DNA of 64,000 nucleotides from assembly GCA_010093995.1 (NCBI GenBank), contig ML992527.1:1-64000 (forward strand), read 5' to 3'. The position numbers and the translations under genes were made by a program. How positions within the stretch are numbered: the first letter of the stretch is position 1; each line of letters starts with the position of its first letter. Origin of the DNA: Elsinoe ampelina (lineage: Eukaryota). This document shows, piece by piece, positions 1-64,000 of the stretch. A model generated the notes under the pieces. That model saw only the letters and a program-made list of their open reading frames with translations, made no database searches and was not told where the DNA came from.

Positions 1-265
1 AAGAAGACTATAATAGTACTAGTAATAACTCTACTACTATCTCTTTCTCTTATAAAGTATTAACTACCTCTTTAGCCTTATAAGTAGCTCTTAAAGGCCT
101 CTTATTATAAGCTAGCTAGTAGTAAGGGGGGGTAGTAGAGTACTTTTCAGCTATTATATACTTACGTAAAGGTATACTACCTTTATTACACCTTATTTCA
201 GCTTTAATTTTAGTTAACAATGACAAATTTACAACTATATACTATCTAGACCTCTAGCCACTAAA
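1..265. mobile_element. AT-rich, RIP-like degenerated repeat/transposon relic (continues off the window edge)
   Basis: Very AT-rich with a strong excess of TpA (TAG/TAA/CTA) and depletion of CpA/TpG; abrupt switch to normal composition at ~270. Confidence 0.65.
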
Positions 266-683
266 ATTTGCAGCTCAGAAGTCGGTAAAGCGTACGCCAA
301 GCCTGGGGGTGGCTCGTTTGAACTGAAAAGCCCTGTAAATGAGGCGGGGTCAGAGCAGGTTGTGGATCATCAGGATCATCAGGATCCTCAAGCCACAAGG
401 CCAATTTGCCATGATCTACCAATCACAGCGTCACGGTACCTGGATGTGGCCATTGCTCTTGACGGCTGACCAAGGCACGATCCTGGTTCATGCTTGGATC
501 CTCTTCGATCCTGGCACATCAGACGACGAGAAGAGCTTGACAGAGGTGATGTATGTGGATATTAGCCGGCCGATTTGGGATTGATGGGTGTCACGCAGTC
601 GGCCCTTTCATGAGGTCCAGTTGAATATCTTCCTCTCCTTCACAGTCGTTTGTTCCTTAGGCATCTTCGAAAGACAGCAGAAG

Positions 684-1579
684 ATGAAGTTCTCGTTAAC
701 GTCGGTCCTTGCTGGACTCTTGATTGCGCCAACTGTATTGACTCAGACTGTGCTTCCGACTACACCTAGTCCGACGTTGACTGCGACTCCGGCGCCGACG
801 GGTGGGAATAGCACATCTAGCAGACCTACGACGACTTCGAGATCGGGAGCGAATGCTGGTGCGCCGCCGGATGTCTATCTCAATGTGCCAGAGTTGTCAG
901 TGGGAAGGATTGAGCTGAACGTGGATGATCTCAGAGCCGATAGTATGTAGACTGGACGTGGTCATCTCAGAAATGATACTGATACTTGACAGTCAACTTG
1001 AATGCCAAAGTCGCTTCGCTCGTCACTCTGAATGCGGGTGTCCAACTCTCCGTGCAGAACATCAATCTCACCATTGCGGACGTGAATGTCGAGCTAGAGC
1101 TGGTAGTCCGCCTCGGCCATCTAGTAGATATCGTCAATCGGGTCTTCGAGTCCGTCGATCTCAACCCGCTGATCGTCAGCATCGGTAATGCCACCGAAAG
1201 TCTTGTCGGCGCCATTGTCAGCGAAGTCGACGGTCTGCTCGGGACCATCACCCAAGGCGGCACCACACTTTCCTTCATCGTAGACAGCCTCGGCAACATC
1301 GTCCAGCAAGTCACAGGCGGCGCAGGTGGAGCGCTCGACACCATCGTTGGTAACTTCCAGCAGAACATGACGCTCACCGGTCCACTCACCCAACTCGGCA
1401 ACGGCCTGTCCAAGGGGACCTACTCGTACTCACCCCTCAACGCTCTGGTCGACATTGTCACCAACACAGCCGGTCAGGTCGTCAGTGCCATGGTCCAAAA
1501 GACCAAGCCTGGCACAGGAGGATCCACCAGCTCGACGACAGCAGCAGCGACATCATCCGCCGCACCAACAAGTACATGA
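684..1579 (+). CDS. Secreted uncharacterised protein, 281 aa (exons 684-942, 993-1579)
   Basis: Signal peptide MKFSLTSVLAGLLIAPTVLT, Thr/Pro/Ser linker, intron GTATGT..CTGAT..ACAG joins the frames (LRAD-I-NLNAKV); amphipathic beta-rich core PDVYLNVPELSVGRIEL.. Confidence 0.85.
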
Positions 1580-1658
1580 GAAAAACGCATGATCGGGCCA
1601 GACAGAACCCCAGTATATACGACAGCAATTCAAACACAGAATTACCCATCAGTCCTGC

Positions 1659-2734
1659 CTACCTTTCCTTCTCCCCCTCCTTCCTCTCCCACCTGACCAT
1701 CACTTCCTCCGCGTAAGCCGCCACCCCTCTGCACTCCTCTCCATACTCCCCACACCTCGCTGCCGCCACAAAACTCCTCTTGACAAACCCCCAATCATCC
1801 ATCCCCTCGGTGGCAAACTCTTCCAGCTCCCCACTTAGAGGCTTCTCCCCTCCCCACAATCCCCTCCCGCCTTTCGACCGGCTAGGCACCCTCTTCAGCA
1901 CCCTCTGCCACAACCCCTGACCCTTCGAGTGCCCTTCCCCTTGTCCCTGCCCACCTCCCATTCCCTCCCCAGTTCCCTGCTTCCCCTGCCTTCCCAACCC
2001 CTCGCTCCCTCTCGGTTGCGTCGCCACGAAAGCCAACAACACCGTCTCCCCCTTCCACCTCCCCCACACCCCCGCCGTGTCCCAAATAACCCATTGCGCG
2101 GCGCCAATGACCTGTGCTTCTCTTGTAGCGCGGTACTCTTCGCGTCCGCGGGAGGTGATGAAGGCGGACTTGAGCGCGGCGGTCTCAAAGGTGGTGAGCG
2201 GGAAGCCGTGGGAGGTGAGGGAGGCGAGGTAGGATTGGTGCCGGGGGAAGGAGAGGAGGAGTTTGGGGGAGAAGGGGTTGGGGGTAGTAGAGGTGGATAG
2301 TGAGGAAGAGGGGAGAGGGAGATTGTGCTCTTGTAGACGCGCCAGGAGGGGGGCCTCGAGGGGAGAGGGTTAGCTTGGGGAGGGACGGGCAGGAACGGAT
2401 AGAGGTCGAGAGAACAGGGCGGTGAAACTGAGGGAAGGGGGCTGGGGGAAAGGGGCAAACGTACCAGTGGTCCGCCGCTCAGAGAGACGGCTTTCAGGAA
2501 GATGGGCGGGGTGATCGTATGGGATCTGCAGAGCGACGTCGGTGCAGGTGTCGTTGAAGAGCCAGGCAGAGAAGCCGACTCCCGAAGCGCAGTCGGTGAG
2601 ATTCTCGATCGTTTCAGGGAGACTTGGTGCCGAGCTGCCAGCGGAGATGTAGGCTGTTACGGTGTTGAAGATGCGGATGGAGAGAAGCATACGGGGTCCA
2701 TCACGCTCGGCGGAGAAGGAGAGCGGACGGGCAT
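1659..2734 (-). CDS. Hypothetical protein (probably 2 introns; 5' structure uncertain)
   Basis: Open frame 2354 to 1659 (APLLARLQEHNL...VMVRWERKEGEKER*); GTACGT donor at 2464 with GCTAAC branch; candidate ATG at 2734. Confidence 0.45.
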
Positions 2735-3134
2735 CTTGATTGTACATGTAGAGAGGAACAAGGAAAGTATGGATACTGGAGTGAGGACAGGAGAAGAGGG
2801 GATAGGATCTACCTGCTTGATGGGAACATCGTTGTTACCTGAAGGAGTTTGTGCTACAACACTGCGCACATGAGCAGCCCAGAAAGCGATGAGTGGTAGC
2901 CATGCTGATCCAACGATCTTATTCGTGACACACATAACATCAGAGCCTGTTCTCGGTGTCACAGCAGTCGGGAAGTGGGTGTGGTCGGCGTTACTGACCC
3001 CGATCAAGTGGGACGCAAGAGGAAAGGTTGCACGTGAAGCTGAAGTGGGATTTTGAATTCAAGCTCGAACGTCATCCCTCTTCCAACTTCTTCCTGCGAA
3101 CACGGCATCTAACATTCGCACATGTACAGTCGCC

Positions 3135-4216
3135 ATGTCAGCCAAGATTCAGAAGACAATCGCCCGGCAACAGCAGAAGTAAGTCTAGCTTGACCAAGTA
3201 CCGATATACCACTAATCATTCGGTAGGGTTGAAGAGGGACAGTACTACGAAGCTCACCAGCAACTCCGGGTGATCGCGAGCCGCTATGTCAAGACATCTG
3301 ATTGGGAGTCCGCCGTGGACATACTAAGCCAAGGTGCGACCATGCTCCTGAAAGCGAATCAAGGTGGCAGCGGAGGTGATCTCTGCATGTTCCTCATGGA
3401 CGTCTACAACAAGGGAGAGCTGGAGGCAGACATCAAAAACAAGGCACGGCTGTTGTACTTGCTCAGAGCGTTTCCAAAGAACGAACCGACCAAGAAGAGA
3501 TTTGTGGGAGAAATTGTCGCCTGGTCGAGCAAGAATTCACCATATCCGGCGGGAGATCCGGAGCTGCATCATGTGGCCGGGACTATGTTCGCAGAAGGTA
3601 GATCTCTCTGGGAGCCTTTTTGATAACGGACAGCTGATCATGAACAGAGGGCGAAGCATTGGACGCCGAACGACATCTTGTACTTGGCACAAACGATTCG
3701 CCAGCAGTCTTTGCCAGCCTCGAATACGAATGGTACAAGTCAGACGAGCCCTCGACAGCGCCACTATACGTCGCCAGAGCGGTAATACCATATCTCCTGG
3801 TCGGAAACATCCGAGCAGCGAACAAGGTCTGGCTTCTCTTCACCTCGAAATTAGCATCGACACCCGGCCTCAGCGTACAAGAAGTTGGATCAGCGTCTTC
3901 AGATCTCAGAGTCTACCCAAGCTTACCGCTCATGAACTTCCTCGGTCTATTACTTTTGTCGATACAACGTGGATCTGCAGATCTATTCAGACAGCTGAAG
4001 GCGCAGTACGGGTCACATATTAAAGAGGTTGGGTCATGGGATGAAGCACTGGCGCAACTTGGAGAGATGTACTTCCAGATCAAGATACCTAGCCAGAGCA
4101 ATCCGCTGATGGACATGATGGGAAGCTTCCTTATGGGAGGAGGCATGGGTGGCGGACAGAAGAAGCCTCCATCTGGAAGAGGAGGAGGACCAGCTCCGCC
4201 GCCTGCTTTGGACTAA
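3135..4216 (+). CDS. GET4: Golgi-to-ER traffic protein Get4 (exons 3135-3178, 3227-3597, 3648-4216)
   Basis: MSAKIQKTIARQQQKVEEGQYYEAHQQLRVIA, GDPELHH and DAERHLVLG motifs; canonical introns. Confidence 0.93.
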
Positions 4217-4385
4217 CAGCAATACCCAGTCACACGATGACGAAGTTGATGAGCCATGTACAGCGCTTCAATACGCCAGACTATAATGCAAAGAAGACCT
4301 TCTACCGATCACCCAGCATGCCATTCCCATCTCCCATGAACCCCCTTAACGCCTCGCTAAACGCCCTCAATGCACCTCTATCAAC

Positions 4386-5021
4386 TCATGCCCTCTTCGC
4401 AATCCTCCCCTCAACCTCCCTCTCCAACGCCTCCAACTCCTTCACCCCCTCCTTCTCCGGCCCCACACTCTCAAACTCCCTCCCCTCCTTAACCCACTCC
4501 CTCGCCTCCTCCCACCTGCCCATCTCCTTGAGACAAGTCCCCCTCCTCCACCACCCCTTCACATTCCCCACCTTCTTCAACTCAACGCTACACTCGGCAT
4601 CCACCGCCGCGCCCGCCCAATCCTTCTCCCCCATCCTCGCCTGCGCCCTGTTGCCGTACAACGCCGACAGTTCCTCCCGGACCAAGGCCGAAGGCTCCCA
4701 CACCGGTCGTTGGAACGCCATGTCGATCGCCAGGCTGTACATGCGGATCGCGTCCGCGTAGGCGCCTCTTTTGAAAGAAGCGTTGCCTGCTTCGCGGAGT
4801 TTGGTGATTTGGGCGGAGCGTTTTGGGTTGACGGGGACGGGGGGAGGGGGTACGCCGGCGGGGGCGGTGGTGGTGTCCAGGTCTTTGATGAGGGAGCGGT
4901 GGAGGGTGTTGAGGGAGAGGAGTTCGGTGGTCAAGGCGGTGCTGGTTTGGGGGGAGAGGATGGATTTGGTGGTGGGGTCGATTTGGAGGGGGAGTTGGGT
5001 GAAGGTGTCGGGGCTTTCCAT
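4386..5021 (-). CDS. SEC72: Translocation protein Sec72 (TPR)
   Basis: LNTLHRSL..PPPPVPVNPKRSAQITKLRE.GN..RPVWEP..REELS.LY.NRAQA, typical of fungal Sec72. Confidence 0.9.
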   Translation of the reverse strand: MESPDTFTQLPLQIDPTTKSILSPQTSTALTTELLSLNTLHRSLIKDLDTTTAPAGVPPPPVPVNPKRSAQITKLREAGNASFKRGAYADAIRMYSLAIDMAFQRPVWEPSALVREELSALYGNRAQARMGEKDWAGAAVDAECSVELKKVGNVKGWWRRGTCLKEMGRWEEAREWVKEGREFESVGPEKEGVKELEALEREVEGRIAKRA

Positions 5022-5476
5022 CGTGGGTGGTTATGTGATGAGTCGGTGGATGGTATTGGGAGATGGCTGGGTGGGTTGCAGGAGGAGGGGCGAGGTTGTC
5101 CAAGATGGGCTGGATTTCTTGGAGGACACATGTTCAGCTTCACTTTTCGGAGCCGAGGTTTCCCCGAACAGGGTTCAAGGCAAGCACTTGTGGGGCAACA
5201 TGGTCGGGTAAATTCTTGCATTACTGTCGTCGATGCTGGATCTCGAATCGGACTTCTATGGTCATGGCCGCCGGGTATCCCATGCTCTGTACTGTACAAA
5301 CCACCCCCGCTATGCTCGCAATTGGTGGTCGAAGAAAAGAAACCCATGCTCGCTGCGATGCTGCTGATGCCATTGACGCCGGTCGAAAACTTGAAGGTTC
5401 TGTACTGAATGTTCATGTCGTAGTGGACGTTACGGGCAGTCCTCTGATCGTCCATTGATCATCGGGCTTTCTATGC

Positions 5477-6563
5477 TCAGTCGTCGCCAGGGTCGTCCTT
5501 GTCTTCATCGAAGAAACGTGGCAAGTAGAATTTGGTGTTCTCGTAAACGAGGAAAGTGACGCAGGTAGACGGTAGAACCCTGATAAGATTGGGTCCAAGA
5601 CTAGATGGTTAGCCAACGGAGACTCGTGCAAGTGAAGAGCTTACCCTCGGTAGAATCCCCAGATTCCTTCTTTCTTAAAGACTTGCTTGATAACATCCCT
5701 CGCACTGCTGTACCTCTGTCCTGCATTGTAGATCTGTAGTCTGGATCTGACCACTTGGTAGGGGTAGGTAACACTGCCGGCAAACATCTTACTCGTCGCA
5801 CTCAAGAGCAAGAAGTCACCATTGGTAAGCTTGTCCTTTCCACCACGAGTGACGCTCCATGAGTTCTTGAGTTGTTCATATGCCATGAACTGGATAGCTC
5901 CATGAGAAACGCCAAATAGAGATGGTGTGAGTCCGCGGTAGAATCCTTTGAGTCCTTCGGTCTGCCAGAGTTCCTTGGTACCATGTGCGATAGACTGATA
6001 AGCTCCAGGGGCGTTCTTTCCAGTAGACAGCATCCTCGTCTTGATGACCCAGATCGGATTCGTGAAAACCGCGGTGAGAATCCCAGAGGCTCCAGAGGCA
6101 AGGAAATAATCGGCAGAAGTCAAACGATCACCTTCACCACGCGCACGTCTTACCAGATCTTTGATGTTCCCGTACCTGACAGCCAATTAGTAATAGTCAT
6201 TGTGAAGTGCAAAAGTTCTGCTTACCACATGAAATACAATCCCCAGCTGACCGAGTTGCCTATCATGTTTGGCATGAGCCCCCTGTAGAGTGCCTTGTAT
6301 GACCCTTCATTCTGAATGATGTCCTTCACAATGCGGACGGTATCTCCGACCTGCGCGCGAGATTCGAGATTGACTTGACCGTCAGCAAATTATGTACGGG
6401 TCATCTTACTTGACATACTTTGCAGTCTGGTCTTGACCACGTCGAAAGGATGGACAGCGAGGGTTGAAACAATGCCCGCCGAAAATCCCGCCACGCTCTC
6501 TACGAGAGACGGTGAGATGTTGGAGTTTCCGCGCCCCTCGATGGGTGGGTAAACCCTGGGCAT
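5477..6563 (-). CDS. FLX1: Mitochondrial FAD/folate carrier (SLC25A32/Flx1-like), multi-exon
   Basis: Three carrier signatures: HPFDVVKTRLQ, NPIWVIKTRM, YPYQVVRSRLQ; last exon LGPNLIRVLPSTCVTFLVYE..*. Confidence 0.85.
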
Positions 6564-7159
6564 CTTGTTTGATGCAATGTGGTGTTGCAAGAATACTCGT
6601 GTATCATGCTGACAGGTCGCGTATAGATGTGTATAGTGTATGCTGCATGGTAGGAAACAAGATGCGCAAAAGGTGAAGTTTATTGTTGGTTGTGAATTCA
6701 CTGGTCCGGAGCAAACGAAGCTGGAAGCAAAATGGCGTAAGCGGGGAACATTTTTGGCAATTGACCAATCAGTGTTAATCAGTTGCGGCAATCATAAAAT
6801 AGCCGCTGCAGCCGCTGCATATGTTCAAGGCACGATTAATAGCAAGCATTGTTAAGCACAAGCATGAAATGATGCTCGAGGACGAGTTCTGAATGATTCA
6901 ATCTTTGTTTGACATTTTTTTTCGTATTGTTTTTCGTATTGTGTTGGAATATACATGGTCCTCTGGAAGAGACATCCGCTTCCGTCCTGGACCGGCATTA
7001 CCTCTTTACATGCCTTGTGGGTCCATCCTTTCTCTCGATTTTGCGCATCGTGCTACCACTGACCATGGATTACGAGTATTCAAAGAACCGTCCGTAGTCC
7101 TTCGCGACTCACGGTCCTCCCAGAACCCCTCCCCGACACCTGACTGTCACATTCAATGA

Positions 7160-7469
7160 CTAGTGATGATCACTACCATGCCCACTCCCATGTCCATGCG
7201 AATCGTCCTTGAGGAACACTTGCTCGTATGCAAGATACCCGGCGAATGCTACAGTCGCTATGCCGAGACCTGGGAATGCTCCCCGAAATCGTTGGAACCT
7301 CGTGAAGGGACCTGTGTATCGCCATGCTTCTCTGTTCTTATCTTAGCTGCCGCTTCTTGTGCCAGACCTCCTTGACCTACGCTCGCTTCCATGGATCGTT
7401 TGCTGGTTGTCCTGATGCTGCCGCAAACTTTTGTGGGTTGAACCCGGTGAGATCAGGTCGTTTTGACAT
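7160..7469 (-). CDS. NDUFB3: Complex I accessory subunit B12 / NDUFB3 (exons 7469-7381, 7331-7160)
   Basis: DPWKRA|EAWRYTGPFTRFQRFRGAFPGLGIA, a TM helix and a His-rich tail; missed by the ORF track because of the intron. Confidence 0.88.
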
Positions 7470-7917
7470 GGTGAGCCTGCAATTGATCAGCTGATGAATG
7501 CGATGACTACAATCAGACGAGACGAACAATGTCAAGCCCTTTGCGAAGCTCGAGAATTGCGCTGGTTGTGGAGCGAGAGAGATGGCCGAAAGGTGAAGTC
7601 GCAATGAGTTGCGGGCTCGGCAACTTCCGTCGCAGCTTCGACTTCGAGAACTCGCAGCTGTCCTTGAAAGAAGCAACGACGACTCACATATTCTCACACC
7701 TGCCCAGAAATACTCAGCTGCCCCGTCATCGTCCGACAGACATCAAATCGAAGTATCATCAGTGGTACAGCGACAAGACGACCACGTAACGACACAGTCC
7801 GACCAGCTCATTCAAAGCCTGCCTCGAAGAAGTCAACTAGCGGCCATGAGGCTGGACCGGTAGCAAGACACGAATTCCTTTTCACGTTACGAGCCGCAAC
7901 TCTGATCAGCATTCATA

Positions 7918-9390
7918 ATGCCTCCGGCAGTGGGTAGAATGCCCGGCCACCAAAGCAATCCTTCGAATCCCTACGCACATCTCGCTCCAGCACACAATCT
8001 TCCACACTATCAATCATTACAAAGCATTCCGCAGGCCCCGGGTGGGCATTCTAGCTTCGGCTCGATCAACTTTCCTGGCGGCATCAGTCCATTCTCGCCG
8101 GCGGCAGGCTCGATGGGTGGTCTTCAAGGTGGGGCATATGGAGGGGCAGGTCTAGGCAGTGGTTCAGGACTGGGAAGTGAAGAGGCATACCGAGGATTTG
8201 CAAGAGGCGCGGCGATGCAGCAACAACAAGCACAACACGCGGAAGCGGCACAGTTCGGCCTCAAAAGTGGCATGGCAGGGCGCATCAGAGAAGTCTGGGC
8301 AAACAATCTGGAGCAGGAAATGGTCATCTTGCGCCAACTCATCCAAAAGTATCCCTTCGTCAGCATGGACGCCGAGTTTCCGGGAATCGTCGCTCGTCCT
8401 ATAGGTAACTTCGAGAGCAAGGCGTCGTATCATTATCAAACTCTACGATGCAATGTCGATATGCTCAAACCGATCCAGCTTGGAATTACGTTGTGGTCAG
8501 TGGACGGAGAACTGCCACCCTCGCAACCAGATCGGACAGTACTCCCAAAGATGCCATACGCCAACAACTTGATGGTCTGTCCATGCACCTGGTCCTTCAA
8601 TTTCAAGTACAATCTCGACGAAGAGATGTTTGCTGAAGGATCCATCGATATGTTGAAGCAGGCCGGGCTTGACTTCAATAGGCATCAACAGAATGGCATC
8701 GAGTTCAAGGCTTTCGGGGCCGCCATGATGACCTCCGGACTGGCATTCATGGAGGAAGTCAACTGGCTCTCCTTCCATTCAGGTTACGACTTCGGCTACC
8801 TCATCAAGCTGCTCACGGCGAAGAATCTGCCAGATGACGAGGACGGATTTCGGGACTTGGTAAAGATCTACTTTCCCAAATTGTGGGACATCAAATTCCT
8901 CCTACGCCATGCACAGAGGGCGATGAATCGTCTGTCACCCACTGCAACAACAATCCTGACTGGACTCGGCACAAAATCTGGCCTTGCAGATTTGGCCAAT
9001 GAGCTGGGATGCCAGCGAGTCGGGACCGCACACACTGGGGCTTCAGACTCGTGGCTCACAGGTCAAGTCTTCTGGGCAATGCGGTCAAAAATCTTTGACA
9101 ATCAATTGCCTGATGAGCTGTCTGATCAAATCTATGGTCTGCATGGTATTGGTCCTCCTGCTTCTGCTCAAGCTAGGGATGAGTACCTCAGCAATCAAGG
9201 ACATCAGACGCCACAGACCAACGGTGCTAGCCTCGCCTTTCATACTGGCCACACGCCGTCCACGCACCAAGGTCCAAGCACTCCGACCAGCTCGCATGCA
9301 GGCATAGCAGGCACGCCAGGTCCAGGTCAATACTCCCAGCATAATCTGGGACATGGTGGATTCGGCAACTTTAGTATGGGCAACCGATAG
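7918..9390 (+). CDS. POP2: CCR4-NOT deadenylase subunit Caf1/Pop2
   Basis: IREVWANNLE..SMDAEFPG..YQTLRCNVD..FHSGYDFGYL..H.GASDS (DEDD nuclease). Confidence 0.95.
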   Translation: MPPAVGRMPGHQSNPSNPYAHLAPAHNLPHYQSLQSIPQAPGGHSSFGSINFPGGISPFSPAAGSMGGLQGGAYGGAGLGSGSGLGSEEAYRGFARGAAMQQQQAQHAEAAQFGLKSGMAGRIREVWANNLEQEMVILRQLIQKYPFVSMDAEFPGIVARPIGNFESKASYHYQTLRCNVDMLKPIQLGITLWSVDGELPPSQPDRTVLPKMPYANNLMVCPCTWSFNFKYNLDEEMFAEGSIDMLKQAGLDFNRHQQNGIEFKAFGAAMMTSGLAFMEEVNWLSFHSGYDFGYLIKLLTAKNLPDDEDGFRDLVKIYFPKLWDIKFLLRHAQRAMNRLSPTATTILTGLGTKSGLADLANELGCQRVGTAHTGASDSWLTGQVFWAMRSKIFDNQLPDELSDQIYGLHGIGPPASAQARDEYLSNQGHQTPQTNGASLAFHTGHTPSTHQGPSTPTSSHAGIAGTPGPGQYSQHNLGHGGFGNFSMGNR

Positions 9391-9835
9391 AATCGTCCGC
9401 CTTTCTCCGCGCCGGCACCTTACAGGTACGCACTTCTGCGTAATGTCTCCCAACCAGTCACACCCACACCCCCACCTCGCCATCGCACACCCACCTCAGC
9501 GCCAGCGGCAGTCGAGAATCGAACGCCTGCCCCACAATTCAACCCTCAAGCGCCTGACTGGCAAGGTCACGCCAGTAGACATGGAAGGTCGATGTCATAT
9601 CAGGGGCGATGATCCGGTGGCTATGTGTTATGATGGATGTCGCTGAGTATTGATCCTGGCGTTCTTGGCCAACGGCGGAAAATAGGAGTACAGGCCAGCG
9701 TCTAGCAAATCCATCTGTTCGAATTCCAGGAAGTTCTTCTTTGCAAACCACTGCCATCCTGTGCCTGTTCTAGTCGTGACCATGCAATAACCAACTCACT
9801 CCTTCCAAGAGACCCGTGATCCTGCATCACCCACC

Positions 9836-10474
9836 TCACCTCAACCCCACCCACGGATCCTCCAGAAAACTCGGCAGGAAATACGCCACGTCCCCGTGCT
9901 CGTTCCTGACCCCATACCTTAGATCCTGCAGGCTATACGCCGCCATGTCCACCGGCCGTGCTTTCACTCCCTCTGCATCCCCAGTCCACTTTCCCTGCCC
10001 TTCACCACCCGCCTGTACCTTCCCAGCTGGCTCCCCAACTGCGTTCCGTGGGGGAGTACTCTCGCCGGGACGAGCGGGCAGACTCTGCCCATGACTTAGA
10101 AATGCCGCCAGGCCACCGGCATGGAGGTCTTTTGCCTTTGGTTTTGATGTCTTGCCTTGACGCCCATTTTTGGGATCGTTCGTAGTCGCCTTGGCCGAGT
10201 CGCCATCCTGTCCGATGGTTGTGGTGTTCACGTCCCCGATGCCCACGGTCGCGCTCTCGGCGACGGGAGTGTCTTGTGGTGCGGCGCGAGGTTTCCGCTC
10301 TCCTAGCGCGGTGGCGTTGGCGTTGGTGCCGTGCCGTTGTGCTTGGGTTTGGAGTTGAGGGGCGTCGATGAAGGTGTTGTCGTGGAGTTTGCGTTTTTTG
10401 GCCGCCGGGGCGCCGAAAGAGGTGAAGCCCATTGCTTCGAGCATAGGGTCGGGGAGGTCTTCGGAGTCTGACAT
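9836..10474 (-). CDS. Conserved-looking hypothetical protein, 212 aa
   Basis: Intact ORF; N-terminal AMGFTSFG plus basic NLS-like KKRK; C-terminal YFLPSFLEDPW. Confidence 0.7.
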   Translation of the reverse strand: MSDSEDLPDPMLEAMGFTSFGAPAAKKRKLHDNTFIDAPQLQTQAQRHGTNANATALGERKPRAAPQDTPVAESATVGIGDVNTTTIGQDGDSAKATTNDPKNGRQGKTSKPKAKDLHAGGLAAFLSHGQSLPARPGESTPPRNAVGEPAGKVQAGGEGQGKWTGDAEGVKARPVDMAAYSLQDLRYGVRNEHGDVAYFLPSFLEDPWVGLR

Positions 10475-10655
10475 TGTTGCTTCTCGTACTGGAAGAGGTA
10501 CGGAGGATGAGGTGATTGATGGAGGTAGTGAGGCAGAGTGTGGAGTGAGGAAGGAGCATGGTAATGGAGAATGGTTGTGAGTGGCGTTGCGGGGAAGGAG
10601 TGGTCACGTGTAATTTGATATTGAGGGAATTGGAGATGGGTGGATTGGTATTTAG

Positions 10656-12371
10656 CTATTCGATCTTCATGCTTTGCGCAAGAGTCCACATGTTCTCCAT
10701 CTTCATCCTGGCTAGAGCATCTTTGGCTTCACCGTCCGTCTCGCAGACTCTGCTGCCCCATTTTTTAAATGCCCGCTGCTTCTCCTCGCCTTCCCATACG
10801 AGTGAACATCTGTTGTAGCTCAAGTCCTTGATCCGTCCCTGTTCGTCAAGAGGCTGGAGCCAGTCTCGCTCTTCTCCTTCCTTGACTCGCTCGCCTCCCA
10901 CTGGTGCAGCATTCTCTTCCCATTTGATTCGACGGAGCATGAGTTTCTTGTAGGCTTCCACACCGTGACGACCACCTTCGACGACGACAAGGTTCAGCTT
11001 TGGGTGGAGTACAACCATGCCTGTCAAGTCCTGCTGTTTGGCATTGATGTCGATCTGGTATCGATGTTTGCCATAGCTGAGAGTCTCAACTCGGAATACA
11101 GCCATTCTGATGCCCTTGGCTGCGTCGCTCTCCTGTTGTTTGGCGAGCTTTTCGTGTCTTTCCTCCTTGGTCAGTTTGCGCTCCTCATTCGCCTGTTCGT
11201 GTGCGTCTGCTCGCTCCTCAATCTGCCTGTTGACTCTGGCTTCCACTGCTGTAGGATCTTTGACAGCTTCTGATCCGAGTACCCGCATCAAGTTGCTCTT
11301 CTTGACCTTGGGTTCTGGAGTAGGCACAATACCCAGTCGAATCTTCATCTGCTGGTCTTTGTGCTCCTCCATCCTTCTCTGTCTTCGCATCTTCTTTTGC
11401 TCTTTCTTCGTGAGGTACATCGCCTTTGCTGTCGGCTGTAGCTTCTCCTGTGGTGGCTCGAGCAGAACCGGATGCTGTACATACTGCGTGATCACATCCA
11501 TCTTCACGCCGTTCGGCTTGTCGATATCGGCATAGCTCCCAACGCTGACTAGTCCTTCGTCCCACCACTCCACCTCCGGAGGTGTCTTTACCAGATATGA
11601 CTTCTCAGTGGCCTCCTCAATTTCCTTCTTCCTCAACTGCGCTTGCATTTCCTGCTTCATCTTCTCCAGCCTCTCCTGCGCTCTTAATGCCTCAGCTTGT
11701 GCAATGAATTTTCCCTTCTCGTTGAACACCATATCCCTAGTCTTCCTGTCTATCCTCGCTCTCCCCAATCTCGGGTCATACACTGTAGGATCCTTCTCAT
11801 CCTGTGTCGTGGACCCTTGCTCCAGGTATGGATTCACTTTGGCTGCTGTTTTCTTGTCGCCTTTCTGCTCGGATGATTGGGCCTTCCTCTCTCCCAACAG
11901 CGCTGGATGTAGACCTATTCCAAGTCCACCACGACCCATGCTTCCTGAATCCTCCCTCGCAGGTGGTGGAGGAGGGGCAGCCTGACCCCTCCTCTGCGCT
12001 GTCTTGGCCTGGAGTGCCGCAAGTTGGGCTCGCACTCTCTCCTGCGTATCATTCCCATTCGCAGGAGAGCTATTTGGCAGAGGAGCCGGGGAGCGAGGGC
12101 CAGGAGAAGGTGAAGCTCCACCTGATGCGAAACGCGCCTTCATGGCGGCGATCTTAGCTTGGACATCTTCCTTCAGAGCCGGCGGAGCGGAGGCTACAGG
12201 CACTACTGGAGCAGGTGGTTTCGCCTTTGCTTTGAGCGCGGCGATTCGTGCCGCGACATCTGCTTTGCGCCGCTCTTCATCTGTCATAGGTGCCGGAGAG
12301 CCATTGGTGGAGCGGGGTCGTTTCGGGTCATTGTTAAGATCGGAAGGAGGATGAGGACGCTTCTCCGGCAT
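10656..12371 (-). CDS. PRP3: U4/U6 snRNP protein Prp3
   Basis: PEVEWWD, YVQHPV, MYLTKKEQKKMRRQRR, KVKKSNLMRVLG.EAVKDPT, C.LVWEG. Confidence 0.95.
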   Translation of the reverse strand: MPEKRPHPPSDLNNDPKRPRSTNGSPAPMTDEERRKADVAARIAALKAKAKPPAPVVPVASAPPALKEDVQAKIAAMKARFASGGASPSPGPRSPAPLPNSSPANGNDTQERVRAQLAALQAKTAQRRGQAAPPPPPAREDSGSMGRGGLGIGLHPALLGERKAQSSEQKGDKKTAAKVNPYLEQGSTTQDEKDPTVYDPRLGRARIDRKTRDMVFNEKGKFIAQAEALRAQERLEKMKQEMQAQLRKKEIEEATEKSYLVKTPPEVEWWDEGLVSVGSYADIDKPNGVKMDVITQYVQHPVLLEPPQEKLQPTAKAMYLTKKEQKKMRRQRRMEEHKDQQMKIRLGIVPTPEPKVKKSNLMRVLGSEAVKDPTAVEARVNRQIEERADAHEQANEERKLTKEERHEKLAKQQESDAAKGIRMAVFRVETLSYGKHRYQIDINAKQQDLTGMVVLHPKLNLVVVEGGRHGVEAYKKLMLRRIKWEENAAPVGGERVKEGEERDWLQPLDEQGRIKDLSYNRCSLVWEGEEKQRAFKKWGSRVCETDGEAKDALARMKMENMWTLAQSMKIE

Positions 12372-12481
12372 CTTGAAGATGCTGAGCTGAGCGAAGGCGC
12401 GGGATGGGACCTAAGTAATCGGGATGTCGTCGCTGATAGGTTGACTGTATGCGATGTGCAGAATGATGCAGGACTCTTGCG

Positions 12482-12496
12482 CTAGGGTTAGGGTTT
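12482..12496. promoter_or_regulatory. Telomere-like CTAGGGTTAGGGTTT element in the 251-bp PRP3/RPA190 divergent promoter
   Basis: Two adjacent TTAGGG-like units; an RRPE-like TGAATTTTTTT follows at ~12509. Confidence 0.3.
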
Positions 12497-12622
12497 GATA
12501 GAGCTTCCTGAATTTTTTTGAGCATGCTGGAGGCAATTTTTTGATCACTCCGGACACAGATCGACATGATCTTATAACAGCTGTGAACCTCTGCTGGAAG
12601 AATTTACATTCCAAGACTCACC

Positions 12623-15600
12623 ATGAATGTCTCTCAGCCCATCGTCTCCGCCATCAAGGGCGTCGAGTTCGGATTCCTGGGCTCGGAGGACATCCGCGCT
12701 TTGTCTGTAAAGCGGGTCACAAATCCTACCACTTTTGATACACTTCTCAATCCGGTACCTGGAGGTCTTTACGATGCCGCATACGGTCCATTTGGCGACA
12801 ACAGCTGCTCAACATGTACTCTCCGAGTTGGTTGCCCAGGTCACTGCGGTCACATCGAACTACCAGTCCATGTCTATCATCCCACATTTATGGACCAATG
12901 TCTGCGACTATTGCGGGCAAAATGTGTCTACTGTCACAGTCTGAAGATGTCAAGGTCTGAAGTGAACCGCTACGCCTGCAAATTACGACTCATTCGGCAT
13001 GGTCTGATTGAGGAGTGCTATGAACTGGACAAGATCCGACCTGATAAGTCGAAGAACGTCACCCTGACGAATGGTGCTGGTTCCGAGGACGAATCCGATC
13101 AAGCCAACGACGATATCAGAGAGCTTACCGAGCGGAGGAACAAGTTCGTGAAACGAGCTATCCGGAATGCGGAGAAGCGAAGTGATTGGGCTGCTGGGAA
13201 GCTGGAGGCTGCCGTCGACGAACGGAGGACCATCATCAAAGAATTCATGTTTGGAATCACCAAGCCGAAACGATGTGCAGCGTGCAGTGGTATCTCTCCT
13301 GGCTACCGGAAGGATCGCTTCACCAAAATTTTCAAAAAGTCACTTGGCGAGCGTGACAAGGCTGCTATGATCCAGGCCGGTCTCAAAGAACAGGATCCAC
13401 TGGTATTACTTCGCAAGCGGGTACAGGCTGAAGCTGCTGCTGAGAAGAAGCGAGCACTTGCATCTGATGAAGGTGTGGCGGATCTTGAAGATTCGTCCAT
13501 GGAGTCAGAAGGCGAAGGTGAAGATATAGAGATGCTCGATATTGAGGAAGAAGTTGCTGGCGGTACAACCGTGGAGATTGCAACTCAAGCGGGGCAGAAG
13601 AAGAAGGCGCCTGACACTTCAGATGGCTTCTTGAATGCTGGTCAAGTACATGCTGCGCTTGTACAACTCTTCGAGCAGGAGTCAGAAATTCTCCAGCTTG
13701 TATATCAACCCTCACAACCCAAAGGATCAAAACCGCCGAGTGCAGACATGTTCTTCATCAAGGATGTCCTGGTCCCGCCGAACAAGTACAGGCCAGAAGC
13801 GAGGACTGGGAACGACTCCATTGCTGAATCACCAGATAACACTCATTACAAAAGCATCATTAACATCTGTGACGACATGGCTCAAATACATCGACAAATC
13901 AACGGACTGGAAGACCCTACCGAGGGTCGACGAAGACGAACGTACAGCGATTTCCAGGAAGCATGGATCCGCTTGCAAGATGCTGTGAACTCTATGCTGG
14001 ATCGTGACCGGAATCCTATGCAGGCCGGAGCTGGACGAGCGCGAGTGGAGGACGGTATCAAGCAGAGGCTGGAGAAGAAGGAAGGACTTTTCAGAAAAAA
14101 CATGATGGGGAAGCGTGTTAACTTTGCCGCTCGTACCGTCATCTCACCTGATCCTAACATCGAGACCAACGAGATCGGTGTTCCACCCGTCTTCGCCATC
14201 AAGCTGACATATCCGGAGCCAGTCACTGACCACAACTTTCAAGAGCTGAAAGAGGCGGTCATGAATGGTCCGTTCGTCTGGCCTGGTGCTGTTGCAATCG
14301 AGAATGAGAATGGCCAAGTAATCAACTTGCAGCTCAAAAACGCCGAAGAGAGGACCGCGCTTGCGAATCAGCTTCAGGCCCCTTCGAGCACGAACTTCAA
14401 TGGCGCTCGACCGAAGAAGGTACATCGACATCTGAACAATGGAGACATTGTTATCATGAACCGGCAGCCGACTCTACACAAACCTTCCATGATGTGCCAT
14501 CGAGCACGAGTCTTGCCTGGTGAGAAGACACTTCGCATGCACTACGCCAATTGCAACACCTACAACGCTGATTTTGATGGTGACGAGATGAACATGCACT
14601 TTCCACAGAATGAGCTAGCTCGTTCAGAAGCAATCAACATTGCAGATACTGATCATCAATACTTGTCCGCCACTGCAGCAAAACCTCTCCGAGGTCTGAT
14701 CCAAGATCATATCTCTATGGGAGTCGCTTTGACCAACAGAGACACTTTCTTCGACCGGGACGACTACCAACAATTGATTTATGCTGCGGTCAGACCAGAG
14801 AACAATCATACATCGAGTGGTCGAATTGAGACGGTTCCACCGGCTATCATGAAGCCGAAACCATTGTGGACGGGCAAGCAGGTCATCAGCACCGTCTTGA
14901 AGAACATCAAGCCTTCAGGGTACCCCGGTCTTACATTGACATCTACCTCTGCTACAAGAGCAGATCTCTGGGGACAAGACTCCGACGAAAACAATGTAAT
15001 CTTCAAAGATGGAGAGCTTCTGTGCGGCATTATCGACAAAGCTCAGATTGGTCCAAGTGCTGGAGGTCTTGTCAACTCGGTCTATGAAGTGTACGGACAT
15101 GTTGTTGCTGGACGACTCCTCAGTGTGCTTGGTAGACTTTTGACAAAATTACTACATATGCGGGCATTCTCCTGCGGTGTTGAAGATCTCATCTTCACTG
15201 CCGTCGGAGATGAGAAACGAAAAGACGCTTTGAAAGAAGCAGATGATTTCGGTCTACAAGTAGCCGCCGAATATGTCTCATTGACAGATCGCGCCCCGGA
15301 CACGAATGATGCTGAATTGCGAAAGCGACTTGAGGTCGTTCTACGAGACACTGAGAAGCTTCAAGGTCTTGATGGCATGATGAAATTGGCTGCGGGCAAG
15401 GTCTCGTCGAAAGTCACCACCACGTGTCTGCCATACGGTCTTGTCAAGCCTTTTCCCAAAAATCAAATGCAAGCAATGACTGGATCTGGAGCGAAGGGAT
15501 CTGGTGTGAATGCCAATCAAATTTCTTGCCAACTAGGTCAGCAAGTCCTGGAGGGCAACCGTGTTCCGGTCATGGTCAGCGGAAAGACTCTACCATGCTT

Positions 15601-17785
15601 CAAGCCATTCGAGACGAGTGCACGAGCTGGTGGATACATCGTCGATCGTTTCTTGACTGGCGTACGTCCACAGGAATACTTCTTCCACGCCATGGCTGGT
15701 CGAGAAGGTCTGATCGATACCGCTGTCAAGACTTCGAGATCTGGATACCTTCAGCGTTGTCTGGTGAAGGGTCTTGAAGGACTGCGAGTCGAGCACGACA
15801 CCTCGGTCCGGAATTCTGACGGCTCGGTCGTGCAGTTCTTGTATGGTGATGATGGGCTAGAGATCGCCAAGGCAAAGTACACCGAGCAGTTCAAATTTAT
15901 CGGCGAGAACTATCTGTCATTCTTCCATGGCTTGAACGTGCGCACCGAGTTCGAGCATGTAGGGAATGAGGATGCTCAAGAGCATGTCAAAAAGGCGGAA
16001 AAGTTGTACAGGAGAACCGGTGATCTGGCCTGTGTTGACCCAGCTCTCGCACTCTACCCACCTGCCGCAAATGCTGGTAGTATCTCAGAAAGGCTGTACA
16101 GGGACGCTCGCGATTACATGGATAAGAACCCGGACAATGTCATTACCGACAAGAAGAAGGGTATCGAGGGCATCAGCAAAAAGACATTCCAACGTCTTCT
16201 TGAGATGCGATACCTGAAGTCTGTGGTCGAAGCTGGTGAGGCCGTAGGCGTAGTCGCCGGACAGTCTGTTGGAGAGCCATCTACACAAATGACTCTCAAC
16301 ACCTTCCACTTGGCTGGTCACTCTGCGAAGAACGTTACGCTTGGTATTCCTCGTCTTCGCGAAATTGTCATGACCGCAAGCATGAACATCCCGACGCCCA
16401 CGATGACCCTGTATCTCAACGAAGAGATCAGCGAGGAGGACGGGCAGCAATTCGCCAAGGGCATCAGTCGACTCAGTCTGGCCGAGGTGACTGATAATGC
16501 TACTGTCACGGAGACTGTCGGGCGTGGCGTCGGATACGACCATGCTAGAATCTACGAGGTCAAACTTGACTTCTATCCGGACGACGAGTACTGCGAGGAA
16601 TATGCAATCACCGTGGATGATGTGGTCCGATGCATCGAGAAGAAGTTTCTACCTCGCCTTCAATCGTCAGTCCGCAAAGAGATGAAGAAGAACAACGAGT
16701 CCAAGCTCATGAAGGGCAAAACAGATGCTCATCCAGAGATCGGCAAGTCGTCAGGCACGATCGAGCAGCAGACATCACGCCCCGAGGCTGAAGCTGAAGG
16801 TGGTGATGACGACTCGGACAACGAAGGTGACGATGATGCCACAAAAGACAAGGCACGTAACAACAAGAACCAGGGCGGGTACGATGACCCCGACGACGAA
16901 GAAGCGGACATCGCCGCTGCCAACCGCCGCGACACGACCCCCGAGCCCGCCGACAGCGAAAGCGAAGACGAAACCTACGGCGGCAGTCCTCGCGCCTCGC
17001 CCGCGCCCACCAAGAAAGACGTCTCGGCCGAAGTGCTCTCCCGCATCACCTCCGCCAAAGAAACCAACGACGTCACCTCCTTCACCTTCTCCCCCACCAC
17101 CCTAACCTTCACCCTCGAATACCCCTCCACAGCCAGCAAACTCCTCATGCTCACCCACGTCGAATCCGCCCTCCACGCCGCCGTCATCCAATCCATTCCG
17201 GGCGTCCGCGCCGCAACCTACGTCCACACGGACGCCGACAAAAAAGCCGGCCGCGAACCCACCATCCAAACCGACGGCGCCAACCTCGTCGCCATGCGCG
17301 AGTACCAATCCGTCCTCAACCCGCACAGGTGGCGCACGAACGACATTGGTTCCGTCCTGCTGCTGTACGGGGTCGAAGCGTGCCGCGGCGCCATCGTGGA
17401 GGAAATCGGGTCCGTATTCGCCGGCCACGGCATCAGCGTGGATTACCGCCACTTGAGTCTGATTGCGGACTTTATGACGCGCGCGGGGGGTTACAAGGCT
17501 TTTTCCAGGGGTGGACTGGCGGGGAACACGAGTCCGTTTGCGAAGATGAGTTTCGAGACGACGGTGGGGTTTTTGAGGGATGCGGTGCTCGAGGGGGATA
17601 GGGATGAGTTGGTGCATCCTAGTGCGAGGGGGGTGGTGGGGAGGGTGGGGAGGATGGGGACAGGGGGGTTTGAGGTTTTGGCTGGGGTGAGGCCGTGGGG
17701 GAAGAGGGGGTTGGGAGGGGAGGTGGTGGTTGGTGTTAATGGGGAGGGAGAGGGGTTTGAAGGGGGAGAGGAGGGGGAGGAGTAG
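12623..17785 (+). CDS. RPA190: RNA polymerase I largest subunit (intronless)
   Basis: Zn motif C..C....CPGH.GH, catalytic YNADFDGDEMN, Pol I-type acidic expander insertion, TQMTLNTFHLAG. Confidence 0.97.
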   Translation: MNVSQPIVSAIKGVEFGFLGSEDIRALSVKRVTNPTTFDTLLNPVPGGLYDAAYGPFGDNSCSTCTLRVGCPGHCGHIELPVHVYHPTFMDQCLRLLRAKCVYCHSLKMSRSEVNRYACKLRLIRHGLIEECYELDKIRPDKSKNVTLTNGAGSEDESDQANDDIRELTERRNKFVKRAIRNAEKRSDWAAGKLEAAVDERRTIIKEFMFGITKPKRCAACSGISPGYRKDRFTKIFKKSLGERDKAAMIQAGLKEQDPLVLLRKRVQAEAAAEKKRALASDEGVADLEDSSMESEGEGEDIEMLDIEEEVAGGTTVEIATQAGQKKKAPDTSDGFLNAGQVHAALVQLFEQESEILQLVYQPSQPKGSKPPSADMFFIKDVLVPPNKYRPEARTGNDSIAESPDNTHYKSIINICDDMAQIHRQINGLEDPTEGRRRRTYSDFQEAWIRLQDAVNSMLDRDRNPMQAGAGRARVEDGIKQRLEKKEGLFRKNMMGKRVNFAARTVISPDPNIETNEIGVPPVFAIKLTYPEPVTDHNFQELKEAVMNGPFVWPGAVAIENENGQVINLQLKNAEERTALANQLQAPSSTNFNGARPKKVHRHLNNGDIVIMNRQPTLHKPSMMCHRARVLPGEKTLRMHYANCNTYNADFDGDEMNMHFPQNELARSEAINIADTDHQYLSATAAKPLRGLIQDHISMGVALTNRDTFFDRDDYQQLIYAAVRPENNHTSSGRIETVPPAIMKPKPLWTGKQVISTVLKNIKPSGYPGLTLTSTSATRADLWGQDSDENNVIFKDGELLCGIIDKAQIGPSAGGLVNSVYEVYGHVVAGRLLSVLGRLLTKLLHMRAFSCGVEDLIFTAVGDEKRKDALKEADDFGLQVAAEYVSLTDRAPDTNDAELRKRLEVVLRDTEKLQGLDGMMKLAAGKVSSKVTTTCLPYGLVKPFPKNQMQAMTGSGAKGSGVNANQISCQLGQQVLEGNRVPVMVSGKTLPCFKPFETSARAGGYIVDRFLTGVRPQEYFFHAMAGREGLIDTAVKTSRSGYLQRCLVKGLEGLRVEHDTSVRNSDGSVVQFLYGDDGLEIAKAKYTEQFKFIGENYLSFFHGLNVRTEFEHVGNEDAQEHVKKAEKLYRRTGDLACVDPALALYPPAANAGSISERLYRDARDYMDKNPDNVITDKKKGIEGISKKTFQRLLEMRYLKSVVEAGEAVGVVAGQSVGEPSTQMTLNTFHLAGHSAKNVTLGIPRLREIVMTASMNIPTPTMTLYLNEEISEEDGQQFAKGISRLSLAEVTDNATVTETVGRGVGYDHARIYEVKLDFYPDDEYCEEYAITVDDVVRCIEKKFLPRLQSSVRKEMKKNNESKLMKGKTDAHPEIGKSSGTIEQQTSRPEAEAEGGDDDSDNEGDDDATKDKARNNKNQGGYDDPDDEEADIAAANRRDTTPEPADSESEDETYGGSPRASPAPTKKDVSAEVLSRITSAKETNDVTSFTFSPTTLTFTLEYPSTASKLLMLTHVESALHAAVIQSIPGVRAATYVHTDADKKAGREPTIQTDGANLVAMREYQSVLNPHRWRTNDIGSVLLLYGVEACRGAIVEEIGSVFAGHGISVDYRHLSLIADFMTRAGGYKAFSRGGLAGNTSPFAKMSFETTVGFLRDAVLEGDRDELVHPSARGVVGRVGRMGTGGFEVLAGVRPWGKRGLGGEVVVGVNGEGEGFEGGEEGEE

Positions 17786-18551
17786 GTCCTGATAGTAGCT
17801 GGCCGGGGTATCAAGAGGAGATGTTGGAGGGGAGTAAGCAACAGTGCGTAACCTCTAGGTCTTGGCCACGTGATTTCAGACTAGCCTTCATGTAGAGGGA
17901 GAGGCGTTGCCGGTGTTACAATTCTCATCCCGTGTTCACGGATGAAACAGGCAGTATCAATACTATACATTTGGTTCCATTCAGATCCATCCTGTAGTCA
18001 TCTCAAACAACCCCCTTCACAGACGTCATCAAGCCGCACCAGTATTATCCTCCCTCTCATGCGTCCCCGTTTCACCGCCCACTCCCGCACCGTGTCACAC
18101 AACAACACGAAAAGAATCCGATATACATTCCCAGCCCGAATCTCCCGTCACTCTAGAATGACCGTTCCGAAATGACCGTTTCACCCGCGCCCCTCTTTCC
18201 CGTGTGGTTCGGCTGGAAAACAAGCTCGGCCGGCACGTCACCAGAGCCGCGCGCGACGGGTGGGTGGCGCCGTTGACTCCTCGGGGAGGAGACTGGACGG
18301 GTGCGGGACGTTTCAGGAATTATTAGGTCGCGTGGTGTGTATACGGGAGGGTATTTCAATAGCTGAAATTGGTTCCGCTCTCGTGGGATGATTGGATCGG
18401 TGGTGGTTGGCGATTGGCTTTCGGGTTTTGATGAGGGTTTGGTCTAGATCGAGATCGTGCCTGATTGACGGAGCCGCTGACGTGGAGAGGTAGGGCGGTG
18501 ACAGCGGGTGATGTGTGTAGGGTACCACGGTTGAGGGTGTATGCGTGTAGG

Positions 18552-21500
18552 CTATTTCCGGCTGTTGATGCTCCAGCTTGTCCATTCTGTGAAGGCGGTG
18601 GAGGGGATCTTGCTCCGCGGATCGGCGTACCAGGCTTTTTGGAGGGTGGAGTACATGTCTGCTGCGAGGGCGTAGTTGGCGCGGTCTTGAGTGACGGCGA
18701 CCTTGACGAGGAAGAGAGAGGAGCGGCTGGTGGCACTTGCGTGGATCTTGGATGGGCTTGCTTTGAGCTCGTCGTGCACAGCGGCAAGGGCGGCGAAGAG
18801 GTCCTCGGTCGGGGCGGTGGGGAAGGACTTGTGCTTGGCGCAGGTATCGAAGAGGGATTTGAGGACATTATATGCACGGGTGGAGAGCTCTTTGTTGGTG
18901 GTCGTGCGGATGAGCTGCAGGAGAGGGGCGATGAGGTCCAGGACAAGTGGTCTTGAATAGCACTGCTTGATGAAGACGCCAAGGAGGTCGAGGACACGGT
19001 TCTTGAAGTTGATGACATTTCCTTTGGCGTCCTTGTTGTCCTTTTTCTTGCTGGACACCTTGGTCCTCTCTTGGAAGATTTTGGTGAGATGGCCATCAAG
19101 AGCCATCATCTGATCGTCGTCCATATCGGAGTCGTCGGAGGTGTCATCATCGTCCTCTCCGGTAGCAATTTTGCTTGTCCCGAGTGTCTGAGCCAGCTTT
19201 GATTCGAAGGCAGTCAGCTCATCGTCGGGTGGTGAATCTGCTTCATCATCGGATGAATCAGAAGAATCGTTGTCGTTGTCATCATCGTCTTCGGATGACC
19301 CCTCAGCAGAGTCGTTTGTGTCAGCGGTTCCGTTGCCATTGGCGTCGACCATCTCGACGTCTGAAGCTTCGAGATCGTCAGATGATCCACTGGATTCTTC
19401 AGAGTTGTCATCCGATGCATCATCGGCCATATCAGCCATGTCATCGGCATTGTCGAATAGTTCCTGCTGGCCGGACAAATTTTCGGGCTTCTGCAGAATC
19501 TCGAGCAGTGCCTGTAAGCCGTCTTCGTCGACTTGGGTTGATATGGCAGTAAAGACTTGCTCGGCCAATTTTCTGAACAGAGCTGATGGACGAGACAGAA
19601 AGCCAAGCAAGATCTCAATCAGCAGAGATATAGAACTCGTGCTAGTCGCCGATGTCTCGTAACACTGGTCGAGCTCCTCCAACATGGAAACGGCATCAGC
19701 ATCGCCGTTGTGTACTTGCAGGATGGACAAGGAAAAGAGTAGCTTGAACGCTTGGAGAATGGGTCGATCTTTGTTATCAGTATCCTTGACAGCTTTCCTA
19801 GCGGAATGCAGTCGAGAAGCAGCCTTGGAGAGGACGTCCATCACATTCTGGTCGGCTTTGAGGATCAAAGTATGCTTGCCTGACTTGACTAGCTTGTTGA
19901 TGGTAGTTACAACATGTGTCGAGTGCTCAAAATTCGGGTCTAGACCTGACTCCATGGTGTGGGTCAGGCACGACATGATCCTCGCTTGAAACATCTCTTG
20001 TACGGTAGTCGACAAGGGTTCAGCTCCTTTCTTGACCAAGTATGCATGTTGGGCCATGATGCTGAACAGCTTGGTCCAGGGAAAATGAGTAGTAGGGTGC
20101 TGCTCTGTAAGTGCTGATGATGGCAACTGTGGACGTTGCTTCCGAGCAAAGGTGAGAAGTAGATCAGCGTAGCTCCTTTGACAGACCTCAACATCGGCAT
20201 GCTCTGACGTCTTGGGACGACTGATGTTGGAATCGATGACCTGCAACACTTCCTCAGCATCACTAGCGAGGACGTGTGAGAGTAACTCATCAATCGTCTT
20301 GCTCCTAGTCAGTTTGTCCAGGTTTGGCAGACCAATTGTGCTGAATGTTGTTCTTAGGATACGAGCTCCCAACTCGGGTTGCTGTTTTGATCGTTGACAT
20401 AGCGTCCGGAGAGGAGTATCAGCGGCGGCATGAAGACTATTGCTGGGACTTGATCTTTGGTTGATAATGCATCGTACGACGTGCGGAGAGAGAAGCTCGC
20501 TCACTAGGTGTGCGTCGACCTTGATAATGGCGAGTCGGACTATCTGTAGACCAATTGCTTTTCGTTCGCTGCTGGCCTTGGCGGAGAAGAATGCATCTGA
20601 GAACAATCAGCAACGTCCCGAAGCTTGAGCACGTGACGCACCATCAACAGCTTCCTTCCAGAACTGCGAAAAGAATGATGGATCCGACTGCCCAGTACCC
20701 TCTTGCTTCGATCGCCGGGCAACAGTGTCCAGCACAGGTACCCAGGCCAGACATGGTATCTTCTGAGCTTGGCCCGTTGACGATGAGCCCTCGATGTCCG
20801 TGTCGCTGACGTTGTCACGAAGGATCTTGACGAGGGTAGATCTTTCCTGTGGACTCAACGGATCATTGTTGTGCCAGACATTGGTAGGGAGGTCAAGGCC
20901 TTCGGGGAAGAGTTGTTGTCCATCAAGCCATGCAGCGAGCCCGTCCGAAGTCTTGAGGAGACCGTGCTGGTGATATGCTTGAAGTAATGCTGTGGCGTAA
21001 GCTGGATCGGTTCCCCCTGCAGTGGATAGAAGACTATTCGCCGTGGTGCCGCATTCTTGACGAATGAACGGAGCTCGTTTGTAGAGAGCGAAAATGTGGT
21101 CTAGTAGTTGATTCGATATGGCGACCCCCTCGGGCACGGGGAGGGCGTAAAGAGCCTTGCTTTGGATGAAAGCCCGATACGCTAGACACCTTCCCAGTTG
21201 ATAATCCCTCTTCTCCTGCGGCTATATTAGCACAACGTCAGCACATATGAGACACGAGGCTTACCTGATTGTTGGCGTTTGAAGGTGGAGAAGTCAACGA
21301 CTCCACAGTCGGAAGCAGATCAGATACTTGATAATCCCAGTCTGCAGATGCCGCATGCCCGCACAGTTTATCGAGCAGGGCCGTGAACGTCAACGAAAAG
21401 CCTAGGCGAGCGGATTTACGGCTGCTGCATAAGCCGCGGATGAGTCGTTGGAGTATTCGATCTTTCTGGTCCTTGGTAGCCTTTTCGAGAAAGAGGATAA

Positions 21501-21681
21501 TTTCTTTGCAAGCAGAGAGTCTGGTCGAACGAACGTCTTCAGCCAAATCGCCGAACCATTTTGCTAGACGTGAATCATCTTCGGTATATTTTTGGATCCT
21601 TTTCCGCGGATGCTGGTCATCGGTTGGGCCGGATGAGTCTTGAGCACTGACTTTCTCCTCACGGCGGCGTTTTGTACCCAT
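18552..21681 (-). CDS. POL5: Pol5 / 'DNA polymerase phi' (MYBBP1A family) ribosome-biogenesis factor (exons 21681-21265, 21215-20642, 20596-18552)
   Basis: LQRLIRGLCSSRKSARLGF, acidic tract, DDDQMMALD..L..IF, NFKNRVLDLL; two canonical introns restore the frame. Confidence 0.9.
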
Positions 21682-24600
21682 ACCGATCGTCCTTGGTAGT
21701 CGAGTTGGAACATGCAAGAGATCTTCACATGCGAGGCGAGCACGGTCAGAGTACTTTACAAGTCACGCCGGGAGGAGAAGGAGACTCAACCTTTTTCGGG
21801 TGTTGAAGATTCGACAGCGGTACTACAGAAATTTTGATGCCGAAGAGTGGATATAGCAATGTCTTGGCGGCAAGCCCCTCGAGTTTAAGCCCCATCCAAC
21901 GAGCACGGAATATTTTCATCGCATCCAATTCCCATTTGACAGGTTGTGGCTGCATAAGAATGGCATGGATAAAATATTGTGGCCACTCAGAGGGCTCGAC
22001 GATCCCCAGCTGCCCACGGTCAAGCTGGGATAAATTATATTGCATGGACTAGCTGCAAGACCAGACATGTACCACTGTCATACAGTACAGTAGCTTCACA
22101 CAAGTCCTCTGCAGGAGTTGTCACGGTGGACCCAACGTCCGGGTCGGCTGCGAATCTTGTCCTGATACAAATCATACCCATCAAAGGATGACAGGCGGGG
22201 TTCCTTGCGTGGACAGTGGAGTCGAGAGGAGGTACCTTCGGGCCCATGAGATCTTGTATGCCGCTCTCCACCTTGGTTACCGTAAAGACAGGCAAGGGTA
22301 CGAGATGCACGTGAGCTCAACCTTCGATGAAGCATGTCGGGCCATGCACTGGAGATCAACAGAAACGCATCCCTTCTTTGATCAAGCGAAGTCGTCGTTG
22401 ATAGCACATGCAAGGAGATGAGATTGTAACGAAGCTATTTTCAACGATTGGTAATTATCAATTGGCCAAGCAATACGTCAAAAAAGGGTCAATCGTCAGG
22501 GAGTCGAGACGTTGACGGGAAAAAAATGAAGAGGCAGATTTACCGTGATTGACCCACTAGCAATGCGTACATTGACTGATTTTCCTTAATATTGTCAATC
22601 TGCAGAGGCCATGTGGAGATGTTCAGAGGCCCAGGATGACGGGACACTAAAGGGTTCAGTGCTCTGCATGTAGCAGAGACAGTGCTGCATGACGGAAGGT
22701 CTTCTCCGGCGGGAAGGCTTGCATGTTGCAGGACATGGGTTGATGGCAGTTTGAGCGTAACCGAGGGTTGCCAGATTTATCAGTATAATATCTACAGCTC
22801 CGATTGAAGACTGATACAACTGAAAACGCGTGCCAGCGGGAGGGTCTGGCTGTCGAAGAGGTCTGGATTCGTACCCAATGAGAGATGAGCTTGACGGTGC
22901 TTGACCTTGTCGTCGCGTCGAATGCCTTTTCCGGCATATGCCATGATGGAAACGCTTGTACTTGCAGATGAATAATTATTACATGGAGCTGGAACAACGG
23001 CTTCCCGGTGGAACTACTGCAGAAGAGGAGAGCTGAAGTGGATGAACTTGACTCGAGTCTGTTTCTTGATCGAGAGGCCGTATCACGTGATGACGTGATT
23101 AGCGCTGACGAAAAAGGCAAGCTGTGTTTGAAGCCACTGTTTGGTCGGCGCGTCCGGCGCGGGATAAGCCATGTTGGGCCCGATGAGGGTTGAGAGTGCT
23201 CCCTTGTCAGACCTTGGTCGAGAGCCACATTCTCCGTCGTTACCTGCGACAATCTTATCCAGGCGCTAAGGCAGCCAATCTTTGTCTCGATACCGGTCGC
23301 CGTCTGTCATTGGCAGTCCACCAACGCCTCGAGCCATTCGTGAATGCTCGGCCTGGACTCTTCGACCCATTTCAGCTCCAATTTCACCATAACGAGGCCA
23401 GCCCTTCCGTCATGCTCGTTGTGAGCGATCTCGGAATGTCGTTGGGAGGTTTGTCATCCGCCATCGATTGTGTCATATCTGCAGACAGAAGGCAAACCCG
23501 GGTGGTCGGATATGCGTGTGTTGGCACAGTCTTGGTCGCCAGGAAACAGGCACATTGACTTGCGGCATGACGTTCTCAGCCTGCAGTAGTACACATGAGA
23601 TGCAGCGGGGAACGACCGATCGCGACATGGGATGCAGAAGCGAATTCAGACGGACTCGAGCCACGCGAGGGGGTTCCACAGCTGTTGTTGGAACGACGTG
23701 AAAAAAAAAGCACAGGCCCGAGCGTACAGTACCAGACCGAATTCCTCGTCGTCTGCCGGGCGAAGGTACCTAAGCAGCAACGCAACAAGAGCCGTGACAC
23801 GCCGTTTTCTCCGAAAGGTATCGAGTTGCTGACAGAGACGGCGACATGACCGGTAACGTGACCAGAATTAGGACGGATGGATGGGCAATCAATGTCCAAC
23901 ACTGCCGCCGCTAGCCATATCTGAGGCGAGGTCGGGCAAGAAAGGGCAAAGACACAGGTTGTTGGGCGCACACAAGTCATTGTCCTGCATCAGGTCCATC
24001 AAAAGACCCACCACAGCTGACATTTTGCGCAGCAACCTGTGTTACAGACAGACAGCTTGTGGGAGCCACTTGGGAGGGGAAGAAGGATCACAAGGCCCGT
24101 GACGGACGGGTGGTCAGTGGGTAACCGTTGTGCACAATATCTGCGTTGATGCATCATGCCCTGCAGGCGCCGGTGAGATGAGATTTTGTAGGATCCGGTT
24201 CTGATGATGTCGATGTTGACGGGCTGTCAGTACTGGGAATCTCGTGAGGGCTTCCAAACAGGTATATGCACGGGTTGTAGAAGCAGGAATTGGGAGCGGT
24301 TTAGCTGTGATCTCCAAAGTACATCGACGATATGCAGATCCGTAAACAAGAATATCCCTGGGGACGCAGATCGCGGGTACAGCTCGGTGCTGGACGTTTT
24401 CATCTTAGCTCGTGCCAGGCACGCCCGAGCCAGAGCCACTTGAGCCAGGGCCCGCCTTGATGAGGTGCCACTGCATCGCTGCAGTTGTGGACCGTCTTTG
24501 GTCGTCCCGCGGGTGGACGAAGCATCTCTGCAATTCTCCACGGCAACGGTTCTACATCCTGCGCCTTTAGTACCTCACCTTTCCCCCCACCCTCCCACCG

Positions 24601-24991
24601 TGAATCCGTCCAGCCTCTTTCAGGTTCAAAACGACAAGAGTTGTCATCCTCACTCGTTCGGGGACAATTCTGACAATCAGAGGACCACCGGCAAGGGAAG
24701 ACGTTCTTTTTGCAGTCAGTAGGACGACAACAAACGCCTTGCTCAATCTCAGGTCGCCGCTCCGGACCATCTCCGCCAAACCTCAACCCACCTTGCTTTA
24801 CCTCTCGACCAATCTTCTGGATGATTCCGGTAACATTCTCGACTCTATTCTAGCTCAGTATACGCTAGAGTTTGAGTTGAGCACCTCCTCGCCGACGCTT
24901 CTCCACTATTCGGGATCGTCACTGCAAGAGCATTGTATACCGAGGGTTCGCGGGACTGGTTGAAAAGAAGGGAACACGCCATACTATCACA

Positions 24992-26832
24992 ATGGAGTTC
25001 TCATCACCACTTGCTGCAATGCATCCTCCGGCTTGCCCATCATGGGGGCGGAGAGATCTGCCCACTTCTCGTCTCATGTACTCTGGATCCCAATCGCTGG
25101 CACCAAACAGCTTTGATTTCAGAAACATGAGCATGTACAAGGGCAAGAACGACTATTTCTCGTCTAGACCTGCTAGGGGTTCGTCTCCGACTGCAAGTCT
25201 GGCCGCTGATTTGTCGTCAAACTTCCACATTGATCAAAGGTACGCACCAAGCATTCCACGGCGCGAGATTCCATGGCTGATGATCTGGACAGTCCTCAGA
25301 TTCCAACACCAAGAAGATCACTCTTCGCAAAGGGTCTCTTTCAACAGGAAAACAATGGTACGTTCCACAACGATCGTTCTACGTTTGGTCTTAATTTGTT
25401 CCAGAATTTCTTGTCACACCACCTGTTGACCACGAGGGTGCTACCACACCACCCATCCCTTCTTCCTCTCCTGGCATTGACATCATGGACATCTCACCAC
25501 TTCCTCACAAGGCGCCTTGCTTTGTGGCTCACATCACATTACCCTCACCTTCACCAGATGGGACGCCTCTGGACGACGAGGATGATATGATGACTCCAAG
25601 GTCGGAGAAGACAGAGGATGTAGTTATGGGACCACCCAAGATGGGTTTCCCGGTGCAGATGGTGTTGCCAGAGTTCGTTTGTCCTAAACCATTCGAGGTT
25701 GAAAACTGACCTCGATGCTAGACGTAAGAAGCCGGTCCTGCAGCGACCTCCACTTCTCCGTCCCAAGACATACGCCCCAACTTCTGGACCTGTCCAACCC
25801 CCATCCAAGGAAGCCCTGCTACCACCGTTTCAGTTTGGCAACGGCGCACCAACTCTCACATGTGCATCAACACCCAACCTTCTCGACACCATGATCGACT
25901 CACCAATGGAGGAGTCGAAGCCATCCTTCCTGTCCACCAACCACGTTCCACGTCGACCATCGCTCGGTACCACAAACCGCTGTGGTGGCTCGCCTGTCGG
26001 TGGAGTAGCGAGGAAGCCCGTCCCCGGTCCTCATCGTCCTCGGAAACAAGTCCGTCGTTCGTTGAGCATGTTCCAACATCCGGAAGATGTCATGAAGGAC
26101 CGTGAAGACTATGAGCCTCCTGTTCCGTCACTTGCCCCCTTACCTCATGTCGACATGGACTACAAACACAAACTTCCTCACAGCCTGACAGGAGAACCCG
26201 ACTCATTACCACGAATCCAGCAAGATACTCTAATCAATGTCCTTAATGGTCAATACAACACTCATTACGACAAAGTCCTCGTGGTCGACTGCCGCTTCGA
26301 GTATGAGTATGACGGCGGCCACATTGATGGCGCCATTAATTATAATGATAAGGAGCTGCTGGCCAGAGAGCTTTTCAATCAAGCACCACCACCGAGGACA
26401 TTATTGATCTTCCACTGTGAATATTCAGTACATCGCGCTCCAAGGATGGCAAAGTTCGTCCGCAATAGGGATCGTGCAGTCAACGACTTTCAGTACCCCA
26501 AACTCACATATCCAGAGATGTACATTCTCGACGGTGGATACAGTCAATTCTTCAAGCTGCACAGGACCAAGTGCTTCCCGCAAAACTATGTCGAGATGGA
26601 GCACAAAGACCACGAGCAGGCCTGCGAGAAAGGCATGGGCAAGCTCAAGCAACGAGCAAAGCTCAGCCGAGCACAGACTTTTGCTTTTGGCCAGCAATCG
26701 TGTCAGATGGAGGACAGTCCGACATCTGGCTACGGCTCTCGCATGGGTATGCGAAGTTACAGCAGTATGGATGCACACGACATCTCACCCATGCTCGCCA
26801 GACAATTCACCCGTCGCCTGGCCACAGCATAA
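24992..26832 (+). CDS. CDC25: M-phase inducer phosphatase Cdc25/Mih1/NimT (exons 24992-25239, 25293-25357, 25405-25672, 25722-26832)
   Basis: DCRFEYEYDGGHI.GA.N, active site FHCEYSVHRAP, YPEMYILDGGY; N-terminal SLAADLSSNFHID. Confidence 0.95.
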
Positions 26833-28117
26833 CACACTCATTACCAACCACGTTTTCATGTCCCATTTCAGCCACATGCATCAACGGCGTTTACGAACCC
26901 CAACAACCATCGACCATGGTTCATTTCCTTACTACAATTGAATGTTTCCCACGAACACAGGATCCCTACCCCCGAACTATCCATCCACCAACCACCGAGT
27001 ATCAGCAAGCGAATCATACACCATCCCAGCATCAGCATCAGCACTAGCATCATCCATTCACCATCCTTCACAGACCGAGCAAGCACCATACCTTTCCAAC
27101 ATCACTTTCAGAAAGCAAGCATTCGATTCTTCGCCCCTGTACAAACATGACACCAGTTCTATACCCCTCGTTTTTACAATTTTTTGTCGCCGGGGACCTT
27201 CAGGCCCTCGGCAGCGCAGCGATCGCTTTCTTCGACACCTTCGATTCGACCCGCTGTCTATATTACATTACACTTTGTCATTCTGGAGAGGAGGCAGCTT
27301 GCCTGGATTCCTGCTCGAGCGCAGACAAGTTGATCATCACCTGACACCTGGATGGTCGACAGGGGGCAGGAAGAGGGAAAGGCGTGTACGATGACAGTCT
27401 CCTGCTTTTTACACTCGACCCTGCCTCGATCGAAGGGGATGGGCTTTCCGCGCTTGTACGCTTAGATGCTGCGTCTGCTCTTGCTGCGATTGCTTTTTTT
27501 GACTTGTTTTCCGCCGCCGACACACGGATTGATGGGAGGGGAGAGGGCTCTACGTAGCTATGCTGAGATAGAAGAGGTGTATGAGAATGAAGAGACATTG
27601 TTCTAACTTGTGCACTTGCTGCGTGAGGCTGCTGCGAGAGTGTTGGTGGCTGTCTGGTTTCCCTAGAGGATGCTCCTGTGCAAGCGGTGTGACTCGTCGT
27701 CGGCGGGATTCAGGGCCTCTCCTTGGGAGAGGTCCTTGAGCACGCCTGTGTTTGTTATTTGTGTAGTTTCAAGTGCGTGGGTCGGTGATGCGCAGTGTGC
27801 GGTGGGAGGGTATGAGAGTACGGCTGCTGAGTGGAAGGTATTAGGAGAGCAGTGGCGGGGTTGGTCTGCGGTTGCTGCGTCTGCATCACAGGGGGCTGAG
27901 TGCTGCACGGGTTGTAAAGTTTGACGAATATGTATTCCTGCTTCTATGATGGCCTCGCTGCTGTAGCTATGCATGACCATTAATCTTGAGGGACGGCCAC
28001 GCTTCCCTTGTCATCCTCGTTTTGGCTGGAGTGCTTGGAATTTGGGTCGACCACGCTTGAAGACCACGACTCTCAAAACTTTTGATTCGCGTACGTAAAT
28101 ACTATGCTTCCATCCTT

Positions 28118-28518
28118 CTACTCATCGTCCTCAGAATCATGACTTGCCACCTTCCTTGAGCCCCTTCTCGCCAGGCTGGTTTGAGCCGGCATCGATGCCG
28201 ACGGTTGACAGACCGCCTGAGTCCTTGGCGACAGGGGCTTCACCCGGTGCTGGAGCATCCTTGTGGGCTGGGGCGTTGTCGGCACCGAGACCGTGAGCTG
28301 TGGTTTGTCAGGATTGGAATACATCGCTCGAGGCATGAGAGTGGGGTTTGGGAGCGGCGTCAAGGGGCCCCAGAATCAGTGGTGTAGACTTCGGGGGAGG
28401 TTCTGGTGGGCAACGAAGGGGTAGATATAGGCATGATGGATTTCAACTTACTCTGTGCCTGCTGCTTCTGGAACTTCTCTGATGGGGCCTGGCCACCGGG
28501 AGTCTTGGAGTGAGGCAT
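28118..28518 (-). CDS. Possible small hypothetical protein (splicing unresolved)
   Basis: ATG in good context at 28518, GTAAGT donor at ~28451; the downstream frame is ambiguous. Confidence 0.3.
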
Positions 28519-29096
28519 GTTGATGTTGAGTTTGTGCTGTGCGGAGGAATTCTCTTGTTTGACTCGGGATGCTTGTGAAGAAGATAGGTAATGAGAATGG
28601 AAGACAGAAGGAGATGTGAGGATATCTATTGTTTTTCCAGATATCAAACGTGACGTCAAGCAGAGTCACCATGAAGCTCTGTCATCGAAAGAATCGGATT
28701 GAGATCTGACTCATCTGAGTCAAATATGTGCACACTTCATGCTTGTGAGCTTACAGTTCAGGGGTAAGATATTTTATTCAGGGTGTGGTAATGCAGTCAC
28801 AAGCGTCTTTGAGAATGATCGAACATGGTTGATGGGCGGGGCGAGATTCAAGATGTGAAATGAGCATCTCTTGATGAGTTGTTCGGCAATGGTCGAGACT
28901 CCAGCCAATCACCATCCCCGCCATTCGAGCGGCGAACGGGAAGACCCTCCGAAATCGCTCGGGCTTGGCGCATTATCTCATCGAAGGTTTCTCCTCACGC
29001 TTGACCTCATTTCAAAGAAGTTTCCATCATCTCAGCCTACAACAACCTGAGACTCTTAACAAAGCACACAAACCCATCCCACACAACTAGATCATC

Positions 29097-29750
29097 ATGT
29101 TTCGACGAGTCATCTCCACCGCCCCCGCGCAGGCGTCCCGCGCACTCACATCCGCTGCACGACCTGCTATCTCAACCACATCTCGATTCGTCACACCCGC
29201 CGCACAACACATCGCTCGACGATCATACCACGAGAAAGTACTCGATCACTACAGCAAGCCCCGAAATGTTGGATCGATGCCCAAGAACGATGGAGATGTC
29301 GGTACTGGCTTGGTCGGTGCACCTGCATGTGGCGACGTGATGAAGCTCCAGATCCGAGTGGACCCGAAGGATAACACAATCAGTGATGTCAAGTTCAAGA
29401 CGTTCGGATGTGGAAGTGCTATCGCCAGCAGCAGCTACTTGACCGAGCTGGTGCGGGGCATGACCCTGGAGCAGGCCGGTAGAATCAAGAATACCGAGAT
29501 TGCAAAGGAGCTGTGCTTGCCTCCTGTCAAGTGTAAGTTCAGAGGTGATTAAAGCGGATTAGACAGAAGCTGACGACTCTTAGTACACTGCTCCATGCTT
29601 GCAGAGGATGCAATCAAGTCCGCCATCTCAAATTACTATACCAAGAATCCCAATGCCCGCCAGACTGACCTTGGAGGCACCAGCGCGCCCATGCCAAAGG
29701 TCGAGATTGAGACGGTGTCATCGGACCACGCACAAGCTGCTGCGGCCTAA
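29097..29750 (+). CDS. ISU1: Mitochondrial Fe-S scaffold Isu1 (intron 29533-29583)
   Basis: Mitochondrial presequence, YHEKVLDHY..PRNVG, GAPACGDVM, KTFGCGSAIASS, LPPVK|LHCSMLAEDA. Confidence 0.97.
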
Positions 29751-31450
29751 GAGTGGGATCGCCGGTGGTACATAATTTGTTTTCGAGCGACTTCAACACG
29801 TGGTTCACGAAAGGTTGGGTGAGAATGCATACATCGATGGGAGTGTGCAGGAGTTAGGGAGGTATCGTAGGCTGTACTTTAGATTGTACAGTCCAGAATG
29901 AGACAACAGTTTACCTTCAGAGCATATGCCACATATGTAAACGCTGTCGTCCCGCCAAGCAAGCTCCTTCGTAGGTCTGCAGAGTGATTGGAGTTGTCGT
30001 GAGGGGTACACCATCGTTCAGCTCAGAGCTACTTTACTATGAATCAATGCTGCCTTTGAATGATGTCTGATCATCCCCACGCCGACTCGATCGGCCATTT
30101 GGTATCCTTCTACGCCACCTTCCCAACAGGATAGTAGCCGCGTATCAAGCTGACTGCCACTGTCTAAGCGTGGGATTCATGCAATGGCGTTGCACCACAG
30201 CCGAAGCCACCTTCTACACCTGCACGTGGGATGTCTCTGTAGATCTCTTGACGTTCGACCTCACGTGGGTGGGTGACCGGAGGAGACACTAAAATCATTT
30301 GCTGGATCCTGCCGACCATGCGCTACCTCTCGCTAAACTCATGGGAACGGAGCCAGGAAGGAACCCTCTGATAGTCTAACTGGATTGCATCCACCTCATT
30401 CCATCCATGACTTGCCGAGAACTTGTAGCAAGCAATGCTGGTATGTCAAAATCTTTGCATAAACGTCTCAAGCAAGACATTGTCAACCAAAAGTGAGCAC
30501 TCATTTATCCTGGGATTACCGTTGACCCAAAGCTGGAAGCTCTCGGGTTAATCCTAGATCCCCCTCGGGGAGAAATACAAAAGTACATTGCTCGACATCA
30601 TCGAGTATTCCGAGACATTGGCGAGACGGGTATTTATGGGACATCCACGCGAGAAAACAAATTGCAAGACCCTTGACCGCCGACACATCGAGCATGGATG
30701 CCGCAAGAGCCTTGTCAAAATTGTACTGGGATCACGAGTCGAGGGGCTACTTGGCGGTGAGGGATGGCCGCACAGAGCGTACAGAACATGGCAGGTCCCA
30801 CGAGACGCTGTGATAGTGATGGGAGCTACACAACGATAGTGTGAACGTCGGAACACACATCCGTACCATGGAGCAGATACATGCAGTGCGAGACCCAGTC
30901 CCTGTTAACTACAACATGCCATCCAAAAGCCCCAAAACCCAAATGAGGAGAGACCAACGCCGCCAGCTTCCCGCCTTGCTCCTCCCTTCCCGAACCTCAG
31001 CACTTTTGACCGTCACCTTCACGTGTCCAACATTCTACCCTGAATTGTAATATCTCTGCCCCCATCCTCCTCAATTGCCGCCGCCGAGAGAAGCTCTCCC
31101 ACGAGGGCCGCATGATCCTTGCTCCTCCCGCTTTCCCCTTTAACACTCAGGGCCGGCCCGCCGCTGCTACGAACCTGCCAATCGATCGCTTGCTGACCTC
31201 TACCAAGGGCTTCCATCTCCTCCAACCACAGACGCATCAACTCCCAAGCACCGTCCGGCGGCAGTCAGACTGCGATCTCTTCTCTCCGTAGCCGACCTGG
31301 TCCGGCTCAGTTCACGTCGAGCAGCCCTGCCGTGTGCGACGGTCAGCCGTTTCGTCCGGTGCTTCAATCTCCCGTCCTTCCCCTCCGCGACACAAGAACC
31401 CTGAAGCCCTCACATCGATTGGAGAGCCCGAGCTCTGATCCGCAGCCATC

Positions 31451-32199
31451 ATGGCTGGTAAAATGACCTTGTACAAGCTGGTGGTGCTGGGCGATGGAGG
31501 TGTGGGAAAGACGGCGCTGACTATTCAGGTTTGTTTGGTTGGTTATCTGCGAGCTCAACAACTAACGGATCCAAGCTGTGTTTAAATCACTTTGTTGAGA
31601 CGTATGATCCGACGATCGAGGACTCGTATCGCAAGCAGGTACAGATTGATGGTCAATCGTGTATGCTGGAAGTGCTAGACACGGCTGGACAGGAGGACTA
31701 TGTGTCGCTACGGGATCAATGGATAAGAGATGGTGAGGGATTTGTGTTGGTCTACAGCATCTCGTCGAGGGCGAGTTTCCAACAACTCAAGAGTTTCTAC
31801 AACCAGATAAGGAGGGTGAAGGAAGCTTCTGGATCGCCGACTTTTGCTGGTTCGCCTGGTCTTGGTCATTCACCGATTATGCTGGTCGGCAACAAGTGCG
31901 ACAGAGTGACCGAGAGGGAGGTGTCGACACAAGAAGGCAGTTCGCTTGCCAGAGAGCTTGGATGTGACTTTGTGGAAGCATCGGCAAAGAATTGTGTGAA
32001 TGTTGAGAAGGCATTCTACGATGTTGTTCGTCAGCTTCGGAGGCAGCGGCAATCTTCAGGTGGTGACTTCAGCCCGGCAAAGGGATCAGAGCGGAGGAGG
32101 GATACGAGTAAGAGTGGACTGGATGCTGTGACGAGGAAAGCAGGTCGTTCACAATCGAGATCTGGAGAAGGGAAGAAAGGCAAGTGCACGATTTTATGA
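31451..32199 (+). CDS. RAS2: Ras GTPase, RasB/Ras2 type (intron 31529-31575)
   Basis: GDGGVGKT, YDPTIEDSY, DTAGQE, NKCD, EASAK, CAAX box CTIL. Confidence 0.95.
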
Positions 32200-33299
32200 G
32201 ACCAGACACGGCCATGCTCTACTCCAAGATCTCAGCCCGCCTCTCGTCTACGCCGGATGGTTCATTTCCTTCTACCAATACACGACAATAGAGTCTTGCT
32301 GAGCACACCTATCGCAAGGCCAACCCAACAACTCGGCGATCACAATCCACGAACCTAAAGACTCCCAAATATTCTTACCACACCAATCAACGGCCCCCTC
32401 CAGCAAAATGATTACATACTTGATACCACATACCATGCTCCATTTCGCCTTTCGATCTTTCACCAGACTCTGAGAGCAGGACCAACAATATCTGTCGGCA
32501 GCATTGTCCCCCGAAGAAGAAGCATGAGGAGGCAGATCGTCTTTCCCGCCAGAAGCAGCACCAGCAGCATAGCGCGAGGCGTCTGGAGTCTCATCACCGT
32601 CATGCGCATAACTCTGTCTAGTCGATTATTCTTCACGCTATGTTTCTTACGATATCATAGGAGCAGCTGGCATTGGCTGGGCTGTTTTAGCATGAGGTTG
32701 AATTGATTACCTTTTTATTCTTCGTTTGCTATGGCTTCTGTGTATGTGATGCTGTGATGATGCTGGGGATGGGAGACGAGTCTTTGTATCATCACTCGAA
32801 GGTCAATTGATATGACGGCTAGTTCGTTCTTCAGGATCAAGGGCATTCATATAGGATCATGCAGTCCAATTCTAATATAGCTGAGCTGTCGCCAAGATCA
32901 CGGTACTCTGATCACGCAGGCGTAGAGCCACACAAGTCAAGCAAGCTGAGGCGTCAAGGTCAAGGTCATGGAGGTTTGTGGCAGGACCATCGGGAGTAGT
33001 GATCAGAGCATTGGGAGAAGAAGGTCGGAAAGACGTGCGCGGCACACCTGCAGCCATCAAACAGTCCATGTAGCTCGTGCTGATGTCACCAATATCCCGT
33101 ACAAGACCTGCGAGTATCCCTACCACATCACGCATGACACCAGTATCCGCATACCCTCAACAGCACTGATCTTCCGCTGAACGTGAAAATTTGATTTCGA
33201 GCCGTGACACCTATGCATGTCTGACCATCACCTCGTGAGGTCCATGAACCTCAACCGGTGATTTTGTCCCTTTTTCCCCACCTTGCACACCATCCCTCT

Positions 33300-33862
33300 C
33301 TAAAACCTCAACGGCGTAAAGAACCACCTGTTCTTACCCGACACATACCTCTCCTCGAGCGCCTTCTTGACCGTCTTCTTGGCCTCCTCACGCTGCGACA
33401 CCTCCTTGAACGTATCGTTGCTCACAACACCCTTGAGCCCCTCGAGCTCCAGCGTGTACCGCGTCGGCATGATGTGGTTGTAGTTGACGACCTTGATGAA
33501 CGGCTTGACTTTTGATCGCTTGGTTTGGCGCTTCTTGGACATGCGGCGCGTGACGGGCTGGGGGTAGCGTTCGATGCCGGCTACGAGGGCGTGGGGGAAA
33601 GGGTGCGCTTTGGTGCCTGTGTCTTGAGGTTGGATGATGACGACCTGTGGGAAGGGTTAGGGGTGTTCGTATAGCTGGAGACTCGTCGGGGAGGGCCCGA
33701 GTAGGTGGTCGTCGTACCTTCTTGCCGGCATAGCGTCCACGGCTGATGATAGCCACACGGCCAACTTTGAGGACTGGACGGGTGTTAGAGATTGTTCATG
33801 CTGGTCGTGGATGGTGGAATGGAATCGCATTGGTCGATTTTAGGGTCGTACGTACACTTCAT
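33300..33862 (-). CDS. RPL27: 60S ribosomal protein eL27 (7-nt first coding exon, 2 introns)
   Basis: [54 protein letters not shown]. Confidence 0.96.
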
Positions 33863-34104
33863 GTCGAGTTGATTGACAGCGTCCCGGTATTACTGTCGTC
33901 GTCGATAGCTGGTGGTCGTTGGCTTGAAGATTTGAAGTTCATCAGTTTCGTCCCGGAGAAAAGGTTTTGCCGAATCGCCAAGAATAGTCAAAACGCCAAG
34001 AGGACACAACTGAGGGGATCTTGTCATCGATCTTGGACCTCGAAGAAGTCTCTTTCGTCAACCAGGTCACTAACCCATCAACAGCATCTCGGAAATTCGA
34101 CAAT

Positions 34105-34910
34105 ATGTGAGTAGTGCCCTGCACAATCATCACTGGATATTCGACAGTCACGGAGGATTGCTGTCACCCACCTATACACCGCCTCACCTGGGCGGCAAAC
34201 TGTGCAAGACAAACACTGACATCCATCTCTCTAGGGTCAATCTCCGTACACAAAAGCGCCTGGCCGCCTCGGTCGCTGGCTGCGGCAAGCGCAAGATCTG
34301 GCTCGACCCAAATGAAGTCAACGAGATCTCAAACGCAAACTCCCGCCAGACTATCCGCAAGCTGGTCTCCGATGGCCTCATTATCCGCAAGCCCGTCACC
34401 ATGCACTCGCGTGCCAGCGCCCGTGAGCTGAACGCCGCTCGAAGAATCGGAAGGCACAGGGGTTACGGAAAGAGAAAGGGTACAGCCGATGCTCGTATGC
34501 CAAGGTACGCCACCCGATGGATGGAAGGGATGTGAACGGGGACTGATACCGTGAACAGCCAGGTCCTCTGGATGCGTCGTCTCCGTGTCCTCCGTCGTCT
34601 ACTCGTCAAGTACCGTGCTGCCGGCAAGATCGATAAGCACCTCTACCACGAGCTCTACAAGCTCAGCAAGGGTAATACCTTCAAGCACAAGCGTGCCCTC
34701 GTTGAGCACGTAAGTTAACCATAACGCCACCCTGTCGACCTACACTAATGTTTTCAGATCCACAAGGCCAAGGCTGAGAAGGCCCGTGAGGTCCAGATCA
34801 GAGCCGAGATGGACGCAAAGAGATCGAAGAACAAGGAGGCAAGGGAGAGGCGCCAGGCCCGCATCACCGAGAAGCGCAATGCTCTCCTCGGCGACGACGA
34901 GAAGAAATAG
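34105..34910 (+). CDS. RPL19: 60S ribosomal protein eL19 (exons 34105-34106, 34235-34504, 34559-34709, 34758-34910)
   Basis: [34 protein letters not shown]; the start codon is split AT|G by the first intron. Confidence 0.96.
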
Positions 34911-35868
34911 ATTGTGACGATTCGCATAGGTGGATGACGGCGGGTATACATCAAGACCCGGATGGTGGACAAGATGAGTCGAGCTCGGTCTCAGACATCG
35001 GCCTTGCTGTCTCGCACTGGTCGGCGTGGTTTTCTTTGGCGTGCATCATGTGGCTGCATAAAGTGTCTGATGTGTTACATAGAGGACGACACAATGACAG
35101 CAATGGATGGTTTCGTTCACTTTCTGTTGCTCGTGTGTGATTGTGTCTGGGGGCTGGTGGGTTGGATGTTCATTCTTTGCTGCTCAGGATATGTAACCTC
35201 GAACCCATGGTATCGTCACTGACAGACTCGCATAGTGTCTTCACGCTTTCGAACATCATCGCCATCCTGTCGACAACGACTTTATTACTGCTCGCCATGC
35301 CTATTGGTCATACCATCGACAACCTCACTGACGCACCTGACCACGATATCGTTGACGCCCTTGCCCTCGCTGGCGGTCCATCCTCCCTCGATCACGCTCT
35401 CCCCCTGGCCGACATGCTCGACAACCTCTTGACGCCTCAAGACACCTCATGCCGTCTATATCGCCTGATTCGCTATGCCTATGCCAGCCCAGGCTAAGCA
35501 ACATCTCCCTCCCGAGACCACCCTTACCGTCGGACGTACAGTCACCACCCATCTGGGGATCTTCTCGTGGACAATATGTTGTCGGTCTCCCTCGATGCTG
35601 CTAGCCATAGTGGCCGGACCCATCCTGGATGATCAATACTCGAAGCTATCTGGCCCAGCACGCGGCCAAGCCAAACATGTGCTACTCACGCTCAATGGCC
35701 CCCTTTTCCGACGCTGCCGTATCGGCTACTTGCATCCGGTGACATGTGACTCTGGCAGCCGCATCGTTGGCAGACTTACAGTTCACAAAACCGTATGCGC
35801 CCTGCTCTTGTCTTCGCTCTCTCCTCACACACCCAGCCAAATTCATACTAGCCCACTGGATCACCAAC

Positions 35869-36849
35869 ATGTCTACAAACACTCCTGGCAAGGGTTCCAA
35901 GGGGGACAGTACCCCTGAGTCAGAGGATCGCTATCAGGTAATACCATATTGGCCATGTGAGACTTTCACATACTGACTGCCACAGTGTGAAGCAGTCTTT
36001 ACTGGTTCGTCCAGGAGTCCACTCTGCAACAACATCTTCGAGTTCCAGCTTCTCAAGAGTCCCGCTTTCACCGACCCTGCCGAAGCCCACAACAAGTCCC
36101 TGGTCATCAAGTCTAATCACGACTTCACTGTCGATCAAATCGCCATCGACTTCGGGCCATACAAAGGTCGCACGGCAGTCGTCTTCAACCCAAGGCCTGC
36201 CGGTCAGAAGGCATTTCCTTTCATGAAGCTGCCAGCCGAAGTGCGCCGTATGATCTACCGCGAGCTTCTGGTGACCGACATGGAGCTCGAATTCTCCGGC
36301 AGACGTGGCCGCCTCTGCAGTCCCGAAGGCCTAGACGAGATCCACCCGAAAATCCTCCTCGTCAGCAAAGACATCCGCGCAGAGGCACTCGGCATTGCGC
36401 TCGCCGAGAATGGCTTCTCATTCAGCACTACCACCCACGCCGAGCGATTCTTGAGCAGCATCGGCGCTGGAGTCAACCACATCACCCACATCGCCATTCG
36501 ACAGTACTTCTACCAGGAGACCGGGCGACGCATGCTTCGCCAGCTGCCCCAGGCCAGGAACCTGCAGTACATCGCTCTCCCTGGCGAGAACCTCCCGCGT
36601 CACTTCATCTACTACTGCCGTAAGTTCTTGGAGATCAGAGGCGTCAAGTCGGGCACGGGCAGATCGTTCATCAGGACGGAAGTCAATCGTCTGGTGGGCA
36701 TGATTGTTCTGAAGCATAAGTTCGGGCAGTGCTCTGCTACGATTCGTGCTGCGACATCAGCTCCTGGCTGCGACTGTGCGGGCCGCATGAGGCAGCGTCT
36801 GCAGGATCTCAAGGAGGATTTGTTGTTGGGCTATCGCATTTATGATTGA
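35869..36849 (+). CDS. F-box-like family paralogue A, 310 aa (exons 35869-35937, 35986-36849)
   Basis: GPYKGRTAVVFNPRP..FPFMKLPAEVRRMIYRELL; C-terminal CDC motif; phase-0 intron. Confidence 0.8.
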
Positions 36850-37195
36850 GGTGCACGAGGTGTGGAGGAAAGAGCGGTTTCATTGCTTGGGAAGAACGAG
36901 ACTACCAGGAGTGCTGATCGCTGTGACGGATGGAATGCTTTGTTACTAGGATGCAGCAGTCTGTCTGCTCGATATTGAATTGATCATTGCTGTTTATGCC
37001 AGCTCTTGATCTGACCAATGTGAGTTCGACTTGTCGAGATGTGATGCGATCCATGGCTTGCTTGTCGCGCTTGCCCGTGACGCGCTTGCTGCTTCCTTGC
37101 AGCCTTTCACCGCCATTCACATGATTTCCTTCTCATGCTTCTTCTCTGCTTCCCCCGGGCACATAACCTTGTACGAAACATTCACAAAGTCCAGT

Positions 37196-38147
37196 ATGGG
37201 GGCCAAGCTATCGACTGTATTCGGGGACGACCCCGTCGCCACCGCAAGAGCTCTCAAGGTAGCATACCGTGGTTCGAAGAAACTGCTTATGCTGACTTTC
37301 ACAGCATGGCATCCCTTTCACGGGCACATCCAGGAGTCCGCTTGGTAACGTCTTGTTCAACTTCAGACTCACGACCAGTCCGCCTAGCGATGATCCCTCC
37401 TTCAAGTATGCCAGATGCATCTTGGTAGACTCTACTGGCGATTTCATACCAAAACAGGTCACTATTGACTCCGGTCCGTATCAAGGACGCACAGCATTGA
37501 TCTTCGATCCTCGCCCAGCTGGACGTAAGGCCTTTGCCTTCATGGATCTTCCAACCGAGATTCGCCACATGGTCTATAAGAAATTACTGGTCACGAAGTC
37601 AGACATACAGTACCAGGAATACAGTTACGACAACAAGCCACGCGTCACAGGCCTGGACACTATCGAGCCAAACATTGTCATGGTTAGCAAGCATATCCGC
37701 GAAGAAGCATTGGCTGTTATCCTTGGCGAGAACAAATTCATCTTCCCCCAGCCGTCGGACGCCATCCACTTCCTCAAGACAGTCCCTCCTGCAGTGGCAA
37801 TGTTGAAGAACATCACCATCACGCGCGCTCTCACACATCACAAGGCTCGCCCTCTGTTCCGCATGTTGGCCGAGGCGAACAATCTGCGCTACATCAACAT
37901 CGGCAGGCTGGAGCTGCGTGGAGCTGACTTCGCTCTGTTGTGCAGCAGCAATCTGCGGTGCAGGAACCTGAAAGCGATCACTCCGAAGGACACCATTGAG
38001 AAGGAGGTTACACATCTGATAGGCCTGTTCAGACTTATTCATGGCCCATGTCTCAACCCGGTCCGTTGCGACTGCGCGCAGTACTTCGCCCAGCGTATGT
38101 CGGACGTCAGACAGGAGATGCTGATCAAGTGGAAGTATTACAATTGA
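37196..38147 (+). CDS. F-box-like family paralogue B, 301 aa (exons 37196-37258, 37305-38147)
   Basis: GPYQGRTALIFDPRP..FAFMDLPTEIRHMVYKKLL; C-terminal C..CDC; starts MGAKLS. Confidence 0.8.
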
Positions 38148-38564
38148 TAGTTCACTCCAGGAGGAGGTCGTTGGGAATACGGATTGGACAGACAAGGATA
38201 GGAAGGATTGGCTTGAGAGAGATGACACATATGCGATTGTGCGGTCAAGGAGAAAGATCACTCTGATCGTGATGTTCAGGCAATGTTCAGCTTGTCTGCT
38301 AGACCCTGAATCGATCACTGCTGTTTTCACCAGCGCTTCCATGGACCAGACTGCTGTGCATTCAACATGTGAGGAGCATGTGATGTCATTCACTGCGCGG
38401 CTCGCATGTCGCGCTTGCACGTGACGCGCTTGCTGCCTATACTTCAATCGCACCTTCCACTTTTCACATTCACTCCTGGTAGCACCTCATTTGAAACATT
38501 ACACCGCTTGAAGCAAAGCAAACCTCGCCAATCCCAATTCCTCACGCTTTCTGGTAGTTTTGTC

Positions 38565-39626
38565 ATGGCGCCACCTACCAGAAGGAAAGGCGCCCGGCCC
38601 AGGACCTCTGGTCCAGAATCAGCTATCGTGAGTAAGCTACCAAGGGAACTTCACTCACGAGACTAACGTCTTCAGGATCGAGCCCAGGTTACCTACGATG
38701 GCCTCGACAGTCCTCAAGGAACTACCACAGCCATGTCAACAAGCACCATCGCGAAAGCCCAATTCACCTATCGCTTTGGCTCCCTCAACAGCTCATCAGA
38801 AGTCCTTGGTGACTCCAATGTCCAGGCTATCTTCCTCGCTTCCAGTCGCGACTTCACGGTTGAAACTACCACAATCCAAGATGGTCCCTTCAAAGGCCGC
38901 CTGGCTTTCGTCGTCGACCCTCGCCCTACCAGTAAAGACGTCTTCCGTTTTACCGACCTACCACCCGAGATACGCACCATGATCTACGAAGAGCTACTTA
39001 TCCTACCAGTGGTTCACTTTACTCCGTCCAGGAAGAAGGAATGCGGCTTCCAGTCTCGGCAGAAAGGCATCATCAAGAGACTCTCTATCCTCAATGTCAG
39101 CAAATTTGTTCGGCAGGAAGCTATGGCGGTATTTCTTGGTAGGAACAGGCTGCTCTTTGCGGACAACACAATTGCAAACAAGGTGTTCGAGATGTATTCC
39201 CCGTATCAGCTGTGCATTCGCAAGATTTACCTGGGTACCATCCACACTTCCACAGCCAGCAAGACAATGAGGACGTTGGCGAGAATGCACAATCTGGAAA
39301 GCATTGAGATATGGTACTACCGGCTGTCTGCGGGGCGTCCGATTGACTTCAAGATGTGGTTCGTGGAACAAGGACTGGCCAAGAAGAGCGTCAACCGCAA
39401 TACCGTGCTGGAGGCCATCGACCGTCTTCTCGGCCTGCTCGTGGTCCGTACAGGCTGCCGTGAGAAGAGAGGCTGTGGCAGTATTACTACCAGTGGCAGA
39501 GGAGCGTCGAAGGTGAAGTGCGAGAAGTGTGACGGGACCTGCCCATGCCATGAGGCATATCGGAAGCCCTTCGCGGAGCTCAAGACCAGACTTCGAAACC
39601 TCCTCAAGGTCGACGGCAATGAGTGA
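38565..39626 (+). CDS. F-box-like family paralogue C, 337 aa (exons 38565-38627, 38676-39626)
   Basis: GPFKGRLAFVVDPRP..FRFTDLPPEIRTMIYEELL; CEKCDGTCPCH. Confidence 0.82.
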
Positions 39627-40168
39627 ATACTACCAGGGCGAGATGATGCAAGGTCCAACAATTGTTGATGACGAGATTGGTGCTGGCAGTTTTTGAGAGC
39701 ATTTCCTACCAGGTATCAATAGAATTCAATGTTCCCCTGACGATCCTTAAGAGTTGTCAGCTTCGCTCTGGTAATATGAATGAAGGTACTACCAGACCTT
39801 GTAAGCTCAACGGCATGAAGCTCTTCGTCAGCGCTATTTTCTGGTAGTATGAAGTGAGCTACTACCAGAATTGATGTTCTCAATGTCATGCAGCTCGTCC
39901 AACCACTAGACAAGCCCTGGAAACCTCCCCTCTATAGCAGCAGGTCCTACAAAACGATCATGAAATGCTGAGTGCGTCAGTAAGTCTCTCGTCCAATAGG
40001 AAGCATGCAGTGGACTTCACATGTGAAAGTGTGATGTAATATCTCGCTTGCTGCACCTCTTCCCGCTACCCGCTCGCAGCTTCCTGCTCTTGATATCTTC
40101 TCGACCTCCATCACTTTCACACTTTACTTCCTCGCCAACACTCAAAACCACTCATACCACCAGCAAAC

Positions 40169-41246
40169 ACGCCGCCTCCGACAAAGAAGAAAAGGGCCGC
40201 AGCTTCCTCAAGACCTACCAAGGTATGTACCTATCACACCCCCAATTCATGCACCTGCTCACTTTTCACAGCGCTCATCCAAACCTGCTGCCGCCGCTCC
40301 CAAGTTTCACACTACCACCTCAACGACCGCCATCGCCAATGCCACCTTCGCATACCAGTTCGGCTCGACAGATGCTCCGACTCAGCTCGCTGCCGCAGGA
40401 CAGGTCAATGCCCAGTCGATCCTCGTTGCCTCCCAGAACAAATTCGACGTTACGCCATTCACATTCCGAAGTGGACCAATGCAGGGCCAATTCGCCTTGG
40501 TCTTTACGGCACAACCTGCCGACCACGAGATCTTTCGCTTCCTTGACTTGCCGGCTGAGATCCGTGCCATGATACTTGAGAAGCTGGTCATCCATGGTCC
40601 TGAAGCAATAGTCATCCTCAACCTGTCCAACAACCGCGATTGCAAATTCCGAAGCAAGACTTTCGAAGCTGCCAAACTGAGCATCATGGGTGTCTGCAAG
40701 CAGATTCGACAGGAAGCCCTTGCGATGTTCCTTGGCGGCAATACTTTCCGTCTCGGGCAGACAAGTACTGCCTTACATTTCCTGGAGCTCTACGGAGACT
40801 CCACTCAATACTTGCGTACCATAGAGATCGATCATCTCCTCAAGACCGGCAACAACCAGCTCATGAGAGCGCTCGCCAACCTGCCGACCTTGCAGCGTGT
40901 GCGTTTCGACAGGGGGGATCTCAGGAGGCTGTCTGCCGAGCGTATCAGACCATACTTTAGCGAGCAAGGTCTCACCAAGAAGACGGCCCATTCGGACGCC
41001 ATCCTTGCTGGCCTCGACCGCTTCTTAGGTCTCATTGGTGCGATGAACCCGACTCCTTGGCGATCTCCGTGTGACTTCATGTGCCCCCACGAAGATGTGA
41101 ATGGGCTCAACGCTGGCGAAAGGTCTCAGTGCGATGCTTGTCATATGCGGTGCTACTGCCATGCTGCTTTGGAAACAGCGTTGATTGAGCTCCGTGAAGA
41201 TCTCAAGGAGATGCTGAAGATCGAGGAAGAAGATCCCGTGGGGTGA
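40169..41246 (+). CDS. F-box-like family paralogue D; ACG occupies the start position (exons 40169-40222, 40272-41246)
   Basis: GPMQGQFALVF..FRFLDLPAEIRAMILEKL; CDACHMRCYCH; exon 1 (T)PPPTKKKR parallels MAPPTRRK of paralogue C. Confidence 0.7.
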
Positions 41247-41718
41247 TACTGGAGGCCCAAGTAGGAATAGCTGGGTAAAAATTGTGGACGCAATGAGTGG
41301 TGGGCCTGTCGAGAAGTGACCCAAAGATTACCTGATATGCCCAGAGGATCGTTCGTAGCCTACATGGACCTGGAATAAAAGGTAACAGAAGCTTGTTATC
41401 ATGTATACAGTGTCGTATCATTCTTCCAGGGACATGCCAGTGTCCCTCAGGTCGCTGGTCAGACAGGCGTACGGATTAGTGGCTCCAGAGTGCCGTCACA
41501 GTTTCTGCTTCTCCCGTGCTTGCGGATCAGACTTTGCAGTGATAGACCAGCTTCAAAAAGCAAAAAAGAAGATGCCCGTTTCATCGCGCGTACCTCGATG
41601 TCTCTGTAAAACTTCTCCCAGTCACAGCTGTCGCCTTTATGCAACATACATCACCTCGCCAGAGATTCCATTGGGGCTGGCCTGGCCGGGCATCTGGCTT
41701 CTAGACATTCCATCACAA

Positions 41719-42759
41719 ATGTGTCCCAACAGCCGTGCTACCACAGGCTCCAACGTCGGACCGGACCATGTATGCGACCGAGCCCATCCTCCAAAGGAGA
41801 CTTGAATTCTGACCTTCCATAGATCCAATCTCAGCCCAGTCGCAACTGCGCAAGCGACCAGGTTGTCCATAAAGTGACAACAAGGAGTACCGTCAACAGT
41901 GCCTCCCTTGAAATCCAGGTGCTGGAGCCCGAAGAGGACGGAAAGCCCATAGCCTCTGGACAAATCCAGAAGAGGACGATTGTTGTCTCAACCAAACATC
42001 CTGTACTCATACAACCGACGGTCCTGCGAGGAGGAGCATATGATGGACGCTTGGCTCTTGTCTTCGATCCCCTCCCCACCAGCACCTCCCGCCTCATGGA
42101 CCTGCCCGCCGAAGTCCGAGCCATGATCTTCACAGCCCTGCTGGATTCCCACGATTATACGATCTTCTTCCATGCACCCAAGACGAAACTTCGTCTGCCC
42201 GCCATCCTTGACGTTTCCAGGCAAGTCCGGCACGAAGCGCTGCCCCATCTTTTGGCGGGGACGCTTTCTAAGTTTCCTCAAGACCTCCACGGCTCTGCAT
42301 TTCTTCGACCGCTACGGCCACCACCTGCCTTGCGTGCGACATATTTGCGTCGAGGGTTGTCTTGTCTCCCGCGCGACGGACAGGTTCATGAGGACGGTGG
42401 CACGCCTTCCAAATCTCCAGACTCTGGAGGTGGCTCAGTGCTATATCTCGCGTGCTTCGGCGAAGTTGTACAGAGGGTGGTTCCGCGGGCAAGGCCTGGG
42501 CAAGGATCACGTTTCTCCGGGAACCCTTCGCGCCGGGATTGATCGTCTCTTCAGCGTGCTGAGGATCGTCCGTTACTGCTGCAAAGGATGCCCGTCACAG
42601 AGACCGCCCGCTACCAAGTCGAGCGAGACTGGGTGTATGGGCTGTGACGGGTCTTGCGATTGTCACTTTGATTTTTTTCTCCCACCGGGGCGAGCGTCAT
42701 GGGGCGGTCTCCAGAAGGGGCTGGAGGATATGTTGAAGATTGGACCAACTCAGGGTTGA
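41719..42759 (+). pseudogene. F-box-like family paralogue E with a +1 frameshift near 42243-42280 (exons 41719-41769, 41823-42759)
   Basis: GAYDGRLALVFDP..LMDLPAEVRAMIF in one frame; TSTALHFFDRYG..WFRGQGL..CMGCDGSCDCH in the next frame. Confidence 0.72.
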
Positions 42760-43420
42760 CATAGAGGCTAGAAGCGGCACCGAGGTGTATGCGTAGCAGG
42801 TCTGCTGATATGTCGCCACTCAGATAGATTTGGAAGATACTTCGGCGAGTGTAGAAGCGAGAAGGTAGTGGACGAGCAGGCCTGGGCCAATCGCCAGATG
42901 TAATGAGATTGGCCGCCACCATTGCACATCAACGAAGCAATTGTCTGGAATCGATGATTGTATTAAATACGAGGGTGTAATGGGTGCCGCCAACGTGACA
43001 CGATTTGCCACTGCGTCTGTGCTTGCGAACACGGAAAGATTCCGCTTGATGGACCTCAGTCGACTTCGAATGGTTTGAGATGTGGACGTTTTCTTGTCAA
43101 AATACGCTTGCATCATCAAGAGGTGTGCGACTTGATATGTGATCTTGTCAGGCAGATGTAGATCCATGTGAGCTACGTTTGGACGACGTGAAATGCACGC
43201 CGTGGATATGTAATGCTGACTACCAGGCCTGCAGCGCCTTCAGTGACACCCATCTCCAGAAGTGTCTCTTCTTGACACTCGGACCTGCAAGTGTGCAAGC
43301 GAACATCCATTTGCCCAATCAACCTCTGCGCTTCCTAGAGGCTGGTCTTTCTTTGCGCCTTCCCTCACCCGTGTCAGGACTTCCAGTGGTAAAGTGCCAG
43401 CTTCGCCACGGCCGCACCTC

Positions 43421-44116
43421 TCACTCAAGTCTCAGTAGTCGCCCCATTTCCTTTTTGATGGCTGGCAACTGAGTATGGCACCTACAACTGCAGACTGACC
43501 TGTCACAGTCCCTTCCGCGTCCTCGACATGTCCGGATCCTCTTACAGATCTTGATAGTCCTCATCAAACGCTCCAGACGTTCTTCGACCGCTTCTCTACC
43601 CGCCGTCCTGACTCCCAATCTCTGCTTAGTGAACCAAGGCCGGAGCAAAGGGCAGATGTTGACACCGAGATCGCTCTTCCTGATTCGCAGTTCGGAGAGG
43701 TACTCGGCTTGAGCAAGGACACACATGATTTTCGCAAGAGGCTGTACGTCGGTGAGTCGAACATGTACCTTTTTGATATTACCGATCTCGCCGCCAATGC
43801 GGGTACCGAAATCCAGCAAGGCATCGGCCTTCTCAAAAGCAAATATGTTGTCCCCCATGACCATCGGGGTTGTTTCTTGATTGATCTGCCTGTTGACCAG
43901 GAGCAGAGAGAAGGTGAACTTGTCGGTAAAGCGCTCTAGGATCGTGCAGAGCTCTGTCCGGGGGTCTTTTCGGCGGCCACCTCTGATGTGATAGAACCGA
44001 ATGATGATATTCCTTGGGAGAAGGTGACGGTAGATCATAAAGCGAAGCTCAGTAGGTAGGTCAAGGAAACGGAAAACACCAGTCGGCCTGGACTCTGATT
44101 TCGAGGTGGCGGACAT
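43421..44116 (-). CDS. F-box-like family paralogue F, 231 aa, inverted, lacking the N-terminal domain
   Basis: MSATSKSESRPTGVFRFLDLPTELRFMIYRHLL..WFTKQRL..CSCRCH. Confidence 0.78.
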   Translation of the reverse strand: MSATSKSESRPTGVFRFLDLPTELRFMIYRHLLPRNIIIRFYHIRGGRRKDPRTELCTILERFTDKFTFSLLLVNRQINQETTPMVMGDNIFAFEKADALLDFGTRIGGEIGNIKKVHVRLTDVQPLAKIMCVLAQAEYLSELRIRKSDLGVNICPLLRPWFTKQRLGVRTAGREAVEERLERLMRTIKICKRIRTCRGRGRDCDRSVCSCRCHTQLPAIKKEMGRLLRLE

Positions 44117-44743
44117 CTCGGTTGTGGTAGTATATCGATGTGGAACTACCAGACACAGAGCGCAGAGGTCGATACAATGCAGTGAAAACGAAGCGAGATG
44201 CAAGGTAGAGTATGAAGAGCTCGTGAAGATGAGCAAGATTGTGGTAGTAATGCGGTACGGGAATTACCAGGCACTGATTGCAGATGTTGATCTCAAGTAG
44301 TGAGTGGGACCGCTGAGCATTGGAGTAGATTTGAAGTGACCGCGAAGGTGAGCAAGGTCGTAGTAGGAGACTGATGCGAGACTACCAGGTACTGAACGTG
44401 AAGGCGAGATGACGCGGTGACATAAACCAGGAATCATAGAGAGAGGAATTATCAGGCGAGCAGTGAGGTAAGTCGTGAAGTAGTCGTGAAAGTGGGTAAG
44501 GTTGTGGTGGGGCGTTGAGGCCTGACTACCAGATGCTCAACGTGAAAAGTGATATCACATAGCGGAGGTAAACGAAGAACGGGGTGAGGCGAGCTGAAGA
44601 GTATGTGGTGGAACAAATCAAAAGATATGTTCCTTCCGAGCTTGCTTGTTCGTCCCCAAGGGTTAGATAAGTCAGCAAGTGATTCAGTCTATCTCGTTAT
44701 TCAGCATGCACATACTCAAAAGGGCCGCATTCAAGTCGTGCAG

Positions 44744-45183
44744 CAAAAGAGTTCGGACCCAGTCGGGTCCTACATGGTTGATAAGCAGATGCAACAGCTC
44801 AAACCTCGGCGAACCAAATCGTCCAACCACTCGGCTATCCGAGGAAGTCTAGGCCAGTTTACAAGGTGCGAAAATTGTCATGGTATGTGAAGCTGGCCAG
44901 TGACTTGATTGTGACACGCGTTTCTGTTCCTGCCATGATATGCGCCGATACCGACATCTTGCTGCGCCTAAAATGTGGCAGCAAGGCATGAATTGCGCGA
45001 GATCTGACATGAGCTTCAGGATACTTAATCAGACTTGCATATCTTCCTTTCTCTCCTGCACCACACATCACCGTTCTGATGGCAGAACTCGACTCCCACC
45101 CAAACTCACTCACCGGAGCACGGCGCAAAAATCCTACGGCCAAACGAGCGACAAAAGAGTTCGGACCCGGACGGGTCCTACAT
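44744..45183. repeat. Two 32-bp direct repeats (44744-44775, 45152-45183), each with a GGACCC-N4-GGGTCC hairpin
   Basis: CAAAAGAGTTCGGACCC[AGTC/GGAC]GGGTCCTACAT; the only mismatches are in the loop. Confidence 0.85.
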
Positions 45184-45227
45184 CTCCCCGCTGTTATCAA
45201 CTTGTGATAACAGCAGCCAGTCCATCC

Positions 45228-45350
45228 GAGAGAGTCGATCCGAGAGAGTCCATCCAAGATAATCCAGAATAGTGGTATCACATGCACATCCATCCATGAG
45301 AGTCGATCCAAGGTAGTCCAGAGCAGGAGCAGCAACGGTATCACATGCAC
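45228..45350. repeat. Imperfect tandem duplication
   Basis: GAGAGTC(C/G)ATCCAAG.TA.TCCAGA...GGTATCACATGCAC occurs twice, with extra GAGAGTCGATCC units. Confidence 0.7.
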
Positions 45351-45777
45351 GTGGAAAGTCGGAAGAAAGTTAGGAAAGTGTTTGAGGAAAGTCAGAAGAG
45401 GTTAGACTGAAGGAAAGAAATTGAACAGAAAGAAATCGCACAACCACTTTACCATTGGTCCCTCCCCCGAAGGGGAGGGCCGCTAGATTCCACGGCGAGA
45501 ATATTAATATACCATGTGCTTCTGGGGCGGTGACTTGGTTGTGACATCAGAGTGGCTTGGTGCTGTCACATGCTCTGGTGTCTTGCTGTGCATCGAAACG
45601 TGCTGAATGGTATGGAAGTTTTTGCGACTCACTTGACACCACCTCACATATCCACCTTAAACCTGCAGCCTCTACACCCATCTCATCACAACATCATGAT
45701 CAAAAGCGCCACGAACGCCTCAACAAAGAAACACATCCATTCCCACCAAATCCCTCCTCTCCCTCGCCACCTGGTCT

Positions 45778-46482
45778 CTACAACTTTCCCCCCTTCGCCA
45801 CCAACTCATCAAAATCCGCACTCACTCCCCCCGTCAACCTCCCCTCGACCGTCTTCCAATTAACCACATTCCAAATCTCCTTCGTATACTCCTTCTTCTT
45901 ATTCTGATACTGGAGATAGTACGCATGCTCCCACATGTCCACCCCCAACAACGGCTTCAGCCCCTTGGGCGGGATATCCTGGTCCTTACTCGTGGTAATC
46001 AACAGCTGCCCCGTCTTGGTATCCTGCACGAGCCAGCCCCATCCTGATCCTTGCAGGCCGAGGAGGCTGGCTTCGAAGGCGGACTTGAAGGCGTCGATGG
46101 AGCCGAAGGTTTGCGTCAGGGCGGAGTGGAGGGTGGGTGCGTTGGTGGAGGTGGGGGAGGGGGTGGTGCTGGAGGCGGGCGCGAGGTTTTCCCAGAAGAG
46201 AGTGTGGTTGATGTGCCCGCCTGCGTTGAATTTGATGGCTTGTTGGAGGTGGAGTTGCTCGGCGATGCGGCCGGCGGAGAGGGCGGTGGCGTGGGTGGCG
46301 AGGGCGGCGTTGAGGTTGGTGATGTAGGTTTGGTGGTGCATGGTGTGGTGGAGGGTCATGATTTGCTCGGAGATGTGTGGTTCGAGAGCCTGGTGGGGTC
46401 AGTGGGGAGTGGTGGTAGTGGTGGTAGTGGTGCTTACGTTGTAGGCATAGGGGAGCTTGGGGAGGGTGTACTGAGTGGCCAT
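45778..46482 (-). CDS. Mn superoxide dismutase without a mitochondrial presequence (intron 46437-46390)
   Basis: YTLPKLPYAYN|ALEPHISEQIM.LHH..HHQTY, FNAGGHINH, QGSGWGWL, DMWEHAYY. Confidence 0.93.
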
Positions 46483-47221
46483 CGCTGCGGTTGTGGTTGC
46501 TAGTATGGAGGAATATGAGCAGTGAAAGTGTTATAATGAAATGAAAGGAGAGGGGTAGCAGCATGGGAGACCATGACAATGACCAGCTCATGCCAACCCC
46601 CACAACCCGAATGGACTCAATGTGAAAGCCATCGGAATCGCGCGTCAGGCTCATCTTCTCGCTTTCGACCCCTGCCTACTCGGACCCATAGGACACGACC
46701 GGCATTCACAACGTACGGTCAAAGAGACAGCCGCTCCACTCAACTGTGTCGAAATGTTTGTAGCGTCTCAATCACTTCGCCAGCAACTTGACAACATTTC
46801 GGCGCGAGAATGTCTCGACGACATACTACTGAGAGCGTGCAGCAGACGAGTGTAGCGGGGAAAGAAGATCAGAGCAATTGCGGGCCCACCTGACATTGAG
46901 CGAGTTTGCGTCAATTTGTGTGGCAGCCAACACCTGGCTCGCCCGAAATCAAGCGGCGCGACGCAATTGCTGTCATGCGCGCCACAATGTCTGTGAGTTG
47001 GCACTGATCCATGAATCACTTTCCTAGGGGGCATCAGGGGACGCAGCATGTGCTGTCGCGTGCAGAGGATGAAGTGAGCGTCAAGCTTCGAATCACAATT
47101 TTCTCCGCAACAAAAGTCACGTGACCGTGTCAATTGATCGAGCCGACTCGGTGTCATATCACAAACAGCTTGTGCACGGGGGAATTGTAAGATTGACATT
47201 GGTTTAATGAGCAACGTGATT

Positions 47222-48200
47222 CTACTCGCCGGCCACGAATTCCTCCAAAGTGTCCCCAAGCTTCCTATATTGGAAGTCTGGGTAAAGATCCTTGCTCCCA
47301 AGATACCCCAGGTATTCCGCCCACTCAGGAGTGTTAAGTCCCTCGATCCCCCAGCTCATCTGGCATTGAGAGACCCAAAGCGGTACCATCAGCCCGTAAT
47401 GCTCCGAAGAGCCGGGTGTGACGTTGGACTCCTTCACTGCCTTTTGTGCCGTATCCAGTTGTGAACGCAGAGTCGTTTAATCGATATATGTTCGTGAGAC
47501 AGTCTCTCCTGTAAGTTTCTCGACTTTGTCGCGGACTTCGTTCTGGGTGTAGACCTTAGTGTACACAAAGACCATCTTGTTCAAGGTTCGAGGATCGCGA
47601 ATGATGCGGGCAGTGTACCTTCCAATGTCCCGCAGTTCTGTCAGAACAGTAGGGGTGTTGCCATCGCCTGCAATTGGTAGGTCTTGTTGTGGTGGCAAGT
47701 TGTACCTCGGACGGACAGCGTCGGCCTTACCACTTGGGATCCGAGGGATGTCCAGCTGCGTCCACTAGCCAACGTCTAATATGGTGTAAGGAGACTGCAG
47801 TCGCTTGACATGACTGTAGACGACTTGCTTCTCATCGCGGAGGGCATGTACACCGCCGACGGGGATGATAGTCAAAAAGCCGCAAGGAATGAAGCGCTTG
47901 TTGCCGACGTTCTTTGACGCAGTGGCGAGATTGAGCTGTCCAAGTTGTTCGATCGGTCTGACGGCGGAGACGCATGTTTCGATGTCTTCCATCACAGGCT
48001 CGATTGTCTCTGGATCGCGTAAGACCCCGTATCTCGATGCCCTTCTTTGTAAGCGCTTGATTTGCCTCGTTCTGAACAGATGCCAGACGTGACAAAACGA
48101 TGACCTTCTGTTGAGAGGTTGGCCTTCGTTGAAGAAACATACTGCAATACGTACAAACCCTCCGTCCTCAAGGAAGAGCATCTGCGAATGATCTACCAGT
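47222..48200 (-). pseudogene. Degraded NmrA/isoflavone-reductase-like gene
   Basis: KRFIPCGF..LRDEK..YTILDVG*W..GDGNTP..DIGRYTARIIRDPRTLNK..YLGYLGSKDLYPD, split by stops and frameshifts; no intact Rossmann N-terminus. Confidence 0.8.
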
Positions 48201-48704
48201 CGAGCCGGATGCACCTGAGATGCCCACGACTTGCGCCATAGTTGTTTCGCAATCGATTGAAATTCAGAGCTTCAAGGAGGCAAGAATGGGAACATGAAGG
48301 AAACTTTCATATGTAATTACTAAAGTCTGCGACATGGTATGGGTGGACCGTCCGGCAGATTCGAGGTGCGGGCGATGCCTTGACGGACGATGGGCCCTCC
48401 TTTCACGAGAATTGTCAACGGTAGATGAAATCATCACAATGCTTCGGATTGAAGGAGGAGCTCAGGGCATTGATGGGGAAAGTGTCCGAATGTTATTGTC
48501 GAATGCATAAAAAGGTGCAAGATGCCCACGAGAGAAATGCAGGCGGGACTGCTGCTGACAAAGAGGGGAGCCCCACATGGTCTGGACATTCGAAATGGTG
48601 GCCTTTTCCCTCTCATCTCGCTGCCTGATACATTTCAACATACAAGACGCTGGCCTGAGGCGGTAGGTTTCCCATCATGTACTTTTCAATCGTACTGTGC
48701 AGTC

Positions 48705-49458
48705 ATGGCATCTCACTTGAAGCTAGAAGACGTGACTCTGTCAGATCGTGCTGCCATCGCTGATATCATTGCTCGAGCCAACTTTGAAGATCCATATGGA
48801 CAAACGGTATGGCCAGGCAGCACGATTGACTCACGAATCGCAGGAGGCTATGCACGGCTGGCAAAGACATTCATCCACCCTGGACACTGGTTCAAAAAGG
48901 TGACGCTGGATGGAAAGCCAATAGCATATGCGCAGTGGACATTTCCAATTGCTCTCTGGCAGCGCTTGAATGCCGAATCGGGTGGTGGAATGGATGGCGA
49001 AGCAGATGCAGACATGAAGAAACAGTTTAAGCAAGAAGCCAATGAGTCCTGTGTATCACCTGGATGGCCGAAGGGTCTGCGACGGGAAGTGGTTGAGGCT
49101 TGTTCTCCAGCCATGGAAGAGGCTCATGCCAGAGTGTTTGCAGTGAACGAGGACTTTATCTGTAGGTGGATTGCCTCTCCATCACGTACTGAGCTTACTA
49201 AGAGCAGTTCTGGACCAAGTGAAGACGCTTCCAGATTACCAGGGCAAAGGTGCTGGATCGATGCTGGTTCAATGGGGTGCAGAGCTTGCAGACAAGGAGG
49301 GATTGCCAACTCGTCTGGAAGCAACACCCTTTGGCATGACTCTATACAAGAAATTTGATTTCGAGGGCCTGGCAGAGGTCCATCATGACGTTTCCAGATT
49401 TGGAGGACCGTCAAGGTACACCCACACATTGATGGTCAGGAAGTCGAAAAAGGACTGA
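48705..49458 (+). CDS. GNAT-family N-acetyltransferase (intron 49162-49207)
   Basis: AYAQW; motif A PDYQGKGAGSMLVQWG; LEATPFG..LYKKFDF. Confidence 0.85.
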
Positions 49459-49736
49459 CAAAGCCTGCCAAATTCGTCCTCATCTGTTTCATCATACCTT
49501 AGAATATCGAGTATTGTTACGCCCAGCTTCATCACAACCTCACTCCTCTTCTATTGGCCATAATCTGACGCTAATTATGCTGCTAACCAATTCGAATCAA
49601 GTTCGGGTGACACGGCAGAATATGACCTGGACAGATTTGCATGCCTGACTTCAGACGTCAGCCTGCATCAACAGCCTCGACTTCCTTCAATGCTTGAACA
49701 TTCAACCTTCCAAAGCCCTTCAACAGTATTCACACC

Positions 49737-50555
49737 ATGGACTAAGCGGCCTTTGCAGAACAGATATACGATCCTCGAGCAGCTACATATAACAGCGGCC
49801 ACCATCCCGATCTTGCCAAATGGTTCGTGGACTATGCAGACCCGAAACCACACGAGACTCTCCTTGACCTTGCGTGTGGCACTGGTCTCGTCGCCTTTGC
49901 TGCCGCTGACAAGATGGGCCACGAGACCACCATCATCGGCGTCGACATCAGCAAGGGTATGCTCACCGAAGCCTGGGCCCCGAGCAGCGGCGGGAAATAC
50001 CCCAACATTACCTTCTACAACCATGACATAGCTGATCTGGACTCCCTGGACGCTATCAAGGGTCGGCAGTTCGATGTTGTCACTCTCTGCTCAGCTTTCG
50101 TCCTCCTCGACGACCCCATCAAAGCAGCAAGATCCTGGCTGAAGTACCTAAAGTCTGGTGGCCGCTTGATTGTGGACGCCGTCACCCCCGAAAGTTTTCC
50201 TGTCGGACTTGCAGCAGAGCTCACAGCCAAGCGACTCAGCCTGCCCATCGGCTACAACACCGCCTGGTCGAGCTCGGAAGGTGCTCTGCGGAAAGTCCTG
50301 GTTGATGCCGGATACCAAGTCAGAGAGATCATCCTCAAGAACCTTGAAACGGCCACTGCGAAATCATTCAAAGTCGAAGACGTCGACAAGGTCTTCGAGC
50401 AGCAGATCCAAGCCCTTGCGTCACAGTACCTCGCTCGATCCGACATCGTAGACGACGCAAGGAAAATTTTCAGGGAGATCTTCAGCGGCATGGCCCAGGA
50501 CGGCAAAGTGGCCGAGAAGCCTTCGATCTGGGTAGCTACCGCAATCAAGCCATAG
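49737..50555 (+). pseudogene. Class I SAM-dependent methyltransferase (UbiE-like) with a TAA at codon 3 in the simplest gene model
   Basis: ACACC-ATG-GAC-TAA-GCG.. in frame with LLDLACGTG, GVDIS.GML, FDVV, LKSGGRL. Confidence 0.6.
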
Positions 50556-50747
50556 CATATGCTGGTGATACGAGCCAAGCCTCGACCGAAGAGGAAAATG
50601 TGGCGTCGCTGTGGTATGGCATGTGATCGGACTGCCAGTGAGGTGAAGTCTCTTACCTCCCTTCACTTGCCTCTCCTCCACATCCACTTCAAGACAAGCA
50701 CCGCATCGTCATTCGATCCATTTCTTGTAGCTACTATAGATAACTTG

Positions 50748-52853
50748 ATGGACGACGACACCGATCACGTCGAGGCTGCGGCGGAGTACGTGGCGACGCT
50801 GGAGGTGCCAGTGATCAGGGACCTTATGCGACTTGTGAAATTTCCTCATCCCAGAACCAGTGATGTAAGTAATCACTACTCGAAGACTGCAAGGCCTGTT
50901 TTGCTAACAAGAAAGGATGCGCTTGCCCTCTACTTCGAACTGAATCTACCAAGCCAGAGTCTGTTGATCCAACGCCAGGTAGTCGAGCAAGTTCGGCTTC
51001 ACCAATCGTGCGGCACCTGGTCTGAAGCACCAATTCTGTTGCCTCTTACACCTGTGACGTCGCGCAATACACCAAATGCCACTGCGAATTTCCAGCGCAC
51101 AGCATGGCGATCCGGGCTTCATCAAGGCAAGCCACCGCCAAGCTCAACAACGCCGATGCCTACAAGACAGAAAGCCGGGAGAGATGTCGATTGGCACGAC
51201 GCTTTAGAGTTATCCTGCGAGCCAGAGCCATCATCAACAAGACTACTCGAGACATCGTCCCTCGATACAGCGCCCGAATGTGATATCGGTACGCCTGCCA
51301 TTCAACAAAGTATGGTCGAGGAGCCAATCGATCTCACTCAAGACAATGACGACGATGTCAACTGGCTAAGGCGTCGTCGTGCGAGAGCGATATCCGAGTC
51401 GAGTCTGAGCGAAGCAGGAGGAACACCGTGCCCGCCTGCTAAACGCCCGAGATATGGCTGCTTACACTTGCCACCAACATCATCCACATTTGAAGCAGCT
51501 CGAGACGAGCATATGGATCGAACGGCTTCTCCTGCTTGCGAACCGAATGTGGGCAGTATCCATCGCAATGCTCATACCACGATTGAAGACGATGAATATC
51601 CCAGCCTCGATCAGATCGCTCAGTCAAGCCCAAGTCCTGTTGTTCACACTTCCCGAGAGCGCCGCCGCGTCATCAACGCAGGTACTGTGGAAAGAAACTT
51701 CAATAACTTCATGGTAGCTATGCCGGAAGGAGAAGCACGTCGTGGTAGACAACCAGTCTCGTTGAAAAGTCATACTGGTGCGATCCAATCAGAGCCTGAA
51801 AATGAGCGCCAGAGGTCCTTCAGTATCAGCTCGAGTCTGCGAGACCTCCACGATCAGGAGCTTGCCGCAAATATGGATTCTGACATGCTGGATTTCGAGA
51901 CGCCACCGCCTTTCGATACATTCATCGACAATGACGAGCATGCCGGTAATGATCTTTCGACCAACAGTCAAAGGCATGGCCACAAGACTCAGACGACCGA
52001 GAGTGTCCCTCCCTCCCCTGTCCCGATGTCCGTACATGCTAGGTACGAGTCGCCTCTCTTTGAGCCAATGGAAGATGTGCAGCTGCCAACTCCACCACAG
52101 ACTCAAGGTGAGGCAAATGGACAATTCAGAGTCGCCGAAACCACCAGAGTTGCTGAATCATCGGGCGGAGAATTCAGCCTTCAGCATATTCTAATGCAGG
52201 GATCAACGACGAAGACTCGGCAACAAGAGGAGTCAGGTCAATCAAGGCCACAAGGTCGCTCGCAACCTCAAAGACCACTCAGACTAGAGGATCTTCTTGC
52301 CCAGCGAACCAGCCGTGCTCGACCGTCAGTAGAGAATCTCAGCTCTGTCTCTTCTCCGAATGCGTTCACCCTAGAAGAGACGGCAGAGTTGACTAGGGAT
52401 CACTTCGACCACGCCCGCGACCCATTCCCCAACCAAGCCACATCCAGTAGCCGCGCTGCTCACAACATCGCACTCTGCCCAAACCACAGTGTGTTCGAGT
52501 ACTACGAGTACTACTCCAAGGCTTACCAAGGCCACATCTGCAAGTTCAACAAGACCCAAGAGACTCTGGTCGGCCATGTAACTCAGCTGATAGAAGAGGT
52601 CGAAATGAGTCGAGAAGCAGAGCCGGAGACCGAGAGCAGGCTCAGGCAGCTTGAGAGGCAATCCAGGCAAAACCAGCGACAGGGAAAAGAACTGGAAGCG
52701 ACAATGAAGCAATTCACGAGGGACCTCCAGAGAGAGAAGGAGGCAAGGATGAGGGAAAAGAAAGAGCATGACGAGGAGCTGAGGGCGATGCGTAGGGAAA
52801 TGAGGACGATGAGAAAGGAGCTCGGAGCAAGGATCACGGCGCTTGAGAAGTAA
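50748..52853 (+). CDS. Hypothetical, largely disordered protein with a C-terminal coiled coil (in-frame 51-nt intron 50865-50915)
   Basis: Long ORF; GTAAGT..GCTAAC..AAG intron; IDLT SIM-like motif; heptad-rich C-terminus. Confidence 0.75.
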   Translation: MDDDTDHVEAAAEYVATLEVPVIRDLMRLVKFPHPRTSDVSNHYSKTARPVLLTRKDALALYFELNLPSQSLLIQRQVVEQVRLHQSCGTWSEAPILLPLTPVTSRNTPNATANFQRTAWRSGLHQGKPPPSSTTPMPTRQKAGRDVDWHDALELSCEPEPSSTRLLETSSLDTAPECDIGTPAIQQSMVEEPIDLTQDNDDDVNWLRRRRARAISESSLSEAGGTPCPPAKRPRYGCLHLPPTSSTFEAARDEHMDRTASPACEPNVGSIHRNAHTTIEDDEYPSLDQIAQSSPSPVVHTSRERRRVINAGTVERNFNNFMVAMPEGEARRGRQPVSLKSHTGAIQSEPENERQRSFSISSSLRDLHDQELAANMDSDMLDFETPPPFDTFIDNDEHAGNDLSTNSQRHGHKTQTTESVPPSPVPMSVHARYESPLFEPMEDVQLPTPPQTQGEANGQFRVAETTRVAESSGGEFSLQHILMQGSTTKTRQQEESGQSRPQGRSQPQRPLRLEDLLAQRTSRARPSVENLSSVSSPNAFTLEETAELTRDHFDHARDPFPNQATSSSRAAHNIALCPNHSVFEYYEYYSKAYQGHICKFNKTQETLVGHVTQLIEEVEMSREAEPETESRLRQLERQSRQNQRQGKELEATMKQFTRDLQREKEARMREKKEHDEELRAMRREMRTMRKELGARITALEK

Positions 52854-53658
52854 GGGTCGGCGCGATGACGGAAGGATGCAGGAGTCATCGATGATGGATT
52901 GCGTCGTGTACAACAGCAGCGGACTTGCTATCTCTCGACTCTTTCAAAGGATCTGTACTCGTTCTCAACACTTGCTTCATCTCAACATTCTCACGGCTAG
53001 AATACTGCGATTGTATCGGGGGCCTGCGTCTTCTTGCAGCTACAGCCGCGACTTGCTTGTATCAAAGATGGATACACGGATCTGTATACACGTCAATGCT
53101 AAGAACATCTCAAACAAAGTCTCGAGTACAAGGAAAGATGACGCGCACAACGGATAGCACTGCTTATCAATCCATAGCCTCAATCCCGTGTACGATTTGG
53201 GTACCGCCAACGACTCTGTGTGTGAATGATCATGTGACCAAGCCTCCCCATCACCAACGCTACTCCTTTCTCCCCGACTCCCGTCTTTACCATCCACCAA
53301 CCCTTCAGCAGTCACTCTCCACCCGTCACTCTCCACCCAGCACAACATCCAAGATGAAGCATCTTCGTTCAAACAGAGTAGCGAACCTATCTACCCACCA
53401 CCAGCAAAAAAATGAGCGGCAATCCCCTCCAGCCCGTTCCCAATGGCAAACCCAAAAATGCAACGCCTCTGCCCTGACCATCATGTACTTCATCCCCCAT
53501 ATCATAATCATGCAAATCATTCGCCATCATCAAGCCCATGCAAACCCAACATCTAGCTTTATCTTTCCGTCATCCCAAAACACCACAGAACCCATGACAA
53601 GCCATGAGCATCCAAACCCAAACAGTACCACCTCCATCCATAATCTTCAAGATAGCAC

Positions 53659-55020
53659 TCAAGCCTGCACAGCAAACCTCAACCTCCTCAACCCCAACCC
53701 CGTCCCCGCCCTCGCCGTCTCCCCCGCGCAACTCACCTCCCCACCACCCACCACCCCGCCAAACGCCCCCTCCACCTTGCCCGCCTCCCTCCCGATCGAG
53801 TACCCTGCCGAAAAACTGATCGCGCTGAGCACCACCACTACTCCCGCACTGACCACCCACGTAAGCAGCGTGGGACTGACGAGCATTTCTTCGGTGCTGT
53901 ACATGCTCGACGCTGAAGAAGAAGCGGAGGGTGAGCGGCGGGCTTTCTTCATTCGGCGGTCTTTGGAGGAACTGCGCTCGCCTGCGTTTTTGCGTTTGTG
54001 TAGCTCGGCCGACTCGGTGAGGCGGCCGTTGGCGGAGTCGGAGGTGGAGGAGGTGGAGCGTTGGCGGATGGTGGGGAGGAAGTCGGGCTCGAGGCGCTGG
54101 CGGGTCTGGGTGGTGGCGCCGGGGAGTTGGGATTGGGGGATCAGGCGGAAGGTGTTGGGTTGGATGCGGTCGGAGGGCGGAGGGGGAGCGGTGGTGGAGG
54201 GTTGGGTTGATTTGAGTTTGGGGAGGCCTCGGGCGGCGGCTGCGCATGACAGGAGGGTGGAGAGGCTGGCCCGGAGGGCGGCGTCGTGGTGGGCGGCTGC
54301 GTTGTGCGAGGGGGAGAGGGCGTTGTAGGGACTGTGTTGGACCCGGGATTCTTGGGCGGAGAAGGAGTGGCGGGTGTTTGAGCGTGCTGCGGGTCGGGCG
54401 GACATTTGGGGGAAGTAGGATCCCGGACATGGTTCGCTGGCGTGTCTCATTGTTGTGGAAGATGGAGGATGCGAGAAGGCGTTGGGTTGTGGTGTGAAGG
54501 CGGTTTGACCCCGGCGTCTGATAGGGTAGTTGACAGCTGTGCGGTTCTCATCGTCGTCACTCATGGCAGGTTCGTCCTGGTTGCTGTCGTGTCCGCCCAT
54601 GATTAGTCCCTCGTTGGAGGATGTCATGACTTGATCAGACTCGCTTTCGCTCTCTTCATATTCTTCTTGGCTGCTGGCATCGGCCAGTGTTCCAGAGTTT
54701 GTGGCATGTTGTGGCTCTGAAGTTGGGCCAGTAGTCCTCTGCCGCCGCTTTCTCCGAGCAACCATATCTCGCTGGACTCGGAGACCTGTCGTGACGATAT
54801 CACCACCTGCAGATGACAGCGAAGAGGAAGATGGCTGTGATGCGATTTCGATCCACGACTCTGGAGAAGAGGTCAGTCCCACGCCGTTACATTTGCTCTG
54901 GCCTGTCTGACCTTCTGATCTTATCCGGTCGGAGAGAGATGCTGCCTGACCCGACATATTCCCAGACTGTTGAGGTCGTCTTTGCTGACCAGGCTGATTG
55001 CTCTGTGTAGACGCCTGCAT
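53659..55020 (-). CDS. Uncharacterised tail-anchored membrane protein, 453 aa, with an AIM/LIR-like motif
   Basis: Disordered Ser-rich body, SSPESWIEI, HDAALRASLSTLLSCAAAARGLPK, C-terminal TM LLTWVVSAGVVVVLSAISFSAGYSIG. Confidence 0.85.
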   Translation of the reverse strand: MQASTQSNQPGQQRRPQQSGNMSGQAASLSDRIRSEGQTGQSKCNGVGLTSSPESWIEIASQPSSSSLSSAGGDIVTTGLRVQRDMVARRKRRQRTTGPTSEPQHATNSGTLADASSQEEYEESESESDQVMTSSNEGLIMGGHDSNQDEPAMSDDDENRTAVNYPIRRRGQTAFTPQPNAFSHPPSSTTMRHASEPCPGSYFPQMSARPAARSNTRHSFSAQESRVQHSPYNALSPSHNAAAHHDAALRASLSTLLSCAAAARGLPKLKSTQPSTTAPPPPSDRIQPNTFRLIPQSQLPGATTQTRQRLEPDFLPTIRQRSTSSTSDSANGRLTESAELHKRKNAGERSSSKDRRMKKARRSPSASSSASSMYSTEEMLVSPTLLTWVVSAGVVVVLSAISFSAGYSIGREAGKVEGAFGGVVGGGEVSCAGETARAGTGLGLRRLRFAVQA

Positions 55021-56468
55021 GATGCGCCGATATTTGCTATGCCCGGAAATGCAAACAATACCCTCTCAATACTTGTGCCCAACTCTTGATCCCTTGCTTA
55101 TGACAATCGGCAGTCGCCGAATCAGTTACTGGTGTCCTAAGGTCGCAAAGTGAAACGCGGTGTTGTAGGGCTTCGGACCTGCATGCGGAAAGGTTGAAGA
55201 GATGGCCGAAATCGAAAATATGGCCAGATGTCGTTACAGGAGGCTGGACTCTTGTAGCGCACAAGCAAGGCAGTCAGCGGTGTAGTAGTCCAGGTACCTT
55301 GGTATCGCTTGATCACGAAGGCGGACCAATCAATGGGCGGATGGCGGGGGAGGGGGTCTGACGACTCTTTCGGATGGCGATTCGGAAGGAGTCAGGCGGC
55401 GCCCGAAACGGGAAATCGGCCTAAATGAGCTGGTTTGCTGGATCCTAACGTCGTGCCCTTCAGGAGTTCTGACAAAACACGGAATCACCATAGCACGAAT
55501 CTACGTCGCTCTATATCATGTCTTGTCAGGTTGGGGTATCTCCTAGTCACCGCTGGTCTGTTCGTGCGGTCCGGGCTCAGCTGCATAACGAGGCAGCAGC
55601 TGATAACATTGCGGGGCCTCATGACGCGCCTTGTCTGGTCGACGCTGGTCCCCTTGGGCCTTGTGTTTTGCGTGGTCTAGGTCATTCGCAACGCTCGAAC
55701 CACAGGATCACCACGATCAGTCAGTGGGACTGTCAGAGGCTCACCCACAAGGTGACTACGTTTGCCGTCTCGTGTATTTCAGTACCGTCAGATAATTCAC
55801 CTATTCGATCATATGAATCGTGCTGTAGAAGTCCGTAAGATGGGAGACAGCGTAGGCGAGTATAATAGGCGGAGCCTTTGTGCAAGTGTGTCCCCGCTAT
55901 GCCTGTAGCCTAGTCAGACCAATACCGACCAATATTCTGGTCTTCTCCAGCACCACAGCGCATGGCCGTGCAGTCGCCAACACTTACAAGTCGTCGACTT
56001 TCCTCCTGCATCATTCCGATATGCACTACGAAAGACCACCTTACTGCTGTTGCTTGATCGCGTTCTAACTGCTATGGCGGTACTTTTGGATGTACTATGC
56101 ATGTATGTGTAACCTTATATCACGCAGTCTAGCTATGAAGCCTCAATCTAATACACAAATAGTCTCCTAATCCTGCTTGCGCCGTTGTCGCATCTCCCAC
56201 TATGGAGAAGTCTAGTCGTTCTCCGATCGCCAAATGGCATATCGGTCACAGCTGCGCTGTTACTCGCTCTTTGTACACAATCACAGATCGCGACCATATA
56301 CTATCTCTGAGCATGCCCTCCATTCAAGCGACAAGGATCTATTGTACCCAAGCCTCCGCGGTTTGTTGACTACCTCAATCTGGCGCAGCTACTGTTACAG
56401 TGGATATGCTCAACAGTTCTGTACGTCCATCCTTTCAATCACGATCAACGATGCCGTCTTTCTGACCA

Positions 56469-57056
56469 GTGCATATTGCACGCAGTCTAGCGTTCGTCCT
56501 CGTAGCGCGTACACGTGCACAAGACGATCTGCAGCGGCATTCGACAACGAGCTCGACCAACGATACTTCCTTCCCATCGAATAAGACAGCAATCACGCTA
56601 CTTGTCCTTCATGCGACCCTTTGCATCTTCTGGGCGATTCTAGCCGGCCAGCCAAGAGACGACTGGCTTGATCTTCCCTTCGTCACTATCATGGGCATCA
56701 ACGCATACGGGATCAATCCCATCATCACAGTCGTGACCGGAATCGCCTCAGCGCTACAGGTGCGAACGACTAGGGTAAGCCAGGGCCCATCCGCATTGAA
56801 CCCGATGACTTTGCTGCCCTGCGCTGTCGTTTCCTTAGTTCTAGCAGTATCGTGGCCGTTCAGGTTCAAGTTGCCGCACAATCTCAAGTCTCATGGCCAG
56901 TTATGGCTTCTGGAAGAGTGGTACCCCCTTGTAGGCTGGACTTGCGTCAATAATGCTGTCATTGCGATGGGGCAGTGTATTACGCTGTATGTTATGATGA
57001 GAAAGAGCGACAGTGGGGTGCAGCTAAATGGAGAGAGACAAGCGTTACTAGCGTGA
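56469..57056 (+). CDS. Hypothetical multi-pass membrane protein, 3' part (5' part appears disrupted; possible pseudogene)
   Basis: Several hydrophobic helices ending GERQALLA*; the upstream frame has stops. Confidence 0.45.
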   Translation: MHIARSLAFVLVARTRAQDDLQRHSTTSSTNDTSFPSNKTAITLLVLHATLCIFWAILAGQPRDDWLDLPFVTIMGINAYGINPIITVVTGIASALQVRTTRVSQGPSALNPMTLLPCAVVSLVLAVSWPFRFKLPHNLKSHGQLWLLEEWYPLVGWTCVNNAVIAMGQCITLYVMMRKSDSGVQLNGERQALLA

Positions 57057-57274
57057 CCACAATCGTATCACAGGATCACCACAATCAGCGTTCACGTGAA
57101 GTAGAGCTGAAACAAACAACCATTTGCATTACATTTCAATCAAAAACTACCATTAACGCCTGTCAAGCAACGACCACAAGCATGCTCGATGGTCGGAGCT
57201 TGACTTTTTGAATAAGCTTCTCGATCAACAAGTGATCCAAGCTGTGTCCCCCATGTCCGAACGTTGTTACCCAA

Positions 57275-58823
57275 CTAGAACGAGATCTTCTTGCCCTTGA
57301 AGTCGCCGAAGCCACCTCTGTTGGTGGACTGGAAACCACCACGGCCGCCACCACGGCCGCCGCCACGACCACCGCGACCTCCTCCGCGACCGCCACGGTC
57401 ATTGAATCCGCCACGGCCACCACGACCTCCGCCGAAGCCACCACGTCCACGACCGCCGCGGGGGCTGTCACCAGTAGCGGGACGAGCACCAGCGAAATCG
57501 AGACGGACGTTGCGACCTCCAATGTCGGCACCATTGAGACCTTCGACGGCAGCCTGAGCTTCCTCAACTGTGGCAAACTCGACGTAGCCGAAGCCCTTCA
57601 TGTTACCAGAGTCGGGGTCGGTGGGAAGACGGACGCCATTGACGTTGCCGTACTCGGAGAATGCCGAAGTGATCATGTCCTGGTCCGCGTTGAACGAGAT
57701 GTTGCCGACAAACACAGTGTTGCTTGGCTCATTGGGAGCTCTGTCACCAAACTTCTGAGCCCGGGCAGAGACCTGCTCGTTGTTGTATGAGCGGTCGGGG
57801 CGAACCTTGCCGAAATCGATGTTGATCTCGCGGCCGTCGACTTGAGCACCCTGCTTGGCATCAAGAGCAGCAGTGGCACTCTCGACGTCCTCGAACTCGA
57901 CGTAACCGAAACCCTTTGAGCGGCCACTGTCGCGGTCGGTGATGATCCTGACGCCGACGATGGTGCCGAAGCCCTCGAACTCGCGGCTGAGCCAGTCCTC
58001 ATCGACGTTCCAGGACAGAGAACCAACGAAGAGGTTCTTGGATGGTTCGCTCAAAGGCTCTCCGTTAAGCTTGACACGCTTGACGGGGGTGGTAGTCTCG
58101 GTATCTGCCTTGCGCTTCTTCTGTTCAGGGGCCTTCTTCGCAGGCTTCTCCTCTTCCTCCTCGGAGCTGTCGCTATCGCTGTCGGCTTCAGAGTCGGATC
58201 CATCGCTGAGGGCACCGGTCTATACGATATCAGTCAAATTTAAATGCGTTGGGAGTCAAGCGTACCTTTACGGCTTCCTCTGCGGCCTCCTCCTCCGAGG
58301 AAGAAGCATCGGAATCAGACTCGTCGCTCTCGGCAGCCTTCTTGACGACCTTGCCGTTGGTGGCGGGCTTCTCCTCCTCATCAGACTCGGAGTCATCAGA
58401 AGAGTCGGAGCTGTCCTCCTTTGCAGCAGCCTTGGTAGTACCGTTGGCCTTGGCCTTGGGAGCCTCGACCTCGGACTCACTGGACGAGTCGGAGTCGCTG
58501 GACTCTTCCTTCTTTGCCTTGGTCGCCTTCTTTGCACCGTTGACCTTGGCAGGCTTCTCATCAAGGGACATCTCGCTGTCGCTATCACTGGCGCTGCTCG
58601 CAGAGCTGTCACTAGTGGCGCTATCGCTGTCAGACTCGCTCTTGACGGAGTCCTTGCGCTTCTTGTCGGATTTCTGGTGTGCTTTGGCTGCAGTCTTTGC
58701 AGTCGCCTTGCTCTTCTTGGTATCTTCAGCAGGCTTGGTCACACGACCAGCCTTGACGCTCTTGAGGGCAGCAGCGGGGGCCTCGGCCTTGACCGCCTTT
58801 GAGGATGACTTGCTCTTTGCCAT
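57275..58823 (-). CDS. NSR1: Nucleolin homologue Nsr1/Gar2 (intron 58265-58220)
   Basis: Alternating acidic-Ser and basic N-terminus, two RRMs (KGFGYVEF twice), RGG tail, KGKKISF. Confidence 0.95.
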
Positions 58824-59501
58824 TTCTGTACGAACGTTAGTATGTGTGTAATAGCACCACCTTGTCAGCAAGCAGTATATGCTTGACCAGAGTCGGGGCG
58901 ACTCGTCTCGAAAAGCCCACAGGTATGTCAACGAAGTATACTCGTGACAACCAGATCCGTCGAGTGCTCTGTCGCTGGCCAAGTGTTCCCACAAATGCCT
59001 GACGAGAGCAGGAACCCCGCAGATGCCTCTTTGGAAGAAGCTGAAAGCCTACAAGCCCACTGGTACGGACACACGAGACCCGCCGCAGTCTCTGGTAGTA
59101 TTCTGACAACTCGATGACGAGTGTCTTATTTGAGGAAAAGCCCACTGAAAGTGTATGCAACGAACCGATGTGTATGTTATGATCCCTCTGTAATGCTCTC
59201 GGATATCCCACGTGAAAGAATAGTCCCTGATTTCAAAGACTAGGTATGAGTGTGAGAAGGAAGAAAATGTGTCGCTCGAACTTTTTTTTTTTGTAAAAGG
59301 CGGCGGCGGGTCGTCCAAGCTCCCAGCGGCAGACACTGCAGAGGTTTTCTTCCCCGCTAGCGCCGTCCGACTCGGTGATCAAAACCCTATTGGCGGCAAG
59401 GCGGACCCTGATTTCATGTCTCGAGCCACATCACCACGGCGGACTTCCACCCGCAGGTCTTGATCGTCAATTCACATGATGCATGCCTTTATGCGGTGAC
59501 A

Positions 59502-61373
59502 ATGGCTCAAACACCATCAAAGGCGTCACATACGCCTCGGAAGAAGAGAAGATCGTCAGGGGCGGCATTGAATTCTGACAATGGCGCTCTGATTCAAGAT
59601 GGCTCTTTACAGTACCCAGCATTTCCTCTGGCTGCCTTTCTACTACCGGCCAAGGGGACAGTGTCACAATGGGTCTCAGTGCCGTTGATACTGATGGCAG
59701 TCGGTCTATTCAGATGGGCGTTGGGCTTCTGGGGCTACTCAGGTCGGTGAAGAGACTGCTAACGCTACTCTATTAGACTGACAATACCACAGGTCGAGCA
59801 AAGCCACCCATGCATGGCGACTTTGAGGCTCAAAGACATTGGATGGAATTGACCACCAATCTGCCAGTCTCTCATTGGTACTTTTATGACTTGCAATGGT
59901 GGGGTCTGGACTATCCGCCGTTGACAGCATATCATAGCTGGATCTTGGGAACTATGCAAGTATTCAAGTAGGACGTCGCGGCATTCTTCTGACAATCATA
60001 GTGGAAATTATATCAACAAAGACTGGTTCGCCCTATACACATCTCGCGGCCTGGATGATCACTCGCTCAAGATTTACATGCGAGCAACAGTCTTGATCTC
60101 GGAATATGTCACACTCATCCCTGCAGCTATAGTATGCGTCCGAAGGCTCAGTCGATTATCCGGAGTCAGCTCCTGGGAAGCATCCATTGCTTTGACCGCT
60201 CTTCTTATGCAACCCGCAACACTTCTAATCGATCATGGCCATTTTCAGTACAATACTGTGATGCTTGGCTTCATCGTCTCAACCATTGCAGGAATACTCA
60301 GAGGACATCCGGCTAGAAGCTGTTTGTATTTTGTCGCCGCTCTCGGATTCAAGCAGATGGCTCTCTTCTATGCGCCCGTTGTGTTCGCATATCTACTGGG
60401 TATCTGCATCTTCCCTCGGATCAATGTCATCCGCTTCTTGGCTATTGCTCTTTGCACGATCGCATCTTTCGCCGTGCTGTATCTTCCCTTTCTGCTGGGC
60501 GTCGCGTACGACTCGAAACGCCGGATACCACTGCCATCCGACCACGAGATCCCTCCACTGCTATCAGCGCTTCCGTTCGAGATCTCACGCCAGTCATACA
60601 TCTACCCTCTGGCTTTGCAGCTGGCGCAGTCCATTCATCGCATCTTTCCCTTCTCTAGAGGACTTTTCGAGGATAAAGTTGCAAACATCTGGTGCGCGAT
60701 TCATTCATCTGGTCTACACAAGTTGACACGGTACGACTCATCACTGTTGTCACGAGCGGCGCTTTTGGTCACACTTGCTGCCATTACCCCATCCTGTTTC
60801 ATCCTCTTTATCAAGCCTAAGCGGGCTTTGGTACCATGGGCATTCTCGTCTTGCGCATGGGGATTTTTCCTTTGCAGCTACCAGGTCCACGAAAAGAACG
60901 TGCTGCTACCTCTACTCCCCATGACACTACTTCTGGCTTCAGAAAGGGGACTTAAGCCAGACCTCCGAGCATGGATTGGATTTGCTAATATCCTCGGCAC
61001 CTGGACACTATATCCGCTGCTTCAGAGAGACGAACTCCGCGTTCCTTATTTCGTCCTAAATCTTCTATGGGCATGGCTGTTGGGGCTCCCTCCGACTTCA
61101 CTCTCTGCATACTTTGGCCAGCAGGGATCATCTCTGAGCCTCTTGACGAAAGTTATACATCTTTCCTTCTATCTCGGCATGATTGCGTGGCACATTGGCG
61201 AAGCATACGTGCCGCCGCCAGATCGTATGCCAGATCTCTGGGTTGTCGGCAATGCCGTCGCTGGAGCTGCAGGCTTTGGTATCTGCTACCTCTGGTGCAC
61301 CTGGAATCTCATCCTGAAGAGCGGACTTTTCGGATCGTCCACGCTTGAGGCTCCCACTAAGAAGACTCAATAG
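59502..61373 (+). CDS. ALG6: Alpha-1,3-glucosyltransferase Alg6 (exons 59502-59742, 59793-59955, 60002-61373)
   Basis: [54 protein letters not shown]. Confidence 0.95.
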
Positions 61374-61526
61374 GAATGCGAAGATGGAAAGTTGAGAATG
61401 ATTGTATTCTGTTGTACAATAGATACCCACGTATGAGCACTTTCTATAGGTCGACCAGGCCCTTTTGATAGTATATACGAGTCCTTTCAACCACAGATAT
61501 AGCCTCTTCTAGCTCTTCCCGGTCAA

Positions 61527-61875
61527 TTATATGTTAAAGCCATATCCCTTCATGCATGTCTTGTACTGCGAAACCAGGTCGGAGCATTCCTTTTGAGGGT
61601 CGTTGGAGTTGGAGAACAGCATGCACTCGTCGCGAGCGCTCTTCTCATCCTTGCATACGCAGCAGGGCTGGTATCTTGTCAGGGTGGCTCGAGTCTCTTC
61701 GAAGTGTTCCATCGTACCTTTACTTTGGCCGCAGCATCTCCGGCGGGCTTGAGATCGGCGGCGAGATTGTTCGGCGGCGTGGCCGTCGCTGTGACGGAGT
61801 CAGTATGAGAGTAGTCCTGACATAGATTTGACTAGACTCACAATCCTGTAATGATCTCGTCGCTGGAGCTGACAT
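61527..61875 (-). CDS. COX17: Mitochondrial copper chaperone Cox17 (2 introns)
   Basis: K|PCCVCKDEKSARDECMLF..C..LV..YKTCMKGYGFNI (CCxC plus twin CX9C). Confidence 0.93.
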
Positions 61876-62214
61876 CTTGATCTTGCTGGGAATGTCGAGG
61901 ATAGAGCGTGACCTTCGATGCGTCTTGGAATGCTCGACCCTGCTGAATAATTCTGCCGACTCTCGCCGACTTTGGTGCAGCACGTCACCGTCACAAATTG
62001 CGGCTCTGCGGTCCAAGCTGATCTTCTGCATGGAAGGGTCTCGATCAATTTTATCCCACGAGCAAGGCCCCACATAATTTGAGCTTGGTGCCCCTCGCTT
62101 GTGTAAACATTCAGACTTGATCAAATTATTTTTCAACCACGGTCATTTGGATCGAGTCAAACAACTATTCTGACCATCTCTAAAGAATTACCCTACCATC
62201 CGCTCGAGATCAAC

Positions 62215-63522
62215 ATGGCGAAGCTCTTCTCCCTCGAAGGCAAAGGCCTCAAACTCGACACCGCCGCCGACATTGAATCCCACCTCCAACCCCTCATCAC
62301 CTCCAACGACATCGAAGAAGTGCGCTTCCAAGGCAACACGCTCGGTGTCGAAGCCTGCGCCGCCCTCGCCCAAGTCCTCTCCACCAAACCCTCGATACGA
62401 GTACGTCCCCTATACCACGCCATCCCACTCCATGCCCCCCTCACTAACCCCTTCCTCCAGATCGCCAACCTAGCCGACATCTTCACCTCTCGCCTCCTCT
62501 CCGAGATTCCCCCATCCCTCACCTCTCTCCTCGAAGCTTGCCTCTCCCTCCCCAACTTACACACCATCAACCTCTCGGATAACGCCTTCGGTCTCAACAC
62601 AGTCGAGCCCCTTCGCCCTTTCCTCTCCCAACACGTCCCCCTCCAGCATCTTATCCTCAACAACAACGGCCTCGGCCCTGCGGCAGGCACTCTGGTCGCG
62701 GAAGCCCTAACGCAACTCGCCGCGCGCAAAGCCGCTGCCCGGCAAGAGGGGAAGGATGTCCCTGACCTCGAGACGGTGGTGTGTGGACGGAACAGGCTGG
62801 AGACGGGGAGCATGAAGGCTTGGGCGGAGGCGTATCGTGCGAACAACGGGGTGAAGGAGATAAGGATGGTGCAGAATGGGATCAGGCAGGAGGGGATCGT
62901 GGTGCTGCTTCGAGAAGGGTTGAGGCATGCGAAGAAGTTGGAGGTCGTGGATTTGCAGGATAATACGTTCACAGTAGTAGGAAGCCGGGCGTTGGCGGAT
63001 GTAGTTCGAGGGGGCGCCTGGCCTGCGCTCAAGGAATTGGGCGTGGGGGATTGCTTGCTCAAAGCGAGTGGTGGGAGGGCAGTGTTCAGCGCGCTGGGGG
63101 AAGGGAAGACGAAGGAACTCGAGGTTATCAAGGCGCAGTACAACGAGGTGGATGCGGGGAGTCTCAAGGCTTTGGCAGAGGGGTTGGACGCGTTGCCGAA
63201 GTTGAGACGGGTAGAAGTGAATGGCAACAAGTTCGCGGAAGAGGATGAGAGTGTGGAGAAGATCAAAGCCGTATTGGATGAACGGAGAGAGAAGGCTGGA
63301 GAGGACGAGGACGAGGAGCGGTGGGGCGTGGATGAGCTGGATGATTTGGAGGAGGAGGATAATGATGAGGAGGGAGAGGAAGACGAGGATGAGGAAGATG
63401 AAGAGGAGGAAGGGGAGAGGGTGGTCAAGGAGGCGGAGAGGGCGGAGGAGGAGCCTGTTGCTGCGGACCAGGATAAGGAGGTCGATGATTTGGCTGCGAA
63501 GTTGGGCAAGACGGGTATCTAA
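62215..63522 (+). CDS. RNA1: Ran GTPase-activating protein Rna1 (in-frame 60-nt intron 62401-62460)
   Basis: LRRs GNTLGVEA, DIFTSRL, LSDNAFG, GRNRLE, DLQDNTFT; acidic tail. Confidence 0.95.
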   Translation: MAKLFSLEGKGLKLDTAADIESHLQPLITSNDIEEVRFQGNTLGVEACAALAQVLSTKPSIRVRPLYHAIPLHAPLTNPFLQIANLADIFTSRLLSEIPPSLTSLLEACLSLPNLHTINLSDNAFGLNTVEPLRPFLSQHVPLQHLILNNNGLGPAAGTLVAEALTQLAARKAAARQEGKDVPDLETVVCGRNRLETGSMKAWAEAYRANNGVKEIRMVQNGIRQEGIVVLLREGLRHAKKLEVVDLQDNTFTVVGSRALADVVRGGAWPALKELGVGDCLLKASGGRAVFSALGEGKTKELEVIKAQYNEVDAGSLKALAEGLDALPKLRRVEVNGNKFAEEDESVEKIKAVLDERREKAGEDEDEERWGVDELDDLEEEDNDEEGEEDEDEEDEEEEGERVVKEAERAEEEPVAADQDKEVDDLAAKLGKTGI

Positions 63523-64000
63523 GCCACGCAGAGATGGAGGAGATTGAAGGGAATAATTGCTTGAAAGAGGAGAGACTTACAAATCGTTGGAAGTGGTCGA
63601 GTAATCCTCGAGACTTACCTGGAAATGCTTAGATAGCCAGCGAATTGAGCCATATCATAGAATAATGCAGGGATTCTGAATCAGACTGGACACCGCGGCC
63701 GCCCATATCGTCGAGTCGGGTATCCAGAGCTGAAACTAGAGAGATGGTCAGCAACCCTTCCCATCTCTTCATAAGTCGCATTGGAACGGGTCGCATCGGG
63801 TGTTGTCGCGTTGGCTGCCATCCCCATCGTCCATCCCAGTCCATGCGGTCATGCACACGCAACAAACCCGCCAGACCGTACACCGCTCTCAGTCGAAGAA
63901 AAAGCTCAGGATCCATTCCAAAGAATCTGTACACACAAGTCTCACAAGTCCCTCCAAGAATGCTTACACTCCATCGCAATGTAGGTCCCGTCCATGCCCG

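Follow-up and report, generated by a model that had tools for sequence, protein, structure and literature searches.

A strict CTACCAG word concentrated at two genes of a 2EXR paralogue island in Elsinoe ampelina, tentatively read as a recognition-site array

The 64,000-nt stretch of Elsinoe ampelina DNA analysed here (the window) carries an island of six 2EXR/F-box-like paralogues (Pfam), G1 to G6, in which the 7-mer CTACCAG (CTGGTAG on the opposite strand; "the word") recurs. The genes are as follows:

36112..36849, + strand: G1, 2EXR-family paralogue (Pfam 2EXR/DUF7730 below the curated cut-offs; paralogue alignment); homology from 36112, first ATG at 36223
37196..38147, + strand: G2, 2EXR paralogue (Pfam), with exon 1 at 37196-37258, an intron at 37259-37304 and exon 2 at 37305-38147; no exact word
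38565..39626, + strand: G3, 2EXR paralogue at the centre of the word cluster (Pfam 2EXR and DUF7730 above cut-off)
40293..41246, + strand: G4, 2EXR paralogue (Pfam; paralogue alignment); no exact word
41874..42759, + strand: G5, 2EXR paralogue with a frameshift near 42250 and two overlapping frames; no exact word
43421..44118, - strand: G6, 2EXR paralogue (Pfam; alignment); coding sequence without the word

The G2 intron is supported by an RNA joint with GT..AG ends (run X3) and has the donor GTAGCA; its frame was checked by eye. We infer that G3 consists of exon 1 (38565-38627), a + strand intron (38628-38675) and exon 2 (38676-39626), a model in which exon 1 has 21 codons, as in the RNA-supported exon 1 of G2; the predicted + strand intron was not seen in the RNA contigs, which have a - strand intron there instead. 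G4 has no in-frame start codon upstream of its homology start, and the RNA contigs show no indel at the G5 frameshift. Protein identity between the paralogues is 20-40%, and at the DNA level only G1-G3 are detectably similar.

An exact recount found 23 CTACCAG/CTGGTAG sites in the window, 17 of them within 36510-44526 and the other six at 1100, 12860, 16074, 48193, 59092 and 60878. The earlier note on this DNA had listed 17 sites in the island, with about six elsewhere and about one expected by chance; every one of its 17 coordinates was recovered, the sites elsewhere number exactly six, and the outside rate predicts 1.0 site for the island (36001-44700), an enrichment of ~18-fold. CTACCAG is the most enriched of all 7-mers in this interval. 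Across 100 dinucleotide shuffles of the whole window the number of sites averaged 5.36 and peaked at 13, and none reached 23. The earlier note had also allowed that the enrichment might be lost under a local higher-order background: it holds under island-trained Markov models of order 1, 2 and 3, which expect 0.38, 2.39 and 3.09 sites against the 17 found, and orders 4 and 5 expect 8.9 and 15.4, values that are high because these models are trained on the same enriched sub-words. The enrichment of CTACCAG is thereby confirmed as real.

The enrichment is focal: it lies on and around G3 and beside G6, and does not extend over the island as a whole. Two of the positions concerned are:

38476..39868: core cluster of 1393 bp, home to 11 exact words out of 17 (38476-, 38551-, 38575+, 38926+, 39003+, 39487+, 39630+, 39706+, 39789+, 39841- and 39862+)
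36902..36908, + strand: word copy 53 bp past the G1 stop codon, where RNA contigs span 36551-36967

When 23 sites were placed at random in 200,000 trials, a 1393-bp span never held more than 8. The G6 flanks hold four of the 17 copies and G1 with its 3' side two, and the exact word is absent from 39869-43219, a stretch of 3.35 kb that contains G4 and G5. The copies at 36902 and 38476 (the latter read on the opposite strand) have CTACCAGGAGTG in common. By arithmetic on our gene models, spacers hold ~3.6 copies per kb and genes ~0.9. The + strand carries 14 of the island copies and the - strand the other 3 (binomial P=0.013), a split of ~10:3 (P=0.09) once copies sharing a local duplication are removed. 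It had been proposed that CTACCAG marks the paralogue island by a sequence-specific signal; the signal stands as the best reading, and the marking of the whole island does not, given the concentration at G3 and the G6 flanks. Nor does the word cluster at 26 metagenome loci with distant 2EXR relatives, where 21 copies are spread over ~126 kb.

These positions also bear on the idea, likewise put forward earlier, that the 2EXR genes owe their tandem duplication to a recombination or rearrangement signal. At least one copy is present in five of the seven non-coding stretches of the island (counted on our gene models), as such a signal would suggest, but the word is missing between G4 and G5 and upstream of G1, the majority of copies are heaped at one gene, and the distant 2EXR loci lack clustering. 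Moreover, the low protein identity and the restriction of DNA similarity to G1-G3 mean that the duplication junctions are ancient and can no longer be placed, whereas the word copies are exact. We regard this origin as highly improbable.

The copies within G3 indicate that the word is present there beyond what the protein requires. At G3, the copies at 38575, 38926, 39003 and 39487 are all in the sense orientation CTACCAG. The G3 coding sequence contains three words against 0.157 expected from its protein and local codon usage (P=0.001), and CTACCA six times against 0.52 expected (P<0.0004); codon choice in G3 is thus biased towards the word. The coding copies occupy three reading frames, none of those in G3 breaks the frame, and the nearest named relative of G3, from Elsinoe fawcettii (41% identity), has different residues at the three coding sites. 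The earlier claim that protein homology is not the cause is borne out by the three frames and by the excess in G3. That chance, base composition or shared protein motifs produced the cluster is compatible with individual copies: the lone coding copy of G1, at 36510, fits its protein and codon usage (0.34 expected, P=0.32), and the copy at 38926 encodes P-T-S, which is common to G5, where CCACCAG stands at the homologous place. As a source of the whole cluster, this explanation is refuted, with 12 of the 17 copies non-coding on our gene models and the shuffles, the 7-mer ranking, the Markov models, the codon test and the random placement all contrary to it; the probability that we leave to it is negligible.

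The word is slightly longer than seven letters. In 11 of the 17 island copies it reads ACTACCAG, in agreement with the fuller sequence that the earlier note gave for many of them; the preceding base is A or C in 15 of 17 island copies and the following base A or G in 14 of 17, against 2 of 6 outside. The extended form is therefore [A/C]CTACCAG[A/G], or CTGGTAG followed by T or G on the opposite strand. The word is also strict, with the enrichment falling from 18-fold for the exact form to 1.5-fold with one mismatch and 0.9-fold with two. Past the core, the flanks are unrelated between copies, and alignment with masked flanks found similarity only inside two local unit families.

Some copies form inverted pairs. 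Five pairs of the form CTGGTAG-N14-17-CTACCAG, involving 7 of the 23 exact sites, were found against 0.12 expected, with the inverted partner 21-24 nt upstream; folding beats shuffles in only four of eight inverted pairs. Direct neighbours recur at spacings of about 73-83 bp. The pairs and local units discussed below are:

38551..38581: inverted pair CTGGTAG-N17-CTACCAG, lying across the presumed start codon of G3; fold -15.5 kcal/mol, z = -3.1
39683..39712: inverted pair CTGGCAG-N16-CTACCAG; hairpin no better than shuffles; its right arm serves as alternative acceptor for a - strand intron
39767..39899: two tandem 60-nt units, spacing 73 bp, identity 73%
39768-39795 and 39841-39868: inverted pairs in these tandem units; hairpin z-scores -2.4 and -4.6
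44086..44592: series of four units in loose tandem upstream of G6, their words 118, 118 and 144 bp apart (alignment)

On the + strand, the G6-upstream units read GTGGTAG-like, then N15-16, then CTACCAG, with the exact word at 44146, 44382 and 44526 and TTACCAG at 44264; units 3 and 4 are 72% identical over 71 nt (blastn). Across these units the right CTACCAG arm is preserved and the left partner arm decays. Small local duplications gave rise to a minority of copies, no more than 6 of the 17.

These units speak for a neutral origin, in which small tandem duplications and fold-back template switching amplified a chance copy into an array with no function: the short inverted partners at a fixed offset are the expected product of template switching, and the recurring direct spacings fit as well. 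However, most copies lie beyond the duplications, among unrelated flanks, and the G3 coding copies stand in three frames with no surrounding duplication. The one-mismatch forms are hardly enriched, which indicates that the copies are not decaying like neutral DNA. We consider a neutral by-product unlikely, while leaving it an appreciable share of the probability.

The pairs also recall the footprints or miniature remnants of a locally hopping cut-and-paste transposon, since the copies are locally clustered and short inverted pairs could be two retained terminal repeats. Against this, no target-site duplication was seen by reading beside any of the eight pairs, there is no shared internal sequence, no transposase was found in a Pfam scan covering 48 of the 109 window ORFs of at least 130 aa, the coding copies stay in frame, and the left arm is variable where the right arm is exact. 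The unrelated flanks tell likewise against the footprint of a mobilising element that had been suggested earlier, and we rate this origin as very unlikely.

The RNA contigs include spliced transcripts from the strands opposite G3 and G6, in which the word is used as an acceptor, stands beside a donor or lies at a branch site. The introns concerned are:

39746..39797, - strand: intron of 52 nt beginning GT-CTGGTAGTA (GT-CTGGTAG); RNA joints in X3 and X5
39706-39797, - strand: alternative form of 92 nt, ending on the word (...CCTGGTAG at the boundary); RNA joint in X4
38608..38658, - strand: intron of 51 nt (GTGAGT...CAG) in the G3 5' region, carrying the one-mismatch form CTTGGTAG; RNA joint in X3 only
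39968..40020, - strand: intron of 53 nt in the G3-G4 spacer; RNA joint in four of four runs
43168..43234, + strand: intron antisense to the G6 side, ending ...GCTGACTACCAGGCCTGCAG at the boundary, with the word at 43220 overlapping a branch-site-like CTGAC; joint in X3 only (side 30; between: not known)
43435..43508, + strand: intron in the G6 coding region, antisense, with donor GTAGTC; joint in X3 only (side 30)

GTAG-type donors are present in two of the seven RNA-supported intron forms (six introns, one with an alternative acceptor), and their hexamers are identical to those that follow CTG in five copies of the word.

One explanation for this association is that the words are left over from a family of intron-like repeats, resembling introner-like or internally symmetrical introns, with the ends CTG/GTAGTA and TACTACCAG (the latter closing the intron), so that single words and palindromes would be collapsed elements or solo ends. 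The RNA-supported 52-nt intron is largely one palindrome (39768-39795), and the G6-upstream units read donor, branch site and terminal CTACCAG on the + strand; when donor, branch site and acceptor are considered together, three of the 17 copies qualify as complete 3' ends of introns. The other 14 fail this test, however, the palindromes are 28-31 bp, too short for an intron, and the G3 coding copies leave the reading frame uninterrupted. Fungal introner-like elements are indeed symmetrical (PMC8469720). They are defined by similarity over their full length, where only 8-9 letters are common here. We consider this origin distinctly unlikely.

Our preferred reading is that the CTACCAG set is an array of recognition sites for one sequence-specific, putative factor, which we put forward tentatively, with a confidence that stops a little short of even; as the best reading, the array is neither a paralogy signal nor a duplication signal. 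A strict, oriented word would recur as a same-word array across G3, its surroundings and the G6 flanks, where a putative trans-acting factor would read it. We lean slightly towards reading in RNA or during transcription over reading in duplex DNA. The sequence CTG/GTAG has both GT and AG and resembles two donors in use in this fungus, GTAGCA and GTAGTC. On this ground the array may recruit U1 or the spliceosome, or act through a dedicated RNA-binding protein, and could so set the fate of transcripts bearing the word. The G3 sense strand bears CTACCAG and the G6 sense strand CTGGTAG, such that orientation does not track the annotated genes, and an RNA-level reading consequently requires that - strand RNAs are the relevant ones; such RNAs are shown as carriers for 38608-40196 only. 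The fixed-offset inverted pairs and the higher density in spacers would fit a dimeric DNA-binding protein equally well.

If the recognition array is real, it would define a regulator and a target set in a crop-pathogenic fungus, with a signal strong enough to shape codon choice within a gene. A word that has GT and AG and lies at real splice sites would also provide a test case for the control of RNA fate by splice-signal mimics in filamentous fungi, and the identity of the target genes as rapidly diverging members of a tandem family would tie the signal to keeping such families in check. A bolder form, which we hold to be unlikely, is that the strict 8-letter, 5'-splice-site-like CUGGUAG plus U or G is a genome-wide tag on selected fast-evolving members of tandem families, bringing U1, the spliceosome or a dedicated RNA-binding protein to the transcripts that bear it. 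It would thereby decide their fate, which might be retention, decay, silencing or word-to-word splicing.

Among known systems, homotypic clusters of transcription-factor sites and binding arrays like that of Su(Hw) in gypsy have many copies of a short word within a few hundred bases to 1-2 kb. The island resembles them in this respect, in its unrelated flanks, and in the position of its copies partly in promoter-like spacers and partly in inverted pairs at about two helical turns; it differs in that degenerate variants are hardly co-enriched, in its apparent strand bias, and in the extension of CTACCAG copies into coding sequence at synonymous positions. Likenesses to MITEs or excision footprints are the short inverted repeats and their local clustering, but target-site duplications, internal similarity and an element with such ends are all absent from the window. 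The tandem duplication of a mini-exon with a short intron is matched by the four G6-upstream and the two post-G3 units, with their palindromes and intron-like signals, although it covers at most the copies in local duplications and leaves the coding copies unexplained. The introner-like elements and internally symmetrical (stw)introns of Hypoxylaceae have whole-length similarity and terminal repeats of 45-55 nt (PMC8469720); symmetrical sequences able to form hairpins, located at or within genuine short introns and with complementary donor-like and branch-like arms, are found here too, with arms of 7-11 nt and most copies outside introns. In fission yeast, arrays of the DSR hexanucleotide (UNAAAC) are reportedly read by the YTH protein Mmi1 and act as a tag on the RNA of selected genes (PMC3352096), which leads to exosome decay. 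The word differs from UNAAAC, and CTACCAG is uniform on the + DNA strand and opposite relative to G3 and G6, an arrangement that would give one orientation per transcript only if the - strand RNAs carry it. What is common to both is a short word repeated in a transcribed region, coding sequence included, beyond the need of the protein, as in G3, where RNA contigs cover the region; if the genome-wide tag exists, it would be a new counterpart of the selective-removal system of DSR and Mmi1.

Exact counting finds 23 copies of the heptamer CTACCAG or its reverse complement CTGGTAG in the 64-kb window, compared with a mean of 5.36 and a maximum of 13 in dinucleotide shuffles of the same sequence. 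The earlier note had claimed that the word is enriched across the island of paralogues and had listed 17 sites; all 17 coordinates are correct, and the remaining copies in the window number exactly 6. When the island (36001–44700) is compared with the remaining sequence, CTACCAG ranks first in 7-mer enrichment (17 copies versus 1.0 expected). A local higher-order background had been set beforehand as the refuting test, and the enrichment survives it at Markov orders 1, 2, and 3 trained on the island (0.38, 2.39, and 3.09 copies expected, respectively); thus, the observation stands. Orders 4 and 5 predict 8.9 and 15.4 copies, but these expectations are circular because the models are trained on sub-words of the same sites. 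The word is strict: enrichment within the island is 18-fold for the exact form, 1.5-fold with one mismatch, and 0.9-fold with two. The preceding base is A or C in 15 of the 17 island copies, which on the opposite strand share an eight-letter form, CTGGTAG and then T or G, and the following base is A or G in 14 of 17 (2 of 6 outside the island), with the three exceptions all located within the second exon of G3, the paralogue at the center of the cluster. Beyond these immediate neighbors the flanks of the copies show no relation, so that the copies do not represent fragments of some longer repeat that has decayed. AGGCCTG ranks third in 7-mer enrichment within the island (10 copies versus 3 outside) and sometimes adjoins the main word (CTACCAGGCCTG at 43220; GAGGCCTGACTACCAG at 44518).

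Pfam and alignment assign the six genes arrayed in tandem in the island to the fungal 2EXR (F-box-like)/DUF7730 family.

Paralogues of the island and word copies at its two ends
36112–36849: G1, 2EXR-family paralogue
37196–38147: G2, 2EXR-family paralogue
38565–39626: G3, 2EXR-family paralogue
40293–41246: G4, 2EXR-family paralogue
41874–42759: G5, 2EXR-family paralogue, frameshifted
43421–44118, minus strand: G6, 2EXR-family paralogue
36510 and 36902: word copies at G1
43220, 44146, 44382, and 44526: word copies flanking G6

The proposal that the word marks the island as a whole is not borne out, as its distribution is uneven and concentrated on and around G3, where 11 of the 17 copies lie between 38476 and 39868; random placement of 23 sites (200,000 trials) never put more than 8 in a span of that length. 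By exact count there are no copies in 39869–43219, an interval that contains G4 and G5 in their entirety. Under our own gene models, 5 copies are coding and 12 are non-coding. A Pfam scan that covered 48 out of 109 open frames (130 aa or longer) showed housekeeping genes in the window outside the island and identified no transcription factor or transposase beside it.

Several other features of the island were recorded. The family homology of G5 requires a frameshift near 42250, and RNA contigs span the gene (41874–42759) without an indel; G5 therefore looks like a transcribed pseudogene. The frame of G4 stays open, with homology to the other paralogues, far upstream of the first start codon (40035–40478), and this upstream part holds no in-frame ATG, GTG, or TTG, so that either a 5′ exon is absent from the gene model or the gene is decaying. 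A conserved block of ∼32 nt, palindromic internally around CGTGACGCG, occurs at 37061–37092 and 38405–38436, within a homologous stretch of ∼150–200 nt (72% identity) upstream of G2 and G3; it is likely to be a shared promoter element. At 45204–45320, in the spacer between the upstream region of G6 and a Mn-superoxide dismutase gene, there is a short tandem repeat (14-nt unit, ∼3 copies), with a related copy 54 nt downstream.

The coding copies occupy three different reading frames. When each protein was back-translated using codon frequencies drawn from seven long and conserved reading frames in the window, G3 was found to carry 3 copies versus 0.157 expected (P = 0.001), and 6 occurrences of CTACCA versus 0.52 expected. 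These copies exceed what protein and codon usage predict, so the synonymous choices in G3 lean toward the word. The single coding copy in G1 fits chance (P = 0.32), and the coding sequences of G2, G4, and G6 have none. The protein collection offered only one relative of G3, labelled Elsinoe fawcettii, with different residues at each of the three coding sites; this is uninformative at such a distance (41% identity).

Inverted pairs are also in excess: five pairs are formed with a CTGGTAG partner arm (at most one mismatch) lying 21–24 nt upstream, versus 0.12 expected, and they take in 7 of the 23 exact sites. Allowing two mismatches, the island has eight pairs (38551, 39683, 39768, 39841, 44124, 44241, 44360, and 44504). 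Only four of these eight fold better than shuffled sequence, and in four units upstream of G6 the partner arm decays while the CTACCAG arm is kept; therefore, the hairpin is not the conserved unit and was ruled out as such. Local duplication explains no more than 6 of the 17 copies, through two 60-nt units at 39767–39899 (73% identity) and four loosely tandem units at 44086–44592. Masked-flank alignments revealed no similarity among the remaining sites, the high scores of neighboring sites being disregarded because their windows overlap.

Four public runs from three studies supplied contigs, guessed to represent RNA, that agree with the window except at position 42113 within G5, where those of runs X5 and X6 (two studies) carry an A-to-G change that is probably a strain polymorphism. 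No contig in any of the four runs covers 44127–45000, which holds most of the units upstream of G6. The contig joints in the island carry canonical intron ends.

Introns seen as contig joints
37259–37304, plus strand: G2 intron, donor GTAGCA
38608–38658, minus strand: intron opposite G3
39746–39797, minus strand: intron opposite G3, with an alternative acceptor at 39706
39968–40020, minus strand: intron opposite G3, joint present in all four runs
43168–43234, plus strand: intron opposite G6, weaker joint (one run, 30-letter sides)
43435–43508, plus strand: intron opposite G6, weaker joint (one run, 30-letter sides), donor GTAGTC

A 7.6-kb contig of run X3 (36000–42956) contains introns of both strands, and the island is therefore transcribed both ways, with overlapping RNAs. 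Over nearly the same 50 bases at 38608–38675, mirror-image intron signals (GTGAGT…CAG) are legible on both strands; the minus-strand version (38608–38658) is spliced in an RNA contig, and the plus-strand version (38628–38675) would, by analogy with G2, be the intron that G3 needs. A leader intron of G3 is also predicted, at 38479–38557.

The word itself participates in splicing. The minus-strand intron with the alternative acceptor has a 92-nt form with a 3′ end that reads ...CCTGGTAG|, i.e., on the word, and a 52-nt form that starts GT-CTGGTAGTA and is mostly one palindrome; in the 43168–43234 intron the word overlies a branch-site-like CTGAC. Read on the other strand, the word is CTG|GTAG, holding both GT and AG, and in five copies CTG is followed by a hexamer (GTAGTC in four, GTAGCA in one) identical to one of the two GTAG-type donors seen in RNA. 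As a general account of the copies, an intron 3′ end is ruled out, since only 3 of the 17 pass a full donor, branch, and acceptor test. Splice signaling is thus a property of the word that does not explain the array.

Repeat-induced point mutation is ruled out, given that GC content is steady across the island (0.51–0.54) and such mutation would not consistently produce this word. The primer-binding site of an LTR element is ruled out as well: only six letters fit a tRNA 3′ end, and the next bases differ. None of the sites of Ace2/Swi5, PacC, or Reb1, nor the plant MYB AC elements, is known to fit the full word. Twenty-six metagenome loci encoding distant 2EXR relatives (∼126 kb; two look like duplicates of each other) contained 21 copies, with none at 16 loci and no clusters at any; the word is therefore not characteristic of the family. 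A search of 35500–45500 against Rfam returned only a sub-threshold chance match (HOTAIR_3, E = 0.27). Literature searches with the word and its extensions yielded only primers and unrelated uses and, in the library searched, no paper naming it as a motif; a search for Elsinoe genome papers returned nothing relevant. Chance, composition, paralogy, and a decayed repeat each fail on the points tested, as do the transposon footprint and the duplication-driving signal suggested in the earlier note.

This leaves a word that is strict and oriented and that has been either preserved or recently created at a small number of genes. The simplest reading of this pattern, held tentatively, is an array of putative recognition sites, in which one factor would recognize the copies. 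Such a factor may read duplex DNA, in keeping with the greater density of copies in spacers and with inverted pairs spaced approximately two helical turns apart. We slightly favor recognition in RNA or during transcription, which is consistent with the strand bias of the copies (14:3, P = 0.013; ∼10:3, P = 0.09, with duplicated copies removed), one-sided conservation in the pairs, the strictness of the word, the copies at synonymous positions, and a word that resembles splice signals and serves as such. However, under recognition in RNA a single orientation rule holds only if the carriers are minus-strand RNAs, which is shown for 38608–40196 alone; these carriers would be the RNA antisense to G3 and, at G6, the mRNA including its leader and trailer.

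Symmetrical introner-like introns, as described in PMC8469720, resemble the one palindrome-bearing intron of the island, although introner-like introns require full-length similarity, which the island copies do not have. The nearest known kinds of array are homotypic binding-site clusters and, in fission yeast, the word arrays of the DSR/Mmi1 system (PMC3352096).
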